Below are positions 1 through 49,114 of a DNA stretch of 49,114 nucleotides, piece by piece. A model generated the notes under the pieces. The model had not been told where the DNA came from, made no database searches, and saw only the letters and a program-made list of their open reading frames with translations. The stretch comes from a virus. Lineage: Duplodnaviria; Heunggongvirae; Uroviricota; Caudoviricetes. The number at the start of each line of letters is the position of its first letter. Positions within the stretch are counted from its first letter, which is position 1. The stretch lies in IMG/VR virus record IMGVR_UViG_2513237200_000008; one strand, written 5' to 3'. Position numbers and translations under genes: made by a program.

Positions 1-9846: not shown

Positions 9847-9868
9847 TTCAAATACTGTTCTGTTGATA

Positions 9869-9902
9869 CAAAAAGCCCCGAACTGTTGCAGCAGCCGGGG
9901 CT
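9869..9902 (-). terminator. Intrinsic-terminator-like hairpin (AGCCCCG ... CGGGGCT) followed by TTTTTG on the minus strand
   Basis: Read directly; about 35 nt downstream of the baseplate V-like gene stop. Confidence 0.45.
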
Positions 9903-9937
9903 TTCGCTTTATGGATGTAATTTAAAGTGAGCCGGTA

Positions 9938-10651
9938 TTAACCCGGATTTGGTTTCTTCGACGTGATCGTGCTGCCGCCGCTTTGAACGCCAGTCACATC
10001 GTGGCTGTGGCCGCTGGCGCTCACGCCGTTGATAACTGCATCTTTCTCGACCTTGAGAGGGCCAATCAGCGAAGCGGTTGTATCCTTCATTTGTTCTTTG
10101 TCCTGTACGATTGGACCGTTGAGATGAATTTTCCCGTTCATGAAGATATCTTCGGCCTCGAGGTAAACAGCTTTCGACTTTAGCCTGATTTCTTCCGGTG
10201 CCACCGTTACCGAGCTACTGCCGTCCTCTGTTTTGAGGATCGCGCCATCCGGACCGTACAAAACTATTTTTTGCGGATCTTCGTCGGACCAGTCCTTGTT
10301 TGCCAGTGGCACGAAAAACAGTGGAGTGAGCGACATCGAGTAAGAGAGCGTCGCCATACCGGTTCCCAATCCAGACACACCGCGCAGTGATACATCAGCG
10401 GCAATTGTTACTCCTCGATCGCCCGGCTGTATCGGGTAACGAATATACGGGAATGTGGCGACAGGGATTGTTATCTGCGGAAAGTTGATCCCCTCCGGCA
10501 GCATATCAAACTGAACTGTCACTATCTGCCCGCTGACATCGACAACATGGCAGGGCAATTCACGGCCTTTAAGCTCGGCTTGCTGGTTACCAGAACTGGT
10601 CATCATCTCTGACAGCGTTCGGAGAAACGGTATTTTTTGAGCGTTTGACAT
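9938..10651 (-). CDS. Baseplate assembly protein V-like (Mu gp45-like spike)
   Basis: 237-aa ORF in the baseplate position. Confidence 0.6.
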   Translation of the reverse strand: MSNAQKIPFLRTLSEMMTSSGNQQAELKGRELPCHVVDVSGQIVTVQFDMLPEGINFPQITIPVATFPYIRYPIQPGDRGVTIAADVSLRGVSGLGTGMATLSYSMSLTPLFFVPLANKDWSDEDPQKIVLYGPDGAILKTEDGSSSVTVAPEEIRLKSKAVYLEAEDIFMNGKIHLNGPIVQDKEQMKDTTASLIGPLKVEKDAVINGVSASGHSHDVTGVQSGGSTITSKKPNPG

Positions 10652-11658
10652 TACACCCTCGCCCAGTTCTCAGCATATGCCTCGAATACCGTCACCCAGG
10701 CATCGCCATCGGCTGTCAGATACGAACCAATGTGTCTGACTGATTTCACAAGAAATTTCCCGGTAAACGTGGTCGAATTTTTTGCGATAACGCTGGGTGC
10801 CGTTGTATTAGCCATCACGATCGACGCAGAGCCAGAATAAAGCCCCTCTGGCAATTTGATCACATCACCACATCTTATGTCGCCCCTCATGGGGCATTTG
10901 AAACTGACGGTAAACGGCGCTATCCATGTCGGCTGCCCGACCAGTTCATGGGCATGAATTGTTTTTGGCTCACCCCAATTTGCCGATACGTTATCGTAGA
11001 TTCGTATCCTGTCGGAAAGAATACTGATAGCGACTCCGCTATACCTTTCATTACGCATCATTGCGATTGAAGCACTACGGACTACCATCGCCAACGACCC
11101 AATATTGTCGTAGGTTCCCTTCCACGGCTCTGGTAAAACCAGACTGTCACTGACTGTGCAGTCGATCAATTTATTCGGAAATGCCTTTTGCAACGCACGG
11201 GAGATTACATCACTAACCTTTTCCCCTTTAAGCCCCTCTCCCTCGATAGAGAACGGTTTACCATCATCTGTTTTGCGTACGGTTGGATTTATTACCAGGT
11301 TTAAGGTCTGGTTCGTGCCGATCCAGTTGGCATAGGCCAGATAAATTTCGCCATAAATTACCTCACCCTGTTGCTGTGGATTTGCCAAAGGCAATCCCTC
11401 AACAAAGCCCGCTTTCATACGGACCAGACACCCCTGCAAACTCACGCTTTGCTTCAGCATGTCGATAGGCAAACCGTATATTGTGAGCATCGTTCCTGAA
11501 TTCACTACATCAAGCCCAGCCACCTCCACATCAAATTCAACATGTAGCCCGCATCCCGGCGTTCTGCTGGTATCAAACGGACCAATGGTATTTCCGTTGC
11601 TATCCACTGGCGGCTTGCCTGTTTTAGGGTTAATGATTTCCAGTCGGTAATAACGCAT
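10651..11658 (-). CDS. Tail/baseplate hub protein
   Basis: 335-aa ORF between the tape measure region and baseplate genes; stop/start overlaps with neighbours. Confidence 0.5.
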   Translation of the reverse strand: MRYYRLEIINPKTGKPPVDSNGNTIGPFDTSRTPGCGLHVEFDVEVAGLDVVNSGTMLTIYGLPIDMLKQSVSLQGCLVRMKAGFVEGLPLANPQQQGEVIYGEIYLAYANWIGTNQTLNLVINPTVRKTDDGKPFSIEGEGLKGEKVSDVISRALQKAFPNKLIDCTVSDSLVLPEPWKGTYDNIGSLAMVVRSASIAMMRNERYSGVAISILSDRIRIYDNVSANWGEPKTIHAHELVGQPTWIAPFTVSFKCPMRGDIRCGDVIKLPEGLYSGSASIVMANTTAPSVIAKNSTTFTGKFLVKSVRHIGSYLTADGDAWVTVFEAYAENWARV

Positions 11659-11924
11659 TACGAAACCTCAAACTGATTCGTACTTTCGCGAAAAATGAGT
11701 TTCCCCGGCGAGCAAGGCAGCGCCAGATTAATATCGTAACCATCAGGGGAAGCAATCAGAGGCGTATATACAATGACCTTGCCAGAACTGTCTTTCAGTT
11801 CCAGATAGTAACGGTTTGCGTACAGATTAAACGGAACGCGGGCGAATGCTTCATATTCTCCGATTCTGGCCGTGAACTGAAACGGACCTCGCCCGTCTGG
11901 TTTAAAAGGAATTAACGTTGTCAT
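11658..11924 (-). CDS. Hypothetical tail protein
   Basis: 88-aa ORF translationally coupled within the tail operon. Confidence 0.4.
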   Translation of the reverse strand: MTTLIPFKPDGRGPFQFTARIGEYEAFARVPFNLYANRYYLELKDSSGKVIVYTPLIASPDGYDINLALPCSPGKLIFRESTNQFEVS

Positions 11925-12589
11925 AAGCCAATACCAAACTCCTGCACGACCTGGTTCTTAATACCTGACCACGATAGCGGCCCGTCTGACGGCATCCCTT
12001 TATCAAATTTATCCAGAACGCTCGCCAGCGTCTTTACTGTTTGTTCGACAGACGACAATGGTTGCTCAAACTCAATCTGCCAGGTGTGCTGCACTTGCTT
12101 GTTCTGCTCAGAGAAACCGGATGTATCGATAAACGACCGCATCAGGCAGCGCGTATAGATAAACGAGGGAGTCAGAACGGTGTAGCAACCGCCATAATGG
12201 TTATGCATATCAAGCGCCATTTTCAGCGCCGTGAACGTCATTCCCTTCGTGGTGTAGCCACCGTCCTCCGTAGATGCCGGACGGATCATCTGCATGACTA
12301 CCCGGTTAGGCTTCCTGACGGTCGCATTCGCTGCCGTTACCTGGTTATAGAAATTCAGGTTGCATATATCCTGCTGGACTAACGTTGTCCCCGCCATTGG
12401 CGTGAATGCCGCCATCGAACGTGTACGAATCTCTCCATGCAGCAGACCGTTCGCGATGCTTAGTCCTTCGGTCAGAACAGCAATCGGCATCACCCCGCCA
12501 GGAATTTTCGACGCTATGCCATCAACTAAAAGAATGGGCGATACTTCAAACGCCAGTTTGAAAGCTTGTCCAAAGTAATTAAGTGACAT
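11921..12589 (-). CDS. Tail protein (distal tail / tube-initiator-like)
   Basis: 222-aa ORF directly downstream of the tape measure gene. Confidence 0.45.
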   Translation of the reverse strand: MSLNYFGQAFKLAFEVSPILLVDGIASKIPGGVMPIAVLTEGLSIANGLLHGEIRTRSMAAFTPMAGTTLVQQDICNLNFYNQVTAANATVRKPNRVVMQMIRPASTEDGGYTTKGMTFTALKMALDMHNHYGGCYTVLTPSFIYTRCLMRSFIDTSGFSEQNKQVQHTWQIEFEQPLSSVEQTVKTLASVLDKFDKGMPSDGPLSWSGIKNQVVQEFGIGL

Positions 12590-12592
12590 CTT

Positions 12593-14581
12593 TTACCCCG
12601 GTATTTGTTGCGTTCCGGCGAGTTGTGCCAGTATGTCGGAACCTGGCGATTGTCGCACCTGAAGCTCAATTATTGCGCGGGCATTTTTGCCAGCACCCTG
12701 AAGGTTATCTTTGGCATTTCTTAGCTGATTCATAATACCAGGGTGTTGATCCAAGGCTCCTTGTATCTGAGGCAATAATTTAATTAAATATTTTACAGTC
12801 TCCATTCTCAAACTTAGATTTCCATCTCTATCAATACGACCTCCGTTATATGCCGTAAGCATTTTTGCCACATCGCCTTTATAACGCCGATTCAGATCAT
12901 TTAAAAAGCGGCCAGCCGCAAGAGTGGATTTATTTGGGTCATAAACATCATCTCCCACCAGACCATACTGTTTTGCGGTGCCATCCCAGAATTGCCACAA
13001 CCCCTTAGCATAATTGCCATTTTCATCGGGGCTTCCTTTCGCTAGGGGATTCCACGATGATTCGGCTTCTGCAATTGCAGACATCATATTTTTAGGAAGT
13101 CGATAAGTATTATTGGCTTGCTCTACAAAGTTCTGAATATTTCTCTTTAAATCATTAGGCATACGGTAATTTTTATATACATCATCCTGTTTATAAAACT
13201 CACCCGTATACTGATTTGTCATCGGGTTTGCTCCCGGCAACGCACCGCCGAGATATTTATCCCCAAATGCCACAAGAACTGGATCTGCCTGTTCAGCACC
13301 AACTCCGGTTCCGGGGAGATATTTATCTTCCCCGCCGATCCATTTGATAGCTGACCATATTGCTTTTGCAATCCGGCTCACCGCCAGAGAAAAATCATCA
13401 AGATCATTTTTAAACTGTTCACTATTTAGCCACTTACCAAGTTTCTCCAACCCTTCTCCAGCCTCAGTGAGAATTATTTTAAAATTTCCACCATTCAGAA
13501 AACCTTCAATATTGGATGTCAGCCCATCAGATGCACCTCTGATTAATGGGTTATATCTGGCAAGAGCTGCATACCAAGAATTTGATATTCTGTTTCCATT
13601 TACCATCAGGTTACTCACCGTATCCTGATAATCTGACTGCATAGCTGGCGTGAGGTAAGCGCCGAGTAACCGGGTATTTGCTGCAAATTTCTCATTCAGT
13701 TGGGGGATCTTGTCCAGATTCGCTTCCACCTGGTTAGTTGTCGCGACATCAACAAATCCAAGTCCTTGTCCGTTGAGAATCCCCTGAGTAAGTCCTGAAC
13801 CTTTATATTGCTTAACTAGAGATGCAAGCGCACTCATAAGTTTGGGCAGATTCTTTGCTGCACCATCTCGCGGATCAATTCCAAGACTAACCAGACCAGC
13901 ATAGTTTGGATCGTTTGGATTTTTCTGTGCGTTCGCCAGATGCTGAACCAGTTCTTCTGTGCCAGAAAAATATGGCGAATAGGTGGCACGTGCGGCCTGC
14001 ATTTGGGCGGTTTCCATCCCTAACCCCTGAGCCACGCTATACTGTGCTGCGACTTTACTTGCCATATAGCCGTAGCCAAACGGCCCCGCAACCCCTATTG
14101 CAGCTATTTTCGCCCCCCACGAAACCGTGGTTTTAAACAGGCTTTTTAACCGGGAATTAGTCGTTTTAAGCGTTGAATTGATCTGTTTGTAAGTTTTCAG
14201 CGTCCCCTGAGCGTTTTTACCCAGCCCGTTGAGGTACTTATCAAACATCGTTTCGCCGCGACCTTTATAGTTGCTCACCAGCGAATCAGGTGTTTTCCCG
14301 CTTCCAACAAAGCGCCCTTTTTCATCCCTTAAACGTCCATCAGTGGAAGCAGCCGAAACTGGCTCGGGTGAAGATGGTTTCCTGGGAGCCTGATTGGCTT
14401 CTCCGCCTGTGGTTGTCTGCCGGGCGCCACCTGCCGGACCTGTATTTGAAGGTATTTTAAGCGGCGTACCGGCAGGGCCAATCATCAGCCCGTTGCGATA
14501 CTTTTCAAATATCGCCTCAAGTCGCTTAAGATGTTCTTCATTAACGTCCAGTGTCAGAACTGGCATCTGATTACCTGACAT
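12593..14581 (-). CDS. Tail tape measure protein with a C-terminal lytic transglycosylase (SLT) domain
   Basis: 662 aa; motif AIAEAESSWNPLAKGSPDENGNYAKGLWQFWDGTAKQYGL is typical of SLT catalytic regions; position after the chaperone genes. Confidence 0.7.
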   Translation of the reverse strand: MSGNQMPVLTLDVNEEHLKRLEAIFEKYRNGLMIGPAGTPLKIPSNTGPAGGARQTTTGGEANQAPRKPSSPEPVSAASTDGRLRDEKGRFVGSGKTPDSLVSNYKGRGETMFDKYLNGLGKNAQGTLKTYKQINSTLKTTNSRLKSLFKTTVSWGAKIAAIGVAGPFGYGYMASKVAAQYSVAQGLGMETAQMQAARATYSPYFSGTEELVQHLANAQKNPNDPNYAGLVSLGIDPRDGAAKNLPKLMSALASLVKQYKGSGLTQGILNGQGLGFVDVATTNQVEANLDKIPQLNEKFAANTRLLGAYLTPAMQSDYQDTVSNLMVNGNRISNSWYAALARYNPLIRGASDGLTSNIEGFLNGGNFKIILTEAGEGLEKLGKWLNSEQFKNDLDDFSLAVSRIAKAIWSAIKWIGGEDKYLPGTGVGAEQADPVLVAFGDKYLGGALPGANPMTNQYTGEFYKQDDVYKNYRMPNDLKRNIQNFVEQANNTYRLPKNMMSAIAEAESSWNPLAKGSPDENGNYAKGLWQFWDGTAKQYGLVGDDVYDPNKSTLAAGRFLNDLNRRYKGDVAKMLTAYNGGRIDRDGNLSLRMETVKYLIKLLPQIQGALDQHPGIMNQLRNAKDNLQGAGKNARAIIELQVRQSPGSDILAQLAGTQQIPG

Positions 14582-14873
14582 TCAATACACCTCCCGGCGT
14601 CGTGCATTTACGCAGCTCACGAAACTGAGCTGCTGTTTTTACATTCAGACCGGAATTTGCCCAGATGTCGCTGAATCCGTCTCCGGCTGAGTAGTCGAGG
14701 ATGTCGCTGATAACGTGCTCGCCGTCGCGCCAGAACTGGCGACAGGCTTCAATGTCGGCAATGAAGCAATCCATTCCGTAAGACTCAAGGATGAAGTGCG
14801 ACTGTTCCACATTCCACTGACTGCCAGCATCATCTGCTCCGTCTGCTCCGGTGTGTTTATCGACGAGACGCAT
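14571..14873 (-). CDS. Tail assembly chaperone -1 frame extension (GT-like)
   Basis: Overlapping ORF in the -1 frame relative to 14645-15274; the slippery run at 14876-14883 lies just upstream. Confidence 0.45.
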   Translation of the reverse strand: MRLVDKHTGADGADDAGSQWNVEQSHFILESYGMDCFIADIEACRQFWRDGEHVISDILDYSAGDGFSDIWANSGLNVKTAAQFRELRKCTTPGGVLNVR

Positions 14874-15274
14874 GTAAAAAAAACGAGTTCACCTGCCACA
14901 TCATCAAATTCAACGATGCCGCGCTCCAGCGCCATATCAAGCGGGAGCGTGTCATAACCTTTCCCTTCGACTGGGTAAACCAGATTCGCAAGGCGAATGA
15001 TTTCATTCACGAGCGTATTACGAACGCCCTTTTCGCCATCCCAGATGTTCATATCTGAGGAGATCCGTTCCAGCATAAGGCAGGCGATACGCGGACCCGC
15101 AACGACGCCAAGACCTTCAGAAAAAATGGCAGAAAAAGTTTTACTCAGAATGAAGAAATGCTCTTTAAACACCTCTTTGCTGATCGGCGTGGCATGGATC
15201 CAGCCGTTACCCTTTTCTGTCCGGACAGGAATAATCAGATTCAGATTTCGGGAGATTTTCATACCAGATCCCAC
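14645..15274 (-). CDS. Tail assembly chaperone (G-like)
   Basis: Position between the tail tube and tape measure genes; contains a T8 slippery run. Confidence 0.55.
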   Translation of the reverse strand: MGSGMKISRNLNLIIPVRTEKGNGWIHATPISKEVFKEHFFILSKTFSAIFSEGLGVVAGPRIACLMLERISSDMNIWDGEKGVRNTLVNEIIRLANLVYPVEGKGYDTLPLDMALERGIVEFDDVAGELVFFTCVSSINTPEQTEQMMLAVSGMWNSRTSSLSLTEWIASLPTLKPVASSGATASTLSATSSTTQPETDSATSGQIPV

Positions 15275-15702
15275 ATTTCAGAGTTGATGTAATACGTACC
15301 GGTAATGGTGATGGCCACACCCGGCTCGCCCCCAGCGAAGGTCATATCCTGCACGTTGGTGATCGCCGTGTTATAGATATCGAAGTCACCGAACACCGTG
15401 CTGTCGCTATACACTTTTGCGTCGCCGATCGTGGCGTTCTTTTCCCATTGCGCCTTGAATTGTTTCCCCTGCGCCTGGCTACGCAGCAGATGAACACGCG
15501 CCTGTAAAATCATGTATGGCTGCGGCGACTGCACGGCTCCCGTCATGGCGGGTAAAAACTCCGTGATATTGCCCTGAAAGGACAATTCGACGCCTTCTTT
15601 TGCCAGAAATGAGGCGGACACATTCAGTTCGGAATGAGAGGTGAATTTAACGCTGGCGCGAACCCGGTTAAGGGTGCCAACGGGGATCATTGGATTAGGC
15701 AC
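15259..15702 (-). CDS. Tail tube protein
   Basis: 147 aa, directly downstream of the sheath gene. Confidence 0.6.
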   Translation of the reverse strand: MPNPMIPVGTLNRVRASVKFTSHSELNVSASFLAKEGVELSFQGNITEFLPAMTGAVQSPQPYMILQARVHLLRSQAQGKQFKAQWEKNATIGDAKVYSDSTVFGDFDIYNTAITNVQDMTFAGGEPGVAITITGTYYINSEMWDLV

Positions 15703-15713
15703 GGTTCAGTCCC

Positions 15714-17051
15714 TCACGAAAGCTGCATTGTCACATTGATGTTAAAAATGATTTCGACAAATCCGCGCATCGGCGTATAGGAGGCCGAAAGGCCCGCATA
15801 ACGCCCGATACCGTAATCATTCGGATTCGTGTTGATATACTGGCGGAAAGGCACTGCATCTACGACAGGCTGGCCGTTGACCAGGCCGTAAGATACGCCC
15901 GTATTGAACACCGCCTGTGCGACCTGCTGCAGACGGTCGATCCCGTCCTGGTTGTAGTAAAGCGGGTTAATTGGGTTATTGCAGCCGTTGATCACCGCGT
16001 TGGCGAGCTGCATATCGACGTTAATCTGCACCCAATCCACGGAATACCAGTACGTCATATCGTTACCGTCACTGGTAACGCCTTTCACCAGGATCGTGTT
16101 GGAGATTCCACCCTCAGCACCCGTTTCGATGTAGTTAATATTCTGCTTCGTCATCGTGGCCAGAATGGAATTTTTGCCCTTGTGGGCGTTTACCGCCTGT
16201 AAATAGCGAAATGCCATCGGCGGCACCTTGTTGATTTCTGAAGGTGATGCGGAAACATAGTTCCACATTACGGCTGCTGCCGCGTTTGTCGCTGGGTACG
16301 TATCATCCGCCGTTGCAATAACCGACTTAATACCGGCATAAGGCGAAACGTAATTCGTGTCGTCCGGCGTTTTCGTCAGCACGAAGAAATACTGCATCGC
16401 TTCGTTGGCGGTGTGGAGTTTTGCCAGACTGATAAATTCTGCGTCACCATCCCACCGCTGCGGCACCAGATACGCATAAAACCGCAGGAGCGGATCTTCC
16501 ATATAAGCTTTCAGTGCAGCGATTTCCTTACTGATCCCGCCTTTCTGTACTCCCAGCTCCAGCAGGTAAATCCCAACTGAATTTCCCTGGGCAAAAAACG
16601 TGTTTACTGCCGTCACCAGATTTTCACTGCCGACAATGGAAAACTGCCCCAGTGTCACTGGCGAACCGGAAAGCTGAGAATCAGCAATCGTCCAGGTCAG
16701 TGTTTTTTCATCCGTGACGGTAGCAGTATATTCGCCATTCCACGCGTCGGGCGAACACCCGGAAACAACAATTTTCACCTCAGAACTGTTTTCGCGTCGG
16801 ATGTTGCTCCCTTCCGGAAGCGTCATCGTAACGGTGACGTTTGCCGCAGATTTTCCTGCGGCAGCCGCCGACAACGCAGCAATCGGATTTTTAACCAGAT
16901 CGTTAATATCCTGATTGCTGGTGAGTAATACAGGCTTCCCCGGCTCATGAGTCGTGGAGCCAAACGAGAGAACCGCAGACATCTGCTGCAAATTCGAGGG
17001 TATAGCCCCGATGGTCTGGGACACATTCACCGTGACGATATTAAATCCCAT
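15714..17051 (-). CDS. Tail sheath protein
   Basis: 445 aa; size and position typical of contractile-tail sheath proteins. Confidence 0.65.
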   Translation of the reverse strand: MGFNIVTVNVSQTIGAIPSNLQQMSAVLSFGSTTHEPGKPVLLTSNQDINDLVKNPIAALSAAAAGKSAANVTVTMTLPEGSNIRRENSSEVKIVVSGCSPDAWNGEYTATVTDEKTLTWTIADSQLSGSPVTLGQFSIVGSENLVTAVNTFFAQGNSVGIYLLELGVQKGGISKEIAALKAYMEDPLLRFYAYLVPQRWDGDAEFISLAKLHTANEAMQYFFVLTKTPDDTNYVSPYAGIKSVIATADDTYPATNAAAAVMWNYVSASPSEINKVPPMAFRYLQAVNAHKGKNSILATMTKQNINYIETGAEGGISNTILVKGVTSDGNDMTYWYSVDWVQINVDMQLANAVINGCNNPINPLYYNQDGIDRLQQVAQAVFNTGVSYGLVNGQPVVDAVPFRQYINTNPNDYGIGRYAGLSASYTPMRGFVEIIFNINVTMQLS

Positions 17052-17995
17052 TATTTAACCTCATATTTACAAATAACTTTTTCAATCAACTGCCGGGATA
17101 TTTCCCGGGCGGTGCTCTGGTAGTAATTCACGTCAAAATCGACAATTTTTTTCTTCGCCAGAGCGTTGATTTCAACCTGTCCCGACTTTGCGTCCTGAAC
17201 CACCGGAATATTAGTTACACCAAACCTTTCCTCCTCCAGCGCCCTGTTCACCACCGAGTCGACAAGATCCAGCGCCATTTTGTTGCTGAATCCGTAAAGC
17301 GTCAGGCGAACCGAATCCTGGACGAGCTGGAATCGCTCACCACCGAAAACAACGGGAGCCACCTGCAACGGAATACTGTTGCGAACATCCACCGCGATAT
17401 ACGGAGGACGAAGGTTCTGGGGTACCAGGTAAGACGGATACACGGTCGCGGCATCTTTCATTTGCAGCCAGATCGGGATGCTGTTGGAGATGATCTGCTC
17501 GTCGCTGATATCCTCCTCGCAGTCGATAATCTGGGAACGCATGGTTGGCAAAATCGCCATGCCGCGATAATGAAAAATACCCGACTGCTGATAGCGGCTC
17601 TCCATTCGAGAAAAAGCGAACTGGACGCCGCCGTACTCACCGAGATAGATCGCATCGGGATTTTCCACATTAAAATCATCAACCTGCTGAACAGGCGTGA
17701 AAATAATGTTGTTCACATCCTTCGAGACAGACTCGTCCTGAATCGCAATAACCTGACGATGCAGGCTGCCTTTGATTTTCAGACGAGTTGGTGACTCAAT
17801 ATTCAGGCGACACAGTTCATCGCAACTGATGATTTCCGCATTAACCCAATAGACAAAGCCATCCAGCGGCAGAACCTGCCGGACATAGAGCCTGAACGTG
17901 ATTTCCTGGTCTGACGAGATGGTTTCAACTGCGGATTTAAGAACGGACGAGAGCTGCGAACTGTGCTGTTCGGCTAATTCCTCAAGACTCGGCAT
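17051..17995 (-). CDS. Hypothetical structural (neck/tail completion) protein
   Basis: 314-aa ORF between head-completion genes and the sheath. Confidence 0.4.
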   Translation of the reverse strand: MPSLEELAEQHSSQLSSVLKSAVETISSDQEITFRLYVRQVLPLDGFVYWVNAEIISCDELCRLNIESPTRLKIKGSLHRQVIAIQDESVSKDVNNIIFTPVQQVDDFNVENPDAIYLGEYGGVQFAFSRMESRYQQSGIFHYRGMAILPTMRSQIIDCEEDISDEQIISNSIPIWLQMKDAATVYPSYLVPQNLRPPYIAVDVRNSIPLQVAPVVFGGERFQLVQDSVRLTLYGFSNKMALDLVDSVVNRALEEERFGVTNIPVVQDAKSGQVEINALAKKKIVDFDVNYYQSTAREISRQLIEKVICKYEVK

Positions 17996-18437
17996 TATTA
18001 TCTATCCACGCTATAAAGCTGCCCTTAAACAGGCCGCCGTCTATGAATGACGGACGCCGCTCTCCGGTATATTTATCCTTAAGCCTGGAGTTAACGCCCA
18101 GTAGCGCGGCCTGAGTTGGCACAGGGTTTCCGTTAATCGTCATCCCGGCCATTTCTTCAGTTTCAAGAAAAATATGGAAAATCTTCCCGGTCCCTTCCAG
18201 AAAATGCTCGCCAGGTAGCGGAGCCTTATACTTGAAGTGATTGACCAACTGGTATGCCAGTTCAGTACCTGCCTCCTGGATAATCTCGTCCTTATGCATT
18301 TCCCAGAAGTGCGTAAAAATTTCGTATCGCTCCTCGAGGTCACAGGCTACGTCAAACGTGGTTTTTCCCGGCTCGTCGCCGTAGTCATACGGCTGGTCGA
18401 TAACCCCAAAACAAAGTTTCATGGCGTGTAACCCCAT
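17982..18437 (-). CDS. Tail completion / neck protein
   Basis: 151-aa ORF in the head-tail joining region. Confidence 0.4.
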   Translation of the reverse strand: MGLHAMKLCFGVIDQPYDYGDEPGKTTFDVACDLEERYEIFTHFWEMHKDEIIQEAGTELAYQLVNHFKYKAPLPGEHFLEGTGKIFHIFLETEEMAGMTINGNPVPTQAALLGVNSRLKDKYTGERRPSFIDGGLFKGSFIAWIDNNAES

Positions 18438-18859
18438 ACCGTGCCCATCTGCATCAGCACCGCAACAACCTGTCGTCCATACGGATCCTGTAACATCTGC
18501 AAATCCAGCAAAGACAGATTACTCAGCGCATCGCTGATGGTGATCGAACCCGATGTCCCCTGGTCTGCTGCCGCACTGACAAGCCCAGTAGCCAGTTTCC
18601 CAAGGTTGAGTTTTTTTCTCAGGTCGGCAAACCAAGAGCCGGGAGCGAAATTCAGGAGAAATGAGGCGGCAGCGTTATAAACCGTTCGCACATAGATGAT
18701 GGGTAAACGCTCCAGCCCCTGATCATGAGGGATTAGCTCCATCGCAGACTGAAAGCAACATTCCAGCGTCGGATCATCGTCAGCAATAGCATGAACCGGT
18801 ACTTTCATGTCGTCACGAACAAAGCGAATAAATCCCTCCAGTGACGGACGCAAGGTCAT
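18419..18859 (-). CDS. Head-tail adaptor protein
   Basis: 146-aa ORF in the head-tail joining region. Confidence 0.4.
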   Translation of the reverse strand: MTLRPSLEGFIRFVRDDMKVPVHAIADDDPTLECCFQSAMELIPHDQGLERLPIIYVRTVYNAAASFLLNFAPGSWFADLRKKLNLGKLATGLVSAAADQGTSGSITISDALSNLSLLDLQMLQDPYGRQVVAVLMQMGTVWGYTP

Positions 18860-19371
18860 TATTTTTTAACCTTAATATTTCGCTTTGTGCTGGGCGGATT
18901 TTCCTGTTCAGTGTTAATCGCTTCCCCGGTGATTTCCATTTCAATACCACCCGGTTGAGGTTTTTCGCCACTCTGAATCACTGCCTGATCCACTGCGTTA
19001 TTCAGCGATACGGCGCTGGCTGCGAGAATTTCTTCTGACAGGGATTCCAGATTTTCCGTTTTCTGCTCCGCGCAATCCTCAATGCGACCGACGCTCACAG
19101 GTTTATCGATGGAATAGCAGATACCGGAAAAATTCTTGTCCACCTTGTCACAACGCTGGAATCCGTAAGGCTCATGCTGTCGGATGATGTGGTCGATAAT
19201 ATCGGACTGATTTTCGATCATATGCTGACGTCCGGACGGAATTGTCACACCGAACGACTGCGTTTTTTCGGGGAGTTTGTAGTTGAACGTGTGCGGCTGA
19301 CGTGAGCAGTTAGCGATGTAGAGCTTCATAAATTTTTCCCACAAAAAAGGGGAGCATTTAGCTCCCCGCAT
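18859..19371 (-). CDS. Head completion / hypothetical structural protein (start uncertain)
   Basis: 170-aa ORF immediately after the major capsid gene. Confidence 0.4.
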   Translation of the reverse strand: MRGAKCSPFLWEKFMKLYIANCSRQPHTFNYKLPEKTQSFGVTIPSGRQHMIENQSDIIDHIIRQHEPYGFQRCDKVDKNFSGICYSIDKPVSVGRIEDCAEQKTENLESLSEEILAASAVSLNNAVDQAVIQSGEKPQPGGIEMEITGEAINTEQENPPSTKRNIKVKK

Positions 19372-19386
19372 TATCAGATTGAACGT

Positions 19387-20415
19387 TTATGCGTATTTGG
19401 CAGACAACAGGGTGATCCCCTCAGGGCGGAAGTTCCAGCCCGGCGTCGCGCGCATCGTATACAACGTGGTCAGGCCGCCATCCGGCATAGGGGACGGAAT
19501 TTCCGTCGGCGCTGCCATATCACAGAACATCACGTTGACGGCCTGCTGGTTAGGTACCAGCGTGGAGAAAATATTGGTGTTAATGGTGTGACGCGCTTCC
19601 GGAACCTCAATCGTCGGGTTCGTAACGATGATCAGGTCATTACCACCAGCGCCTTTACCGATCAGCGTGTCATCCTGGCAGAAAATGATGTCGTCGCCTG
19701 TCGCCTTATCGGCGACGTCTTTAACCATCGTTCCCACCGTTCCGGTACCACCACCAGGACGCTGGTAATTGGTCAGCTCAACAATTCCTGTCCACTCCAG
19801 CGCCTTCATGAATCGCTGTGGGCTCAGAATAACAGTCGTTAATGGCTGCCCCAGCAGCAACATGCGGGTTTTCTGGTCAGCAATCAGGCCAAGCATAAAT
19901 TTAGCCATCTCACCGGAATCCCAGGTGGTATATGAATCATTCCCTTTGCTGTCGTTGCCCAGATTCAGCGTCACTGCGTTCGGGGAGTTGGTGATCCCCT
20001 CGTTATTAGCTGCATTCACGCCATACAGCAGCATATTACGCAACATTTGAGCGTGTCCCTGACGGTTAGCCAGGCGCAGGCCTTCAATCAGAGAATAGCC
20101 CCAGCGATCTGCTGCATCAGTATCGAGATAGCTGTATTGCGAGCGGGAAGAAATTCGGTAAGTCATCATTCCGTCATAGCCGCCAGAGATACTGGAAGAC
20201 GGTAACTGACCCGGCAGAGACTGGCTGACCTGCGCCTGCGAGGTCATGCGCAGATATTTCTGATAGACCATCAAATCACTGGAACTGATTTTTACCGCTG
20301 GAGCACCACCAGCCAGGACTTCAAACGCCCCGGAAGCCATGCTCTGTTGCACGATCATTTCCGGCAGCACCATTGACGGCGACACAATAGTAGTCGCAGG
20401 AGTAAATGCGCTCAT
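19387..20415 (-). CDS. Major capsid protein
   Basis: 342 aa; position after the scaffold/decoration genes and portal. Confidence 0.65.
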   Translation of the reverse strand: MSAFTPATTIVSPSMVLPEMIVQQSMASGAFEVLAGGAPAVKISSSDLMVYQKYLRMTSQAQVSQSLPGQLPSSSISGGYDGMMTYRISSRSQYSYLDTDAADRWGYSLIEGLRLANRQGHAQMLRNMLLYGVNAANNEGITNSPNAVTLNLGNDSKGNDSYTTWDSGEMAKFMLGLIADQKTRMLLLGQPLTTVILSPQRFMKALEWTGIVELTNYQRPGGGTGTVGTMVKDVADKATGDDIIFCQDDTLIGKGAGGNDLIIVTNPTIEVPEARHTINTNIFSTLVPNQQAVNVMFCDMAAPTEIPSPMPDGGLTTLYTMRATPGWNFRPEGITLLSAKYA

Positions 20416-20429
20416 TAATTAATATCCCC

Positions 20430-21047
20430 TTAAATTAAAAACAGGCCGCACGGTTTGCCGATTTCCCAGACAACGTTACCGCCATCCTCTTTTTTCACCG
20501 TCAGGTTTCCGTCAACTGAAACCATCAGCAGCTTAATATCCACTTTCGGATTAGCGCCGGGTGATCCCGAATAAACATCAACCATGTTTTTCGTCAGATC
20601 CCACACAAAACCACTGGCAGCAACGGTGTTATTTCCATCAGCCAGCGCAACAACTTCTGCACTGACAGGGAGAGGAATGCGGGCACCTGAGCCAACGCGG
20701 TAATAGTGAACAAAGCCACCCGCGAGATATAACGGCACCGGATTATCCGGCGTGGTAATGCCATGAAATGCCTGATTAAAGACAGTAAAGGCGTTACAGG
20801 CGTCCTTCGTGGCTTGTTTAATTACCGCGCCGTTAACGCTGTCTTTCGCGGGAGCAATGCACTCCATAACTCCAACGCCACCCCATACCGGTTCAGTGAT
20901 TTTGCTGTCCAGTCGACCGGAGCAAAGTTGCAGACGAATTGCCGGATCATCCTGCGCATCCCCCTGCATCAGCCCACGGGATTCGACGTTAAAAAGGCCA
21001 CCAAATGCTCCACGGTTTTTAAACGGATGAAAGTTAATATCAGCCAT
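20430..21047 (-). CDS. Capsid-associated structural protein (decoration or minor capsid)
   Basis: 205-aa ORF between the scaffold-like and major capsid genes. Confidence 0.45.
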   Translation of the reverse strand: MADINFHPFKNRGAFGGLFNVESRGLMQGDAQDDPAIRLQLCSGRLDSKITEPVWGGVGVMECIAPAKDSVNGAVIKQATKDACNAFTVFNQAFHGITTPDNPVPLYLAGGFVHYYRVGSGARIPLPVSAEVVALADGNNTVAASGFVWDLTKNMVDVYSGSPGANPKVDIKLLMVSVDGNLTVKKEDGGNVVWEIGKPCGLFLI

Positions 21048-22362
21048 TGTTCAGGCTCCCTTGAGTGTTAATTTTTGCCAGACGACGCCCCGGAATTTTG
21101 AAAGCACTCAGCCAGACGTTCGGATCGCCCTGATATTCAGTAATGCGACGTCCGGCTTCATCGTTGCGGATACGTTTATGCAGTTGCCCCTGCGTACTCA
21201 TCATTTCTTTTTCGATGGACTGACGGGCGGCACTAAAAATTGCGTCCTCAAGCACAGCCAGCGTTGCAGAATCCGCAATCGCGCGAATATTGACGTCCTT
21301 ATGTGCCGGAGAGTGTTTCTGCATAGCGATTAGCGCACGCTTGCGGTAGTCCAGCGCATTTTCACCAGAAAACGGTGCTGGCGCGTTTTTACCGCAGGCA
21401 CTGAATGCGGAGTCGGCTTTTGCCTGTGCTTCTGCCAGGGCTGAGTCATTGCGTTCTTTTTCTGCCTCCTCGGCAGCCTTACGCTGTTCTTCCGCTTCGG
21501 AATCAGCCTTTGCTTTCTCCTCAGCGTCTTTAGCTGCCGCCTCGTCAGCTTTGGCTTTTTCTTCCGCCTCCTTTGCCGCAGCTTCATCAGCTTTACGTTG
21601 TTCCTCTGCGGCTTCATCGGCTTTGGCCTTTTCTTCGGCCTCTTTTTTCGCCTGTTCTTCGGCATCCGCCCGCGCTTTGTCCCGCTGCTCCAGTGAGTCC
21701 ATGCGCGTAACGACACCATCGATTTTCTGATTAATGCCTTGCAGGGCATCGCTCACAACCCCCTGTAACAGGGCCTGGAGTTCTTCTTTTTCCATCTCGA
21801 TTTCACCTGTGTTTGTCACTTCAACCCCTGCGGGGATCCGGTCTTTATCCCACACGCCCAGCGAGCCGTGGGCTTTCGTCACCAGGGCGATGTGATCAAC
21901 CAGGAAAGGAACGCCCTCGATTAAAAAATTGGTGTCACCTTCCTGTACTTCCACATTTCCTGATGTGCTGTTGAACACCACCGACGGACTTGTCGAAACA
22001 TCCCCCTCAGTGATTTCTTCAACAATGCTCTGGAGGTAAACGCGGCACACCGCCCATACCTCATCACCCCGGATATACGGCAGCATGACGCTACCGACGA
22101 TCCGCGATTTAAAATCCTCCTCCGTCAGAACTGCGTCGTCAGGATGGTTTGTGATAACCGGAAGGCCATTGCATCGCCTTAAAAATTCCTCGTTCAGATA
22201 GAGCTTTGGATCACGCCAGACGTGCTCTTTCAGCCCGGCGCGATAGGCAAGCCCGGTTCCGGTTATGCGCAAATTCACCAACCACATGTTGGAGAATTTC
22301 ACCGGAGACGGTACGGTTCCGTCCCTGATGCGTTCTGCCACTTCAAGCTCGGTTAAACTCAC
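21040..22362 (-). CDS. Scaffold/prohead protease-like protein with a Lys/Glu/Ala-rich repeat region
   Basis: 440 aa; central low-complexity coiled-coil (AEEKAKADEAAAKE repeats); position after the head morphogenesis gene. Confidence 0.5.
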   Translation of the reverse strand: MSLTELEVAERIRDGTVPSPVKFSNMWLVNLRITGTGLAYRAGLKEHVWRDPKLYLNEEFLRRCNGLPVITNHPDDAVLTEEDFKSRIVGSVMLPYIRGDEVWAVCRVYLQSIVEEITEGDVSTSPSVVFNSTSGNVEVQEGDTNFLIEGVPFLVDHIALVTKAHGSLGVWDKDRIPAGVEVTNTGEIEMEKEELQALLQGVVSDALQGINQKIDGVVTRMDSLEQRDKARADAEEQAKKEAEEKAKADEAAEEQRKADEAAAKEAEEKAKADEAAAKDAEEKAKADSEAEEQRKAAEEAEKERNDSALAEAQAKADSAFSACGKNAPAPFSGENALDYRKRALIAMQKHSPAHKDVNIRAIADSATLAVLEDAIFSAARQSIEKEMMSTQGQLHKRIRNDEAGRRITEYQGDPNVWLSAFKIPGRRLAKINTQGSLNNG

Positions 22363-23176
22363 GTTTGCCCTTCTCCGTTAAAAATTCGTCGGGTAGTTTC
22401 TGAGGGGCGTAGATCGGCAGAGCATCGCAACTGCAATAAACCTCCTCCCCGGCAGCAGTGATTTCGTCATAAAAACCATATACGGGCTTAATAAGCCCCT
22501 GCTCCAGCGCCCACGAATCGCGGAGGAGATAAATTTTCTCGTCGCGCTCTTTGTGGTCCTGTCGGTATTTGTAGCCCGGACGCCGCCAGTTAGAATGCCA
22601 GCGCAGAGCAATCGCACCACTCTGAACAGCCAGCAGATACTTAACGTTGCTCGCCAGCTTATGTCCCTGGTCAATTGCCACCCGGCGACTGATAAAATCC
22701 ATATCCTTCACGGACTTCTGAAAACCGGCCTTCACTTCCCGGCGATCAATTTCGCTCACCCCGTCAGGCGGAATGGACGTAACCCATCCCTGAAAACGCT
22801 GTATGGTTTTCTCGATAGCCTGTTCGCGGTTGAGTTTTATCAGGTTGGCACTGGCGAAAATTCGCCTGTCTAGTTCCTTGCGAAACTCAGGTTTCAGTTT
22901 TTCAACAGTGATTTTTTTAGGGCCGTCAGGAGGCTGATCCCGTAATGCCCCGCCGTCGATGACAAGACGGCTGTAGATAGCGGTGAGGTGTTTTCTGGCT
23001 ACGGTATCATCAGGGGTTTCTCGCTGAGCGGCTACACGGAGTTTCCGGCACCATTCGAGCAATGATTTTTCGCTATCCCACCCGTGATTTACGTAGTAGT
23101 TAACGGCATCCGTCAGAACCTCATATAGCGTCCTGATCCGTTTCTTCTCCCTCACCGCCCGGCTGGAAATTGCCAT
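22343..23176 (-). CDS. Head morphogenesis protein (Mu F-like / SPP1 gp7-like); start placed at the Met with an AGGAGA RBS
   Basis: ORF directly downstream of the portal gene, overlapping its 3' end. Confidence 0.55.
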   Translation of the reverse strand: MAISSRAVREKKRIRTLYEVLTDAVNYYVNHGWDSEKSLLEWCRKLRVAAQRETPDDTVARKHLTAIYSRLVIDGGALRDQPPDGPKKITVEKLKPEFRKELDRRIFASANLIKLNREQAIEKTIQRFQGWVTSIPPDGVSEIDRREVKAGFQKSVKDMDFISRRVAIDQGHKLASNVKYLLAVQSGAIALRWHSNWRRPGYKYRQDHKERDEKIYLLRDSWALEQGLIKPVYGFYDEITAAGEEVYCSCDALPIYAPQKLPDEFLTEKGKREFNRA

Positions 23177-24560
23177 CAGGCGTCTCCTGCTTCGGTGGTT
23201 CATAATTCGCCAGCGCGTCCACATCAATGATGAGTGGAGCTTCGCCATAGGTTTGCGTGGCATTAACAAGGCTTGCCAGCCATTCAGTGACGGCGGCACG
23301 GTTTTCAGGATCAACCTGTGGCGACACGGCAGAGAAAAGTGCTATCGCCTGTTGAATCACTTTACTGTCGCTTTCCCGGCGTTTGTCCGGCGACTCCTCC
23401 ACCAGCTCCTGCCATGTCGCGGTAAATTCACGTCGCCACTGGTAAAACGTGGTTTTATAGTCATCAGTTATGATGTCCGGGTAATCATTTTTCAGCGACT
23501 GATAAAATTCCTCGTTCCAGGCGATGTACTGCACCAGGCGTTCGAAATAATCCATCACGGGTTCAATCTGCTGGCGTACACCATCGATATACTGGCTGAT
23601 GGCTTTCGAATCTTCGGTCCCCTCACCGAAACCATTCGAAAAGGCTTCCTCTTTGATGAGGATCGCCGGAACGTCACTCCCTGACGCAATATCGGAAATA
23701 ATATTGTCGCGTGCAGCGTTTAGCGCACCATCGATGTTTTGTAGATTTAGCGAGGTAACGTCCTCATCCTTCCCGATACTAAGCACACCTTTATTTTTTG
23801 CCTCTTTGACGTATTCCCTTTTTCGTCCCGTGGCGGCAGCCATGATCCCGTCAAGTTTCGAACCGTACTGCACAACTTTAGCTACCAGTACGCCCGCCTT
23901 CTGGCTGACGAGATCATTCGCCTCCATCGTGTTGATATAGGATTTCAGGGAATAAAGAACGCGCTGAAACACACTTCGTCCGGTGAATCCGAACGATGAA
24001 CTCTGAAACTCCAGATAAATCGGTGTGCCGTTGAAGATTTTCAGTGTGCGTGACGGATGCCAGTCTTTCCCACCAATCTTCAGTTTTTTATTGGCTTCCT
24101 GGAAAAACGGGCTGTTGGGGTTCTGGTCAGTCACCATCGAACCGGAAGCGTTCAACGGGTCCCACGCGTTGATATACACGTCATCTTCTGTCAGTCCGAA
24201 CGTCGGAAGCGGTTCACGACATGGAACGCTGTCGGTGCCCACGCCGATCGCTGCAGCACCGTAGCAACGAGACAGAAAAAACAGATTTTTAATCTTCTCG
24301 TTGACCTTCATGCGTTCCCATACCTCCTGAAAACGCCGCACAACCCTCTCGTCAGGGTCTGTCTCCACGTTATACTGGCGCGGCTTACACATCGCCATCA
24401 GTATGGGTTTTTCGACAAGTTTTCCGCCCAGAGGATGGAATTGCCACAGCTGCTTACACAATTCATAGCCAATGTCGGTTCCCGGCTGAATTTCTTCAGC
24501 CTCAAGAATATGCATCAGTGCTGAACCGAGGCCGCCAGTAATCTCGATCTCTGCCATCAA
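23121..24560 (-). CDS. Portal protein
   Basis: 479 aa, immediately downstream of terminase large subunit; acidic C-terminus. Confidence 0.7.
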   Translation of the reverse strand: MMAEIEITGGLGSALMHILEAEEIQPGTDIGYELCKQLWQFHPLGGKLVEKPILMAMCKPRQYNVETDPDERVVRRFQEVWERMKVNEKIKNLFFLSRCYGAAAIGVGTDSVPCREPLPTFGLTEDDVYINAWDPLNASGSMVTDQNPNSPFFQEANKKLKIGGKDWHPSRTLKIFNGTPIYLEFQSSSFGFTGRSVFQRVLYSLKSYINTMEANDLVSQKAGVLVAKVVQYGSKLDGIMAAATGRKREYVKEAKNKGVLSIGKDEDVTSLNLQNIDGALNAARDNIISDIASGSDVPAILIKEEAFSNGFGEGTEDSKAISQYIDGVRQQIEPVMDYFERLVQYIAWNEEFYQSLKNDYPDIITDDYKTTFYQWRREFTATWQELVEESPDKRRESDSKVIQQAIALFSAVSPQVDPENRAAVTEWLASLVNATQTYGEAPLIIDVDALANYEPPKQETPDGNFQPGGEGEETDQDAI

Positions 24561-24575
24561 AAATATCCTGATTTT

Positions 24576-25514
24576 TTACAACGCCGCGTAATTACCGTGC
24601 GCGATAATCAATCCATAGGTATAACAATCGAAAAGGTCATCAGCACGTTTATGCGCGTCTTTGTCTGCCAGGTGGAACCCGGCGATTTGTTTAATGAGGT
24701 GGTTTGCGGTGGTACGTTTGAATGAAACGGTCTTGTCGTAAGCCTCCCGGACGATTTTGCACATCCCCTGATAGTGGTAGCTGGATGCCATCACCGCCCG
24801 TTCGTCTTTACCTTTGCTGGTCAGTGCCGATTTAATCGGCGTCATATCCCAGCCTTCGGTTTCCGCCTTCTGGTTGAGGATTGCCCCCATCGCGGCGTCT
24901 TCCATAAAAATTCCCTGGCTGCCCAGACGCGGACGGCATAATTTCGCGAGGCGCTCGAGGTTGTCATAAACGCCGGGGATATATTCAGGAAGCAATGACG
25001 CTTTAATTTGCGTCACATCCCAGTCAATAATCGTCAGTTTTGGCTCGTCCGAATACGTTGACTCATAAGCGAAATACACCACGCCAGTACCATCATTTTC
25101 GGTCCCGCCTTTCAACGCCGTATCCATCACTGCGAAAATCATGTCGCAGTGCGGCGGCATCTCGACCGGCTGACCGTCCACCAGCAGCTTATCGACATCG
25201 AGTAACGCATCTTTGGACCAGTCCACGAACTCGGCAAGATATTCCTGCTGCCAGACGCGCGGATCGGATTTCTTCTCCGTTTCCTCTAGTTCTTCTTTCG
25301 GAATGTACGGATTCGACGAAGTTGGCGCATGGTGCATGACAAATCCCAGGGATTCATCGTGGCATATCGCGTAGAAAAAAATTGCTCTCGTCGATGCCGT
25401 TTGGTGTGGAAAATACCCACGCACAGCCGCGGTAATCGACAAGCGTCGGGCGTATAGCGCGGGGCCAGATTTCCTCGAGCATTTCCGGCGATTTAGTGAA
25501 TGCGGCCTCATCAA
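24576..25514 (-). CDS. Terminase large subunit, C-terminal (nuclease) portion; frame-shifted relative to the N-terminal part
   Basis: 312-aa ORF overlapping the N-terminal ATPase ORF by about 160 nt; frames join if an A7 run (25375-25381, + strand) is one base shorter. Confidence 0.65.
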   Translation of the reverse strand: MMRPHSLNRRKCSRKSGPALYARRLSITAAVRGYFPHQTASTRAIFFYAICHDESLGFVMHHAPTSSNPYIPKEELEETEKKSDPRVWQQEYLAEFVDWSKDALLDVDKLLVDGQPVEMPPHCDMIFAVMDTALKGGTENDGTGVVYFAYESTYSDEPKLTIIDWDVTQIKASLLPEYIPGVYDNLERLAKLCRPRLGSQGIFMEDAAMGAILNQKAETEGWDMTPIKSALTSKGKDERAVMASSYHYQGMCKIVREAYDKTVSFKRTTANHLIKQIAGFHLADKDAHKRADDLFDCYTYGLIIAHGNYAAL

Positions 25515-25905
25515 TCAGCACAGCGTGATATTTACGCCCACGCCCGGCCAGTTTGTTATTGTCCGTTACCCAAAAGTCGATGCGCCCCCCATTACGGAGA
25601 ATGATGCGCTTTTCATTTTTTGACTGACTGAGGATCAGCGGTTGCAGAACGGCGCTAATTTCATCCCAGATTTCCTGGTACTGGCGGTATTGCGCGGTAA
25701 AAATCCCCACCCTACCCGCGATAAGTTGCCCGGTGGTAGGAACGGCAAATTTCCGCGTAGCGAAACTGGTAGCGATGTTCACCAGCATCACCGTTTTACC
25801 CCAGCGACGACCACAGCATACCGCGTGGAAGCGTTCCTCTATTGCCGCCGTCCATGCAGCTATTTGCCCCTCATGAGGTTTTGGGAGGTAGATTTCAATC
25901 GACAT
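25354..25905 (-). CDS. Terminase large subunit, N-terminal ATPase portion
   Basis: Walker A-like CCGRRWGKT and Walker B-like YHAVLIDEAAF motifs. Confidence 0.7.
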   Translation of the reverse strand: MSIEIYLPKPHEGQIAAWTAAIEERFHAVCCGRRWGKTVMLVNIATSFATRKFAVPTTGQLIAGRVGIFTAQYRQYQEIWDEISAVLQPLILSQSKNEKRIILRNGGRIDFWVTDNNKLAGRGRKYHAVLIDEAAFTKSPEMLEEIWPRAIRPTLVDYRGCAWVFSTPNGIDESNFFLRDMPR

Positions 25906-26986
25906 TATCCACTCCCGGCATCGGCAGAGAGTTGTGGATAATTATTTCGTTATTCTCACCACCCACGCCTTTTTTGAGGTTTTCAATCTCAGTGCGCAGC
26001 TTTTCGTTGCGAAGCCTCAGTCCTTCAAGCTCCAGATCATTGCGACTGTCAGTTGCACCACCAGCAGAACTTCCTTTCGTCGCCATTATCAGCTTGATAA
26101 GTTCGCGCCGGGCGGCAGCCTTATCCTCCAGCAGAATCTCAACACCAAATTTCCCGAGCTTTGCCCCTGCATATAATTGTCGCGCATCCCCATCAAGCAG
26201 AGTGGTATCAGCCATATAAAGCTGTCCCGTTCCCTCACCGCAGCACTTCGGACAATCCGGATTAGGTATGGCGTTATCAACAAAGCCGAGGCCTCCATAT
26301 TCCGGTTCAGGTTTGCCATCTCTGGAAGCCTGTGCCGCTGCGTTGTCGAATTCTGCTATATCGCGCCACTGGTAGAGATGATTCTCGCCCCAGCAATAAC
26401 GACAGTTAACACGGCGAAATTGTGCCAACTGATTGGGGTCGGCCTGGACAATGGCCATCAACTGACTCACCAGTAAATCCAGGTCTGCGGTATAGCGTTT
26501 CTGGTACTGATTGCGGAAGTAGCTGATGGCACGATAAACCTTAGGATTTCTTAGGAGCTGGCTGGCGGTTACGTAGGCCGCATTCCCCTCTGACTCGTAT
26601 CCTGCCAGGCGATATGCCTCAACGAGTTTTTTCCCCTGGGCAACCAGCATTGCGAATTTCGCCTGCTGGTCTGAAATACCGAATTCATCGGGACAGAACG
26701 AAATTTCTTCCGCATCGCCCTCATTCAGGTACGCATCGGATACTGGCTTTTTTTCCTGAGATTTTCCGTTCCGCTTTTGCACAGTCTGCGCAGGTTTTTT
26801 CTGCGCACTTTTTTGCGCAGTTTTGCGCAATTCTGCCTGCGCATTTTTCGGAGGTTTTTTGATATAACGACGGGCTGTTGCGTAATTCAGTTCCCTTGCT
26901 TCACACCATGCCACCGGAGATATACCGGAGCGGGTGTATTCAGCAATATACTCCTGCTGCAACGCCCCCCAGTCCGGTCTGCTCAT
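25895..26986 (-). CDS. Terminase small subunit-like protein
   Basis: 363-aa ORF immediately upstream of terminase large subunit with stop/start overlap. Confidence 0.5.
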   Translation of the reverse strand: MSRPDWGALQQEYIAEYTRSGISPVAWCEARELNYATARRYIKKPPKNAQAELRKTAQKSAQKKPAQTVQKRNGKSQEKKPVSDAYLNEGDAEEISFCPDEFGISDQQAKFAMLVAQGKKLVEAYRLAGYESEGNAAYVTASQLLRNPKVYRAISYFRNQYQKRYTADLDLLVSQLMAIVQADPNQLAQFRRVNCRYCWGENHLYQWRDIAEFDNAAAQASRDGKPEPEYGGLGFVDNAIPNPDCPKCCGEGTGQLYMADTTLLDGDARQLYAGAKLGKFGVEILLEDKAAARRELIKLIMATKGSSAGGATDSRNDLELEGLRLRNEKLRTEIENLKKGVGGENNEIIIHNSLPMPGVDNVD

Positions 26987-26989
26987 CAG

Positions 26990-27241
26990 TTAATCCTGAT
27001 TTTTATCCACCCTGAGTAGTTCGCGCAGGGCAAAGGCATCCCCTTTTCTGGCAAGCTTAAACAATGCCGCCCGTAGCTCGGCTTCACCTTTCGCTCTGCC
27101 CTTACGGATGGACGCATAAAAATTTGTCATTGCTTCCCGATTTTCTTTCAGTCGGTTCAGATCAACATCCAGAACGTCAGCGATTTGTTGTGCAGTCATC
27201 CGGCACGCTGCCAGAGACTCGACTTTCGAATACGGAATCAT
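26990..27241 (-). CDS. Small hypothetical protein (possibly DNA-binding)
   Basis: 83-aa ORF upstream of the terminase small subunit. Confidence 0.3.
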   Translation of the reverse strand: MIPYSKVESLAACRMTAQQIADVLDVDLNRLKENREAMTNFYASIRKGRAKGEAELRAALFKLARKGDAFALRELLRVDKNQD

Positions 27242-28127
27242 TTGTCACCCCCATTGATATGCAGGGTGTCTTCTTCCTGTATTTTTCGTGAAGGATTTTT
27301 ACTGCAGCGTTGTTCCAGGTGACCTGATGGTGAATGCGTTTATGGCTGGCACCCATCAGTGAGATTTTTACACACGACGGCGCATACATGACGGAGTAAA
27401 AACTTTTAACGTAGGTTCCGGAATCCAGATACAGCTCGGTCATTCCGCCGCTGTTTTTCTGCGTCTGTTTCTGCCCTAACTGGACAGCACCGATCGTCAT
27501 AAACAATTCACCACAGCGACCGAGATTCGTGTACGTATTCACATCCTCGTTAATGCGCCCCATGAATGAGAACGGTCGATCAACCGAACAGATAAAGCTG
27601 TTCATTGCCTTGCGTTTCACCCACGAAGCATGGCCGCCATTGTCACCAAGAAAATCCCCGCCCTGCGACATAGCGATGGAAAGCGCAGGTATTGATTCGT
27701 AGTACGCCAGCATTTCAGAAAGGATCGCATCCAGTTTTCTTATCGGGAAATAGGCCTGGTCATAGTTGCGATCCACCCGAAACTGGAACTCGTGATAATC
27801 ATCATCGAGCTGAATGAAGTATTTACACCCGACCAGTTTTACCAGGTCGAAACAGGCATTACGGGCGTAAAAAATTGAGCGGCGATCACCGAAATTATCG
27901 GCTTCGTCAAAACGACTGGCTATATCGGCTTTGGAAAACACCAGCACCTGTTCACCAAATTCAGCTATGTACTGATGCCGTGTCTTATCTTCATCATCAA
28001 CAACGATAAAAACTTTCCCGGTATAGCCAGCACGACGCAACGTCCGGTAAGTCAGAACTTTGTCCGGGCGCCCGTGAGTCAGAATAAAGGCGCAAAAATC
28101 ATCACGCATATTCCTCCTCCCCGCCAT
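27177..28127 (-). CDS. Hypothetical protein with a possible GT-A-like DxD motif, partner of the ParB-like nuclease
   Basis: 316 aa; DDD motif (QLDDDYHEF) about 110 residues in; overlaps the ParB-like gene stop; fold assignment is inferred. Confidence 0.45.
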   Translation of the reverse strand: MAGRRNMRDDFCAFILTHGRPDKVLTYRTLRRAGYTGKVFIVVDDEDKTRHQYIAEFGEQVLVFSKADIASRFDEADNFGDRRSIFYARNACFDLVKLVGCKYFIQLDDDYHEFQFRVDRNYDQAYFPIRKLDAILSEMLAYYESIPALSIAMSQGGDFLGDNGGHASWVKRKAMNSFICSVDRPFSFMGRINEDVNTYTNLGRCGELFMTIGAVQLGQKQTQKNSGGMTELYLDSGTYVKSFYSVMYAPSCVKISLMGASHKRIHHQVTWNNAAVKILHEKYRKKTPCISMGVTNDSVFESRVSGSVPDDCTTNR

Positions 28128-28890
28128 GCATGATCTCCACCATGCGCTGCGTCATCCGGACAAATCCATTTTCAATAGCCTGCTGATAATCAATGATCAC
28201 CAGCGCCGACTCCTCGAAAAGGCACTGAATTTCAGCGGGAGCGTGAGCGTAATAGTCCGCAATTCTGCTGAAATTAAACACCGTATGACGTTCTGCCGCA
28301 CACAGGAGGAATTTCTCAATATCAGGATCAAGGGACGCCGAACGTATCCGGCTGATCAACTCCTGAGTTTTCGTATCGTCGTACAGTTCACTGATATCTG
28401 GTTTATCGCCCGACGGCTCATAAACAGGCGTATCAATTTTCGTCGTGTACGGCTCCTCCTCATTTCCTGTACCTGGCAAAACATCCGTCAACAATTCATC
28501 AATTTCTGTTGGGCTGAATCCTGTCAGGGAGACATCAAAATCAGCATTGATTAGGTCCGACAGCTCCATCCGTAACAGATCTTCATCCCAGCCAGCATTC
28601 ATCGGCAGGCGATTATCTGCCAGGCGGTACGCCTTTTTTTGGTCATCCGTCAGACCAGACAGAACAATGACCGGAACCGAATCCATTTTGAGCACTTCAG
28701 CCGCCATAACACGACCGTGACCCGCAATAATTTCGCCCTTTTCATCAATCAGCACTGGATTAGTCCAGCCGAATTGCTTAATGCTTTCTACCAGTTGTGC
28801 CACCTGCTCAGGGCTGTGTGTCCTGGCATTGTGTGCATACGGAGATAGTTCTTGTAACGGGCGATAGACGATCTTCAATTTCTCGCTCAT
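28102..28890 (-). CDS. ParB-like nuclease domain protein
   Basis: 262 aa; N-terminal region (YRPLQELSPYAHNARTHSPEQVAQLVESIKQFGWTNPVLI ... GHGRVMAA) typical of ParB/Srx N-terminal domains. Confidence 0.65.
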   Translation of the reverse strand: MSEKLKIVYRPLQELSPYAHNARTHSPEQVAQLVESIKQFGWTNPVLIDEKGEIIAGHGRVMAAEVLKMDSVPVIVLSGLTDDQKKAYRLADNRLPMNAGWDEDLLRMELSDLINADFDVSLTGFSPTEIDELLTDVLPGTGNEEEPYTTKIDTPVYEPSGDKPDISELYDDTKTQELISRIRSASLDPDIEKFLLCAAERHTVFNFSRIADYYAHAPAEIQCLFEESALVIIDYQQAIENGFVRMTQRMVEIMHGGEEEYA

Positions 28891-29013
28891 ACAGCCTCGC
28901 TTTATGAATAAAAAAGCCCGCTATCGGCCAGTGCGCTGGGTGCGCGGCGGGTGCTGATAACGAGCTTTGACATTATCGCAGCCCCTCACACTGAAGGGCT
29001 GCTGTAATGCCTG

Positions 29014-29121
29014 TTACTCACGAATCAAACGAGCATGCTGACTACTCATTTCAATGCGTAAGTATTGTGGCTTGCCGTCAATCAACGCGGTGATTAACTT
29101 GTCACCTGTAGGTTTCCACAT
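29014..29121 (-). CDS. Small hypothetical ORF (35 aa)
   Basis: Found by manual translation; AGGAGA RBS. Confidence 0.2.
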   Translation of the reverse strand: MWKPTGDKLITALIDGKPQYLRIEMSSQHARLIRE

Positions 29122-29294
29122 AATTTTCTCCTGTTTTAATGCCCCTTGCCGCCAGGCAGTTGATCAAAGTTCATCTTGATTCGGCAAGATTTAGAATGAA
29201 TAAGATAAAATTGGCACACGCAGCAGAATTTCATGCTTTCCGGACGCTGGCGCACCCTTCATTTTTCAGCAAAATATTCTGCTATTACAGGCGA

Positions 29295-29477
29295 TCAGTT
29301 CTGCATACACTGCCGAACACCGTCGACAACTTCACAGACCTGAGAAGCTGTATCGAAAAGCTGGCGCGCCTTATCCAGACTGACGCATCCCACCAGAAAA
29401 AAAGGCACCAGTATCGCTACCAGTGCCCATTTCGCCGCCGTTCGCGGCATTCTGTGTGTCCAATGTTTTCTGCTCAT
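29295..29477 (-). CDS. Putative spanin / lipoprotein (Rz1-like); start placed at internal Met
   Basis: Signal peptide with lipobox-like LVGC; directly downstream of the endolysin. Confidence 0.4.
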   Translation of the reverse strand: MSRKHWTHRMPRTAAKWALVAILVPFFLVGCVSLDKARQLFDTASQVCEVVDGVRQCMQN

Positions 29478-29491
29478 AACACACCTGGTTA

Positions 29492-29875
29492 TCAGCGTTT
29501 CAACTGAAAGTGAGGCCCGTCTTTCAGTGTTTTCCAGTCCCCGCCCCATTCGATGGCAGTTCCCAGCTCTGCGGCAGCCTGCTTAAATGCCTGCGCGATT
29601 TTCTCGTACAGAGGCCAGTCCCATGACACCTGGCTGCCAACCCAGGCAACAACATCCACCGCATCACCGGTCAGGTGGCGGCTGTTCATGGTCTGGCTTT
29701 TCCCTTCCGCGACCAGCTGTTTCTGGCGTTCTTTCGTGCGCAGCCCTTCCGTAATACCGAAATCAACCTCCGTCAGCGCCAGCGCACGGCGAACGACAGC
29801 AACCAGCTGTGGTTTAACGCCCTCCAGATTCTTTTCGCTGCGACGACTAAATCTGAATTTACCCGACATATTCAC
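29492..29875 (-). CDS. Endolysin, peptidase M15 family (L-alanyl-D-glutamate peptidase type)
   Basis: 127 aa; sequence character of the M15 family; position in the lysis cassette. Confidence 0.7.
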   Translation of the reverse strand: MNMSGKFRFSRRSEKNLEGVKPQLVAVVRRALALTEVDFGITEGLRTKERQKQLVAEGKSQTMNSRHLTGDAVDVVAWVGSQVSWDWPLYEKIAQAFKQAAAELGTAIEWGGDWKTLKDGPHFQLKR

Positions 29876-30201
29876 CTCAACAATGGAAAGATTTTTGTGA
29901 CGTTCCCGCGTGCGCGTATCACCAGCACGCAGAGCAGCAAGTTAAAAAACACTTCCAGCCAGCCCGTTGCTAACGGGCGACCACACAGATAGCTGAGGGG
30001 CGCAAAGGCATACAGCAGCATCAGCAGCCAGGCCAGCCATGACATCAGCGGTTTATGTCTGGAATCACGGCGACGATAAAAAAAGAGCGTCAGCACGATA
30101 ACCGTGCATAACGCCACATTCAGTAATCCGGGAAGGTTACTTAACATTGCCGCCTCCTCCACCCCGCAGGCGGGAGAACAGGCCGGACACCAGCGATGCA
30201 A
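29872..30201 (-). CDS. Lysis-cassette membrane protein (holin/antiholin-like)
   Basis: Hydrophobic ORF between holin and endolysin; start uncertain. Confidence 0.4.
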   Translation of the reverse strand: MHRWCPACSPACGVEEAAMLSNLPGLLNVALCTVIVLTLFFYRRRDSRHKPLMSWLAWLLMLLYAFAPLSYLCGRPLATGWLEVFFNLLLCVLVIRARGNVTKIFPLLR

Positions 30202-30529
30202 TATCCTGCTGGTGGATGAACGAGAGAATCTTCACCGACACCACTGACACCAGTACTGCACACAATGCGTCGACAGGTGCACCGTCAAACTCTGTATGCT
30301 TTACCAGCCAGGATGCCAGAACCTCTGCGCCCAGCACGCCGATAATGAACGACACCAGAAAATGCGCCGCCACACGCCAGGCTGAAAGCGCCTGTGGCAT
30401 CGTTGCCACAAATAACGCCCCGGCGAACGCACCAAACACAATCCCGAAATCCGTTCCGGTAAACAGCCCGAATACCGTCGCCCCGCCGAGCGCCACAGCC
30501 GTGCCGGAACCGGATAAGGGTTCAGACAT
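30137..30529 (-). CDS. Holin; start placed at internal Met (MSEPLSG) with AGGAGA RBS
   Basis: Gly/Ala-rich transmembrane segments; first gene of the lysis cassette. Confidence 0.5.
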   Translation of the reverse strand: MSEPLSGSGTAVALGGATVFGLFTGTDFGIVFGAFAGALFVATMPQALSAWRVAAHFLVSFIIGVLGAEVLASWLVKHTEFDGAPVDALCAVLVSVVSVKILSFIHQQDIASLVSGLFSRLRGGGGGNVK

Positions 30530-30768
30530 ACTTTTTTCTCCTGTAAATAAAAAAGGGCCACCAGCGGCCCGTAAAAAACACCCCGTCAAAAGCACCGGCA
30601 TCCGCAGATGCCCTTTGTGTGGCGTTATTTGATGCGCACCAGATGTGGCACAAAGAAATGAAATAAGACTTATCGGAAATTAAGGTTAATTTGAGGATTT
30701 AAACCACTTCTGAAGCTTAGTAGTATGAACATGTCCCCGGAAGGGGGCCAATACTTATTATTCTTCAT

Positions 30769-30882
30769 GGACTTTGTCCCGCGGTCTTAATCCGACGACC
30801 GCGCTACTTTTTCACCCTCTCGCAAATTGCTATCTAAAGGACTTTGTCCCACGAGTATTCCAGGATGCTCGTGTCTTTTTTT
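30769..30882 (+). repeat. Two tandem modules of GGACTTTGTCCC + hairpin + T-run (about 70-bp period)
   Basis: Read directly: GGACTTTGTCCC at 30769-30780 and 30839-30850; hairpins CGCGGTC/GACCGCG and CACGAG/CTCGTG; T-runs at 30808-30812 and 30876-30882. Confidence 0.5.
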
Positions 30883-30898
30883 GTCCTGAGGAAGGAAT

Positions 30899-30923
30899 AA
30901 AAAAAACCGCCAGATATGGCGGT
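30899..30923 (-). terminator. Intrinsic terminator (ACCGCCA-GATA-TGGCGGT hairpin followed by T8 on the minus strand)
   Basis: Read directly from sequence. Confidence 0.5.
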
Positions 30924-31281
30924 TGGTCAATGCATGAGATAAATCATTTTATTGTAATAAGAATCGAGGTGTCGGGTGCCTCCCGAAATATCCATCTCTA
31001 CAACAGATATTGTGATTCCCCGCTAAACCACTATCTAAACCACCCTCGCACTGAGGAACACCTCTGCGGTGCTTTTACAACACCAGAATGATGCATCACC
31101 GACCCTGCCAGGAAATACAAAATCTCCACCGATAATGCACCATTCTGCTGCCGTAAAAAAATTAGCACTGTGACTACAACCGACCTCCAATCATAGTCAG
31201 AGAACGGATTGTCTTTTTAAAACAACCCACCCACGTAATAAAAAATACGCCAGTGCCACGATACAATAAGGCTTGTTTCTC

Positions 31282-31356
<75 letters not shown>

Positions 31357-31359
31357 ATA

Positions 31360-31435
<76 letters not shown>

Positions 31436-31669
31436 ATTGGTTCTTCAGGGGAGCGATATCACCGAGCAAAGAAGAGTTCCCCCTCAGAACCGTTTTCGAT
31501 GATACGATTTAATATTCCAATCGCAACAACACTTTGCGTCAAGTTATGTAAATTTATTTATATGTTTTTATTTTATGTGAATAATTCACTTTCACTTAAA
31601 ATATACATGACAATATATAAACAAATTTATTTTGAAGGAGATTATTAAATGTCGTTTCTTATATAACAC

Positions 31670-31703
31670 CGCAGAAACAACAAAACCCGCTCGATGGCGG
31701 GTT
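31670..31703 (-). terminator. Candidate tR'-like terminator downstream of Q (AACCCGC-TCGATG-GCGGGTT hairpin plus T-rich tail)
   Basis: Read directly; about 100 nt downstream of the Q stop. Confidence 0.35.
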
Positions 31704-31799
31704 CTATTAAAGTTCAATTGCGCTTGATTCGCCTCGCGATACAGCTTTGCGAAGCGTACCAAAATTGAAGCAGTTTGTGGCTCATTTTGCAATGATTTT

Positions 31800-32336
31800 T
31801 TAAGCATAATCGAACGCTTCTCTCATAGGTGAATACAAAATGAACTCAGCAACACGCAACCACTGCTCAACACGACGTCGGCATGTAATCAACGCCCACT
31901 CTGGGTACTGTTCGTTTAATAACTCTGCCATCCTTCTCTTACTCATCCCTCGCCCCACATAACGCTGACTCAGGACATTTAGTAGTCCTGGATGATCCGC
32001 CAGAACTTCACCTATAACACTATCAATTTTTAGTGCCTCTGCATCAGTGCAGTGAGTTAACCAGCTTTTTTGCTTTCCTTCGATCATCTCACGCAAAAAT
32101 GCTTCCAACTCTGGTTTATCAATTCCCGCTTTTTTCAATCTGCGCAGGGCTTCATTGATGGCTGTTTTTGTCATTTTTTGGGATGCCAGCAACTGGTTAA
32201 ACATATTCCCTGACCTGCCGCCGCCAATATACGACCAGCGCCCCCACATACGTAGTTTTCCCTGAATCCAGACACTTTCCAGCGTGGTGAGACGAAGGTG
32301 TTCTCCGCTTTTTCCTGTATTCGTTGGGTAAATCAT
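31800..32336 (-). CDS. Late gene antiterminator Q
   Basis: Sequence character of lambdoid Q-family antiterminators; positioned upstream of tRNAs and the lysis cassette. Confidence 0.65.
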   Translation of the reverse strand: MIYPTNTGKSGEHLRLTTLESVWIQGKLRMWGRWSYIGGGRSGNMFNQLLASQKMTKTAINEALRRLKKAGIDKPELEAFLREMIEGKQKSWLTHCTDAEALKIDSVIGEVLADHPGLLNVLSQRYVGRGMSKRRMAELLNEQYPEWALITCRRRVEQWLRVAEFILYSPMREAFDYA

Positions 32337-32623
32337 AAATATCCCTCCTTTCTCCAGATTTCTTGTGTGCGAAAAACACCTTCTGCATGCATCAGGCGTA
32401 ATTCTTCTTTGGTGTAATCGCTGGTTTTTACCCGCCCGTCGATTAAATCGTGGCACGAGCTACAGGCAATCGCTGCCTGCATATCGTGTGGCTTTATCGC
32501 TGTTCCGCACGTTCCCGCCAGTCGGTAATGCGCCAGCACAGACGTTTCCGGATCGTGATTGCAGTAGCCAGGAATTCTGACGGTGCACATCTGCCCCCGC
32601 GTCGCTTTACGTAAGTCCACCAT
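32333..32623 (-). CDS. YbcO-like Cys-rich nin-region protein (DUF1364-like)
   Basis: 96 aa with four Cys in a CxxC ... CxxC-like arrangement; ATGA overlap with Q. Confidence 0.5.
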   Translation of the reverse strand: MVDLRKATRGQMCTVRIPGYCNHDPETSVLAHYRLAGTCGTAIKPHDMQAAIACSSCHDLIDGRVKTSDYTKEELRLMHAEGVFRTQEIWRKEGYL

Positions 32624-33222
32624 TACGCAAACTCCAGCAGCTGCGCGGCCACATTTTCGACTTGTTCCGGAGAGGAAAATTTACGGAACAGAATCCAGTT
32701 CCACAGCACATTCAGTACAGATTTATAAACCTGCTGAAACACGGTTTCGTCCATATTCGCAAACGCGATAGATTTCGCCCGACGCCCACGGCTACCATCA
32801 GGATAAAGATGCTCGGTGTAAAATCCGGCCTGAATGGTTACCCACTCGCGGAAAGCCTCAAACGACTTTAGCAATGCCGTATCCCGGGTTCTGCGTGTCG
32901 CAACTGTATTTAGATATTGCTCTGCGGCATCACTCAGGGCTGGTGTGTGTTCCCGACCAACTGATTCGCACAGGTAATCCACGAAACCAGACAGCAGTTC
33001 TCGTTCGCGAGGCGTGATCGCCCCACCGACCGGAGTCCAGTAATCGAATCCCAGTTGCAGAAGTTTGAAAAAACGCTTGTGGAATGCGTAGTTACGCACA
33101 CGCTTAAAGTCTGCGTGTATCCACTCACCTATTTTGATTTGATGCAGAAAATCGCAACTCTCCGGCGTCGCCGGGAGAAGTAAACCAGAAGAGGTTTGTT
33201 TGACCAGTTGTATATGCGCCAT
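32623..33222 (-). CDS. Nin-region protein (DUF1367-like)
   Basis: 199-aa ORF translationally coupled to the downstream gene. Confidence 0.45.
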   Translation of the reverse strand: MAHIQLVKQTSSGLLLPATPESCDFLHQIKIGEWIHADFKRVRNYAFHKRFFKLLQLGFDYWTPVGGAITPRERELLSGFVDYLCESVGREHTPALSDAAEQYLNTVATRRTRDTALLKSFEAFREWVTIQAGFYTEHLYPDGSRGRRAKSIAFANMDETVFQQVYKSVLNVLWNWILFRKFSSPEQVENVAAQLLEFA

Positions 33223-33495
33223 TTCTCAATCTCTCGATGGCGCAGTGCAGCAGATGCCAGTTGTTCAGGCTGACGTATAAAGTATAAATAAACTGATTCC
33301 AGTGTAAAGCCCTCACATTGATGGAATAAAAACCAAACAACAGATTGCTGGGATAAAAACAACGCTTATTATTAAAAGCGGTTAAACAAATTAAATTTTA
33401 ATGTTATGCAAATCTGCCAGATCACCATAATATCTCATTTGAAAACCGTTGAAATAACAACCCTATCAGGATTAATCATATTAAGGTGAGTAAAT

Positions 33496-33582
33496 ATGGA
33501 AAACAACAAATCTGCACATTACGTTCCTTTTTTATCTGTAATACTTTTTGTTTTATGCTGTGCGTGGGCATTATTTTTATAA
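33496..33582 (+). CDS. Small hydrophobic peptide (28 aa, MENNKSAHYVPFLSVILFVLCCAWALFL)
   Basis: Found by manual translation; AAGGTGAG RBS. Confidence 0.2.
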   Translation: MENNKSAHYVPFLSVILFVLCCAWALFL

Positions 33583-33690
33583 AAATATTCACAGATAAAA
33601 TATACCCGCCGAAGCGGGTTAAGTGCGGGTGCGTTGAGGATGCCTGACACATCAGAGGTGGCGGGAGATTACTCTCCCGCCTGGTCACTC

Positions 33691-33846
33691 TTACTCTCTA
33701 GATTCGTAGTCTACGAAGACAGCGACCTCCGTCTGGCCGGTTCGGATTCGTACCTCGCAGAGGTCTTTCCTCGTTACCAGTGCCGTCACAATGACGGTTA
33801 AACAGATGACGATCAGGGCGATTAACATCGCCTTTTGCTGCTTCAT
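33691..33846 (-). CDS. hok: Hok-family type I toxin (HokD/RelF-like)
   Basis: 51 aa MKQQKAMLIALIVICLTVIVTALVTRKDLCEVRIRTGQTEVAVF..., near-identical to Hok/Gef family sequences from memory. Confidence 0.8.
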   Translation of the reverse strand: MKQQKAMLIALIVICLTVIVTALVTRKDLCEVRIRTGQTEVAVFVDYESRE

Positions 33847-33901
33847 AGCCTGCTTCTCCTTGCCTTTCGGCACATAAGAGGCTAATCTCTATGTGTCGCA
33901 T
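33698..33901 (-). CDS. mok: mok-like overlapping reading frame (modulation of killing)
   Basis: 67-aa ORF overlapping hok in another frame and starting upstream, as in hok/mok/sok loci. Confidence 0.45.
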   Translation of the reverse strand: MRHIEISLLCAERQGEAGYEAAKGDVNRPDRHLFNRHCDGTGNEERPLRGTNPNRPDGGRCLRRLRI

Positions 33902-33930
33902 AGATATGGCCTCAGATTAATGTTAAGCGT
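33850..33930 (+). ncRNA. sok: Expected position of Sok-like antisense RNA (boundaries not determined)
   Basis: Inferred from canonical hok/mok/sok organisation only; no promoter or terminator mapped. Confidence 0.25.
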
Positions 33931-34056
33931 CTTGCCGGACGCGTAATGTTAACTGGGGCTTTTCTCTATCTGCCTTTTGGTGTTCATGCCTGAGACAGAT
34001 AGCCTCAAGCACCCGCAGCAATTCTACTTAACCCCCGTCACCTCGCCAATATAAAA

Positions 34057-34146
34057 TCAATCAGAAAGGCGATCCATAAGAACAACAGCAAGACAATAAA
34101 TTGCCATTACAGCCGCAATAGCTAGCGCACATTTGAGAACCAGCAC
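34057..34146 (-). CDS. Small hydrophobic ORF (29 aa, GTG start; VLVLKCALAIAAVMAIYCLAVVLMDRLSD)
   Basis: AGGAGG Shine-Dalgarno 5 nt upstream of GTG; found by manual translation. Confidence 0.25.
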   Translation of the reverse strand: MLVLKCALAIAAVMAIYCLAVVLMDRLSD

Positions 34147-34476
34147 GACAACCTCCTGTATTGGACGTACACCAGTCCTGATAAATATGAGGATGTCTCG
34201 TCAGTGATTCAATGCAACTATTGGGTATAGTTTCTGTGATTTTGTTCTGTAGAAATGGAACACAACAACCAGTCACCATCCGCTCTTCTTTAAATGCGCT
34301 AAGTCAGACACAAGCCAACATTTTAGTTGGCTTTGAGCGTTCTGGAGATGCGACATTGCTAACAGCCTTTTGAATGAACTAATCGGGGGCTAGTCATAAC
34401 GGGCATAGCAGTCTCCAAGTAAGCAAGACTTTGCCATACAGAATGGAGCTAAGTTATTCATCAAATCTCCTTAAAT

Positions 34477-35454
34477 TCATAAAGTTAAATGCGGCCCTAA
34501 ATACGCCACATATATCCGCTGATTTACTGCGTCAGCATAAAAATGTAGGCGGTAACCGTCAGGTAGTTTTACATGATTCTCGCAATAGACCTGCCGTCCA
34601 TCATCTAACCAAAATATGCGCTCTTTCTTCTTTTTGGAGGCATTATTTACACTGTCCGATTCACCGCTAACTTCAGCAGCCAAACCCAAATCTCTTAAAT
34701 ATTCATGACGGTACTCTACATACTCACCTGAACGCCATTTCTCACTAAACGATTCCAACACATTTAGCGCATCTCGTGCCTTGAACAAGACATTTTGCCT
34801 AGCAGACCAACCTTGTAGACTTGTACCTATTTGATTTGACAACAAAGTGAGATGAGGAAACAAATCTGCTCTTTTCAGCCAGATATCCTTAGCAGTACTT
34901 AACAACGTATTACGATGTTGTTTGAGTTCATCTCCATGCACATCCAAGCTCGCAGAATTACTCAGATTTAAAATCGTTTCATCCCTTTGTTCTGGTATTG
35001 CATCAAGCTCGAAAACCCATACTTTAAAATGGCTATTTGTCCAAGTAGCTAAAGCCGTAAAACTAGCAAGAAAAGTTTTAAAATAAAACGCTGCTAATAG
35101 CACCGCTTTACCTGTATCTTCCCCTGGCAAGCCAACTTCTAATACATCACCTAAAGTTTCAATATCCACGGTTTCAAAGAGAGGCTGTTTCGTTTCAAGA
35201 GACTTTAGAAATCGACACCAATCCGCAAGTTCTGCAACTTTGCTCGCAGAGGCAAGCCAATTGCGCACAAAATATCCGTTAGCCAGCTCCAATCCCATTA
35301 GCGACTTGTCTTGATCTTCATCGATGAGCAAAATTTTCAGCCCAGCAGTTCGGCAGACCTTAAGAACAGTAAAGAAAGCCAATAGTCCTTCATCTGCATC
35401 CTCTTTGCTAGCAAATGGCAAAGAATGATGGTTCAACACAATTCCATTACTCAT
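34477..35454 (-). CDS. Third gene of candidate defense operon: 325-aa protein with no motif I recognise
   Basis: ATGA start/stop overlap with the upstream ATPase gene; AT-rich. Confidence 0.6.
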   Translation of the reverse strand: MSNGIVLNHHSLPFASKEDADEGLLAFFTVLKVCRTAGLKILLIDEDQDKSLMGLELANGYFVRNWLASASKVAELADWCRFLKSLETKQPLFETVDIETLGDVLEVGLPGEDTGKAVLLAAFYFKTFLASFTALATWTNSHFKVWVFELDAIPEQRDETILNLSNSASLDVHGDELKQHRNTLLSTAKDIWLKRADLFPHLTLLSNQIGTSLQGWSARQNVLFKARDALNVLESFSEKWRSGEYVEYRHEYLRDLGLAAEVSGESDSVNNASKKKKERIFWLDDGRQVYCENHVKLPDGYRLHFYADAVNQRIYVAYLGPHLTL

Positions 35455-36560
35455 AACAGATGATCCAACTCCTTATCCCATTGGTCAAAGAAGCCTTCCG
35501 GCCAACAGTCTATTCGTCCCTCATCATCAATATTGGGGTACATGACTTCTGAGGCGTGAATGGAGTTATGAACATCTCGCTGTAAGAAAAAGACTTTGAC
35601 ATCGTCAGCTGCAACCACTTTCTGCTTCACCGCAACCCGTATACCGTTGAGAAAATGATCAGAATGAGATTCAACGATTAATTGCACGCCATTATTCGCA
35701 GCAATGGAGCACAATTTACCCATCAAGGATTGCCCAGCGGGATGCAAGTGTGATTCTGGGTTTTCAATAATCAGCAAATCACCTTTTGCCGCACTTAGTA
35801 TACTGGTTACGACAGGTAACACATAACTTAATCCAAACCCCACATTCTGTGGTTTAAAGTCTTCGGTGGTGTCTTTCCCTTGGTTAAAAGAGTAACTAAG
35901 ACTCACCGAATTAAACTGAGGCTGCGCTACTGCTTTAATTTTTAACCCTGGCGTAATATCCGACATCCATGCTTCAATATTAGAAAGCAAAGTCCCTGAA
36001 ACAGCCTTTTGATGGCGTAACGCTTCTATTTCCAGGTCTTTAGCGCCATTAACCGCGATAAAATGAACTGCAAATTCGCCATGATGACCAAGTGATTTTA
36101 AATCACGGATATGAAACTCAGACAACTGGTGATGGCTTTGTGGGCCTAACCTATCGGCACATAAATACTGAAAATTAGAGTTAAATAAGCTTAATAATTC
36201 TGAATCACCGTCAATACCAGATTTACGCAGCGGCAGCAGATCTGAGTCATGTTGATAATCAAACTCAAACCGTGTTGGCTGTTCTTTCTCGAGCCATTTA
36301 ATGGTAAAAATAATCTCTTCTTGTTCACTAAAACTAGAGAGCGCGTCTTTACCCGTACCGATATTGACATAATCACCATTTAACAGCAAACCCTTAGTTT
36401 TAAGGGTATTGCGTTCATAAGACTGCCTTAAAAGCAATAAACTTTGCACAAGCGTTGATTTTCCCATGCCATTAAGGCCTGAGAACAGATTCAGATTACC
36501 CAGTGGAAAACTGGCATTTAACAAGGTTTTAAAGTTTTGAATATTAATAAACTCAATCAT
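35451..36560 (-). CDS. ABC-type AAA ATPase (AAA_15/AAA_21-like with DUF3696-like C-terminus)
   Basis: Walker A GLNGMGKST near the N-terminus; LLIIENPESHLHP; C-terminal ESHSDHFLNGIRVAV; 8-nt overlap with the upstream gene. Confidence 0.7.
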   Translation of the reverse strand: MIEFINIQNFKTLLNASFPLGNLNLFSGLNGMGKSTLVQSLLLLRQSYERNTLKTKGLLLNGDYVNIGTGKDALSSFSEQEEIIFTIKWLEKEQPTRFEFDYQHDSDLLPLRKSGIDGDSELLSLFNSNFQYLCADRLGPQSHHQLSEFHIRDLKSLGHHGEFAVHFIAVNGAKDLEIEALRHQKAVSGTLLSNIEAWMSDITPGLKIKAVAQPQFNSVSLSYSFNQGKDTTEDFKPQNVGFGLSYVLPVVTSILSAAKGDLLIIENPESHLHPAGQSLMGKLCSIAANNGVQLIVESHSDHFLNGIRVAVKQKVVAADDVKVFFLQRDVHNSIHASEVMYPNIDDEGRIDCWPEGFFDQWDKELDHLL

Positions 36561-37680
36561 TAAGCATCTCTTTAATCAAAGCATTGACTTTTTCATACCG
36601 TATTTCCACATGCTCTTTTCGCTGAGTGGAGTAGCTAATAACATTAATAAATTCAGCATCTTCCAATAACGTCTGCACCTTTTTTTGAAACTTTTTTTGA
36701 TTATAAACCAAGCGGTTAAACTCGTTTTCAGTTAATTTCACCAACATAACCATCCAGACTTCAAATAGTGTTGCATTTTTTGACCGTCTTCTTGATGCAG
36801 GGTTTTTTTCAAAACCCTTTTCTCCTAACAGTTGGTAACAGCGCTCTATTGCAGTTGAATACTTAGCTTTAAACTCTGCACGGTAGGCATCATCACCTTT
36901 TTTGATATCTTCCATGGCTTTATCTAAAAACGAAGAGATTTCTTTTTTGTTTTTAGGGTCTAAATAATCAAAGCGATAGAACGCCCAGAATCGCAATACC
37001 AGTTCCTGATCCTTCATACGTTTGGAAAGGTCACCTAGCATGGCTTTCGAGCATGCTGAATTGGCTAACTCTTCGAGCAATTCTCTGTCTCTTGGCTTAG
37101 CGAGCGCATTACGGATCTCTTGATTATTTAGAGTTAAGCCACCTGTATTGATCCGGCGAAACACCGAATACTTAACGTCCTCAGGCGTACCCGGCTTAAT
37201 CATGTACACAGTAACAGGACATTCTTCAATACGGCGTTGATATTGACGATGTAATTTATCGAAGGTTTTACCATTAAGGTCTGTTAAGAACTCCAGTCCA
37301 TTGAGACGAAGCTTTTTATCTAACACAAACTTGCGAATCGTAGATAACCGCTGCAAGCCATCCACAATTAGCCAATTATTTTCATCGGACGCATCGAAGT
37401 AGAAAGCAGGTAATGGGAACCGAATCAAAATTGATTCGATTAATCGGCTCATCTTGCGGTTATCCCATAACTCCGCATGGCGCTGAAAATCGGTATTCAT
37501 GTCGATCTCATTGTGCTGAATTCGCTTAATCAAGGCATCCAACGACTTCGGTTCAACGACGATATCAATATCAGTCGGGTTGAACGGGTGCATCACCTCA
37601 TCAAGCAGTTCCGGCTCTTCCTCTTCCGCACCTGGCGCAACCAACTCTTCATCAAGCTCGGTTTCTTGATAATCAACCAT
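36553..37680 (-). CDS. DUF262-like (ParB/GmrSD N-terminal-like) domain protein, first gene of candidate defense operon
   Basis: DGxQR-type motif in LIVDGLQRLSTI; acidic N-terminus; AT-rich. Confidence 0.65.
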   Translation of the reverse strand: MVDYQETELDEELVAPGAEEEEPELLDEVMHPFNPTDIDIVVEPKSLDALIKRIQHNEIDMNTDFQRHAELWDNRKMSRLIESILIRFPLPAFYFDASDENNWLIVDGLQRLSTIRKFVLDKKLRLNGLEFLTDLNGKTFDKLHRQYQRRIEECPVTVYMIKPGTPEDVKYSVFRRINTGGLTLNNQEIRNALAKPRDRELLEELANSACSKAMLGDLSKRMKDQELVLRFWAFYRFDYLDPKNKKEISSFLDKAMEDIKKGDDAYRAEFKAKYSTAIERCYQLLGEKGFEKNPASRRRSKNATLFEVWMVMLVKLTENEFNRLVYNQKKFQKKVQTLLEDAEFINVISYSTQRKEHVEIRYEKVNALIKEMLND

Positions 37681-37863
37681 GTTCTTCCCCTTTTATTAAT
37701 CGTGTCTTACCTGTAAGCAACTCTTGTATCATACCTTGTTTGATTTGGCGGATTCTACCTAGCGGCTACCGCTTTTGGCACAAAACAGACAATCACGCTA
37801 GCTCTGCTCTGTCCGTGCCATGAAAATGGCAATTTATATCTGAGCTAATGCTCTTTAATCTCG

Positions 37864-38301
37864 TCACTTCAATAAATACCGAACATCTCCCTGATAAAAC
37901 GACAATATGCGCTGCATAACTTCGCTTTTACGGCACTCGCGACAGATTATGTTCAGACGCCTGTCGTAGCGGCGTATTTCTCCGTCTGGTAATGACCAGA
38001 TAAGGTCCGGATCAACCACAGATGGTTTCTTCACCTTTGCCCTAGATAGTTTTTTGCGGGCATTTTGCCAGTCCTTACGAGCCTGTTCAGACGGGAATAA
38101 CCCGTAACCAGAGTTGTATACATCGCCACTGGCAACCAGCTCTCTGGCGAGAACGCTCATCAGATATCTTGTCGCACCTGTCTTGGCTTCCAGTTGCCGT
38201 AACGTCTCTCGCCCACTCCGGCGTACTAGTTCAACAACCTGCCCTTTAATTTTTTCCCGCTCTTCTTGTGTAAATACTTTTGCCATAAGCGCCTCCGGCA
38301 A
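37864..38301 (-). CDS. Hypothetical phage protein (basic, possibly DNA-binding)
   Basis: 145-aa ORF downstream of replication genes. Confidence 0.45.
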   Translation of the reverse strand: MPEALMAKVFTQEEREKIKGQVVELVRRSGRETLRQLEAKTGATRYLMSVLARELVASGDVYNSGYGLFPSEQARKDWQNARKKLSRAKVKKPSVVDPDLIWSLPDGEIRRYDRRLNIICRECRKSEVMQRILSFYQGDVRYLLK

Positions 38302-39114
38302 TCACTTTTCCGATACAACACGGCGGGAAGAATCAGTAATCTGTCGAACAATATCCCGGTGCTTGTTCAGCTCCCGCAGCGCGGCGCAGACTCGCTCCCA
38401 CTTCTGGACATGATTTTTCGCCCGACGCAGTTCACGGTTTGCCATATGCAGCGATGGTAAAATCAGGTTATCCGCTTGCGTTTCAGTAAACGATGGCAAC
38501 GACTGCACAATGTCCGCCACAGTTTCTGTTTTAATATCTTCCTGTGTTGCAGCTTCCTGTACTGGTAACGCAACACCGGCTAGCTGAGGAAAGGCTTTAC
38601 CATCTGTTTCCGCTACCGATGCAGCTTTCGGCTCTGCTGGTAAATTACCGCCCGGCATGCAGTAACGAAATTTACCGTTCTGATTAACGCGAATCAGACG
38701 AGCTTTGCTGATTGCCATTGCCAGCGTTGAAGCCACTTTGCGGGATGTGGTACCGAACAACGTAGCCAGTTCATCCGCAGTTAGTGGACCACGTTGTTCA
38801 ATCGTCGCAGTTAAATCGCTCTCTGAAATTTTCGCGACTGTTGCCGTGGTAGTTTCTTCCGGCAGTTCTGCCGGCGCTGGCTGTTCCTGCTGAACGTTGT
38901 TATCAGCCACACGCCAGGTGTACGCGCTTTTATCAACGAAACCAGCCTTTTTCAGTTCCCATAGTTCGTTCAGCACTTCTTCACGGCTGATATCAAGTCG
39001 CGCAGCAAGTTCTATGGATGTGGCTTTTCCCATTGCTTTCAGTGCGTCAAAAACAGTCTCCATTAAATTTTTCTCCCGGTAAAAATTACTTCGCAATTCC
39101 TGGCTGGACGACAT
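38302..39114 (-). CDS. Hypothetical phage protein with N-terminal winged-helix-like segment
   Basis: 270-aa ORF; N-terminal [43 protein letters not shown]. Confidence 0.45.
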
Positions 39115-39832
39115 TCGGACGCCAGCTCTCCCAGTTAAAATTCACCCATCGCCCGCCGTTCATGGTCATGCGATCCATAATCCTCTCGCCGAGCAATGTT
39201 TTCATGGCCTCATAATTCAGGTTTGTCAGCATCCCCACGCTGCGCATCGACGCTGTCCGGCGATCAACAATCTGGTGCAGCACCACCTGCTCGTTTTTTG
39301 TCTCGCGCTGAATGCCAATTTCATCAAGAACCAGCAGATCCACTTGGCACAGTTCCCGCAAAAATTTTTCGCCTGATTGCCCGTCGTCATAGCTGGCGTG
39401 TAGGGCACTCATGACATCAGCCACGGTAACCACAATCACTGTCTGGCCATCTTTCAGCAGGCGATTCCCAATAGCCGCCGCCAGATGGTTTTTTCCGGTA
39501 CCAGGTTTTCCGCTGAACGCAAAATTTGTACACCTGGTCATCAGTTCATCAGCGATGGATTTCGCCTGACTCAACGCGTATCGCTGCCCTTCGTTCTGCA
39601 CCTGGTAATTCGAAAACGAGCATTTGCGGTGCAATGGCTGGATGCCAGAGCGATTCAGAATTTTTTCCACCCGCAACTGACGATTCTGACGGTTGATCTC
39701 CTCACAACGTTTCTGGCCTTCGGAAAGTTGCCACTCGCGCCACTCCGCTACCGTCTTGAATGGCGCGGTTACATGTGACGGGGCCAGTCTGCGGATACGT
39801 TCAAGAACATCGCCTGTCGCAATATTTTTCAT
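39086..39832 (-). CDS. ydaV: DnaC-like helicase loader / IstB-like ATPase (Rac YdaV-like)
   Basis: Walker [16 protein letters not shown] and Walker B LLVLDEIG. Confidence 0.75.
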
Positions 39833-39838
39833 GGTCAG

Positions 39839-40696
39839 TTACCCCCTGAAGCCTGGCGGGATCGCACTATCCGGTAACGAGACGGTGTTAACCTGTCGGA
39901 GTAACGTCTCAGGTCGAACACCTTTCGGCGCGAACAAGCCCTGGTATTCATTGGCGATGCTGTGTCGAATCACCTGCTCAGGTGAAAAACCCTGCTGGCG
40001 GAATTTTTCCAGCTCCCGTATCGCCCCGTTAGCGCCCTGCTCCGTTCGAATCGGTTTTCGCAATGCCTGGCGAAATTCAACCCACTCACGCCAAAGCGAG
40101 ACAGAAATCCAGTTCGGCAAAGCAATATCCAGAGGGTCAAACTTTTTGACACCTCGATTCCCCCGGGGGGGATTTAGGGGGGGATCTGTTTTTAGATCTT
40201 TATCTGTATCTTTATTAGTTGCCTTTGTGTTGACATCATGTTCAAACACCACTTCAACATCTGTTTGAACACCTGTTAAATTTCTCTCTTGTTTTGTTTG
40301 AACATCTGCTTCCTTTCTGCTTCTTCTGGCCTGAACAGATGCTTTTCCTGCGGCTGATTTTTTGGTTAATTTTTCCCTGACTGATGCCAGATCTTCCTCA
40401 ATCCGAAGATGCACCCATTCCTCGCCGTTATCGCAAAAAAACTCCTGCAAGGATGGTTCAACATCAGCCCATCGCTCGTTAGTCAGACGGGCAATTTTTG
40501 CCAGCCTGTTTTTAGGTATTGGCTTTCCTGTTTGCCAGTAATTGAACATCAGCAACAAATACGCACCATGCTCCTCTGCTGACAAATGCATGGTGTCAGC
40601 CAGGTAATCAGCTATGTACAGTTGCATGTATGGTAATGCGGCCATAATTGCCCCGTATGATGCTGCCCGGTGGCTTAGAATAAGCACAAACAGCAT
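39839..40696 (-). CDS. ydaU: Replication protein (Rac YdaU-like, DUF1376-like)
   Basis: 285 aa; position upstream of the DnaC-like gene. Confidence 0.6.
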   Translation of the reverse strand: MLFVLILSHRAASYGAIMAALPYMQLYIADYLADTMHLSAEEHGAYLLLMFNYWQTGKPIPKNRLAKIARLTNERWADVEPSLQEFFCDNGEEWVHLRIEEDLASVREKLTKKSAAGKASVQARRSRKEADVQTKQERNLTGVQTDVEVVFEHDVNTKATNKDTDKDLKTDPPLNPPRGNRGVKKFDPLDIALPNWISVSLWREWVEFRQALRKPIRTEQGANGAIRELEKFRQQGFSPEQVIRHSIANEYQGLFAPKGVRPETLLRQVNTVSLPDSAIPPGFRG

Positions 40697-40708
40697 GGAA
40701 ACTTTTGC

Positions 40709-41131
40709 TTAATGAACAATGACAGAATCGTCGGAAGAACCGCCGCCGCTGAAATGCGCTTTCCGGTAAACGGCTTGGACTGCATCATCATGCGCATCAA
40801 TTGCCGTACTTAACGCTTCCTGCGCCGCCAGTAATGCACGGCGTTCCAGGGTATCGAAGATGCAGAGTCGGTGACGCAGCTCGCGCGGAAGGATTGCCAG
40901 AATTGCTGGGATCAGCTTCTGAATTTTTTCTCTTTGCGTTTTCGTTTCACCTTTCAACCAACGGTGATAGATATTCTGCTGATTGTTCCAGTCCTTGCCT
41001 GGTACCAGGGGCAATTCGCCGCCCCCCTGGCGCAGATATTCTTCAGTAATTGCGTTAGCGACCCACGCCTGCCCTTTTTCGGCTGCCAGGGCTAACAACA
41101 CTGATTCGATGTGCTCATGCTTGATTTTCAT
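40709..41131 (-). CDS. ydaT: YdaT-like protein (CII-like regulator/toxic protein of Rac)
   Basis: 140 aa; position downstream of the Cro-like gene. Confidence 0.55.
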   Translation of the reverse strand: MKIKHEHIESVLLALAAEKGQAWVANAITEEYLRQGGGELPLVPGKDWNNQQNIYHRWLKGETKTQREKIQKLIPAILAILPRELRHRLCIFDTLERRALLAAQEALSTAIDAHDDAVQAVYRKAHFSGGGSSDDSVIVH

Positions 41132-41382
41132 GAATCAACTCCCATCAGCTTTTTCGTAGTAGTTTTATTTCTGCCAATAGTTAAAATTGCATCGGCAGAA
41201 AATAATCCGTTTGATGCATGAGCGATTTTTTCAGCGTAATTTGTTTCGCCGGTATATTCTGTGCGAGGCAATTTTCCGTTATCCATCCATTTGTAGATTG
41301 CTCTTTGGCTGACACCACAAACGTCGGCCACAACAGAAACGCGAACAGTTTTGATTACATCTTCAAGTGTTTTCTGGTTCAT
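41128..41382 (-). CDS. ydaS: Cro-like HTH regulator (Rac YdaS-like); start at internal Met MNQKTLEDV
   Basis: HTH-like VADVCGVSQRAIYKWMDNGKLP; divergent from the repressor gene. Confidence 0.6.
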   Translation of the reverse strand: MNQKTLEDVIKTVRVSVVADVCGVSQRAIYKWMDNGKLPRTEYTGETNYAEKIAHASNGLFSADAILTIGRNKTTTKKLMGVDS

Positions 41383-41405
41383 ATCACCCTCACAATGTGA
41401 ACTTT

Positions 41406-41439
41406 GAGTACATGCTATAACAGAGCTGACAGTACATTC
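41406..41439. promoter_or_regulatory. Operator-like direct repeats GAGTACATGC / CAGTACATTC in the repressor/cro intergenic region (OR-like)
   Basis: GTACAT at 41408-41413 and 41432-41437, read directly. Confidence 0.45.
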
Positions 41440-41461
41440 AAGAGCGAATATCATTGAACTT

Positions 41462-41881
41462 ATGGTTCATGAAGATAAAGCGCGTAAAGAGTTCGCCAGT
41501 AGGCTTGCGCTAGCCTGTGAAAACGCTGGTTATGAACAACATGGAAGGCAGGCAGAAATTGCCCGTCGAATGAAATTAACACCAAAAGCGGTTAGCAAAT
41601 GGTTTAATGGTGAAACAATTCCTCGCCGAGAGAAATTAAGGGAATTAGCAACACTCATTGGAACAACACCAACCTATCTTTTGGGAGAGGATACAGAAGA
41701 AAGTGGACAGATACGTTTCTATCAGGAGTTAAATCCAAGACAAAAAATCATCATTGACCTTCTGGACGAGCTCCCTGACAGTGAGACAGATGAACTTTTA
41801 AAAACTCTTGAGGAGAAAAAACAGAAGTACAATGCAATTTACGAAGAGTTAGCACGAAAGAAAAAACAAAAAGCCTCTTAA
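41462..41881 (+). CDS. racR: XRE-family HTH repressor (RacR-like prophage repressor)
   Basis: N-terminal HTH (QAEIARRMKLTPKAVSKWFNGETIP); divergent from the cro-like gene. Confidence 0.6.
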   Translation: MVHEDKARKEFASRLALACENAGYEQHGRQAEIARRMKLTPKAVSKWFNGETIPRREKLRELATLIGTTPTYLLGEDTEESGQIRFYQELNPRQKIIIDLLDELPDSETDELLKTLEEKKQKYNAIYEELARKKKQKAS

Positions 41882-41956
41882 ACCAGCATAAATCCGGTAG
41901 CGTCCCCCTCCGGGTTTGTGCTTCACTTTATCCCGTCTCATTTTTTTATACATAAA

Positions 41957-41997
41957 ATGTACTTAAAGTACTTTACAATGATGAACACAAAGTACAT
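41957..41997. promoter_or_regulatory. Operator-like GTAC-centred repeats downstream of the repressor gene (OL-like): ATGTAC, 13-bp palindrome GTACTTAAAGTAC, GTACAT
   Basis: Read directly; same GTACAT core as the repressor/cro intergenic repeats. Confidence 0.45.
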
Positions 41998-42311
41998 TAT
42001 ATACCTACCAACCCACCCCGCCCCACAGAACGCCGGGCAATACTTCGAGTTACCAGGCAGTGGTCAGGGGTTAAGTAGCCAGCCCGAGGCGTATGAACAT
42101 GACGGCGGGATTCAAATTTTGCAGTGCAGCAGTTAGTTCCGCCACCCGGCGTTAAGGGGAAAAAAGATGGTGCATTACGAAGTAGTTCAGTATTTGATGG
42201 ATTGTTGCGGTATCACTTACAGCCAGGCTGTGCAAGCTTTACGTAGCAACGACTGGGATCTCTGGCAAGCAGAAGCCTCTATCCGCAACAACAAGATGTG
42301 AGGTGCGAAAA

Positions 42312-42464
42312 ATGCAAAAAATCGACCTCGGCAATAACGAATCCATGGTGTGCGACGTGTTCCCCAACCAAGATGGAACGTTCACTGCTATGACGTATAC
42401 CAAAAGCAAAACATTTAAAACAGAAACAGGCGCACGTCGCTGGCTTGCCAGAAATACTTGCTAA
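42312..42464 (+). CDS. Small early-left operon protein (50 aa; YdaF/YdaG-like)
   Basis: Found by manual translation; upstream of kilR on the same strand. Confidence 0.3.
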   Translation: MQKIDLGNNESMVCDVFPNQDGTFTAMTYTKSKTFKTETGARRWLARNTC

Positions 42465-42884
42465 TCCATTATTTGGATTAATTCAATATTCTCGCTGTAG
42501 GGGTATAGCAGAAACCACCAAAGCCCGGAGGTGGTGAAATAAAACCGGGCACAACACGAAGGCGCATTTCCGATATCCATAAAGAGTCGGTCTTGTCTGT
42601 TAAATTTAAATGGTAGGAGTGCGCCTCCGGTTGTGAATAACAACACTGCTGTGTGTAGTCTTGGCGGCATCATTTTTTTCTTGAAGTTCGACTGATGTCC
42701 GCCCTTTTTAAAGTGAATTTTGTGATGCGGTGAATGCGGCTAAGCGCACGCGGCACAGTTAAAAGTCATGTTAGTCCTTATTGGTTTGGGTGGGAAAGCC
42801 GACTGTAATTGTTAACTGGTTGCAGTCACCTGGAGGCACCAGGCACCGCATCAACAAAGTTCATTTGTAAAAATGGAGATAATT

Positions 42885-43106
42885 ATGATTGCACATCACT
42901 TCGGAACTGATGAAATACCACGTCAGTGTGTGACTCCTGGTGACTATGTTCTTCATGAAGGCCGGACATATATTGCCTCGGCAAACAATATTAAAAAGCG
43001 AAAACTTTATATTCGTAACCTGACCACAAAAACATGCATTACTGACTGCATGATTAAAGTCTTCCTCGGTCGTGATGGTTTACCTGTAAAGGCGGAGTCA
43101 TGGTGA
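42885..43106 (+). CDS. kilR: KilR, Rac prophage cell-division inhibitor
   Basis: 73 aa [40 protein letters not shown]... matches Rac KilR from memory. Confidence 0.75.
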
Positions 43107-43276
43107 TGACTAAGAAAATAAAATGTGCTTACCACCTTTGCAATAAAGAAATTGAAGAAAGCAAAAGTATTAAAAGACCTCTTCATTTCATGCGTGGAGT
43201 TATCCCAACGACGGAAATGAAAAAATATTGTAGTGAAAGTTGTGCCGAAAAAGACCAGATGGCACACGAACTTTAA
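43106..43276 (+). CDS. ydaE: YdaE-like small Cys-rich protein (56 aa)
   Basis: Found by manual translation ([20 protein letters not shown]...); 1-nt overlap with the kilR stop. Confidence 0.5.
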   Translation: MTKKIKCAYHLCNKEIEESKSIKRPLHFMRGVIPTTEMKKYCSESCAEKDQMAHEL

Positions 43277-43350
43277 TTAACTGACTATTCGAAACTGAAT
43301 TTATGCCAGCAATGGCAGGGATTCGCTCAACCTTAATTAAGGAGAAAAAC

Positions 43351-43626
43351 ATGAACACCAATTATGAAGCCACTGTTGCAACTACTGATAACATTGTTCA
43401 CGAGGTTTACCTGGAAGGAAAGCGCATTGGCTACGTAATTAAAACAGAAAATAAAGAAACCCCATTCACTGTGGTTGATATCGATGGTCCATCAGGCAAC
43501 GTAAAAACACTTGATGAAGGTGTCAAAAAAATGTGCCTGGTGCATATCGGAAAGAATCTGCCCGCAGAAAAAAAAGCCGAATTTCTGGCAACTCTAATTG
43601 CAATGAAATTAAAAGGTGAAATCTGA
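43351..43626 (+). CDS. racC: RacC
   Basis: 91 aa MNTNYEATVATTDNIVHEVYLEGKRIGYVIKTENKETPFTVVDIDG... matches Rac RacC from memory. Confidence 0.7.
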   Translation: MNTNYEATVATTDNIVHEVYLEGKRIGYVIKTENKETPFTVVDIDGPSGNVKTLDEGVKKMCLVHIGKNLPAEKKAEFLATLIAMKLKGEI

Positions 43627-43727
43627 AAGAAATAGCCTGCGTATGGCGCAGGCTATGAACAGTGTGTATCCGGCAAGATCATTCACTGAACAAAACGAAT
43701 TTTAATCTGAGTTGAGGTTAAAAAACA

Positions 43728-46328
43728 ATGAGCACAAAACCACTCTTCCTGTTACGGAAAGCGAAAAAATCATCCGGTGAACCTGACGTCGTCCTGTGGG
43801 CAAGCAACGATTTTGAATCGACCTGTGCCACTCTGGACTACCTGATCGTTAAGTCAGGTAAAAAACTGAGCAGCTATTTTAAAGCTGTTGCCACGAATTT
43901 TCCTGTCGTTAATGACCTGCCCGCTGAAGGTGAGATCGATTTTACCTGGAGTGAACGCTATCAACTCAGCAAAGACTCCATGACATGGGAACTAAAACCG
44001 GGAGCAGCACCAGACAACGCTCACTATCAAGGCAATACCAACGTCAACGGCGAAGACATGACTGAGATTGAGGAGAATATGCTACTCCCAATTTCTGGCC
44101 AGGAACTGCCCATTCGTTGGCTTGCTCAACACGGCAGCGAAAAACCGGTAACGCACGTTTCACGCGACGGACTCCAGGCATTACACATTGCTCGGGCTGA
44201 AGAACTACCGGCTGTTACTGCCCTGGCTGTTTCCCACAAAACCAGCCTGCTCGACCCGCTGGAAATTCGCGAACTCCACAAACTGGTTCGTGACACTGAC
44301 AAAGTTTTCCCTAATCCTGGTAATTCAAACCTGGGACTGATAACTGCTTTTTTCGAAGCATACCTGAACGCTGACTACACCGATCGAGGACTGCTGACAA
44401 AAGAGTGGATGAAGGGTAATCGTGTTTCACACATCACTCGCACGGCTTCCGGTGCTAATGCTGGCGGCGGAAACCTCACCGATCGCGGCGAAGGTTTCGT
44501 ACACGATCTGACGTCACTGGCGCGCGACGTAGCCACTGGCGTACTGGCCCGTTCAATGGATCTGGACATCTATAACCTTCATCCGGCACACACTAAACGC
44601 ATTGAGGAAATTATCGCTGAAAATAAACCGCCCTTTTCTGTTTTCCGCGACAAATTCATCACCATGCCTGGCGGGCTGGATTATTCCCGCGCCATCGTGG
44701 TTGCGTCCGTAAAAGAAGCACCAATTGGGATCGAGGTCATCCCCGCGCACGTCACTGAATATCTGAACAAAGTACTGACTGAAACCGATCATGCCAACCC
44801 TGATCCGGAAATCGTGGATATTGCCTGCGGTCGCTCCTCTGCCCCGATGCCGCAGCGAGTAACAGAAGAAGGAAAACAGGATGATGAAGAAAAACCGCAA
44901 CCATCTGGAACAACGGCAGTTGAACAGGGAGAGGCTGAAACAATGGAACCGGACGCAACTGAACATCATCAGGACACGCAGCCGCTGGATGCTCAGTCAC
45001 AGGTAAATTCTGTTGATGCGAAATATCAGGAACTGCGGGCAGAACTCCATGAAGCCCGGAAAAACATTCCATCAAAAAATCCTGTCGATGCCGATAAATT
45101 GCTTGCTGCATCACGTGGTGAATTTGTTGACGGAATTAGCGACCCGAACGATCCGAAATGGGTAAAGGGGATCCAGACTCGCGATTGTGTGTACCAGAAC
45201 CAGCCAGAAACGGAAAAAACCAGCCCAGATATGAATCAACCTGAGCCAGTAGTGCAACAGGAACCGGAAATAGCCTGCAATGCCTGCGGCCAGACTGGCG
45301 GGGATAACTGCCCTGACTGTGGTGCGGTGATGGGCGACGCAACATACCAGGAAACATTCGATGAAGAGAGTCAGGTTGAAGCTAAGGAAAATGATCCGGA
45401 GGAAATGGAAGGCGCTGAACATCCGCACAATGAGAATGCTGGCAGCGATCCGCATCGCGATTGCAGTGATGAAACTGGCGAAGTCGCAGATCCCGTAATC
45501 GTAGAAGACATAGAGCCAGGTATTTATTACGGAATTTCGAATGAGAATTACCACGCGGGTCCCGGTATCAGTAAGTCTCAGCTCGATGACATTGCTGATA
45601 CTCCGGCACTATATTTGTGGCGTAAAAATGCCCCCGTGGACACCACAAAGACAAAAACGCTCGATTTAGGAACTGCTTTCCACTGCCGGGTACTTGAACC
45701 GGAAGAATTCAGTAACCGCTTTATCGTAGCACCTGAATTTAACCGCCGTACAAACGCCGGAAAAGAAGAAGAGAAAGCGTTTCTGATGGAATGCGCAAGC
45801 ACAGGAAAAACGGTTATCACTGCGGAAGAAGGCCGGAAAATTGAACTCATGTATCAAAGCGTTATGGCTTTGCCGCTGGGGCAATGGCTTGTTGAAAGCG
45901 CCGGACACGCTGAATCATCAATTTACTGGGAAGATCCTGAAACAGGAATTTTGTGTCGGTGCCGTCCGGACAAAATTATCCCTGAATTTCACTGGATCAT
46001 GGACGTGAAAACTACGGCGGATATTCAACGATTCAAAACCGCTTATTACGACTACCGCTATCACGTTCAGGATGCATTCTACAGTGACGGTTATGAAGCA
46101 CAGTTTGGAGTGCAGCCAACTTTCGTTTTTCTGGTTGCCAGCACAACTATTGAATGCGGACGTTATCCGGTTGAAATTTTCATGATGGGCGAAGAAGCAA
46201 AACTGGCAGGTCAACAGGAATATCACCGCAATCTGCGAACCCTGTCTGACTGCCTGAATACCGATGAATGGCCAGCTATTAAGACATTATCACTGCCCCG
46301 CTGGGCTAAGGAATATGCAAATGACTAA
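43728..46328 (+). CDS. recE: Exodeoxyribonuclease VIII (RecE), full length 866 aa
   Basis: Full-length match from memory to E. coli Rac RecE; overlaps the recT start. Confidence 0.9.
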
Positions 46329-47130
46329 GCAACCACCAATCGCAAAAGCCGATCTGCAAAAAACTCAGGGAAACCGTGCACCAGCAGCAGTTAAAAATAG
46401 CGACGTGATTAGTTTTATTAACCAGCCATCAATGAAAGAGCAACTGGCAGCAGCTCTTCCACGCCATATGACGGCTGAACGTATGATCCGTATCGCCACC
46501 ACAGAAATTCGTAAAGTTCCGGCGTTAGGAAACTGTGACACTATGAGTTTTGTCAGTGCGATCGTACAGTGTTCACAGCTCGGACTTGAGCCAGGTAGCG
46601 CCCTCGGTCATGCATATTTACTGCCTTTTGGTAATAAAAACGAAAAGAGCGGTAAAAAGAACGTTCAGCTAATCATTGGCTATCGCGGCATGATTGATCT
46701 GGCTCGCCGTTCTGGTCAAATCGCCAGCCTGTCAGCCCGTGTTGTCCGTGAAGGTGACGAGTTTAGCTTCGAATTTGGCCTTGATGAAAAGTTAATACAC
46801 CGCCCGGGAGAAAACGAAGATGCCCCGGTTACCCACGTCTATGCTGTCGCAAGACTGAAAGACGGAGGTACTCAGTTTGAAGTTATGACGCGCAAACAGA
46901 TTGAGCTGGTGCGCAGCCTGAGTAAAGCTGGTAATAACGGGCCGTGGGTAACTCACTGGGAAGAAATGGCAAAGAAAACGGCTATTCGTCGCCTGTTCAA
47001 ATATCTGCCCGTATCAATTGAGATCCAGCGTGCAGTATCAATGGATGAAAAGGAACCACTGACAATCGATCCTGCAGATTCCTCTGTATTAACCGGGGAA
47101 TACAGTGTAATCGATAATTCAGAGGAATAA
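46321..47130 (+). CDS. recT: RecT single-strand annealing recombinase
   Basis: 269 aa beginning [26 protein letters not shown]..., matches Rac RecT from memory. Confidence 0.9.
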
Positions 47131-47186
47131 TTCAGCCTGGCGGTGTAATGCACCGCCAACTTGAAATATTTTTTATGAGAAAAATT

Positions 47187-47381
47187 ATGAGATATGACAA
47201 TGTTAAACCATGTCCATTTTGTGGTTGTCCATCAGTAACGGTGAAAGCCATTTCAGGGTATTACCGAGCGAAGTGTAACGGATGCGAATCCCGAACCGGT
47301 TATGGTGGAAGTGAAAAAGAAGCACTCGAAAGATGGAATAAACGAACCACTGGAAATAATAATGGAGGTGTTCATGTATAA
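47187..47381 (+). CDS. ralR: RalR (Lar): restriction alleviation protein / type I toxin (non-specific DNase)
   Basis: 64 aa MRYDNVKPCPFCGCPSVTVKAISGYYRAKCNGCESRTGYGG... matches Rac RalR from memory. Confidence 0.75.
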   Translation: MRYDNVKPCPFCGCPSVTVKAISGYYRAKCNGCESRTGYGGSEKEALERWNKRTTGNNNGGVHV

Positions 47382-47583
47382 AATTACCGCCACTATTGAA
47401 AAGGAAGGTGGCACTCCTACTAACTGGACAAGATATTCAAAATCTAAACTAACGAAATCAGAATGCGAAAAAATGCTCTCAGGTAAAAAAGAAGCAGGCG
47501 TTTCCAGAGAGCAGAAAGTAAAATTGATAAATTTTAATTGCGAGAAACTTCAGTCCTCGAGAATTGCATTGTATTCAAATTAA
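47362..47583 (+). CDS. ydaC: YdaC-like small protein (start uncertain)
   Basis: Position between ralR and xis as in Rac. Confidence 0.5.
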   Translation: MEVFMYKITATIEKEGGTPTNWTRYSKSKLTKSECEKMLSGKKEAGVSREQKVKLINFNCEKLQSSRIALYSN

Positions 47584-47661
47584 AACTTCATAGCTGATTA
47601 TTAATAATCAACATCGGGCGTCAATTTCAGTCTAACATTGGCGCCTGCCAGAGGTGATGCG

Positions 47662-47877
47662 ATGGCACAAGTAATCTTTAATGAAGAGTGGATGGTTGAA
47701 TACGGCCTGATGCTTCGCACTGGTCTGGGGGCCAGACAAATTGAAGCATACCGCCAGAACTGTTGGGTGGAGGGCTTCCACTTCAAACGAGTATCTCCTT
47801 TAGGTAAGCCAGACAGCAAACGAGGGATTATCTGGTACAACTATCCAAAGATAAATCAGTTTATCAAAGACTCATGA
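47662..47877 (+). CDS. xisR: Excisionase (Rac XisR/YdaQ-like); start at internal Met MAQVIF
   Basis: Small basic ORF immediately upstream of the integrase on the same strand. Confidence 0.6.
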
Positions 47878-47878
47878 T

Positions 47879-49114
47879 ATGTCTAAATTACCAACAGGTG
47901 TCGAGATTAGAGGTAGATACATTCGCATCTGGTTCATGTTTCGAGGAAAACGATGTCGGGAAACATTAAAAGGCTGGGAGATTACAAACAGTAATATTAA
48001 AAAGGCCGGAAATTTAAGAGCGCTGATAGTTCATGAAATAAACTCCGGTGAATTTGAGTATTTAAGACGTTTTCCCCAGTCCAGCACTGGGGCAAAAATG
48101 GTGACAACGAGAGTCATAAAAACGTTCGGAGAGCTTTGTGATATCTGGACAAAAATTAAAGAGACAGAGTTAACAACAAACACAATGAAGAAAACGAAAT
48201 CACAATTAAAAACACTCAGAATAATAATTTGTGAAAGTACCCCGATATCACATATTCGTTATAGCGATATCTTAAACTACCGGAATGAACTGCTGCATGG
48301 AGAAACGCTTTACCTGGATAATCCAAGATCCAACAAAAAAGGAAGAACCGTGCGCACAGTTGATAACTATATCGCCCTGCTCTGTTCGCTGTTGCGTTTT
48401 GCGTATCAGTCGGGATTTATATCAACCAAACCATTTGAAGGAGTAAAAAAATTACAGCGAAACAGAATAAAGCCTGATCCGTTATCTAAAACAGAATTCA
48501 ATGCATTAATGGAAAGTGAAAAAGGACAGAGCCAGAACTTGTGGAAATTTGCCGTTTACTCAGGACTTCGTCACGGGGAACTGGCAGCTCTGGCGTGGGA
48601 GGATGTGGATCTCGAAAAGGGAATAGTGAATGTCAGAAGAAACCTGACGATACTTGATATGTTCGGTCCCCCAAAAACAAATGCCGGGATCCGAACAGTA
48701 ACACTACTGCAGCCTGCTCTTGAAGCACTGAAGGAGCAATACAAACTGACCGGGCATCATCGCAAAAGCGAAATCACCTTTTATCATCGGGAGTACGGCA
48801 GAACCGAAAAGCAAAAACTGCATTTTGTTTTCATGCCCAGGGTGTGTAACGGAAAACAAAAACCTTATTACTCGGTAAGCAGTTTGGGGGCAAGGTGGAA
48901 TGCAGCAGTAAAACGTGCTGGTATTCGCCGCCGTAATCCGTACCATACGCGGCATACTTTTGCCTGCTGGCTGTTGACGGCAGGAGCGAACCCGGCATTT
49001 ATAGCCAGCCAAATGGGGCATGAAACTGCGCAGATGGTGTATGAAATTTACGGTATGTGGATTGATGACATGAACGACGAACAGATAGCCATGTTGAATG
49101 CGCGGTTATCGTAG
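47879..49114 (+). CDS. intR: Tyrosine integrase (Rac IntR-like), 411 aa
   Basis: C-terminal catalytic region with conserved R ... HxxR ... Y pattern (NPYHTRHTFACWLL, GHETAQMVYEIY); stop codon is the last three bases of the window. Confidence 0.85.
   Translation: MSKLPTGVEIRGRYIRIWFMFRGKRCRETLKGWEITNSNIKKAGNLRALIVHEINSGEFEYLRRFPQSSTGAKMVTTRVIKTFGELCDIWTKIKETELTTNTMKKTKSQLKTLRIIICESTPISHIRYSDILNYRNELLHGETLYLDNPRSNKKGRTVRTVDNYIALLCSLLRFAYQSGFISTKPFEGVKKLQRNRIKPDPLSKTEFNALMESEKGQSQNLWKFAVYSGLRHGELAALAWEDVDLEKGIVNVRRNLTILDMFGPPKTNAGIRTVTLLQPALEALKEQYKLTGHHRKSEITFYHREYGRTEKQKLHFVFMPRVCNGKQKPYYSVSSLGARWNAAVKRAGIRRRNPYHTRHTFACWLLTAGANPAFIASQMGHETAQMVYEIYGMWIDDMNDEQIAMLNARLS

What the first reader, a model, noticed from the sequence alone, without database searches (positions are those of the whole stretch)
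14571..15274. Candidate programmed -1 ribosomal frameshift in the tail assembly chaperone pair (G/GT-like)
Between the tail tube and tape measure genes, a 209-aa ORF is overlapped by a 100-aa ORF in the -1 frame. A T8 slippery run on the coding strand (A8 at 14876-14883 on +) lies inside the first ORF just upstream of the second; a -1 slip there would fuse ...AGELVFF to YMRLVDKHTGADG.... This matches the conserved chaperone frameshift seen in long-tailed phages.
Basis: partly seen in the sequence, partly recalled or inferred. Interest (0 to 1): 0.4.

Follow-up and report, generated by a model that had tools for sequence, protein, structure and literature searches.

The report
Frameshifted tail chaperone with long overlap
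Between the tail-tube and tape-measure genes of this E. coli prophage, a run of eight T's very probably lets some ribosomes slip back one base to make a second, longer tail-assembly protein; this is a familiar phage trick, unusual here because both reading frames stay protein-coding for about 76 codons after the slip.

Summary
ORF1 (205 aa from ATG 15262, minus strand) contains GTT TTT TTT (T8, 14876-14883). The 100-codon ORF2 lies in the -1 frame. A -1 slip gives ...GELVFF|YMRLVDK... and ends 11 nt inside the tape-measure gene.

A T7/T8 run is not unusual in this window, so the support is comparative. Among 136 non-identical related loci (down to about 30% protein identity), 132 keep an in-phase T_TTT_TTT. 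After it, the -1 frame stays open 93-116 codons and the zero frame 53-77 codons. The third frame closes after a median of 5. The -1 ORF has no conserved start codon. Database records annotate only ORF1, as hypothetical.

The interpretation (a lambda G/GT- or P2 E/E+E'-type programmed -1 frameshift) is supported but not proven. Transcriptional slippage would give the same protein.

One feature differs from the paradigms. The short product continues 76 codons past the slip, against about 6 in lambda and P2. About 40 of these residues are under purifying selection and are confidently predicted to fold with the N-domain, so the overlap is dual-coding. No sequence or fold match to known chaperones was found; the function is inferred from gene position.

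The parts
14645..15262 (-). ORF1, the zero-frame short product ('G-like' or TAC-N-like), 205 aa plus the TGA stop at 14645-14647
   Evidence: It is annotated as a 618-nt hypothetical CDS in Rac-SA53, pPE4 and RefSeq E. coli. It matches phrog_11810. The AF2 model has pLDDT 88.5 and is structured through about aa 170.
14876..14883 (-). T8 run on the coding strand. The slippery heptamer T_TTT_TTT is 14876-14882 (zero-frame codons gtT TTT TTT).
   Evidence: It is conserved in phase in 132 of 136 unique related loci. The Phe codons F128 and F129 are invariant columns in the 66-sequence family alignment.
14571..14876 (-). The -1 frame segment ('T-like' part), read from the Tyr codon TAC (14876-14874) to the TAA stop (14571-14573). 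Joined to ORF1 residues 1-129 it gives a 230-aa fusion.
   Evidence: It matches phrog_14324. The domain is conserved across lineages. The AF2 model of the fusion has pLDDT 83.6, with a helical T part at aa about 146-221.
14648..14875 (-). Dual-coding overlap of 76 zero-frame codons lying over the -1 frame
   Evidence: Codon-position diversity and substitution classes show the zero frame dominating selection over about 14753-14872 and the -1 frame over about 14648-14752. Both frames are open in all lineages, while the third frame closes after a median of 5 codons.
14889..14894 (-). Shine-Dalgarno-like AGGTGA, ending 6 nt upstream of the heptamer; a possible but unproven stimulator
   Evidence: In the anti-SD duplex scan, 24-32% of lineages have an SD-like site at this distance, and 62% have GGAGGT 12-16 nt upstream, against a 6% background. 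The site is confounded by the Gly-Glu codons.
12593..14581 (-). Tape-measure-position gene (662 aa, SLT lytic transglycosylase domain at aa 486-583). Its ATG (14581-14579) overlaps the end of the -1 ORF by 11 nt.
   Evidence: Its homologues are annotated as tape measure protein in RothC and PdC23.
15259..15702 (-). 147-aa gene in the tail-tube position. Its stop overlaps the ORF1 start (ATGA).
   Evidence: It matches phrog_6566, of unknown function. The tube assignment rests on position after the sheath, and on the structural assignment of a tail tube in the related RothD core module (PMC12629751).
15714..17051 (-). Tail sheath gene (445 aa)
   Evidence: phrog_205 tail sheath, E=9.5e-55. There is also a weak DUF3383 match.

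Best explanation
[quoted passage not shown] Ribosomes translating ORF1 reach GUU UUU UUU with tRNA-Phe in both the P and A sites. Most continue in the zero frame and make a 205-aa protein: N-domain, two or three further helices, then a disordered Ser/Thr/Ala-rich tail. A minority slip back one base, and both tRNA-Phe re-pair perfectly on UUU. These ribosomes read UAC (Tyr) next and continue for about 100 codons in the -1 frame. They stop at UAA 14573-14571, inside the start of the tape-measure gene. The result is a 230-aa fusion that shares residues 1-129 with the short protein and then carries a different helical C-terminal domain. By analogy with lambda gpG/gpGT and P2 gpE/gpE+E', the two proteins would coat the tape measure, and the long form would recruit the tube protein. 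Here the slip site lies inside the fold of the short protein rather than at its end, so the next 228 nt encode parts of both proteins. What is shown: the sequence geometry, its conservation, selection in both frames, and predicted folding of both products. What is inferred: that slippage happens, that it is ribosomal, its efficiency, and the chaperone function.
For: Geometry. Conservation of the in-phase heptamer across 136 unique loci down to about 30% protein identity. Nucleotide-level selection for T: TTT in 67 of 68 slip-site Phe codons against 34% elsewhere (p about 1e-30), and the preceding codon ends in T whether it encodes V, I, C, A or T. The -1 frame is open 93-116 codons after the run in every lineage except the two T9 variants, and it ends at or overlapping the next gene's start. 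Ten of 34 lineages have no candidate start codon for the -1 ORF, and the window's ATG 14873 has no properly spaced SD. Homology switches frame exactly at the run in tblastn against distant phages. The minimal conserved unit is the 7-nt heptamer: 17 unique loci have T7 rather than T8, which fits a ribosomal mechanism better than a length-dependent polymerase one. U_UUY is the second most shift-prone tetramer class in E. coli (PMC4066793). P2 uses TTTTTTG without a downstream structure in the same sheath-tube-chaperone-tape measure context (PMC3091744). Zero-frame extension: changes that are synonymous in -1 but non-synonymous in zero are suppressed at ORF1 nt 391-510 (0.34-0.49, against 0.92-0.96 for synonymous changes upstream). 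AF2 pLDDT is 93-96 for aa 131-170. The family-wide SL motif is nearly invariant.
Against: No protein or RNA data exist, so synthesis of the fusion is unproven. No downstream stimulatory structure was found: the window z-score is +1.98, and the mean percentile across 34 lineages is 0.52. U_UUU_UUU is much less shift-prone than A_AAA_AAG in E. coli (PMC5009743). The window lacks the well-spaced GGAGGT seen in most relatives; it has only AGGTGA 6 nt upstream. A T8 run could also support RNA polymerase slippage, which would give the identical fusion. No sequence or significant fold similarity to any known tail assembly chaperone was found, so the function rests on synteny.
Confidence: 0.8

Rival explanations
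1. Transcriptional slippage instead of, or in addition to, ribosomal slippage. RNA polymerase adds one extra U while copying the A8 template run. The resulting U9 mRNA reads GUU UUU UUU UAC AUG and encodes exactly the same fusion protein.
For: Homopolymer runs of A or T are known polymerase slippage sites, and UUUUUUU is under-represented in all three frames of E. coli genes, possibly for that reason (PMC4066793; PMC5009743). T8, one base longer than the heptamer requires, is the commonest form (116 of 136 unique loci). No RNA stimulator for ribosomal shifting was found downstream. A 2022 study of T4-like phages, known to me only through citations in PMC12846349 and PMC10885494, argued for a non-frameshift route to the long chaperone form.
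Against: Seventeen unique loci have only T7, one has A_TTT_TTT and one has T_TTT_TTC. To my knowledge, runs this short slip poorly in transcription. The eighth T follows from Val or Ile (GTT/ATT) at the preceding residue and is lost whenever that residue is Cys, Ala or Thr. An SD-like sequence at a fixed distance upstream in 62% of lineages makes sense only for a ribosomal mechanism. Sequence alone cannot settle this.
Confidence: 0.12
2. There are two separate, heavily overlapping genes. ORF2 is translated independently from its own ATG at 14873 and gives a free 100-aa protein with no recoding.
For: An ATG follows the run directly in the window and its close relatives. Some gene callers report ORF2 as a separate protein (phrog_14324; P0125).
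Against: The ATG is confined to the E. coli-like clade. Ten of 34 lineages have no ATG, GTG or TTG at all in the relevant stretch, and where a start codon exists it usually lacks an SD. The invariant features are the T-run and the -1 frame Tyr codon, not a start codon. AGGTGA lies 15 nt (14888-14874) upstream of the ATG, too far to serve as its ribosome binding site.
Confidence: 0.05
3. Nothing functional is present. ORF2 is a chance open frame, or the locus is a decaying or mis-sequenced gene, and the T-run is incidental.
For: T7 runs occur at chance frequency in the window (27 against 25.4 expected). Several database entries differ by indels at or near the run.
Against: The geometry is the same in 136 unique loci from many hosts. 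The -1 frame shows a coding pattern of substitutions, with third-position diversity 0.38 against 0.16-0.17 in the part with no overlap. Its domain motifs are conserved. The fusion gives a confident AF2 model. The third frame, as a control, closes after a median of 5 codons.
Confidence: 0.02

Closest known systems
Phage lambda gpG/gpGT (programmed -1 frameshift at G_GGA_AAG; Levin, Hendrix and Casjens 1993; Xu, Hendrix and Duda 2004, 2013, 2014, as summarised in PMC5009743)
   Same: Two overlapping ORFs lie between the major tail or tube gene and the tape-measure gene. The second ORF is in the -1 frame and has no start of its own. An in-phase X_XXY_YYZ heptamer is present. The long ORF ends overlapping the tape-measure start: lambda T 10115-10549 against H from 10542, and here 14571 against 14581.
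   Different: Lambda G stops 19 nt after the T frame opens (10115 to 10133), whereas the zero frame here runs on for 76 codons that are under selection. The slip motif differs. Lambda is a siphovirus. There is no sequence similarity (hhalign probability 0.05%).
Phage P2 gpE/gpE+E' (programmed -1 frameshift at TTTTTTG; Christie et al. 2002, as cited in PMC3091744)
   Same: The context is a contractile tail with the order sheath, tube, chaperone, tape measure. The slip site is a T-run decoded by tRNA-Phe. No downstream RNA structure is present. E+E' ends 8 nt inside gene T.
   Different: P2 E is only 91 aa and stops 20 nt after the annotated slip site (19685 to 19705). The short product here is 205 aa and stops 228 nt after it. 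There is no sequence similarity (hhalign probability 0.3%).
TAC-N/TAC-NC pairs with a conserved GTTTTT motif proposed in Vandenendeviridae and Andersonviridae myophages (PMC12846349)
   Same: The signal is poly-T, the downstream ORF is unannotated or 'hypothetical', and the argument rests on the -1 frame being open in all relatives.
   Different: That motif is described as lying near the 3' end of TAC-N; here it lies at residue 129 of 205. The protein family is different.
E. coli dnaX and IS-element -1 frameshift signals with an upstream Shine-Dalgarno stimulator
   Same: Most family members have an SD-like GGAGGT 12-16 nt upstream of the heptamer, and there are signs of nucleotide-level preference: GAG over GAA (p=0.02) and a preceding G (p=0.004).
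   Different: The window itself has only AGGTGA 6 nt upstream. The motif overlaps conserved Glu-Val codons. There is no downstream hairpin, unlike dnaX.

Membership tests
Tail assembly chaperone pair made by a programmed -1 frameshift (lambda G/GT type, Xu et al. 2004) | The pair is located between the major tail or tube gene and the tape-measure gene. | tested here: met
   The order is sheath (phrog_205), a 147-aa gene, ORF1/ORF2, then a 662-aa SLT-domain protein annotated as tape measure in relatives.
Tail assembly chaperone pair made by a programmed -1 frameshift (lambda G/GT type, Xu et al. 2004) | The second ORF is in the -1 frame, overlaps the first, and has no conserved start of its own. 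| tested here: met
   Ten of 34 lineages have no candidate start codon.
Tail assembly chaperone pair made by a programmed -1 frameshift (lambda G/GT type, Xu et al. 2004) | A slippery heptamer X_XXY_YYZ lies in the zero-frame phase within the overlap. | tested here: met
   T_TTT_TTT at 14876-14882. It is in phase in 132 of 136 unique relatives.
Tail assembly chaperone pair made by a programmed -1 frameshift (lambda G/GT type, Xu et al. 2004) | The signal and the two-frame arrangement are conserved in related phages. | tested here: met
Tail assembly chaperone pair made by a programmed -1 frameshift (lambda G/GT type, Xu et al. 2004) | [quoted passage not shown] This is typical of the family rather than strictly defining. 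| tested here: not met
   There are 76 zero-frame codons after the slip here, and 53-77 across the family, against about 6 in lambda and P2.
Tail assembly chaperone pair made by a programmed -1 frameshift (lambda G/GT type, Xu et al. 2004) | Both the short product and the fusion are actually made, at a fixed ratio. | not testable with these tools
   This needs proteomics or reporter assays.
Tail assembly chaperone pair made by a programmed -1 frameshift (lambda G/GT type, Xu et al. 2004) | The proteins act as chaperones: they bind the tape measure, the long form recruits the tube protein, and both are absent from virions. | not testable with these tools
   Inferred from synteny only.
Known tail assembly chaperone protein families (Pfam Phage_TAC families, lambda gpG, P2 gpE, solved TAC structures) | Sequence or fold homology to a recognised chaperone. 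| tested here: not met
SD-stimulated -1 frameshift signals (dnaX type) | A Shine-Dalgarno-like sequence lies about 10-14 nt upstream of the heptamer. | tested here: inconclusive
   In the family, 62% of lineages have one at 12-16 nt against a 6% background, with modest codon-choice support. The window has AGGTGA at 6 nt only.
Hairpin- or pseudoknot-stimulated -1 frameshift signals | A stable structure lies 5-9 nt downstream of the heptamer. | tested here: not met
   The window folds less well than shuffled sequence (z=+1.98). The downstream window in 34 lineages is no more structured than other windows of the same genes (mean percentile 0.52).

The most novel reading that the evidence does not exclude
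The frameshift does not merely add a domain to a finished chaperone. It acts as a switch placed inside the fold. The two products share residues 1-129 and then carry alternative C-terminal modules encoded by the same 228 nt in two frames. Over about 20-25 codons (ORF1 nt about 440-510) both frames encode predicted helices. The short form also ends in a family-conserved C-terminal S-x-P-S-like motif. This architecture is conserved in a large, unannotated chaperone family (644 clusters at 50% identity) that includes the proposed Felixviridae. It would be a distinct type of tail assembly chaperone pair and a clean natural example of long-lived dual coding maintained by recoding.
Probability: 0.55. 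Interest if true: 0.55.

Novelty: new variant of a known kind. Interest (0 to 1): 0.4.

Why it matters
In practice, every record examined omits the long product: four of the phage GenBank records show no -1 ORF or frameshift at all, and both RefSeq E. coli records leave its distal 64 nt as 'intergenic'. The family has 644 clusters at 50% identity, and 91 of 5426 complete E. coli genomes carry this module. Annotation could be corrected with a simple rule: an in-phase T_TTT_TTT followed by A. In concept, the locus extends the conserved tail-chaperone frameshift to a protein family with no detectable homology to known chaperones. It also shows a variant in which the short product needs about 40 structured residues encoded after the slip site. 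That makes a long overlap selected in both frames, which is useful for studying how overlapping genes partition constraint. It also gives a tractable genetic handle: a single C-to-A change at 14865 on the coding strand would truncate the short product (TCG to TAG) while staying synonymous in the -1 frame (CTC to CTA).

Tried and rejected
1. Downstream stimulatory RNA structure. The window's 141 nt around the site fold worse than shuffles. A 34-lineage comparison of the 45-nt downstream window with other windows of the same genes showed no enrichment. Rejected.
3. Database proteins that look like single-ORF fusions (P0001-P0004, P0124, P0126, P0131 and others). I considered them as evidence for natural fusions. 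P0001-P0004 each switch frame at a different place, and two IMG/VR loci simply have T9, so these are best read as indel variants or homopolymer errors. I did not use them as evidence for the fusion protein, only as alignment rows for structure prediction.
4. Openness of the zero frame as a by-product of the -1 protein. Synonymous recoding gives 0.07-0.56 per lineage, so no single genome is significant. Only the joint pattern is (product 5e-19 over 29 not fully independent lineages), together with the third-frame control and the substitution classes.
5. A +1 (third-frame) product. That frame closes after 7 codons in the window (...FFLHASRR*) and after a median of 5 in the family; no support.
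The genome-contig scan returned a single locus. PMC135442 (Christie 2002) is not held.
Full report
**1. What is in the sequence**

On the minus strand the window carries a contractile-tail module. The sheath gene is at 15714-17051 (phrog_205 tail sheath, E=9.5e-55). A 147-aa gene in the tube position follows at 15259-15702. Then come ORF1 (14645-15262), ORF2 (14571-14873) and a 662-aa protein with an SLT lytic transglycosylase domain (12593-14581). Relatives annotate this last protein as the tape measure.

The wider window is a complete prophage. It has terminase, portal, protease, head, baseplate hub and wedge, tail fibres and a RecE-like exonuclease.

ORF1 most plausibly starts at ATG 15262. 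That start overlaps the upstream stop as ATGA, homologues begin MKI..., and GenBank and RefSeq annotate it that way. The 209-aa figure in the finding is the mechanical ORF from an upstream GTG.

The coding strand reads CTC GTT TTT TTT ACA TGC. The T8 run is at 14876-14883, as stated in the finding. T_TTT_TTT (14876-14882) is in the phase needed for tandem -1 slippage of two tRNA-Phe. After a slip the next codon is TAC, giving ...AGELVFF|YMRLVDKHTGADG..., again as stated. The -1 frame stops at TAA 14573-14571, 11 nt inside the tape-measure ORF, whose ATG is at 14581. ORF1 in the zero frame runs on for 76 more codons to TGA 14647-14645.

**2. Is it more than chance?**

A T7 run by itself is not unusual: the window has 27 against 25.4 expected. 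The evidence is comparative.

The two close phage records are Escherichia phage Rac-SA53 (97.6% identity) and 'Actinobacillus' phage pPE4 (91.9%). Both keep the T8 run and both ORFs, but annotate only ORF1, as hypothetical. A tblastn search with the predicted fusion found distant phages at 31-36% identity: Klebsiella phages Chronis, RothC and RothD, Shewanella phage QDWS and Pantoea phage PdC23. In the Klebsiella and Shewanella phages the match comes in two pieces that change frame at a T8 run; in PdC23, which has a T7 run, only the N-terminal piece matched.

The family is large. An exhaustive HMMER search found 644 clusters at 50% identity with E<=0.001. Two scans of IMG/VR fetched 160 loci.

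Over the 136 non-identical loci:
- The run is T8 in 116, T7 in 17, T9 in 2 and T6 in 1.
- The in-phase heptamer is TTTTTTT in 132, ATTTTTT in 1 and TTTTTTC in 1. The two T9 loci simply fuse the frames into a 227-aa ORF.
- The next base is A in 135 of 136, so the -1 codon is UAY (Tyr).
- After the site the -1 frame is open for a median of 100 codons (93-116, apart from the two T9 loci).
- The zero frame is open for a median of 62 codons (53-77, apart from the two T9 loci).
- The third frame, as a control, is open for a median of 5 codons.

Selection acts at the nucleotide level. The two Phe codons at the site are TTT in 67 of 68 cases, whereas TTC makes up 66% of Phe codons elsewhere in the same N-domains (p about 1e-30). 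The codon before them ends in T whatever it encodes (GTT, ATT, TGT, GCT or ACT). F128 and F129 are two of only four invariant columns in a 66-sequence alignment with a mean column identity of 30%.

**3. The -1 ORF is a fusion partner, not a separate gene**

Ten of 34 diverse lineages have no ATG, GTG or TTG in the -1 frame between the upstream stop and 30 codons past the run. Where a start codon exists it is not conserved and usually lacks an SD. The window's ATG 14873 is specific to its clade.

The -1 frame encodes a conserved domain with the motifs YG..F.AD.D.GRE.WR.G, GF and FRQRHL. Where it does not overlap ORF1, it shows a coding pattern of diversity: third position 0.38 against 0.16-0.17. 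It ends at or overlapping the next gene's start in most lineages, as in lambda and P2.

AF2 models the 230-aa fusion at pLDDT 83.6 and pTM 0.79, even from a 13-row alignment. The model has a disordered linker at aa 138-149 and a helical domain at aa about 146-221.

**4. The zero-frame continuation is also real coding sequence**

In lambda the G frame stops 19 nt after the T frame opens, and in P2 gene E stops 20 nt after the annotated slip site. Here the distance is 228 nt. Four lines of evidence indicate that the zero-frame stretch is selected as protein.

- *Openness.* It is open for 53-77 codons in every lineage. Synonymous recoding of the -1 protein leaves it open with probability 0.07-0.56 per lineage (geometric mean 0.23). 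The product over 29 lineages is 5e-19, and the reciprocal test for the -1 frame gives 4e-34. The lineages are not independent, so these figures are indicative only.
- *Codon-position diversity.* In 56 non-identical sequences of the E. coli-like clade, the third position stands out upstream of the slip (0.48 against 0.15 and 0.11). In the overlap neither frame's wobble position stands out (0.25 and 0.24). A sliding window shows the zero-frame pattern at ORF1 nt 391-510 and the -1 frame pattern from about nt 541.
- *Substitution classes.* At nt 391-510, changes that are synonymous in -1 but non-synonymous in zero occur at 0.34-0.49 of possible sites, against 0.92-0.96 for synonymous changes upstream. 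At nt 511-615 the same class rises to 0.66-0.79, while changes that are synonymous in zero but non-synonymous in -1 fall to 0.34-0.37.
- *Predicted structure.* AF2 with the 66-sequence alignment gives pLDDT 88.5 overall and 93-96 for aa 131-170. It predicts helices 119-135, 138-152 and 161-167 and a short strand, and a disordered aa 171-205. The family alignment shows a conserved ...TSL..TE...SLPTST... motif (S167 and L168 at 90% or more) and a conserved S-x-P-S-like C-terminus.

The constraint is therefore handed over along the overlap. Where the short protein is folded, the fusion mostly has a linker. Where the T domain is folded, the short protein has a disordered tail. Between them lies a stretch of roughly 20-25 codons (about nt 440-510) that is helical in both models; its last part (nt 481-510) has among the lowest diversity in the overlap. 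The slip site lies inside helix 119-135 of the short protein. The two products therefore share aa 1-129 and then differ.

**5. Stimulators and mechanism**

No downstream structure was found. The window folds less well than shuffles (z=+1.98). In 34 lineages the downstream window is no more structured than other windows of the same genes (mean percentile 0.52). P2 likewise lacks one (PMC3091744).

Upstream, an anti-SD duplex scan shows a sharp peak 12-16 nt before the heptamer. There, 62% of lineages reach -6 kcal/mol or lower, against a 6% background, and the sequence is GGAGGT. This overlaps conserved Glu-Val codons. Even so, GAG is preferred over GAA (23:6 against 178:126, p=0.02), and the preceding wobble base is G in 17 of 29 lineages (p=0.004). 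The window itself has Asp there and only an AGGTGA ending 6 nt upstream. SD stimulation is therefore a hint for the family and remains unsettled for this locus.

According to the literature, U_UUY is the second-best shift-prone tetramer class in E. coli (PMC4066793), but U_UUU_UUU is far below A_AAA_AAG (PMC5009743). A low efficiency would suit a chaperone pair; the lambda ratio is about 30:1 (PMC5009743).

Transcriptional slippage on the run would give the same protein and cannot be excluded. The T7, A_TTT_TTT and T_TTT_TTC lineages and the positioned SD-like motif favour the ribosomal route.

**6. Comparison with what is known**

Functionally and positionally this is the conserved tail-chaperone frameshift of Xu, Hendrix and Duda. 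The nearest parallel is P2 E/E+E', which has a contractile tail, a T-run slip site and no hairpin. A similar poly-T proposal exists for Vandenendeviridae and Andersonviridae (PMC12846349).

The relatives RothD and Chronis belong to the recently proposed myophage family Felixviridae. The paper describing that family does not mention a chaperone frameshift (PMC12629751). RefSeq (PGAP) leaves the last 64 nt of the -1 ORF as intergenic.

**7. Verdict**

The kind of element is well known. What is new is its presence in an unannotated, homology-orphan family, together with the long overlap selected in both frames and the slip site inside the fold. I compared the overlap length only with lambda, P2 and one published description, so how unusual it is among all chaperone pairs remains to be surveyed. 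Interest is moderate.

Noticed in passing
L002 (PP818812.1, 'Actinobacillus phage vB_Apl-pPE4'), whole locus; matches window 14400-15800: A phage recorded as infecting Actinobacillus pleuropneumoniae is 91.9% identical in DNA to this E. coli prophage module, with the same gene order as Escherichia phage Rac-SA53. The host attribution looks doubtful; the phage may be an induced E. coli prophage or a contaminant.
   Followed up: no
OK094664.1 (Shewanella phage vB_Sb_QDWS, L005) and OP650936.1 ('Hujiaoplasma phage zrk29-1'): The two records have the same length (47902 bp) and identical tblastn identity, E-value and score to the query, but name different hosts: Shewanella baltica and a Tenericutes bacterium. 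They are probably one genome deposited twice.
   Followed up: no
L077 and L079 (IMG/VR), T-run at locus position about 2880; proteins P0001-P0004 and P0121: Two loci carry T9 instead of T8, giving a single in-frame 227-aa fusion ORF. Several database proteins are indel variants at or just after the run; P0121 has T7 and ends in the third frame. These are homopolymer sequencing errors or genuine length polymorphism at the slip site, and I did not resolve which.
   Followed up: partly
Family loci, 12-16 nt upstream of the heptamer (e.g. L091 2869-2874); window equivalent 14889-14894: A GGAGGT Shine-Dalgarno-like motif sits at a fixed distance upstream of the slip site in 62% of diverse lineages (background 6%). 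Codon choice adds modest support beyond the Glu-Val amino acids. The window has only AGGTGA, closer in.
   Followed up: partly
window 14645-14660 (C-terminus of ORF1) and the equivalent place in relatives: The zero-frame product ends with a conserved short motif: S-[VI]-P-[S/H/T] in most of the family and IPV in the window. The motif follows a poorly conserved disordered tail, and the stop falls at a conserved place opposite the L-D-W motif of the -1 frame. This may be a functional C-terminal peptide.
   Followed up: no
window 14560-15270 against NZ_CP026085.1 2563929-2564639: The region is 100% identical to the chromosome of an assembly labelled E. coli DH5alpha. To my knowledge, DH5alpha is not expected to carry an intact myovirus prophage of this type. 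Related modules occur in 91 of 5426 complete E. coli genomes, always on the chromosome, with up to 4 places per genome.
   Followed up: no
window 12593-14581 (minus strand): The tape-measure-position protein carries a C-terminal SLT lytic transglycosylase domain (aa 486-583, E=7e-20). Most records name it 'lytic transglycosylase' rather than tape measure.
   Followed up: no
window 31282-31435 (minus strand) and 43728-46328 (plus strand): Two adjacent tRNA genes, Gly(tcc) and Thr(tgt), lie inside the prophage. An 866-aa RecE-like exonuclease VIII lies in the early region. This fits a Rac-type recombination module joined to a different, myovirus structural module.
   Followed up: no

What the first reader, a model, noticed from the sequence alone, without database searches (positions are those of the whole stretch)
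25354..25514. Terminase large subunit split at an A7 homopolymer: frameshift mutation, sequencing error or slippage site
The N-terminal ATPase ORF (25354-25905) and the C-terminal nuclease ORF (24576-25514) overlap in different frames. On the coding strand the T7 run (A7 at 25375-25381 on +) reads ...ESNFFLRDMPR-stop; with one fewer T the frames join seamlessly (...ESNFFYAICHDESLGFVMHH...). So either the prophage carries an inactivating +1 insertion in its packaging ATPase/nuclease (a cryptic, non-packaging prophage despite a complete structural module), or this is a homopolymer sequencing error, or expression needs slippage.
Basis: seen in the sequence. Interest (0 to 1): 0.55.

Follow-up and report, generated by a model that had tools for sequence, protein, structure and literature searches.

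The report
One-base frameshift in prophage terminase
The DNA-packaging gene (large terminase) of a Rac-type prophage is broken by one extra T in a run of six, a change seen only in this laboratory strain's record and in no close relative, so it is an ordinary private mutation or sequencing error and not a special expression mechanism.

Summary
On the minus strand a T7 run (window 25381-25375) splits terL into a 183-codon ORF (25354-25905) and a +1-frame continuation. Removing one T gives a 442-aa protein identical to the TerL of E. coli W. The window is the Rac*W prophage as deposited for E. coli KO11FL (CP002970). It differs from strain W at only four positions in 49 kb. Three of them lie within 218 bp of terL: the extra T and two synonymous transitions. 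All three are private. The run is T6 in 85 of 85 complete E. coli genomes with the gene, in 51 of 51 IMG/VR contigs and in two phage records. These include W (two assemblies) and LY180, which I recall is a KO11 descendant. The break lies inside the ATPase domain, after Walker A, Walker B and the STP motif, not at a domain border. No recoding signal was found. A natural two-gene terminase and programmed slippage are therefore rejected. Consensus or finishing error (about 0.55) and a genuine recent lab-lineage mutation (about 0.38) cannot be separated without reads. T7 also occurs in two unrelated assemblies, one of them full of +1 homopolymer insertions. Interest is low.

The parts
25375..25381 (-). 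T7 homopolymer (A7 on +). It is the site of the one-base insertion, and relatives have T6 here. It spans the third base of codon N175 plus F176 and F177.
25354..25905 (-). 5' part of terL as an ORF of 183 codons. Residues 1-177 are authentic (Walker A 31-38 CGRRWGKT, Walker B 128-133 AVLIDE, STP 166-168), followed by six out-of-frame residues LRDMPR and a TGA stop. It is annotated in GenBank as AFH18146.1 'hypothetical protein KO11_15885'.
24576..25373 (-). 3' part of terL in the +1 frame: residues Y178-L442 plus the stop codon. It holds the rest of the ATPase domain and the nuclease region (phrog_38 and phrog_2 matches).
25335..25337 (-). Internal ATG (M190 of intact TerL), 17 nt after the premature stop. 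Gene callers start a 253-aa C-terminal fragment here in L006. Reinitiation at this codon is only an inference.
25287..25287 (-). Private synonymous substitution: CTA here versus CTG (Leu) in W and all relatives checked.
25164..25164 (-). Private synonymous substitution: GTC here versus GTT (Val) in W and all relatives checked.
25895..26986 (-). Terminase small subunit gene (363 aa, Pfam Terminase_2). It overlaps the terL start by 11 nt and is intact.
23121..24557 (-). Portal gene (478 aa, Pfam Phage_portal_3), the next gene after terL. It is intact.

Best explanation
The window is the Rac*W prophage as deposited for E. coli KO11FL (CP002970). Its terL carries one extra T in a coding T6 run. 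This shifts the frame after residue 177, inside the ATPase domain, and stops translation six codons later. The ancestral and universal state is T6 with one 442-aa TerL, so nothing about the phage family needs two ORFs or recoding. I judge the extra T, together with the two synonymous transitions 94 and 217 bp downstream, most likely to be a local error of the deposited consensus. A poorly supported or PCR-derived finishing patch would explain it, and it would not be a change present in the strain's DNA. Shown: the insertion, its privacy, the clustering and the position in the ATPase domain. Inferred: that the cause is technical.
For: The window and E. coli W differ at only 4 positions in 49,114 bases. 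Three of them (25164, 25287 and the extra base at 25381) fall within 218 bp of terL. The chance of such clustering for 4 random sites is about 3e-4. All three are private. The run is T6 in 85 of 85 complete E. coli genomes carrying the gene. It is also T6 in 51 of 51 IMG/VR contigs and in two phage records. The two substitutions are absent from 84 complete genomes and from 49-50 IMG/VR contigs. Two independent assemblies of the parent W and the related strain LY180 all have T6 and neither substitution. That LY180 descends from KO11 is my recollection, not a tool result. The same T6-to-T7 call also appears in an unrelated draft assembly (L004, GCA_004745385.1). That assembly has four separate +1 insertions in A/T homopolymers within 6.5 kb, so this run is readily over-called by sequencing. 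Two transitions plus a homopolymer +1 is the typical polymerase (PCR) error spectrum (general knowledge). As far as I recall, this 2011-2012 JGI project used 454 plus Illumina with PCR-based finishing. I could not check this.
Against: Substitution errors are unusual in a finished, Illumina-polished consensus, and only the indel is a classic 454-type error. From my memory of Turner et al. 2012 (not held), KO11FL carries accumulated real SNPs and many IS10 copies. The fourth difference, at 41425, looks like an ordinary isolated SNP. A Logan assembly of an unrelated strain (L006, SRR6148325) has T7 as its only indel in 4.4 kb, so the run may also mutate in nature. No reads or second KO11FL assembly could be reached.
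Confidence: 0.55

Rival explanations
1. The mutation is genuine and arose recently in the KO11FL laboratory lineage. Replication slippage expanded T6 to T7, with two nearby transitions arising in the same or separate events. This truncates TerL after the STP motif and removes the rest of the ATPase domain and the nuclease region. The Rac*W prophage in KO11FL could then no longer cut and package DNA, although its other 49 kb are intact.
For: The sequence as deposited shows it, and GenBank annotates the truncated product (AFH18146.1). All four differences from W are transitions or a homopolymer +1, which is also the spectrum of replication errors that escape mismatch repair (general knowledge). 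From the bit scores, LY180 also appears to have one private difference in this window. Real SNPs at about 1 per 50 kb are therefore plausible in these lineages. T7 at the same site in an independent lineage (L006) with no other indel suggests the run is naturally mutable. The two substitutions are not homopolymer-type sequencing errors.
Against: Three independent spontaneous changes within 218 bp, against one in the other 48.9 kb, are very unlikely (P about 3e-4). Two of them are synonymous, so selection cannot explain the cluster. No related sequence carries these variants, so gene conversion is excluded. The related strain LY180 lacks them.
Confidence: 0.38
2. The run is a recoding site. Full-length TerL would be made from the T7 allele by +1 ribosomal slippage of tRNA-Phe from UUU to UUC before the rare CUA codon, or by transcriptional slippage on the U7/A7 run. 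The 183-aa product would be a regulated second product.
For: A +1 shift at UUU_UUU_C would give exactly the wild-type protein sequence (direct reading). The 0-frame codon after the run, CUA, is the rarest Leu codon in this prophage, at 4.8 per 1000 and 5.6% of Leu codons. Low-level leakiness at such sites is known in E. coli (general knowledge).
Against: The two-frame layout is not conserved. 138 related sequences checked at the run itself have T6 and one ORF, and the full-length 442-aa protein cluster has 644 members. The RNA downstream of the run folds no better than shuffles (z = -1.16). There is no Rfam match. No SD-like element lies at the short spacing that stimulates +1 shifts (direct reading). 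Seven U/A is shorter than the runs of 9 or more used by known transcriptional slippage sites (general knowledge).
Confidence: 0.04
3. The terminase is naturally split, and this phage group encodes the large terminase as two separate polypeptides.
For: Only the two overlapping ORFs in this window.
Against: No relative is split at this site. The break falls in the middle of the ATPase fold, at Pfam Terminase_6N profile position about 150 of 215. The second ORF has no start codon at the junction. One deleted base restores identity to the W protein.
Confidence: 0.01

Closest known systems
E. coli W Rac*W prophage terminase large subunit (WP_000021163.1; Archer et al. 2011, PMC3032704, name the prophage Rac*W at ttcA)
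   Same: The DNA is identical apart from one extra T and two synonymous bases, and the protein is identical once one T is removed. TerS, portal and all other genes of the 49-kb prophage are the same.
   Different: W has T6 and one 442-aa ORF. The window has T7 and a stop after 183 codons.
Homopolymer frameshift pseudogenes and homopolymer miscalls in bacterial genome records
   Same: It is a single-base length change in an A/T run, private to one record, and it splits an otherwise conserved gene. An unrelated draft (L004) shows the same miscall pattern at four runs.
   Different: It is accompanied here by two nearby substitutions, which a pure homopolymer miscall does not explain.
Programmed +1 frameshifting (E. 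coli prfB, CUU UGA C) and transcriptional slippage at long A/T runs (for example Thermus dnaX, Shigella mxiE, IS elements)
   Same: A slippery Phe codon is followed by a slowly decoded codon, and a U/A run is present. A +1 event would restore the wild-type protein.
   Different: The site is not conserved and has no upstream SD stimulator or downstream structure. The run is only 7 long, and the ancestral gene needs no shift.
Escherichia phage Rac-SA53 (KU052037) and phage record PP818812
   Same: terL is 97.4% identical over its full length, with the same TerS-TerL-portal order.
   Different: Both have an intact T6 terL.

Membership tests
Phage terminase large subunit (TerL; Pfam Terminase_6N, PHROG 2) | Profile match over the whole protein | tested here: met
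   The repaired or W protein matches phrog_2 at E = 4.6e-36 over residues 7-432, and Pfam PF03237 at 23.6 bits (cut-off 22) over residues 32-234. The two window fragments hit consecutive parts of phrog_2.
Phage terminase large subunit (TerL; Pfam Terminase_6N, PHROG 2) | ATPase motifs: Walker A, Walker B and the coupling (C) motif | tested here: met
   CGRRWGKT at 31-38, AVLIDE at 128-133 and STP at 166-168. The STP region aligns with ISTPKG of the phage P74-26 TerL ATPase domain 4zni, a weak match at E = 0.046.
Phage terminase large subunit (TerL; Pfam Terminase_6N, PHROG 2) | C-terminal RNase H-like nuclease domain with catalytic acidic residues | tested here: inconclusive
   The C-terminal 253 aa match the TerL families phrog_38 (3e-9) and phrog_2 (6e-9). 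No structure was modelled and the catalytic residues were not mapped.
Phage terminase large subunit (TerL; Pfam Terminase_6N, PHROG 2) | One uninterrupted reading frame encoding both domains | tested here: not met
   In the window the frame breaks after residue 177. It is met in all relatives. The window copy is therefore a disrupted member.
Programmed recoding site (ribosomal frameshift or transcriptional slippage) | The slippery run and two-frame gene layout are conserved among homologs | tested here: not met
   The run is T6 with a single ORF in 85 of 85 complete E. coli genomes, 51 of 51 IMG/VR contigs and 2 phage records.
Programmed recoding site (ribosomal frameshift or transcriptional slippage) | A stimulatory element: an SD-like sequence at short spacing, or a downstream hairpin or pseudoknot | tested here: not met
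   The downstream 88 nt fold at -20.2 kcal/mol with z = -1.16 against shuffles. No Rfam family matches at E <= 1. No SD-like sequence lies within about 3 nt upstream (direct reading).
Programmed recoding site (ribosomal frameshift or transcriptional slippage) | Both protein products are made in vivo | not testable with these tools
   This needs a reporter assay or proteomics.
Sequencing or assembly homopolymer error | The change is private to one record and absent from sister strains and independent assemblies of the same lineage | tested here: met
   W (two assemblies), LY180, AQ15, SL112 and other W-type genomes all have T6. The other KO11FL assembly, CP002516, could not be reached.
Sequencing or assembly homopolymer error | The raw reads disagree with the consensus | not testable with these tools
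   No read access. The only Logan contig with the exact truncated protein belongs to a different lineage.

The most novel reading that the evidence does not exclude
The T6 run of terL in Rac-type prophages is a recurrent slippage hot spot. T7 is seen in three unrelated lineages: KO11FL, GCA_004745385.1 and SRR6148325. On this reading the run would toggle packaging off and on, or stay partly expressed through +1 slippage at UUU-CUA. The host would gain a reversible way to silence virion production while keeping the prophage.
Probability: 0.04. Interest if true: 0.45.

Novelty: already known. Interest (0 to 1): 0.1.

Why it matters
It matters little beyond record quality. If the T7 is real, the Rac*W prophage of the industrial ethanol strain KO11FL cannot package DNA, which is a minor biosafety and phage-release detail for that strain. 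If it is an error, the GenBank/RefSeq record splits a normal terminase gene and should be corrected. In both cases it says nothing new about terminases or recoding. The case does show that a frameshift in one record should be compared with sister strains before it is read as biology.

Tried and rejected
1. Natural two-gene terminase: rejected, because all relatives have a single ORF.
2. Programmed frameshift or slippage: rejected as a designed feature, because there is no conservation, no downstream structure and no Rfam hit.
3. Gene conversion from another allele as the source of the three clustered changes: rejected. None of 84 complete genomes or about 50 IMG/VR contigs carries either substitution, and W has only one copy of the gene.
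4. Reaching the second KO11FL assembly (CP002516) indirectly through protein accession lists: led nowhere. The lists for five neighbouring proteins contain no entry from that record, so it is apparently not in the collection.
5. Exact look-up of the C-terminal fragment proteins (253 and 312 aa): not in the collection.
6. Turner et al. 2012 (KO11 genome paper): not held. Papers citing it give no SNP list.
It was replaced by a gapped pattern taken from the window.
8. Looking for complete genomes nearly identical to L004 and L006, to judge whether their T7 is also private: the nearest are only 96-98% identical, so this was uninformative.

Full report
**Observation**

The coding (minus) strand reads ...GAC GAG AGC AAT TTT TTT CTA CGC GAT ATG CCA CGA TGA. 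The T7 run lies at window 25381-25375, which is A7 on the plus strand. The ORF listing returns a 183-aa ORF at 25354-25905 (-), ending ESNFFLRDMPR*. It also returns a 312-aa ORF at 24576-25514 (-) in another frame. Both pieces hit terminase large subunit families at consecutive positions of the same profile: phrog_2 positions 262-407 and 425-589. Deleting one T gives a 442-aa protein identical to the TerL of E. coli W, WP_000021163.1.

**Where the window comes from**

- The exact 183-aa product is GenBank AFH18146.1, 'hypothetical protein KO11_15885', from E. coli KO11FL, on CP002970.1. The DNA fetched from that record is identical to the window across terL.
- The 49-kb window is the Rac-type prophage integrated at ttcA, which Archer et al. 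named Rac*W (PMC3032704). It runs from intR, xisR and recET to the tail fibres.
- Against E. coli W (NC_017664) the window differs at four positions only: 25164 (G here, A in W), 25287 (T here, C in W), an extra A at 25381, and 41425 (G here, A in W).
- The first three lie within 218 bp of terL. The two substitutions are synonymous on the coding strand: GTC versus GTT (Val) and CTA versus CTG (Leu).
- For four randomly placed differences, three within 218 bp has a probability of about 3e-4.

**Comparison with relatives**

- 85 of 5,426 complete E. coli genomes carry this terL at 90-99.8% identity. 84 of them cover at least 80% of the query, and every listed match spans 1329 nt against the 1330-nt query.
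- With a 91-nt probe centred on the run, none of the 85 is identical, and all 60 listed matches span 90 nt, meaning T6.
- A pattern scan of IMG/VR found 0 contigs with T7 and 51 with T6.
- Phage records Rac-SA53 and PP818812 have intact terL genes, and Rac-SA53 was confirmed as T6.
- The full-length 442-aa protein cluster has 644 member sequences, and the exact W protein is on record on 413 contigs.
- The two synonymous substitutions are also private. No complete genome exceeds 98.9% identity over the 186-nt probe containing them. All 50 and all 49 informative IMG/VR contigs carry the W bases at the two sites.
- The W-type genomes, namely W (two independent assemblies), LY180, AQ15, SL112 and others, all share T6 and the W bases. 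That LY180 descends from KO11 is my own recollection.

**Other T7 carriers**

The exact truncated protein is also encoded on two unrelated contigs.

- L004 (GCA_004745385.1) differs from W by 323 substitutions in 6.5 kb. It has four separate +1 insertions in A/T homopolymers: A7 to A8, T5 to T6, T6 to T7 and T5 to T6. This is a pattern of systematic homopolymer over-calling.
- L006 (a Logan assembly of SRR6148325) differs by 197 substitutions in 4.4 kb and has T7 as its only indel.
- Neither has a near-identical complete genome for comparison.

The run is therefore over-called by at least one sequencing data set. It may also mutate in nature.

**Position in the protein**

- Residues 1-177 are authentic. 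They contain Walker A (CGRRWGKT, 31-38), Walker B (AVLIDE, 128-133) and the STP motif (166-168).
- Pfam Terminase_6N spans residues 32-234 of the intact protein.
- Residues 116-178 align weakly (E = 0.046) with residues 133-192 of the 274-residue ATPase-domain chain of phage P74-26 TerL.
- The frame therefore breaks inside the ATPase fold, not at the ATPase/nuclease border.
- The truncated product lacks the end of the ATPase domain and all of the nuclease region, so it should be unable to package DNA. This is an inference from established TerL biology.
- An ATG (M190) lies 17 nt after the premature stop and could start a 253-aa fragment. Nothing suggests the two pieces would reassemble.

**Recoding**

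- A +1 slip of tRNA-Phe from UUU to UUC would restore the wild-type sequence exactly.
- The 0-frame codon after the run, CUA, is the rarest Leu codon in this prophage, at 4.8 per 1000. Some leakiness is therefore conceivable.
- The layout is not conserved in any relative.
- The downstream RNA folds no better than shuffled sequence (z = -1.16).
- No Rfam family matches.
- No SD-like element sits close upstream (direct reading).
- Programmed slippage and a natural two-gene terminase are rejected.

**Error or mutation**

This cannot be settled without reads.

In favour of an error in the record:
- All three changes are private.
- They cluster tightly, and two of them are synonymous, so selection cannot account for the cluster.
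- Sister strains lack them.
- L004 demonstrates miscalling at this very run.
- Two transitions plus a homopolymer +1 is a typical polymerase error spectrum. It would be expected from a PCR-derived finishing patch. My recollection that JGI used 454 plus Illumina with PCR finishing is unverified.

In favour of a real mutation:
- Substitutions are rare errors in polished consensus sequences.
- As I recall from Turner et al. 2012 (not held), KO11FL accumulated SNPs and IS10 copies.
- The fourth difference, at 41425, looks like an ordinary SNP.
- L006 suggests natural mutability of the run.

I put the consensus error at about 0.55, a real lab-lineage mutation at about 0.38, and recoding or a natural split at 0.05 or less together.

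**Comparison with known things and novelty**

This is a disrupted copy of a well-known TerL in a well-known prophage type, broken by the most common kind of frameshift. The GenBank record already shows the truncated product. Nothing here is new, and interest is low.

Noticed in passing
window 25164 and 25287: Two private synonymous transitions lie 217 and 94 bp downstream of the frameshift. Together with the extra T they make three of the only four differences from E. coli W in 49 kb (P about 3e-4 for such clustering). A local low-quality or PCR-derived consensus patch would explain this, as would a rare mutation cluster.
   Followed up: yes
window 41425: This is the fourth difference from E. 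coli W (G here, A in W). It lies in the 79-bp intergenic region between the divergent repressor-like HTH gene (41462-41881, +) and the cro-like HTH gene (41128-41382, -). It sits one base upstream of a -35-like CTGACA of a promoter-like site pointing at the repressor gene. It could alter immunity-switch expression in KO11FL.
   Followed up: partly
window 23121-24557 (-): RefSeq names the gene after terL 'anti-CBASS protein Acb1 family protein'. Its position and its Pfam hit (PF06381 Phage_portal_3, formerly DUF1073) mark it as the portal protein. The name is probably misleading.
   Followed up: partly
L004 (GCA_004745385.1, PDIK01000011.1) positions 243, 1765, 3525, 3996: Four separate +1 insertions in A/T homopolymers occur within 6.5 kb, splitting the ParB-like gene and terL (twice). 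This looks like systematic homopolymer over-calling in that assembly, and the same contig is on record for 4 samples.
   Followed up: partly
protein P0005 (CAD5744618.1 / WP_244577434.1, 177 aa): Another E. coli TerL fragment ends ...GIDES-VGL. It diverges from TerL one codon before the same T run, on a 46.6-kb contig. This may be an insertion or rearrangement breakpoint at the same A/T-rich spot.
   Followed up: no
window about 27177-28127 (-) and its upstream neighbour (L001 16-1729): Just upstream of the terminase genes lie a ParB/Srx N-terminal domain gene and a 310-aa protein with Pfam PF20691 (TAGT, TET-associated glycosyltransferase). Together they could be a DNA-modification module in this Rac-type prophage.
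   Followed up: no
records NZ_CP026085.1 and NZ_CM135829.1 ('E. coli DH5alpha'); PP818812.1 ('Actinobacillus phage vB_Apl-pPE4'): Two genomes labelled DH5alpha carry a Rac*W prophage that, apart from the four window-specific differences, matches strain W over the 49 kb, so they look like mislabelled W-lineage strains. A phage assigned to Actinobacillus has a terL 97.4% identical to this E. coli prophage gene, so its host assignment looks doubtful.
   Followed up: no

What the first reader, a model, noticed from the sequence alone, without database searches (positions are those of the whole stretch)
27177..28890. ParB-like nuclease domain protein paired with a possible GT-A-like protein upstream of terminase
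A ParB/Srx-like N-terminal domain protein (262 aa) overlaps a 316-aa protein with a DDD motif in a context reminiscent of GT-A glycosyltransferases (fold assignment is inference only). Phage ParB-like proteins near the packaging genes are often associated with DNA modification or nuclease functions; a nuclease plus transferase pair could be a DNA-modification or anti-restriction module.
Basis: inference. Interest (0 to 1): 0.45.

Follow-up and report, generated by a model that had tools for sequence, protein, structure and literature searches.

The report
Phage ParB-like partner plus DNA-type glycosyltransferase
Just upstream of the DNA-packaging genes, this E. coli prophage carries two coupled genes, a sugar-transferring enzyme of the family that decorates phage DNA and a dedicated ParB-like partner protein; the pair recurs in viruses from E. 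coli to salt-loving archaea, and the molecule it modifies is unknown.

Summary
On the minus strand, 28102..28890 encodes a 262-aa ParB/Srx-fold protein. 27177..28127 encodes a glycosyltransferase; its likely true start is 28109, giving 310 aa and an 8-nt ATGCGTGA overlap.

New here: the enzyme belongs to a highly conserved TAGT subfamily that always travels with a partner. The partner carries an unnamed acidic C-terminal domain with no Pfam or PDB match, usually fused to a ParB nucleotide-binding domain.
- Starting from the enzyme, 136 of 142 loci showed the partner.
- Starting from the partner domain, 80 of 80 loci showed the enzyme.
- Hosts span many bacterial phyla and an archaeal virus.
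- The pair usually sits directly before terS/terL.
- It never sits with a TET/JBP, thymidylate-synthase-like or C5-methylase gene.

Best explanation (about 0.5): a late-expressed DNA glycosylation cassette whose ParB-like protein activates the enzyme. This parallels the ParB-dependent phage thymine dioxygenases reported in 2026. The acceptor is unknown.

Rivals: protein or small-molecule glycosylation. I rate it a new variant of a known kind.

The parts
28102..28890 (-). Gene for the ParB-like partner protein (262 aa; RefSeq names it 'ParB/Srx family N-terminal domain-containing protein', and ynaK in some genomes). Acidic: pI 4.5, net charge about -25.
   Evidence: ORF; PF02195 and phrog_620 matches; RefSeq annotation; pI.
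28591..28890 (-). Residues 1-100: ParB-CTPase/Srx-fold nucleotide-binding domain. Invariant residues are N21, H25, S36, G41, G57-x-G59-R60 (GHGR where canonical ParB has GERR) and D92-N93. There is no HTH DNA-binding domain after it.
   Evidence: Alignment A4; alignments to Spo0J/ParB structures; Foldseek hits to Noc, PadC, ParB, KorB, sulfiredoxin and SerK; the N-domain matches phage methyltransferase N-termini (phrog_498 E=3e-51; PADLOC MTase_II E=1e-38).
28486..28590 (-). Residues 101-135: acidic helical connector (GWD...LTGFS..EIDELL).
   Evidence: AF2 helices 103-115, 120-123 and 127-134; conserved W101, D102, G124, F125.
28381..28485 (-). Residues 136-170: segment predicted to be disordered. 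It carries the invariant linear motif Y148-T-x-K-I-x-T-P155-x-Y157-E-P (nt 28414-28449).
   Evidence: pLDDT below 50 for residues 136-170; Y148, P155, Y157 and P164 are invariant in 31 representatives about 45-56% identical to the window copy (A6).
28105..28380 (-). Residues 171-262: uncharacterised, mostly helical C-terminal domain (FL..AA.RHTVF..IA.YYAHA...Q.L.E.SALVIID..AI..GF). This domain is the element always found with the glycosyltransferase.
   Evidence: 1196 cluster representatives, nearly always at a protein's C-terminus; no Pfam or PDB match; present next to TAGT in 136 of 142 loci; a stand-alone 139-aa version occurs in a Vibrio phage.
28102..28120 (-). Gene junction: GGAGGAGGA (28112-28120), then ATG (28107-28109) overlapping the stop TGA (28102-28104). 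This suggests translational coupling of the two genes.
   Evidence: Sequence read directly.
27177..28109 (-). Gene for the TAGT-family GT-A glycosyltransferase (310 aa from the likely start; the ORF extends to 28127, giving 316 aa). RefSeq names it 'GREB1-related protein'. The last roughly 25 residues are an enterobacterial extension that overlaps the next ORF.
27798..27806 (-). The D108-D109-D110 (DxD-type) motif of the glycosyltransferase. Other invariant catalytic-type positions are R20 and E194-D195 (NEDVNTY).
   Evidence: Invariant columns in A1. They match the R...DDD...EDY/F motif described for DNA-modifying phage GT-A enzymes and JGT (bioRxiv 10.1101/2023.12.21.572611).
24576..27241 (-). 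Context only, not part of the cassette: small ORF (26990..27241), terS (25895..26986) and terL (24576..25905, frameshifted in this window).

Best explanation
The two genes form one self-contained, virus-borne cassette. It consists of a TAGT-family GT-A glycosyltransferase and a dedicated ParB-like partner. The genes are translationally coupled and appear to be transcribed with the late (lysis and packaging) genes. I propose that the cassette glycosylates the phage's own DNA after replication, before or during packaging, to shield it from host nucleases. In this model the enzyme takes a sugar from a nucleotide-activated donor supplied by the host. In some relatives a phage-encoded phosphatase-nucleotidyltransferase probably supplies the donor. 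The partner's conserved C-terminal domain, and possibly the Y-T-x-K-I-x-T-P-x-Y-E-P motif, would bind the enzyme. The ParB nucleotide-binding domain would act as a switch or adaptor that lets the enzyme work on duplex DNA, as shown for ParB-dependent phage thymine dioxygenases. Shown here: the enzyme's family and fold, conservation of its catalytic motifs, the obligate pairing, the genomic position, and the absence of a hydroxymethylase. Inferred: that DNA is the acceptor, that the partner activates the enzyme, and that the purpose is anti-restriction. Unknown: the acceptor atom and the sugar.
For: (2) Obligate pairing. The partner's C-domain lies immediately upstream on the same strand in 136 of 142 TAGT loci from many phyla; the other six show no C-domain ORF and include contigs that end at or near the TAGT gene. 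All 80 loci found from the C-domain side carry the TAGT. C-domain and TAGT divergences correlate (rho 0.42) more than either does with the ParB N-domain (0.14 and 0.17).
(3) Link to DNA. The ParB N-domain is highly similar to the N-terminal module of phage DNA methyltransferases. The cassette sits directly before terS/terL of several unrelated terminase families, right after cos in Lactobacillus phage c5, and among primase, exonuclease and helicase genes in 195-kb Vibrio phages.
(4) Precedent. Phage ParB-like proteins with the same layout (nucleotide-binding domain, short helical segment, unstructured linker of about 50 aa, C-terminal domain, no DNA-binding domain) are required activators of cognate thymine dioxygenases on dsDNA (PMC13229309). 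The AF2 model here shows that layout.
(5) Biosynthetic-cassette behaviour. Some relatives insert a His-phosphatase plus cytidylyltransferase-like fusion, or a radical SAM enzyme, between the two genes.
(6) Conservation. About 40-60% identity from an archaeal halovirus to E. coli fits universal substrates such as DNA and NDP-sugars better than host-specific proteins.
(7) Dispensability fits an accessory anti-defence role: there are deletion derivatives in Lactobacillus phage Ld25A and in K-12 Rac.
Against: No enzyme that would make the usual hydroxymethyl acceptor (TET/JBP, dCMP or dUMP hydroxymethylase, C5-methylase) was found in the window or among the neighbours in about 30 diverse loci. DNA glycosylation here would therefore need an acceptor not yet described. 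The partner is strongly acidic (pI 4.5) and has no recognisable DNA-binding domain. One TAGT-domain protein, human GREB1, glycosylates a protein (PMC7968844, title and abstract listed). No interaction, activity or modified base was measured. The C-terminal halves of both AF2 models have low confidence. Homology between this C-domain and that of the published ParB176 could not be tested.
Confidence: 0.5

Rival explanations
1. The cassette glycosylates a protein. The enzyme would modify its own partner, for example on the invariant Tyr148/Tyr157 or Thr149 in the disordered motif, or a virion, terminase or host protein.
For: GREB1, a TAGT-domain protein, O-GlcNAcylates a protein (PMC7968844, title and abstract listed). 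An invariant Tyr- and Pro-rich linear motif lies in a predicted disordered segment of the obligate partner. No hydroxymethyl-base pathway is present. Structural neighbours include protein- and peptide-glycosylating GT-A enzymes: POMGnT1, glycogenin, SunS and GalNAc-T. The genes are expressed late, next to structural genes.
Against: The ParB N-domain is shared with DNA methyltransferases. In Vibrio phages the context is DNA replication genes. Terminases and virion proteins differ widely among carriers while the enzyme stays 40-60% identical, so a variable protein target is unlikely; only self- or partner-modification would fit. Fold neighbours of a GT-A enzyme do not indicate acceptor type.
Confidence: 0.2
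2. The enzyme acts on a small molecule or nucleotide, not on a polymer. Examples would be inactivating a defence signalling nucleotide or diverting a host sugar nucleotide. The ParB-like protein would be a nucleotide-binding regulatory subunit.
For: ParB-fold domains bind ATP, CTP or GTP and include small-molecule kinases such as SerK and Srx. Some relatives carry a phosphatase-nucleotidyltransferase or a radical SAM enzyme in the cassette, which is typical of small-molecule pathways. No acceptor-making enzyme for DNA was found.
Against: All characterised microbial TAGT members act on DNA. The position next to terminase or replication genes is conserved. The N-domain is related to those of DNA methyltransferases. 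The extra enzymes are equally well explained as makers of the sugar donor.
Confidence: 0.12
3. This is a packaging accessory. The ParB-like protein would be a nuclease or pac/cos-binding factor that helps the terminase, as HNH proteins do in HK97-like phages, and the glycosyltransferase would be a passenger.
For: The position directly upstream of terS/terL is conserved. The historical annotation is 'ParB-like nuclease'.
Against: The conserved partner element is the C-domain, not the ParB domain; Vibrio phages have the C-domain alone, away from the terminase. The cassette accompanies at least four unrelated terminase families. It is deleted in viable Lactobacillus phage Ld25A. The tight, exclusive coupling to the enzyme is not expected of a passenger gene. 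No nuclease motif or domain was detected.
Confidence: 0.05
4. This is a plasmid-type partition protein, as the GenBank annotation 'chromosome (plasmid) partitioning protein' says.
For: The ParB_N match and the annotations.
Against: The score is below the cutoff for the canonical partition ParB model (TIGR00180, 36.9 against 58.45 bits). No HTH domain was found, and no ParA was found in the Pfam scans of the window's ORFs of at least 90 aa, which covered most but not all of them. The prophage is integrated. The enzyme partner is absent from 72,556 plasmids.
Confidence: 0.02

Closest known systems
ParB-dependent phage thymine dioxygenases (5mYOX176/ParB176; O'Toole et al., PNAS 2026, PMC13229309)
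   Same: A phage ParB-like protein is encoded next to a DNA-modifying enzyme and works with it. The protein has a nucleotide-binding domain, a short helical segment, a long unstructured linker and a C-terminal domain, and lacks a DNA-binding domain. Such clusters often lie near terminase genes. The published N..R..S..R positions (N14, R16, S29, R56) have counterparts here with similar spacing (N21, R23, S36, R60).
   Different: The partner enzyme here is a glycosyltransferase, not an Fe/2OG dioxygenase, and no dioxygenase is present. Whether the C-terminal domains are homologous could not be tested. Activation is inferred here and was not measured.
TAGT family (Pfam PF20691): the T2/T6 beta-glucosyl-HMC-alpha-glucosyltransferase and TET/5mYOX-associated phage GT-A enzymes; kinetoplastid JGT as a structural relative
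   Same: Same Pfam family, GT-A fold and R...DDD...ED catalytic motifs, and encoded by phages.
   Different: Known members act on 5hmC, 5hmU or glucosyl-hmC made by a co-encoded hydroxymethylase or dioxygenase; none is present here. This subfamily is only about 23-25% identical to the TAGTs of T4-like Aeromonas phages. It is far more conserved internally and has an obligate partner that the others lack. A 2026 paper records 'solitary TAGT' genes in 288 of 753 phage genomes as of undefined function (PMC13216743).
ParB_N-DNA methyltransferase fusions of phages and prophages (phrog_498; PADLOC MTase_II PDLC03229)
   Same: The ParB N-domain and acidic helical connector are highly similar (E=3e-51 and 1e-38). 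They occur in many temperate phages, where they are annotated as DNA modification methylases.
   Different: There the effector is a fused N6/N4 methyltransferase. Here it is a separate glycosyltransferase, apparently recruited through a distinct C-terminal domain.
GREB1 (human TAGT-domain protein)
   Same: It shares the TAGT domain, and RefSeq names the E. coli protein 'GREB1-related'.
   Different: GREB1 is a large eukaryotic protein reported to O-GlcNAcylate ER-alpha. The shared name reflects the domain only.

Membership tests
TAGT (PF20691) GT-A glycosyltransferases | Match to the family profile above the curated cutoff, over the whole profile | tested here: met
   118.8 bits against a cutoff of 27.5, profile positions 4-205 of 205; phrog_842 E=8e-103.
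TAGT (PF20691) GT-A glycosyltransferases | GT-A (nucleotide-diphospho-sugar transferase) fold | tested here: met
TAGT (PF20691) GT-A glycosyltransferases | Catalytic R...DDD...ED motif | tested here: met
   R20, D108-D110 and E194-D195 are invariant in 22 homologues of 59-82% identity. The motif is as described in bioRxiv 10.1101/2023.12.21.572611.
TAGT (PF20691) GT-A glycosyltransferases | Genomic association with an enzyme that makes the hydroxymethylpyrimidine acceptor (TET/JBP, 5mYOX, ThyA-like hydroxymethylase, alpha- or beta-GT) | tested here: not met
   None was found in the window, nor among 132 neighbouring proteins from about 30 diverse loci.
TAGT (PF20691) GT-A glycosyltransferases | Transfer of a sugar to a base in DNA | not testable with these tools
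   This needs nucleoside LC-MS or an in vitro assay.
ParB-CTPase/Srx fold (PF02195) | Profile match and fold | tested here: met
   PF02195 28.4 bits against a cutoff of 26.3; Foldseek hits to Noc, PadC, ParB, KorB, sulfiredoxin and SerK, E from 1e-5 to 1e-2.
ParB-CTPase/Srx fold (PF02195) | Box II (GERR) phosphate-binding arginine and Box I residues | tested here: inconclusive
   The motif is GHGR: R60, G57 and G59 are invariant, but the Glu of GERR is replaced by His58. N21, R23, S36, D92 and N93 are conserved. Nucleotide binding was not measured.
Canonical partition ParB (ParABS) | HTH DNA-binding domain, ParA partner, and a score above the TIGR00180 cutoff | tested here: not met
   TIGR00180 36.9 against 58.45 bits. 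No HTH domain was found in the protein. No ParA was found among the window ORFs scanned. The enzyme partner is absent from PLSDB plasmids.
Phage ParB-like activators of DNA-modifying enzymes (PMC13229309) | Layout of nucleotide-binding domain, helical segment, unstructured linker and C-terminal domain, with no DNA-binding domain, encoded beside its cognate enzyme | tested here: met
   AF2: nucleotide-binding domain 1-95, helices 103-134, residues 136-170 below pLDDT 50, helical C-terminal region 172-254. Adjacent and overlapping the enzyme gene.
Phage ParB-like activators of DNA-modifying enzymes (PMC13229309) | The cognate enzyme is a 5-methylpyrimidine dioxygenase, and the ParB is required for its activity on dsDNA | tested here: not met
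   The cognate enzyme here is a glycosyltransferase and no dioxygenase is present. Whether the partner is required cannot be tested here.
   No nuclease domain was detected in any library. The label is historical.

The most novel reading that the evidence does not exclude
This is the first DNA glycosylation system that needs no hydroxymethylated base. A two-subunit enzyme, a TAGT glycosyltransferase plus a ParB-like activator with a new C-terminal domain, would attach a sugar directly to a canonical base, to host-methylated DNA, or to another DNA position, around the time of packaging. It would be present in about one in six completely sequenced E. coli genomes and in viruses of many bacterial phyla and of haloarchaea.
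Probability: 0.3. Interest if true: 0.85.

Novelty: new variant of a known kind. Interest (0 to 1): 0.6.

Why it matters
Phage DNA glycosylation is known only as a second step after a hydroxymethyl group has been put on cytosine or uracil. Here a highly conserved glycosyltransferase of that family occurs with no such step. It is always tied to a dedicated ParB-like partner and sits beside the packaging genes of temperate phages, from E. coli to Bacteroides, Veillonella, Lactobacillus, Nocardia and a haloarchaeal virus.

If the acceptor is DNA, this would be new chemistry for DNA modification. It would also be an unrecognised layer of anti-restriction in very common prophages, including that of the laboratory and industrial strain E. 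coli W, and it would affect sequencing, cloning and phage therapy.

It would extend the 2026 finding that ParB-fold proteins activate DNA-modifying enzymes from dioxygenases to glycosyltransferases. It would also give a role to an unnamed domain family of about 1200 clusters, and to many of the 'solitary TAGT' genes recently flagged as unexplained.

The question can be tested directly, because the two genes can be expressed in E. coli and the DNA analysed by mass spectrometry.

Tried and rejected
- I looked for an acceptor-making enzyme (TET/JBP, thymidylate-synthase-like hydroxymethylase, C5-methylase). I scanned the large ORFs of the window and 132 neighbours in about 30 diverse loci and found none.
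- I looked for a known family or solved structure for the C-terminal domain. Profile searches of PDB and Pfam gave only noise: best PDB E=0.03 to an adhesin coiled coil, best Pfam E=0.007. The AF2 confidence for that domain was too low to trust a fold search.
- I looked for fusions of the C-domain to the enzyme. None appeared among the 150 best of 1196 representatives.
- PADLOC and NCBIfam have no model for the enzyme.
- A first script pass suggested that 15 of 80 partner loci lacked an adjacent enzyme. This was an artefact of my distance threshold, plus real three-gene variants; tblastn showed the enzyme in all of them.
- The Iyer et al. 2013 paper that defined TAGT is not in the held library, so I could not check whether it mentions this ParB linkage. 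No ParB176 sequence could be obtained: the published paper has no supplements held as text, and none of the preprint's eight supplementary table titles indicates a sequence file, so I did not open them.
- The afdb50 structure library was unavailable.
- I rejected the partition-ParB and packaging-nuclease readings for the reasons given under the rival explanations.
Full report
**What is in the sequence.** The window is a lambdoid, Rac-like prophage. The stretch 27000-29000 is 100% identical to E. coli W and its derivative LY180. At least 80% of that stretch is present in 865 of 5426 complete E. coli genomes.

On the minus strand the gene order is:
- holins and an M15 endolysin, from about 29.5 to 30.6 kb;
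- a 262-aa ORF at 28102..28890;
- a 316-aa ORF at 27177..28127;
- an 83-aa ORF at 26990..27241;
- terS at 25895..26986;
- terL at 24576..25905;
- portal at 23121..24560.

Homologues of the 316-aa ORF nearly all start at its seventh codon, and RefSeq annotates that 310-aa form. With that start, the ATG at 28109 overlaps the upstream stop codon as ATGCGTGA and is preceded by GGAGGAGGA. The two genes therefore look translationally coupled. No sigma-70-like promoter was found between the lysis genes and the pair, which fits transcription with the late genes. That transcription is an inference.

**The downstream gene is a glycosyltransferase of the DNA-modifying TAGT family.**
- It matches Pfam PF20691 (TET-associated glycosyltransferase) over the whole profile: E=3.9e-34, 118.8 bits against a cutoff of 27.5.
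- It matches phrog_842, 'beta-glucosyl-HMC-alpha-glucosyltransferase', at E=8e-103.
- No solved structure is detectable by sequence.
- In 22 homologues of 59-82% identity, R20, D108-D110 and E194-D195 are invariant. These correspond to the R...DDD...EDY/F motif described for phage DNA glycosyltransferases and the trypanosome base-J glucosyltransferase (bioRxiv 10.1101/2023.12.21.572611).

**The upstream gene is a ParB-fold protein with an unnamed C-terminal domain.**
- Residues 1-100 are a ParB-CTPase/Srx-fold domain. PF02195 is just above its cutoff. phrog_620 gives E=4.5e-90. Foldseek finds Noc, PadC, ParB, KorB, sulfiredoxin and the serine kinase SerK.
- The Box II motif is GHGR where canonical ParB has GERR. 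R60, G57, G59, N21, S36, D92 and N93 are invariant.
- No HTH domain follows, and the protein scores below the cutoff for canonical partition ParB (TIGR00180, 36.9 against 58.45 bits).
- This N-domain and its acidic helical connector are highly similar to the N-terminal module of phage DNA methyltransferases: phrog_498 E=3e-51 and PADLOC MTase_II E=1e-38. It occurs in 434 phage records, many annotated as DNA modification methylase.
- Residues 136-170 are predicted to be disordered but carry an invariant motif, Y148-T-x-K-I-x-T-P155-x-Y157-E-P.
- Residues 171-262 form a mostly helical domain with many invariant positions.
- This C-terminal region has no Pfam family and no solved relative.
- It defines about 1196 clusters at 50% identity, almost always at the C-terminus of proteins of about 260 aa.
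- The whole protein is very acidic (pI 4.5), while the enzyme is mildly basic (pI 8.0).

**The two genes are an obligate pair across very distant viruses.** I ran the test in both directions.

Starting from the enzyme, I collected 142 loci from IMG/VR and from one genome per species. They include prophages of Enterobacteriaceae, Bacteroides, Veillonella, Clostridia, Desulfovibrionaceae, Prosthecochloris, Spirochaetes, Kiritimatiellae, Alphaproteobacteria and Saccharibacteria, and contigs binned with archaea. In 136 of the 142, the gene immediately upstream on the same strand encodes the C-domain. The other six show no C-domain ORF, and they include contigs that end at or near the TAGT gene.

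Starting from the C-domain, all 80 loci carry the enzyme downstream.

Isolated viruses with the pair include Lactobacillus delbrueckii phages c5, LL-Ku, phiLdb and Ld17, L. gasseri phi jlb1, Nocardia NTR1, Porphyromonas phages, and the haloarchaeal virus HHTV-2 (genes 21 and 22).

In 195-kb Vibrio phages the partner is a stand-alone 139-aa C-domain without any ParB domain (E=5e-37). The core of the system is therefore the C-domain plus the enzyme, and the ParB domain is a common but replaceable N-terminal addition.

Divergence patterns agree with this. Among 71 non-redundant pairs:
- mean pairwise identity is 51% for the enzyme, 47% for the C-domain and 33% for the ParB domain;
- enzyme and C-domain divergences correlate at rho 0.42;
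- each correlates with the ParB domain at only 0.14 and 0.17, even though the C-domain and the ParB domain lie in one polypeptide.

These correlations are descriptive only, because the pairs are not independent.

**Genomic context.** In the diverse loci, the genes just downstream are usually a small and a large terminase subunit and a portal. The terminases belong to several unrelated families: Terminase_6N, Terminase_3, GpA and T7-type. In Lactobacillus phage c5 the pair is ORF1 and ORF2, directly after the cos site. In the Vibrio phages it sits among primase, exonuclease and helicase genes. The enzyme has no match in 72,556 plasmids.

No TET/JBP dioxygenase, thymidylate-synthase-like hydroxymethylase or cytosine-C5 methylase was found among 132 neighbouring proteins or in the scanned ORFs of this prophage.

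About ten related loci carry a third gene between the two. In most it is a fusion of a histidine phosphatase with a cytidylyl/adenylyl-transferase related to TagD and RfaE domain II. In one locus it is a radical SAM enzyme. These look like enzymes that make the activated donor, or prepare a substrate. They show the pair behaving as a small biosynthetic cassette.

**What is known.**
- TAGT enzymes of T2/T6 add a second glucose to glucosyl-hmC (PMC13390438; PMC13216743).
- TET-associated enzymes glycosylate 5hmC.
- The 2026 NAR paper notes 'solitary' TAGT homologues in 288 of 753 phage genomes and calls their function undefined.
- The 2023 preprint saw ParB-like genes near such glycosyltransferases but did not explain them.
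- A survey of the ParB-CTPase fold lists phage fusions to methyltransferases and DUFs, and shows ATP, CTP or GTP binding. Glycosyltransferase does not occur in that text (occurrence count 0; passages read).
- Most relevant, O'Toole et al. (PNAS 2026, PMC13229309) showed that phage ParB-like proteins are required activators of their cognate thymine dioxygenases on double-stranded DNA. Those proteins have a nucleotide-binding domain, a short helical segment, an unstructured linker of about 50 aa and a C-terminal domain, and lack a DNA-binding domain. The pairing is specific to the cognate enzyme.

The protein here has that layout. It also has conserved residues at corresponding positions: N21, R23, S36 and R60, against the published N14, R16, S29 and R56.

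**Most likely mechanism (confidence about 0.5).** The pair is a late-expressed, post-replicative DNA glycosylation cassette. The glycosyltransferase uses a host nucleotide-sugar. The partner's C-domain, and perhaps the tyrosine-proline motif, binds the enzyme. The ParB domain acts as a nucleotide-regulated adaptor that lets the enzyme act on duplex DNA before it is packaged. The result would be protection from restriction in the next host.

- Shown: family, fold, catalytic motifs, obligate pairing, position, and absence of a hydroxymethylase.
- Inferred: DNA as the acceptor, activation by the partner, and the anti-restriction purpose.
- Unknown: the acceptor atom and the sugar.

The main weakness is that no known acceptor is available on unmodified DNA, and the partner is acidic with no DNA-binding domain.

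**Rivals.**
- Protein glycosylation (0.2). GREB1 sets a precedent, and the invariant tyrosines in a disordered segment of the obligate partner would make a plausible acceptor. Variable virion or host proteins fit poorly with an enzyme that stays 40-60% identical from a halovirus to E. coli.
- Small-molecule or nucleotide glycosylation (0.12).
- A packaging nuclease with a passenger enzyme (0.05). This is contradicted by the ParB-less Vibrio version, the variety of terminases, and deletion derivatives in viable phages (Ld25A).
- A partition protein (0.02).

**Novelty and verdict.** The components belong to known kinds: the TAGT family and the ParB-CTPase fold. ParB-assisted DNA modification has just been described for dioxygenases. 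I found three things described in none of the papers I could search:
- this specific and exclusive pairing of a TAGT subfamily with a new C-terminal domain;
- its near-universal placement before the terminase;
- its independence from any hydroxymethylpyrimidine pathway.

The founding 2013 TAGT paper could not be read, so prior mention there cannot be excluded.

I rate it a new variant of a known kind, with interest 0.6. The most novel reading still open is direct glycosylation of DNA that lacks hydroxymethyl bases. I give that about 0.3 probability, and it would be of high interest. It can be tested by expressing the two genes in E. coli and analysing nucleosides by mass spectrometry.

Noticed in passing
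window 24576..25905 (-), near 25381: The large terminase gene is split into two ORFs (183 aa and 312 aa) by one extra T in a T-run, compared with the intact 443-codon copy in E. coli HBUT-L (L001 3578..4906). The prophage in this window may be unable to package DNA, unless this is a sequencing error or a programmed frameshift.
   Followed up: partly
window 34477..37680 (-): Three genes match the PADLOC NsnABC anti-phage system: NsnA (DUF262/GmrSD_N, E=3.5e-123), NsnB (AAA_15/AAA_21 plus DUF3696, E=9e-122) and NsnC (E=1e-89). NsnA has the GmrSD N-terminal domain; canonical GmrSD enzymes cut glucosylated DNA. It is notable that this sits in the same prophage as a putative DNA glycosyltransferase.
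   Followed up: partly
L146 1419..2384; also L152, L153, L155, L156, L157, L166, L173 (IMG/VR contigs): These are three-gene variants of the cassette. A fusion of about 320 aa, histidine phosphatase (PF00300, E about 1e-36) plus cytidylyltransferase-like domain (PF01467, E about 1e-14), lies between the ParB-like gene and the TAGT gene. It is related to TagD and RfaE domain II but scores below their cutoffs. It probably makes the activated donor.
   Followed up: partly
L147 936..1901 (IMG/VR contig 3300010347_000738): Another three-gene variant: a 322-aa radical SAM enzyme (PF04055 E=8e-15; weak MoaA-like and viperin-like matches) lies between the ParB-like gene and the TAGT gene. Its role is unknown.
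   Followed up: no
L226 4378..4981 (E. coli K-12 MG1655, Rac prophage, ynaK and ydaY): K-12 ynaK is only the first 86 codons of this ParB-like gene (95% identical). The rest of the gene and the whole glycosyltransferase are deleted, and ydaY is unrelated to either. K-12 therefore lacks the cassette, while E. coli W has it. Many database 'fusion' proteins (TAGT or ParB joined to tail-fibre, Lom or NlpC domains) look like similar deletion scars.
   Followed up: yes
L103 189..1736 (Ignavibacteriae MAG contig): Here the partner is a 516-aa protein with a weak SAM-methyltransferase-like N-terminus (PF13489 E=5e-4), followed by ParB_N and the C-domain, directly upstream of the TAGT gene. This may combine two modification activities.
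   Followed up: no
window 23121..24560 (-); L001 2123..3559: RefSeq names the portal gene 'anti-CBASS protein Acb1 family protein', whereas Pfam and PHROGs identify it as a portal (Phage_portal_3 E=1e-12; phrog_146 E=3e-74). This is probably a naming artefact.
   Followed up: no
window 31282..31435 (-): Two tRNA genes, tRNA-Gly(TCC) and tRNA-Thr(TGT), lie between the antiterminator region and the lysis genes of the prophage.
   Followed up: no
window 26990..27241 (-): An 83-aa ORF (RefSeq annotates 69 aa) lies between the glycosyltransferase and terS and matches the middle of a terS family (phrog_309, E=2.5e-22). It overlaps the enterobacteria-specific C-terminal extension of the glycosyltransferase. 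A similar small ORF is present in enterobacterial relatives (L064, L075) but not in other phyla.
   Followed up: no
Lactobacillus phage Ld25A, KJ564036.1 366..500: In this phage the 'putative ParB nuclease' gene contains only the last roughly 45 residues' worth of TAGT similarity. This points to an internal deletion fusing the two genes in a viable phage, so the cassette appears to be dispensable.
   Followed up: no

What the first reader, a model, noticed from the sequence alone, without database searches (positions are those of the whole stretch)
33691..33930. hok/mok/sok type I toxin-antitoxin locus in the nin region
A 51-aa ORF is near-identical to Hok-family membrane toxins (MKQQKAMLIALIVICLTVIVTALVTRKDLCEV...), with an overlapping upstream reading frame in the position of mok. 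Sok antisense RNA would be encoded on the opposite strand over the mok start. It sits directly beside the candidate defense operon, so the prophage carries a small cluster of addiction/defense cargo between Q and the replication genes.
Basis: partly seen in the sequence, partly recalled or inferred. Interest (0 to 1): 0.45.

Follow-up and report, generated by a model that had tools for sequence, protein, structure and literature searches.

The report
Intact hok/mok/sok toxin-antitoxin in prophage
This is an ordinary, already well-known hok/sok "host-killing" toxin plus antisense-RNA antidote, sitting complete and undamaged in a Rac-type prophage of E. coli W; its closest relative, hokW-sokW, has already been tested experimentally.

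Summary
On the minus strand, a 51-aa ORF (33691-33846) is a Hok/Gef toxin (Pfam E=4e-23). It is 96% identical to HokW of phage 933W/Sp5 and 92% identical to K-12 HokD.

The locus is larger than the reported span, about 33597-34049, and has every canonical element:
- the hok promoter and the 5' tac element
- a 67-codon mok frame with a GAGG ribosome-binding site
- the hok ribosome-binding site
- a protective 3' hairpin, the fbi element and a terminator
- on the plus strand, a 69-nt Sok gene (33895-33963) with its own promoter, covering the mok start

Folding reproduces the published closed form (tac/fbi) and open form (tac/ucb, SDmok/dcb). The tac/fbi pairing covaries across 51 hok loci.

The window is 100% identical to the E. 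coli W chromosome and spans the whole Rac-site prophage. hok lies between the replication genes and Q, next to a Menshen (NsnABC) defence operon.

The kind is already known: hokW/sokW was annotated in 1999 and shown to work in 2021. No expression or toxicity was tested here.

Side notes:
- The Rfam "sok" model matches the hok leader strand, not Sok.
- Tyr47 sits in a perfect tRNA-Arg-like TadA editing loop.
- Two conserved small hydrophobic ORFs that RefSeq does not annotate flank hok.

The parts
34021..34049 (-). hok promoter: -35 TTGGCG (34049-34044), 17-nt spacer, -10 TAGAAT (34026-34021). Predicted +1 is G34014.
   Evidence: Found by the consensus scan, 9 of 12 matches. The -10 box and +1 align with the R1 TATGAT/GGCGCUU start and with the first position of the Rfam model.
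33597..34014 (-). Full-length hok mRNA, about 419 nt, from the tac 5' end to the terminator T-run.
   Evidence: Alignment with 933W hokW, Rac, R1, hokC, hokB and hokD. The MFE fold is -169 kcal/mol and closed by 5'-3' pairing.
34003..34014 (-). tac (translational activator element), GGGUGCUUGAGG.
   Evidence: Pairs with fbi in the full-length fold at P=0.97-1.0. Pairs with ucb in the truncated fold and in the family consensus.
33955..33961 (-). ucb / anti-SD of mok (AAGCCCC).
   Evidence: In the full-length fold it pairs with the SDmok region. In the truncated fold it pairs with tac. The family consensus shows a compensatory U:A to C:G change. The element is defined in PMC9841398.
33895..33963 (+). 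Sok antisense RNA gene, 69 nt: a 13-nt single-stranded 5' tail, then a long terminator hairpin and UUUU.
   Evidence: Aligns with the annotated 71-nt sokW of AF125520, with a 2-nt deletion and 4 substitutions in the tail. Folds at -29.2 kcal/mol, z=-4.9, and 0 of 200 shuffles fold as well.
33860..33888 (+). Sok promoter: -35 TTGCCT (33860-33865), 17-nt spacer, -10 TAATCT (33883-33888).
   Evidence: Positional homology with R1 (TTGCGC-17-TATCCT) and 933W/Sp5 (TTGCCT-17-TAACCT). The Sp5 -10 box is the element mutated in the 'pro-less' construct that lost antitoxin activity; I worked this out from primer YO-421 in PMC8621323. The generic scan did not flag it.
33698..33913 (-). mok: SD GAGG (33913-33910), ATG 33901, 67 codons ending at 33698. 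It is out of frame with hok (offset 55 nt).
   Evidence: A weak Pfam DUF5431 match, E=0.023. In 48 of 51 unique hok loci an SD plus ATG at this position opens an ORF that crosses the hok start; no such start was detected in the other 3.
33878..33882 (-). dcb (GCCUC), which pairs with SDmok in the open form.
   Evidence: Truncated-mRNA fold. The conserved GGC/GCC stem is in the family consensus.
33691..33861 (-). hok: SD AAGGAG (33861-33856), ATG 33846, 51 codons, stop 33693-33691.
   Evidence: Pfam HOK_GEF E=4.3e-23. RefSeq WP_000813259.1 'Hok/Gef family protein'. The exact protein is found on at least 1000 contigs.
33699..33713 (-). Predicted TadA A-to-I editing hairpin UAGA[CUACGAA]UCUA. The edited A would be 33707, in Tyr47 codon UAC (33708-33706), recoding Tyr to Cys.
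   Evidence: The heptaloop is unpaired with mean P=0.94 and the closing pair has P=0.87. Family-wide there is one Cys plus one TACGAA-encoded Tyr. Editing of hokB/C/D/E is shown in PMC5630033 and PMC12214031.
33660..33681 (-). Stable 3' hairpin GGCGGGAGAGUAAUCUCCCGCC, the expected 3' end-protecting stem of the processed (truncated) mRNA.
   Evidence: Folds. Aligns with the R1 GGCGGGCGCAGGCCCGCC hairpin. Its role in R1 is described in PMC9841398.
33627..33639 (-). fbi (fold-back inhibitory element), CCUCAACGCACCC.
   Evidence: Pairs with tac: dG -21.5 kcal/mol, reached by 3 of 1000 shuffled tac sequences. It lies 51 nt after the stop codon, the usual family position, and covaries with tac across loci.
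33597..33619 (-). Intrinsic terminator ACCCGCUUCGGCGGGU plus a U-rich tail.
   Evidence: Terminator scan. Conserved in Rac and in K-12 hokD.

Best explanation
This is an intact hok/mok/sok type I toxin-antitoxin module of the hokD/hokW lineage. It sits in the nin-type cargo region of an apparently complete Rac-site prophage of E. coli W. The mechanism below is taken from the R1 and Sp5 systems, and only the sequence features were tested here. A weak constitutive promoter makes a stable hok mRNA of about 419 nt. Its 5' tac element pairs with the 3' fbi element, which keeps the mok ribosome-binding site sequestered by ucb, so the full-length RNA is neither translated nor bound by Sok. Slow 3' trimming back to the protective hairpin (33681-33660) removes fbi. 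The leader then refolds (tac/ucb, SDmok/dcb) and exposes the mok start region. The 69-nt Sok RNA is made from the opposite strand. It is presumably unstable, by analogy with R1 Sok. It pairs across SDmok and the mok AUG, blocks mok translation and therefore the coupled hok translation, and the duplex is cut by RNase III. When Sok supply stops, mok and hok are translated. Hok inserts in the inner membrane and collapses the membrane potential. Full toxicity probably needs TadA editing of Tyr47 to Cys, which would allow a disulfide with Cys30 (inferred). The most likely biological role is the one shown for the 96%-identical HokW: Sok disappears on RecA-dependent prophage induction, Hok appears before the endolysin, and it hastens killing and lysis and raises phage yield. 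My own inference for the trigger is that hok is co-oriented with the early-right operon, so induced read-through transcription would collide with the convergent Sok promoter.
For: Toxin identity: Pfam HOK_GEF E=4.3e-23, with 96% identity to HokW and 92% to HokD. Leader: Rfam RF01794 at 112.8 bits over the full model. The DNA is 93.8% identical to the 933W/Sp5 hokW-sokW locus, where mokW, hokW and sokW are annotated. All elements align with R1, hokC and hokB. The full-length fold is closed by tac/fbi with P about 1.0. Truncated forms switch to tac/ucb plus SDmok/dcb, as in the published model (PMC9841398). A 19-sequence consensus recovers the same stems with compensatory changes. Across 51 unique loci, tac/fbi covaries: cognate dG is -20.4 against -15.4 for non-cognate tac classes. 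The Sok gene, promoter and terminator are homologous to sokW, and the Sok fold has z=-4.9. The hok promoter and terminator were found independently by the scan. The mok ORF crosses the hok start, as in the 48 family loci where a mok start was detected. Function in the close homologue: HokW is toxic, SokW neutralises it from its own promoter, Sok is lost and HokW is made on MMC/RecA induction, and phage release is about 2-fold higher with the locus (PMC8621323). The prophage looks complete, with int/xis, recET, repressor, replication, Q, lysis, terminase, portal and tail genes. hok shares its strand with the early operon.
Against: No expression, toxicity or processing data exist for this locus or strain, so everything functional is by homology. 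The Sok -10 box (TAATCT) matches only 3 of 6 consensus positions and the generic promoter scan missed it. The Sok 5' tail and the mok frame differ from hokW, with a 2-nt indel and 4 substitutions. Chromosomal hokA/B/C loci that looked intact failed to mediate post-segregational killing in earlier work (cited in bioRxiv 10.1101/2025.08.07.668861). The open/closed switch in silico depends on where the 3' end is placed: truncation at 33640 stayed closed. The transcriptional-interference trigger is my inference and is untested. A terminator-like hairpin at 34122-34103 could limit read-through.
Confidence: 0.9

Rival explanations
1. The locus looks intact but is functionally silent. It would be a hitch-hiking remnant, like most K-12 chromosomal hok loci, that is transcribed but never releases enough Hok to matter.
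For: [quoted passage not shown] K-12 hokD, the positional counterpart, has lost its whole leader to relBE. The Sok -10 box is a weak consensus match.
Against: No element is damaged. The exact Hok protein is kept on at least 1000 contigs. The 94%-identical hokW-sokW is functional at single copy in a prophage (PMC8621323). In the 2026 survey, 42 of 45 tested Hok homologues were toxic.
Confidence: 0.15
2. Its main role is defence of the lysogen against other phages by abortive infection. An infecting phage would shut off host transcription, the short-lived Sok would decay, and Hok would kill the cell before the phage completes. On this view it forms a defence island with the adjacent Menshen operon.
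For: R1 hok/sok on a high-copy plasmid reduced T4 plating by 42% and plaque size by about 85% (cited in PMC8621323). The neighbouring genes are NsnA/B/C, the Menshen system. Prophage cargo regions often carry defence genes.
Against: hok is not enriched near defence systems (12% observed against 9.4% for random placement). The hok-Menshen junction is present in only 15 of 5426 E. coli genomes, while the hok block itself is in 1558, so the adjacency looks incidental. PADLOC has no model that hits Hok. The only prophage-borne homologue tested helped its own phage rather than blocking others. This role does not exclude the induction role.
Confidence: 0.2
3. It is a prophage-addiction module in the classical sense. 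Cells that lose the prophage by excision are killed by Hok made from the long-lived mRNA, which stabilises lysogeny.
For: This is the founding function of hok/sok on plasmid R1 (PMC9841398).
Against: It has not been shown for any prophage hok. Deleting hokW-sokW had no growth phenotype under normal conditions. Excision without lytic growth is rare, so selection on this function would be weak.
Confidence: 0.15

Closest known systems
hokW-mokW-sokW of Stx2 phages 933W / Sakai Sp5 (AF125520; Takada et al. 2021, PMC8621323)
   Same: The DNA is 93.8% identical over 415 nt and the toxin is 49/51 identical. They share the same C-terminal VDYES variant with the CUACGAA editing loop, and the same tac, fbi, Sok hairpin (with its extra GC-rich stem) and Sok -35 box. 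Both are prophage-borne.
   Different: The Sok 5' tail has a 2-nt deletion and 4 substitutions, so it is 69 nt rather than 71 nt. The Sok -10 box is TAATCT rather than TAACCT. mok is out of frame here (55-nt offset, 67 codons), whereas mokW is an in-frame extension of HokW (57 nt, 70 codons). The sequence upstream of the -10 box differs, so the hok -35 box differs. In 933W the locus lies near one end of the genome, next to the 8.4-kb ORF L0134. Here it lies between the replication genes and Q. The last two residues are RE rather than EK.
hokD (relF) of the K-12 Qin cryptic prophage
   Same: It holds the same position in a lambdoid prophage, upstream of the rem/DUF1367-type genes and Q. The toxin is 92% identical. 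The 3' UTR, fbi and terminator are conserved.
   Different: K-12 hokD has lost its whole leader (tac, ucb, mok, Sok gene and promoter) to relBE; homology starts about 20 nt before the ATG. Its C-terminus is TAYEPEE, with a UUACGAA loop that is a poorer TadA mimic and is only 6% edited (PMC12214031). The window locus is in effect the undamaged form.
hok/mok/sok (parB) of plasmid R1
   Same: Same architecture and the same named RNA elements (tac, ucb, SDmok, dcb, SDhok, fbi, protective hairpin, terminator, Sok promoter layout) in the same order and spacing. mok is out of frame, as here.
   Different: The toxin is only 41% identical. tac is GGCGCUU with fbi AAGCGCC, against GGGUGCUU with CAACGCACCC here. 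R1 Sok is shorter, since it lacks the 16-nt hairpin insertion seen in the Rfam alignment. R1 is plasmid-borne and its proven role is post-segregational killing.
hokC (gef)/mokC/sokC of the E. coli chromosome
   Same: The toxin is 78% identical, tac is identical, and the leader is very similar.
   Different: It is a chromosomal islet, not a prophage. In K-12 the 3' end is cut off by IS186. SokC is 59 nt and lacks the extra stem. mokC is in frame with hokC.

Membership tests
hok/sok (Hok/Gef) type I toxin-antitoxin family | A hydrophobic toxin of about 50 aa belonging to Pfam HOK_GEF. | tested here: met
   81.1 bits, E=4.3e-23, against a cut-off of 22. The invariant residues C15, T17, T25, R26, L29, E31, R35, G37 and E40-V41-A42 are present.
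hok/sok (Hok/Gef) type I toxin-antitoxin family | An overlapping upstream reading frame (mok) with its own SD, whose translation runs across the hok start. | tested here: met
   GAGG, 8 nt, then ATG 33901. The 67 codons end at 33698 and cover the hok SD and start. The same arrangement is seen in 48 of 51 unique family loci; no mok start was detected in the other 3.
hok/sok (Hok/Gef) type I toxin-antitoxin family | A cis-encoded antisense RNA gene (Sok) opposite the mok translation-initiation region, with its own promoter and terminator hairpin. | tested here: met
   Met at the sequence level. The 33895-33963 (+) region is homologous to the annotated sokW, sokC and sokB. The promoter is TTGCCT-17-TAATCT. 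The hairpin plus U-run folds with z=-4.9. Expression was not tested.
hok/sok (Hok/Gef) type I toxin-antitoxin family | Long-range 5' tac / 3' fbi pairing that closes the full-length mRNA. | tested here: met
   Twelve pairs, 34014-34003 with 33639-33627, at P=0.97-1.0. Covariation across 51 loci, and 3 of 1000 shuffled tac sequences reach the observed energy.
hok/sok (Hok/Gef) type I toxin-antitoxin family | An alternative open fold of the processed mRNA (tac/ucb and SDmok/dcb stems). | tested here: met
   Predicted for 3' ends at 33650 and 33660 and recovered in the family consensus with compensatory changes. This is in silico only, and a 3' end placed at 33640 stayed closed.
hok/sok (Hok/Gef) type I toxin-antitoxin family | A leader matching the curated RNA family model (Rfam RF01794). 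| tested here: met
   112.8 bits against a gathering score of 59, over the full model 1-157. The model represents the hok leader sense strand.
hok/sok (Hok/Gef) type I toxin-antitoxin family | The toxin kills or depolarises cells when expressed, and Sok neutralises it. | not testable with these tools
   Shown for the 96%-identical HokW/SokW (PMC8621323). Not shown for this sequence.
hok/sok (Hok/Gef) type I toxin-antitoxin family | Slow 3' processing of a stable mRNA together with a short-lived Sok. | not testable with these tools
   Needs a rifampicin chase and Northern blots.
TadA-edited hok genes (Tyr-to-Cys recoding) | One of the two periplasmic positions is a hard-coded Cys. The other is a Tyr encoded by TAC within TACG, in a loop. 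| tested here: met
   C30 is TGC and Y47 is TAC-GAA, in the heptaloop CUACGAA closed by UAGA/UCUA. Editing itself was not tested. The rule comes from PMC5630033.
Menshen (NsnABC) defence system (the neighbour, not part of hok/sok) | Three co-oriented genes matching the NsnA, NsnB and NsnC profiles. | tested here: met
   PADLOC E-values: NsnA 3.5e-123, NsnB 8.9e-122, NsnC 1.1e-89. They lie at window 34477-37680 (-).

The most novel reading that the evidence does not exclude
hok may be the centre of a small cluster of three membrane-peptide genes. A conserved 29-aa hydrophobic ORF (34057-34146, minus strand) has a strong AGGAGG ribosome-binding site, and its stop codon lies 8 nt from the hok -35 box. 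In every sequence examined here (four phages and E. ruysiae) it lies directly upstream of this hok promoter variant. A conserved 28-aa hydrophobic ORF (33496-33582, plus strand) converges on the hok terminator. Neither is annotated in RefSeq genomes. orf29 could be a second membrane-active peptide, or a modulator whose transcription or translation feeds into the hok promoter. Together with a perfect TadA editing loop at Tyr47, that would make Hok release depend on more inputs than the classical Sok decay.
Probability: 0.12. Interest if true: 0.45.

Novelty: already known. Interest (0 to 1): 0.12.

Why it matters
It matters little for discovery. The family has been studied since the 1980s, this lineage was annotated in phage 933W in 1999 and shown to work in 2021, and the identical protein is already named in RefSeq. 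The result has three practical uses.

- **Annotation.** mok, Sok and the RNA elements are not annotated in E. coli W. The Rfam 'sok' hit would place the antitoxin on the wrong strand if taken literally.
- **Reference form of hokD.** This is the undamaged counterpart of K-12 hokD, which makes it a good natural template for studying a nin-region hok.
- **Strain engineering.** E. coli W is an industrial strain. Its Rac-site prophage carries two type I toxins (hok and ralR) and a Menshen system, which is relevant when curing the prophage or assessing phage resistance.

Tried and rejected
- **Chance ORF or degraded locus:** rejected on the Pfam and Rfam scores and the intact elements.
- **Sok on the strand of the Rfam hit:** rejected. 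The model ends in the hok SD and AUG, so it is the leader sense strand. Sok was placed by homology with the annotated sokW, sokC and sokB.
- **Generic promoter scan:** it found the hok promoter and terminator but not the Sok promoter, whose -10 box matches only 3 of 6 positions. It also gave a plus-strand hit at 34028-34057 that I treat as chance; 3 sites were found against 2.1 expected.
- **Permissive Rfam search of 33150-34550:** no further RNA family in the flanks. The ceN48 and CsrC hits are far below their gathering scores.
- **PADLOC on Hok:** no model hit.
- **Pfam on the two small ORFs:** nothing.
- **Unrestricted tac-versus-3'UTR duplex search:** it picked spurious distal sites in some R1-type loci. 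I restricted the search to 25-95 nt after the stop codon.
- **mRNA truncated at 33640:** it stayed in the closed fold. Only ends at 33650-33660, just after the protective hairpin, gave the open fold, so that prediction is soft.
- **'Anti-CBASS Acb1 family' label on a 478-aa late protein:** checked, and it is a portal protein.

Full report

Yes. On the minus strand, an ATG at 33846 opens a 51-codon frame ending at 33691. It reads MKQQKAMLIALIVICLTVIVTALVTRKDLCEVRIRTGQTEVAVFVDYESRE.
- It matches Pfam HOK_GEF at 81.1 bits, E=4.3e-23.
- A second frame starts at ATG 33901 and runs 67 codons to 33698, across the hok start.
- Rfam RF01794 'sok' matches 33841-34014 over its full length at 112.8 bits, against a gathering score of 59.

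The reported span (33691-33930) is too short. It cuts Sok in half and omits the leader, the promoter and the whole 3' UTR.

**2. Where the window comes from**

The 461-nt region is 100% identical to the E. coli W chromosome, and 4941 of 5426 complete E. coli genomes have a related sequence.

RefSeq annotation of E. coli W shows that the window spans a whole prophage at the Rac site, from intR next to ttcA to the tail-fibre genes next to uspF. The gene order is:
- int, xis, rcbA, ralR, recT, recE, kilR
- the repressor pair, then ydaT/U/V (replication)
- DUF1627 and DUF977
- three cargo genes
- hok
- DUF1367, DUF1364 and DUF1133, the last being the Q-type antiterminator (labelled as such in a Rac record)
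- tRNA-Thr and tRNA-Gly
- holins and endolysin, then terminase, portal, head and contractile-tail genes

So 'between the replication genes and Q' is correct. hok is co-oriented with the early-right operon.

**3. Anatomy**

I aligned the locus with 933W hokW, a Rac isolate, an R1-type plasmid, and K-12 hokD, hokC and hokB. Every named element of the hok system is present. Reading the minus strand 5' to 3':
- **hok promoter:** TTGGCG-17-TAGAAT at 34049-34021, also found by the scan.
- **+1:** G34014, which is position 1 of the Rfam model.
- **tac:** GGGUGCUUGAGG (34014-34003).
- **A 5' hairpin.**
- **ucb:** AAGCCCC (33961-33955).
- **The Sok-target hairpin.**
- **SDmok:** GAGG (33913-33910), with the mok AUG at 33901.
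- **dcb:** GCCUC (33882-33878).
- **SDhok:** AAGGAG (33861-33856), with the hok AUG at 33846.
- **Protective hairpin:** 33681-33660.
- **fbi:** CCUCAACGCACCC (33639-33627).
- **Terminator:** 33619-33604 plus a T-run.

On the plus strand, the Sok gene aligns with the sokW feature of AF125520.
- Its promoter is TTGCCT-17-TAATCT (33860-33888).
- The predicted start is G33895, and the RNA ends in a long hairpin followed by UUUU at 33963.
- The 69-nt RNA folds at -29.2 kcal/mol, z=-4.9.
- The matching -10 box in Sp5 (TAACCT) is what Takada et al. mutated to abolish antitoxin activity. I reconstructed this from their primer sequences.

**4. Do the RNA switches work on paper?**

- **Full-length mRNA.** It folds with nt 1-12 paired to fbi at probability 0.97-1.0, with ucb over the SDmok region.
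- **Processed mRNA.** Cutting the RNA just after the protective hairpin (3' end at 33650 or 33660) gives tac/ucb and SDmok/dcb stems instead. This is the closed-to-open switch described for R1 (PMC9841398). A cut at 33640 stayed closed, so this result depends on the assumed 3' end.

For family-level support I fetched 79 hok loci from species-representative genomes and located their leaders with a profile.
- The best tac-fbi duplex lies about 47-57 nt after the stop codon in nearly all 51 unique loci.
- The partners covary. The hokD/W/C type has GGGUGCUUGAGG with CCUCAACGCACCC. The hokB types have GGGUGCCUGAGA with UCUCAUGGCACCC, or GGGCGCCUGAGA with UCUCAUGGCGCCC. The R1 type has GGCGCUU with AAGCGCC.
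- Cognate pairs average -20.4 kcal/mol against -15.4 for non-cognate tac classes. For the window, 3 of 1000 shuffled tac sequences reach the observed -21.5.
- An RNAalifold consensus of 19 leaders recovers the tac/ucb stem, the 5' hairpin and the SDmok/dcb stem, with three compensatory pairs.
- A mok-position SD plus ATG opening an ORF across the hok start is found in 48 of 51 loci, in any of the three frames. No such start was detected in the other 3.

**5. What it is closest to**

- **By sequence:** hokW-sokW of 933W/Sp5. The DNA is 93.8% identical, the toxin is 49/51 identical, and the C-terminal VDYES variant and the extended Sok hairpin are shared.
- **By position:** K-12 hokD in Qin and hok in Rac isolates, all upstream of the Q module. 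K-12 hokD has lost everything upstream of its ribosome-binding site to relBE, so the window holds the undamaged form.

It differs from hokW in three ways:
- The Sok 5' tail has a 2-nt deletion and 4 substitutions.
- The same indel puts mok out of frame with hok, as in R1. mokW and mokC are in-frame extensions.
- The sequence upstream of the -10 box is different.

**6. How it most likely works**

The mechanism is taken from R1 and Sp5.
- The full-length mRNA is inert.
- Trimmed mRNA is captured by Sok at the mok start and destroyed, partly through RNase III.
- When Sok is lost, coupled mok-hok translation proceeds and Hok damages the inner membrane.

In Sp5, Sok vanishes after mitomycin C in a RecA-dependent way. 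HokW appears about an hour before the endolysin, and phage release is about twice as high with the locus present.

I favour the same role here because the prophage looks complete. The authors left the trigger open. My inference is that read-through from the induced early operon, which runs in the hok direction, would collide with the convergent Sok promoter.

Three alternatives are kept as rivals: a silent locus, abortive-infection defence, and classical addiction.

**7. The neighbouring 'defence operon'**

The three genes at 34477-37680 (minus strand) match NsnA, NsnB and NsnC of the Menshen system, with E-values of 1e-89 to 4e-123.

The adjacency looks incidental:
- The block just upstream of hok (34050-34339) occurs in 1558 genomes, but only 15 also carry the nsnC-proximal part.
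- A recent survey found hok enriched in prophages (23% observed against 5% expected) but not near defence systems (12% against 9.4%).

**8. Extras**

(a) **TadA editing site.** Tyr47 (UAC, 33708-33706) lies in the hairpin UAGA[CUACGAA]UCUA.
- The heptaloop is identical to the tRNA-Arg(ACG) anticodon loop (my own knowledge of the tRNA sequence) and is predicted open, with mean P=0.94.
- Across 51 loci, one of the two periplasmic positions is Cys and the other is a TACGAA-encoded Tyr: 45 loci are C/Y, 5 are Y/C and 1 is C/C.
- TadA editing of hokB, hokC, hokD and hokE, and the C29-C46 disulfide in HokB, are published.
- K-12 hokD has UUACGAA in a 9-nt loop and is 6% edited. The window and hokW variant should be a better substrate.

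(b) **Two conserved small hydrophobic ORFs flank hok**. They are listed under items noticed in passing.

**9. Verdict**

The kind is already known, and the protein is already named in RefSeq as WP_000813259.1. Interest is low.

Noticed in passing
window 33841-34014 (-): The Rfam RF01794 'sok antitoxin' model matches the sense strand of the hok mRNA leader; it ends in the hok SD and AUG. The real Sok RNA is antisense to the middle of that match (33895-33963, plus strand). Annotating 'sok' straight from the Rfam hit would give the wrong strand and extent.
   Followed up: yes
window 33699-33713 (-): Tyr47 of Hok (UAC) sits in a predicted hairpin whose 7-nt loop, CUACGAA, is identical to the tRNA-Arg(ACG) anticodon loop, the TadA substrate. 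A-to-I editing would give Cys47, the partner for Cys30. K-12 hokD, which is 6% edited, has a poorer mimic. The window and hokW variant resembles the highly edited hokB site.
   Followed up: partly
window 34057-34146 (-): A 29-aa hydrophobic ORF that RefSeq does not annotate (MLVLKCALAIAAVMAIYCLAVVLMDRLSD). It has a GTG start and an AGGAGG ribosome-binding site, and its stop codon is 8 nt from the hok -35 box. It is conserved (12 of 87 columns vary) and lies directly upstream of hok in phages Tritos, Evi, mEp460_ev081 and HannyBb and in E. ruysiae. The exact protein is on 146 contigs, labelled 'hypothetical'. Function unknown.
   Followed up: partly
window 33496-33582 (+): An unannotated 28-aa hydrophobic ORF (MENNKSAHYVPFLSVILFVLCCAWALFL) with an AAGGTGA ribosome-binding site, convergent with hok. 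The length, start, stop and ribosome-binding site are kept in a relative that is only 77% identical and lacks an adjacent hok. The surrounding 378-nt block is in 1364 E. coli genomes with no annotated feature. This exact sequence is not among the roughly 15 billion proteins of the collection searched.
   Followed up: partly
window 34477-37680 (-): The 'candidate defence operon' beside hok is a Menshen system: NsnA (DUF262), NsnB (AAA ATPase) and NsnC, with PADLOC E-values of 1e-89 to 4e-123. The junction with the hok block is seen in only about 15 of 5426 complete E. coli genomes.
   Followed up: partly
window 47187-47558: A second type I toxin-antitoxin pair in the same prophage. RalA antitoxin RNA is at 47380-47558 (minus strand; Rfam 219 bits, full length). 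It sits next to ralR, at about 47187-47381 on the plus strand, mapped from the RefSeq annotation.
   Followed up: partly
window 1-49114: The window is essentially one complete prophage at the Rac attachment site of E. coli W. intR (47879-49114) lies next to ttcA at one end and the tail-fibre genes lie next to uspF at the other. It has Rac-type early genes (recET, kilR, ydaT/U/V) and contractile-tail late genes.
   Followed up: partly
window 33899-33901 and the mok frame: A 2-nt indel just after the mok ATG puts mok out of frame with hok here, as in R1 and Rac. In the closest relative hokW, and in hokC, mok is an in-frame N-terminal extension of the toxin. Across 48 loci all three frames occur, which fits a model where the act of translation matters rather than the Mok peptide.
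   Followed up: yes
window 23122-24558 (-): RefSeq names this 478-aa late protein 'anti-CBASS protein Acb1 family protein'. Pfam identifies it as a phage portal protein (Phage_portal_3, E=1e-12), and it sits right after the terminase. The label is probably misleading.
   Followed up: partly
window 31282-31435 (-): Two tRNA genes, Thr-UGU and Gly-UCC, lie between the Q-type antiterminator and the lysis genes. This is the position where Stx phages carry their tRNAs.
   Followed up: no

What the first reader, a model, noticed from the sequence alone, without database searches (positions are those of the whole stretch)
34477..37680. AT-rich three-gene operon (DUF262-like protein, ABC ATPase, unknown 325-aa protein): candidate anti-phage defense system in the nin region
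Three co-directional genes are tightly coupled: an 8-nt stop/start overlap (ATGATTGA) at 36553-36560 and an ATGA overlap at 35451-35454. Gene 1 carries a DGxQR-type motif (VDGLQRLSTI) characteristic of DUF262/ParB-like N-terminal domains found in GmrSD, BrxU, SspE and DndB. Gene 2 has a Walker A (GLNGMGKST) and a C-terminal ESHSDHF segment like the AAA_15/AAA_21 ATPases of Septu PtuA, PARIS AriA, AbiL and OLD. Gene 3 has no motif I can recognise and may be the effector or sensor. The block is visibly AT-richer than flanking phage genes and sits at a classic moron site between replication genes and Q, next to hok/sok. Whether it corresponds to an already named system (a Menshen-like or GmrSD-like architecture is possible) or is undescribed cannot be decided without a search.
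Basis: partly seen in the sequence, partly recalled or inferred. Interest (0 to 1): 0.85.

Follow-up and report, generated by a model that had tools for sequence, protein, structure and literature searches.

The report
Menshen anti-phage operon in prophage
The three genes are an ordinary copy of the already named Menshen (NsnABC) anti-phage defence system, carried as swappable cargo in a Rac-like prophage of E. coli W after being lifted out of a type I restriction-modification operon.

The parts
36553..37680 (-). nsnA: the presumed sensor. It has a ~55-aa acidic N-terminal tail, a ParB-like DUF262 NTPase domain and a C-terminal region (ParBDB in the published nomenclature). Having no extra N-terminal domain makes this Type I Menshen.
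   Evidence: PADLOC NsnA PDLC03877 E 3.5e-123, covering aa 16-374. Pfam GmrSD_N 1.4e-21 over aa 60-193. Motifs DGLQR 107, FRRIN 174 and FQRHAELW 65. dN/dS 0.06-0.07 against relatives.
35451..36560 (-). nsnB: ABC-type ATPase (AAA_15/OLD-ABC class) with a C-terminal DUF3696 helix. It is the presumed transducer that holds NsnC.
   Evidence: PADLOC NsnB PDLC03878 E 8.9e-122, aa 1-369. Pfam AAA_15 5.6e-23, AAA_21 6e-19, and DUF3696 3.9e-19 over aa 317-368. Walker A GLNGMGKS, Walker B with the NsnB-typical EN dyad (LLIIEN), GFG in place of the ABC signature, and H-loop ESHSDH (compare PMC12065111). dN/dS 0.03.
34477..35454 (-). nsnC: the effector. Approximate layout: aa 1-165 PIN-like Rossmann domain without the catalytic acidic set (34960-35454), aa 166-255 helical linker, aa 256-325 BECR-fold RNase domain (34480-34689) with H294, R302 and H322.
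37673..37762 (-). Remnant of the 3' end of a type I R-M specificity gene (hsdS), without a start codon. Its stop overlaps the nsnA start (ATGGTTGA) exactly as in the intact operons.
   Evidence: DNA alignment to E. coli C10 hsdS-nsnA. Translation PLGRIRQIKQGMIQELLTGKTRLIKGEEHG* against the C10 HsdS C-terminus ...RLSKTRQIKQSMMQELLTGKTRLIKGEAHG*.
34340..37768 (.). The cargo slot of the Rac-like prophage as occupied in E. coli W. The Menshen module homologous to R-M-embedded copies is 34468-37758. The stretch 34340-34467 is unassigned; it includes an AAGGAG ribosome-binding site and an ATG at 34459-34461 resembling the nsnC-hsdR junction of C10.
   Evidence: Backbone homology to the strain A11 prophage stops at 34339 and resumes at 37769, and homology to C10 spans 34468-37758. 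Junction alignment. No flanking repeats.
37752..37781 (-). Weak sigma-70-like site (GTGCCA-18-TAGAAT) spanning the backbone/cassette junction. It is the only candidate for lysogen-time transcription of the operon.
   Evidence: Consensus scan, 9 of 12 matches. Promoter-like sites in the region are no more frequent than in shuffles (6 found against 11.0 expected), so this is a lead only.

Best explanation
This is a Type I Menshen (NsnA-NsnB-NsnC) anti-phage defence system, carried as accessory cargo by a Rac-like prophage of E. coli W. Shown here: the identity of the three proteins, their domain make-up and conserved residues, their purifying selection, and the origin of the module from a type I R-M operon. 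Inferred from the published model for Menshen and from relatives (GmrSD/SspE for DUF262; Gabija, Septu and PARIS for ABC-ATPase-plus-effector complexes; YafQ, YoeB and RelE for the BECR fold): (1) NsnA binds incoming phage DNA through its ParB-like DUF262 NTPase and C-terminal DNA-binding region. The trigger is possibly hypermodified T-even DNA, since tested Menshen systems restrict T2, T4 and T6. (2) This stimulates the NsnB ABC ATPase oligomer, whose DUF3696 tails clamp the catalytically dead PIN-like domain of NsnC. (3) ATP binding or hydrolysis releases or activates NsnC. (4) The NsnC BECR RNase domain (H294, R302, H322) cuts RNA, most likely mRNA or tRNA, and stops translation. The outcome is aborted infection or growth arrest of the infected lysogen, which protects the clonal population and the prophage.
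Against: No experiment on this allele was found, and I could not establish whether the published 'EcMenshen' is this operon because its accession table is not held. No Menshen protein has a solved structure, so the sensor-transducer-effector order is a model. NsnA motif I has one extra residue (QRxxxxW rather than QRxxxW). The module has lost the promoter context of its ancestral hsdMS operon, and only a weak promoter-like site lies upstream, so expression in the lysogen is unproven. The NsnB-NsnC contact was not modelled here.
Confidence: 0.9

Rival explanations
1. The module is an accessory of type I restriction-modification, for example a back-up that fires when the R-M is inhibited or that reads its methylation. 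As an orphan in E. coli W it would be silent or non-functional, merely hitch-hiking in the prophage.
For: Every relative examined at about 86-89% NsnC identity lies between hsdS and hsdR, with nsnA overlapping the hsdS stop. W retains the hsdS remnant. W-type genomes lack that R-M. Only a weak promoter-like site lies upstream. The Menshen paper itself raises possible cooperation with methylases.
Against: All three ORFs are intact, and the exact alleles recur on hundreds of contigs in the same slot. [quoted passage not shown] Menshen operons defend when cloned by themselves. Tolerance of the orphan in W argues that self-tolerance does not need the partner methylase.
Confidence: 0.07
2. It is a GmrSD-type type IV restriction enzyme split over several genes. 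The DUF262 protein would direct DNA cleavage of modified phage DNA, making the effector a DNase rather than an RNase.
For: NsnA matches Pfam GmrSD_N and more weakly PD-T4-2_A at 5.1e-40. Tested Menshen systems hit T-even phages, which have modified cytosines.
Against: No DUF1524/HNH nuclease domain occurs in any of the three proteins. The only nuclease-like domain is a RelE/YafQ/YoeB-like BECR fold. Purified SsMenshen did not cleave DNA.
Confidence: 0.02
3. It is a toxin-based addiction module that stabilises the prophage. NsnC would be a RelE-family toxin kept in check by NsnB and NsnA, with phage defence incidental.
For: NsnC has a BECR toxin fold. NsnB matches AAA_21, the 'AbiEii toxin, type IV TA' family. 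hok/sok sits next door.
Against: There is no antitoxin-like small gene. The three-gene architecture is conserved in R-M operons and transposons rather than paired with labile antitoxins. Direct phage-defence phenotypes are published.
Confidence: 0.01

Closest known systems
Menshen (NsnABC) of Solibacillus silvestris StLB046 (Millman et al. 2022; analysed in PMC12065111)
   Same: Same three-gene order. NsnA has DUF262 and no extra N-terminal domain (Type I). NsnB is an ABC ATPase with an EN Walker B, GxG and a DUF3696 tail. NsnC is an inactive-PIN-like domain plus a BECR RNase with an H-R-H triad and YafQ as the top structural match.
   Different: The host is a Gammaproteobacterium. The carrier is a Rac-like prophage slot, with an hsdS remnant upstream. 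The inPIN family number was not assigned here.
R-M-embedded Menshen of E. coli C10, Shewanella algae and marine metagenomes (hsdM-hsdS-nsnABC-hsdR); also present on Photobacterium damselae plasmids, whose flanking genes were not examined
   Same: 86-96% protein identity and about 87% DNA identity, with the same overlaps, including the ATGGTTGA junction between hsdS and nsnA.
   Different: The W copy has lost hsdM, most of hsdS, hsdR and the YgjP-like peptidase gene, and sits alone in a prophage.
GmrSD / SspE / BrxU / PD-T4-2 (DUF262-containing defence proteins)
   Same: They share the ParB-like DUF262 NTPase with the DGxQR motif, presumed to sense phage DNA.
   Different: In those proteins DUF262 is fused to a DUF1524/HNH DNase. 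Here there is no such domain, and the effector is a separate RNase-type protein controlled through an ABC ATPase.
Gabija (GajA), Septu (PtuAB), PARIS (AriAB), OLD nucleases and HEC-03
   Same: All use an AAA_15/OLD-type ABC ATPase that partners a nuclease effector. NsnB hits HEC-03B at 2.3e-34, AriA at 7.8e-26 and GajA at 7.7e-13, and OLD 6p74 is its nearest solved relative at 3.8e-7.
   Different: Those hits are partial and far weaker than the hit to NsnB. There is no Toprim, HNH or AriB-type partner. Menshen adds the DUF262 sensor protein.
YafQ / YoeB / RelE type II toxins (BECR fold)
   Same: [quoted passage not shown]
   Different: Sequence identity is only 6-17%. The domain is fused to a PIN-like domain and a helical linker, and there is no antitoxin gene. 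Ribosome dependence is unknown.

Membership tests
Menshen (NsnABC) | Three adjacent co-directional genes in the order nsnA, nsnB, nsnC | tested here: met
   ORFs at 37680-36553, 36560-35451 and 35454-34477 on the minus strand, overlapping by 8 and 4 nt.
Menshen (NsnABC) | Each protein matches the family profile (PADLOC NsnA, NsnB, NsnC) | tested here: met
   E 3.5e-123, 8.9e-122 and 1.1e-89, all essentially full length and far above any other defence family.
Menshen (NsnABC) | NsnA has a ParB-DUF262 domain with motifs QRxxxW, DGxQR and FxxxN | tested here: met
   Pfam GmrSD_N 1.4e-21. DGLQR 107-111 and FRRIN 174-178 are present. Motif I is FQRHAELW, one residue longer than the published pattern.
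Menshen (NsnABC) | NsnA has the C-terminal ParBDB helical DNA-binding domain | tested here: inconclusive
   The NsnA profile covers aa 16-374, so the C-terminal region is homologous to other NsnA proteins. No structure was predicted for it, and there is no PDB sequence relative.
Menshen (NsnABC) | NsnB is an ABC ATPase with an EN Walker B dyad, GxG in place of SGG, an H-loop and a DUF3696 tail | tested here: met
   AAA_15, AAA_21 and DUF3696 hits. GLNGMGKS, LLIIEN, GFG and ESHSDH found. Features as listed in PMC12065111.
Menshen (NsnABC) | NsnC has an N-terminal PIN-like domain lacking the D-E-D-D catalytic set plus a C-terminal effector (here a PB-BECR1-like RNase with an H-R-H triad) | tested here: met
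Menshen (NsnABC) | Confers phage resistance | not testable with these tools
   Published for S. silvestris Menshen and for an E. coli Menshen of unknown accession. Not shown for this allele.
GmrSD type IV restriction | DUF262 fused to a DUF1524 (HNH-type) nuclease domain in one polypeptide | tested here: not met
   Only GmrSD_N is found in NsnA, and no DUF1524 occurs in any of the three proteins.
PARIS / Septu / Gabija | Cognate effector present (AriB Toprim, PtuB HNH, or a GajA Toprim fusion with GajB helicase) | tested here: not met
   NsnC matches only NsnC models in PADLOC. NsnB hits to AriA and GajA are partial and at least 95 orders of magnitude weaker than the hit to NsnB.
RelE/YafQ/YoeB type II toxin-antitoxin | Small stand-alone toxin with an adjacent antitoxin gene | tested here: not met
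   The BECR fold is a C-terminal domain of a 325-aa protein, and no small antitoxin ORF belongs to the operon.

The most novel reading that the evidence does not exclude
The orphan copy may be a natural experiment on a functional link between Menshen and type I R-M. In its ancestral setting nsnA is translationally coupled to hsdS and the module sits inside the hsdMS-hsdR operon. Menshen might there act as a second layer that monitors the R-M, for example by firing when phage anti-restriction proteins such as Ocr or ArdA disable HsdMSR, or by using the methylation state as a self mark. The prophage-borne orphan would then be either a rewired, R-M-independent variant or a version that guards the host's own, unrelated type I system. 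That would make this locus a tractable E. coli model for how embedded defence modules cooperate with their host system.
Probability: 0.1. Interest if true: 0.6.

Novelty: already known. Interest (0 to 1): 0.2.

Why it matters
The finding adds little in kind. It puts a name and a predicted effector chemistry on three genes that RefSeq still labels 'DUF262 domain-containing protein', 'AAA family ATPase' and 'hypothetical protein' in the widely used industrial strain E. coli W and its derivatives KO11FL and LY180. Three practical points follow. First, W-derived production strains carry a likely abortive-infection system against T-even-like phages. Second, the Menshen mechanism is still unsolved experimentally: there are no structures, the trigger is unknown and RNase activity is unproven. 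A native E. coli allele that stands alone without its R-M partner is a convenient model for that work. Third, the hsdS remnant documents how a defence module embedded in a type I R-M operon can be excised and re-deployed by a temperate phage. The site between the DUF977 gene and hokD of Rac/Qin-like prophages also emerges as a variable cargo slot worth mining. Examples seen there include a SIR2, NTP-pyrophosphatase and adenosine-deaminase trio, a SMEK-domain gene with a methyltransferase, and a 763-aa AAA ATPase.

Tried and rejected
1. Pfam and NCBIfam on gene 3 gave nothing. Pfam on 97 diverse relatives gave only two stray single-member hits, and a profile search of PDB sequences gave nothing significant. 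The fold assignment therefore rests on the predicted structure.

2. The first NsnC model, built from 66 close homologs (71-92% identity), was poor: pLDDT 64.6, with residues 91-184 below 50. I discarded it in favour of the model from the diverse alignment.

3. The cassette has no match in 50,697 phage records, even with sensitive blastn. It is not a common phage gene set.

4. I searched for direct or inverted repeats marking the insertion boundaries and found none that flank the insert.

5. The promoter scan gave one weak site, and promoter-like sites were no more frequent than in shuffled sequence. I do not claim a promoter.

6. I tried to establish whether the published 'EcMenshen' is this operon. 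The supplementary tables are not held and the accession numbers appear in no searchable paper. This is unresolved.

7. A literature search for a description of the DUF977-hokD slot as a defence hotspot found nothing specific.

8. The GmrSD, PARIS/Septu/Gabija and TA-module readings were considered and rejected, as set out in the membership table.

9. One preprint on BECR classification that mentions Menshen (10.64898/2026.08.28.747851) could not be opened.
Full report
**Observation**

The two junctions read TTAATGATTGAG and TTATGAGT on the coding strand. The cassette is 40.7% GC against 48.5% for the rest of the window.

The window is 100% identical to E. coli W and its derivatives. There the operon lies in a Rac-like prophage integrated at ttcA. 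It is downstream of ydaT, ydaU, ydaV and the DUF1627 and DUF977 genes, and upstream of hok/sok, the DUF1367, DUF1364 and DUF1133 genes (the last Q-like) and the lysis genes. Rfam confirms sok at 33841-34014.

**Identity**

Pfam gives GmrSD_N/DUF262 for gene 1 (1.4e-21). For gene 2 it gives AAA_15 (5.6e-23), AAA_21 (6e-19) and DUF3696 (3.9e-19). It gives nothing for gene 3.

Against PADLOC-DB the three proteins match NsnA (3.5e-123, aa 16-374), NsnB (8.9e-122, aa 1-369) and NsnC (1.1e-89, aa 1-324). Every other defence family scores far lower: PD-T4-2_A 5.1e-40, HEC-03B 2.3e-34, AriA 7.8e-26 and GajA 7.7e-13.

NsnABC is the Menshen system. It was discovered by Millman et al. 2022 and analysed in depth by Li et al., NAR 2025 (PMC12065111). 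That paper lists several idiosyncrasies of NsnB: a Walker B with EN instead of DE, GxG instead of the SGG signature, an H-loop and a DUF3696 tail. All are present here as LLIIEN, GFG, ESHSDH and aa 317-368.

NsnA has DGLQR and FRRIN. Its motif I, FQRHAELW, is one residue longer than the published pattern. It has only a ~55-aa acidic tail before DUF262, which makes the system Type I in the paper's scheme.

**Gene 3**

Close homologs at 71-92% identity are mostly from Vibrio, Shewanella, Plesiomonas and marine metagenomes. They gave a poor model, with pLDDT 64.6.

An exhaustive HMMER search found 418 clusters at the 50% identity level with E up to 0.001. Most of the best 150 are about 320 aa and align end to end. 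An alignment of 97 of them, at 21-55% identity, gave a model with pLDDT 95.7 and pTM 0.83.

This is the same pair of folds, with the same top hit, that the Menshen paper reports for the experimentally validated S. silvestris NsnC: an inactive PIN plus a PB-BECR1 RNase with an H-R-H triad.

In the 97-sequence alignment H294 and R302 are invariant. H322, E265, S266, R279, Y318 and G320 are at least 94% conserved. N8 sits at the end of strand 1, where I expect the first PIN catalytic Asp, and it is Asn in 99% of sequences. No four-residue acidic set is conserved.

Several other PADLOC NsnC models match only the last ~70 residues. This fits the domain shuffling described for NsnC.

**Selection and distribution**

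dN/dS between the W genes and the copies in E. coli C10, a marine metagenome contig and Shewanella is 0.06-0.07 for nsnA, 0.03 for nsnB and 0.12-0.14 for nsnC.

The cassette is in 17 of 5,426 complete E. coli genomes. Sixteen carry it at 99.9% identity or more in the same prophage slot. The adjacent DUF977 gene occurs in 4,166 genomes at 7,185 places.

In the 24 longest contigs that carry the exact W NsnC, the context is always this slot. Members of the same 90%-identity clusters occur in Klebsiella, Enterobacter, Serratia, Kosakonia, Pantoea, Vibrio and Aeromonas. All are annotated only as DUF262, DUF3696, AAA or hypothetical proteins. No sequenced phage in the INPHARED collection has the cassette. 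Two Photobacterium damselae plasmids carry it at 87.5% identity.

**Origin: the one modestly new point**

In E. coli C10 the same module, at 87% DNA identity, lies between hsdS and hsdR of a type I R-M on an integrase island. In a recurrent marine metagenome contig and in Shewanella algae it is again hsdM-(DUF1016)-hsdS-nsnA-nsnB-nsnC-(SLFN/HATPase)-hsdR-YgjP. In Shewanella, and in the nearest relative of the W allele, this lies inside a Tn7-like CRISPR-associated transposon. In all of these nsnA overlaps the hsdS stop by 8 nt.

In W the ~90 nt upstream of nsnA (37673-37762) still encode ...RQIKQGMIQELLTGKTRLIKGEEHG*. This is the conserved C-terminus of HsdS, with the same ATGGTTGA overlap, but with an in-frame stop upstream and no start codon.

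Backbone homology to a Rac-like prophage lacking the insert (strain A11) ends at 34339 and resumes at 37769. The W prophage therefore captured nsnABC, with slivers of its neighbours, from an R-M-embedded operon. W-type genomes do not hold that R-M, so the copy is a true orphan.

Association of Menshen with type I R-M is itself already published: 27.9% of loci are linked to BREX, R-M or methylases. It holds only a weak promoter-like site, GTGCCA-18-TAGAAT at 37781-37752, and such sites are not enriched over shuffles.

**The slot**

Between the DUF977 gene and hokD, other Rac/Qin-like prophages carry different cargo:
- AbiH plus an unknown gene.
- A SIR2, NTP-pyrophosphatase and adenosine-deaminase trio with a TetR-family regulator gene.
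- QueH.
- A SMEK-domain gene plus a methyltransferase.
- A 763-aa AAA ATPase.

I found no paper describing it specifically.

**Mechanism**

Shown here are the domain identities, the conserved residues, the operon structure and purifying selection. The mechanism itself is inferred, following the published model:
- NsnA (DUF262 NTPase plus a DNA-binding region) senses phage DNA.
- NsnB forms an ABC-ATPase oligomer whose DUF3696 tails hold the dead PIN domain of NsnC.
- Nucleotide turnover releases or activates the NsnC BECR RNase, which cuts RNA and arrests translation.

The experimental support is indirect. S. silvestris Menshen protects against T2, T4, T6 and Fado. An E. coli and the S. silvestris Menshen protect against T4. 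Purified SsMenshen forms higher-order complexes and does not cut DNA substrates in vitro, which is compatible with an RNA target. Whether that 'EcMenshen' is this allele could not be determined.

**Verdict**

In kind it is already known. The context details (orphaning from a type I R-M, the hsdS remnant and the variable slot) are minor additions. Interest is 0.2.

Noticed in passing
window 37673-37762 (-): A start-less remnant of an hsdS 3' end (…RQIKQGMIQELLTGKTRLIKGEEHG*) lies directly upstream of nsnA, with the same ATGGTTGA overlap as in intact hsdS-nsnA operons. It shows the cassette was lifted from a type I R-M operon.
   Followed up: yes
window 34340-37768; loci L003, L013-L017: The site between the DUF977 gene and hokD of Rac/Qin-like prophages is a hypervariable cargo slot. 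Besides Menshen it holds AbiH plus an unknown 463-aa protein, a SIR2, NTP-pyrophosphatase and adenosine-deaminase trio with a TetR gene, QueH, a SMEK-domain protein plus a methyltransferase, or a 763-aa AAA ATPase. Some of these may be uncharacterised defence systems.
   Followed up: partly
L009 and L020 (Shewanella algae and a metagenome contig): The closest relatives of the cassette, together with their type I R-M, are cargo of a Tn7-like CRISPR-associated transposon, flanked by TniB on one side and TniQ plus Csy2 on the other, with a VspR-like gene nearby.
   Followed up: no
window ~27177-28890 (-) (L001 4878-6591; L019 13565-14978): The prophage late region encodes a ParB_N-domain protein overlapping a TAGT (tRNA-guanine transglycosylase, DpdA-like) protein just upstream of the terminase genes. 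This may be a 7-deazaguanine DNA-modification, anti-restriction pair. QueH appears as slot cargo in related prophages.
   Followed up: no
window ~23122-24558 (-) (L001 823-2259): RefSeq annotates a 478-aa protein next to the terminase genes as 'anti-CBASS protein Acb1 family protein'. I did not verify this.
   Followed up: no
window 31282-31435 (-): Two prophage-borne tRNA genes, tRNA-Gly(tcc) and tRNA-Thr(tgt), lie between the Q-like gene and the lysis cassette.
   Followed up: partly
L012 6001-6078 (Providencia rettgeri plasmid pPR-NDM-1A): A 78-nt fragment 92% identical to the 3' end of nsnC lies next to a 490-aa ATP-binding protein gene and a SprT/YgjP-like peptidase gene on a conjugative NDM-1 plasmid. 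This looks like a decayed copy of the same R-M/Menshen island.
   Followed up: partly
window 34390-34472 (-): Directly after nsnC there is an AAGGAG ribosome-binding site and a 23-codon ORF (MNNLAPFCMAKSCLLGDCYARYD*). Its first codons resemble the start of hsdR in strain C10 (MSNVG…), so it is probably a junction remnant rather than a gene.
   Followed up: partly
window 37816-37831: A perfect hairpin, TGCCATGAAAATGGCA, followed by a T-rich run on the + strand lies in the conserved backbone just inside the DUF977 gene flank. It could terminate cargo genes that are transcribed on the + strand in other prophages, such as AbiH in strain A11.
   Followed up: no
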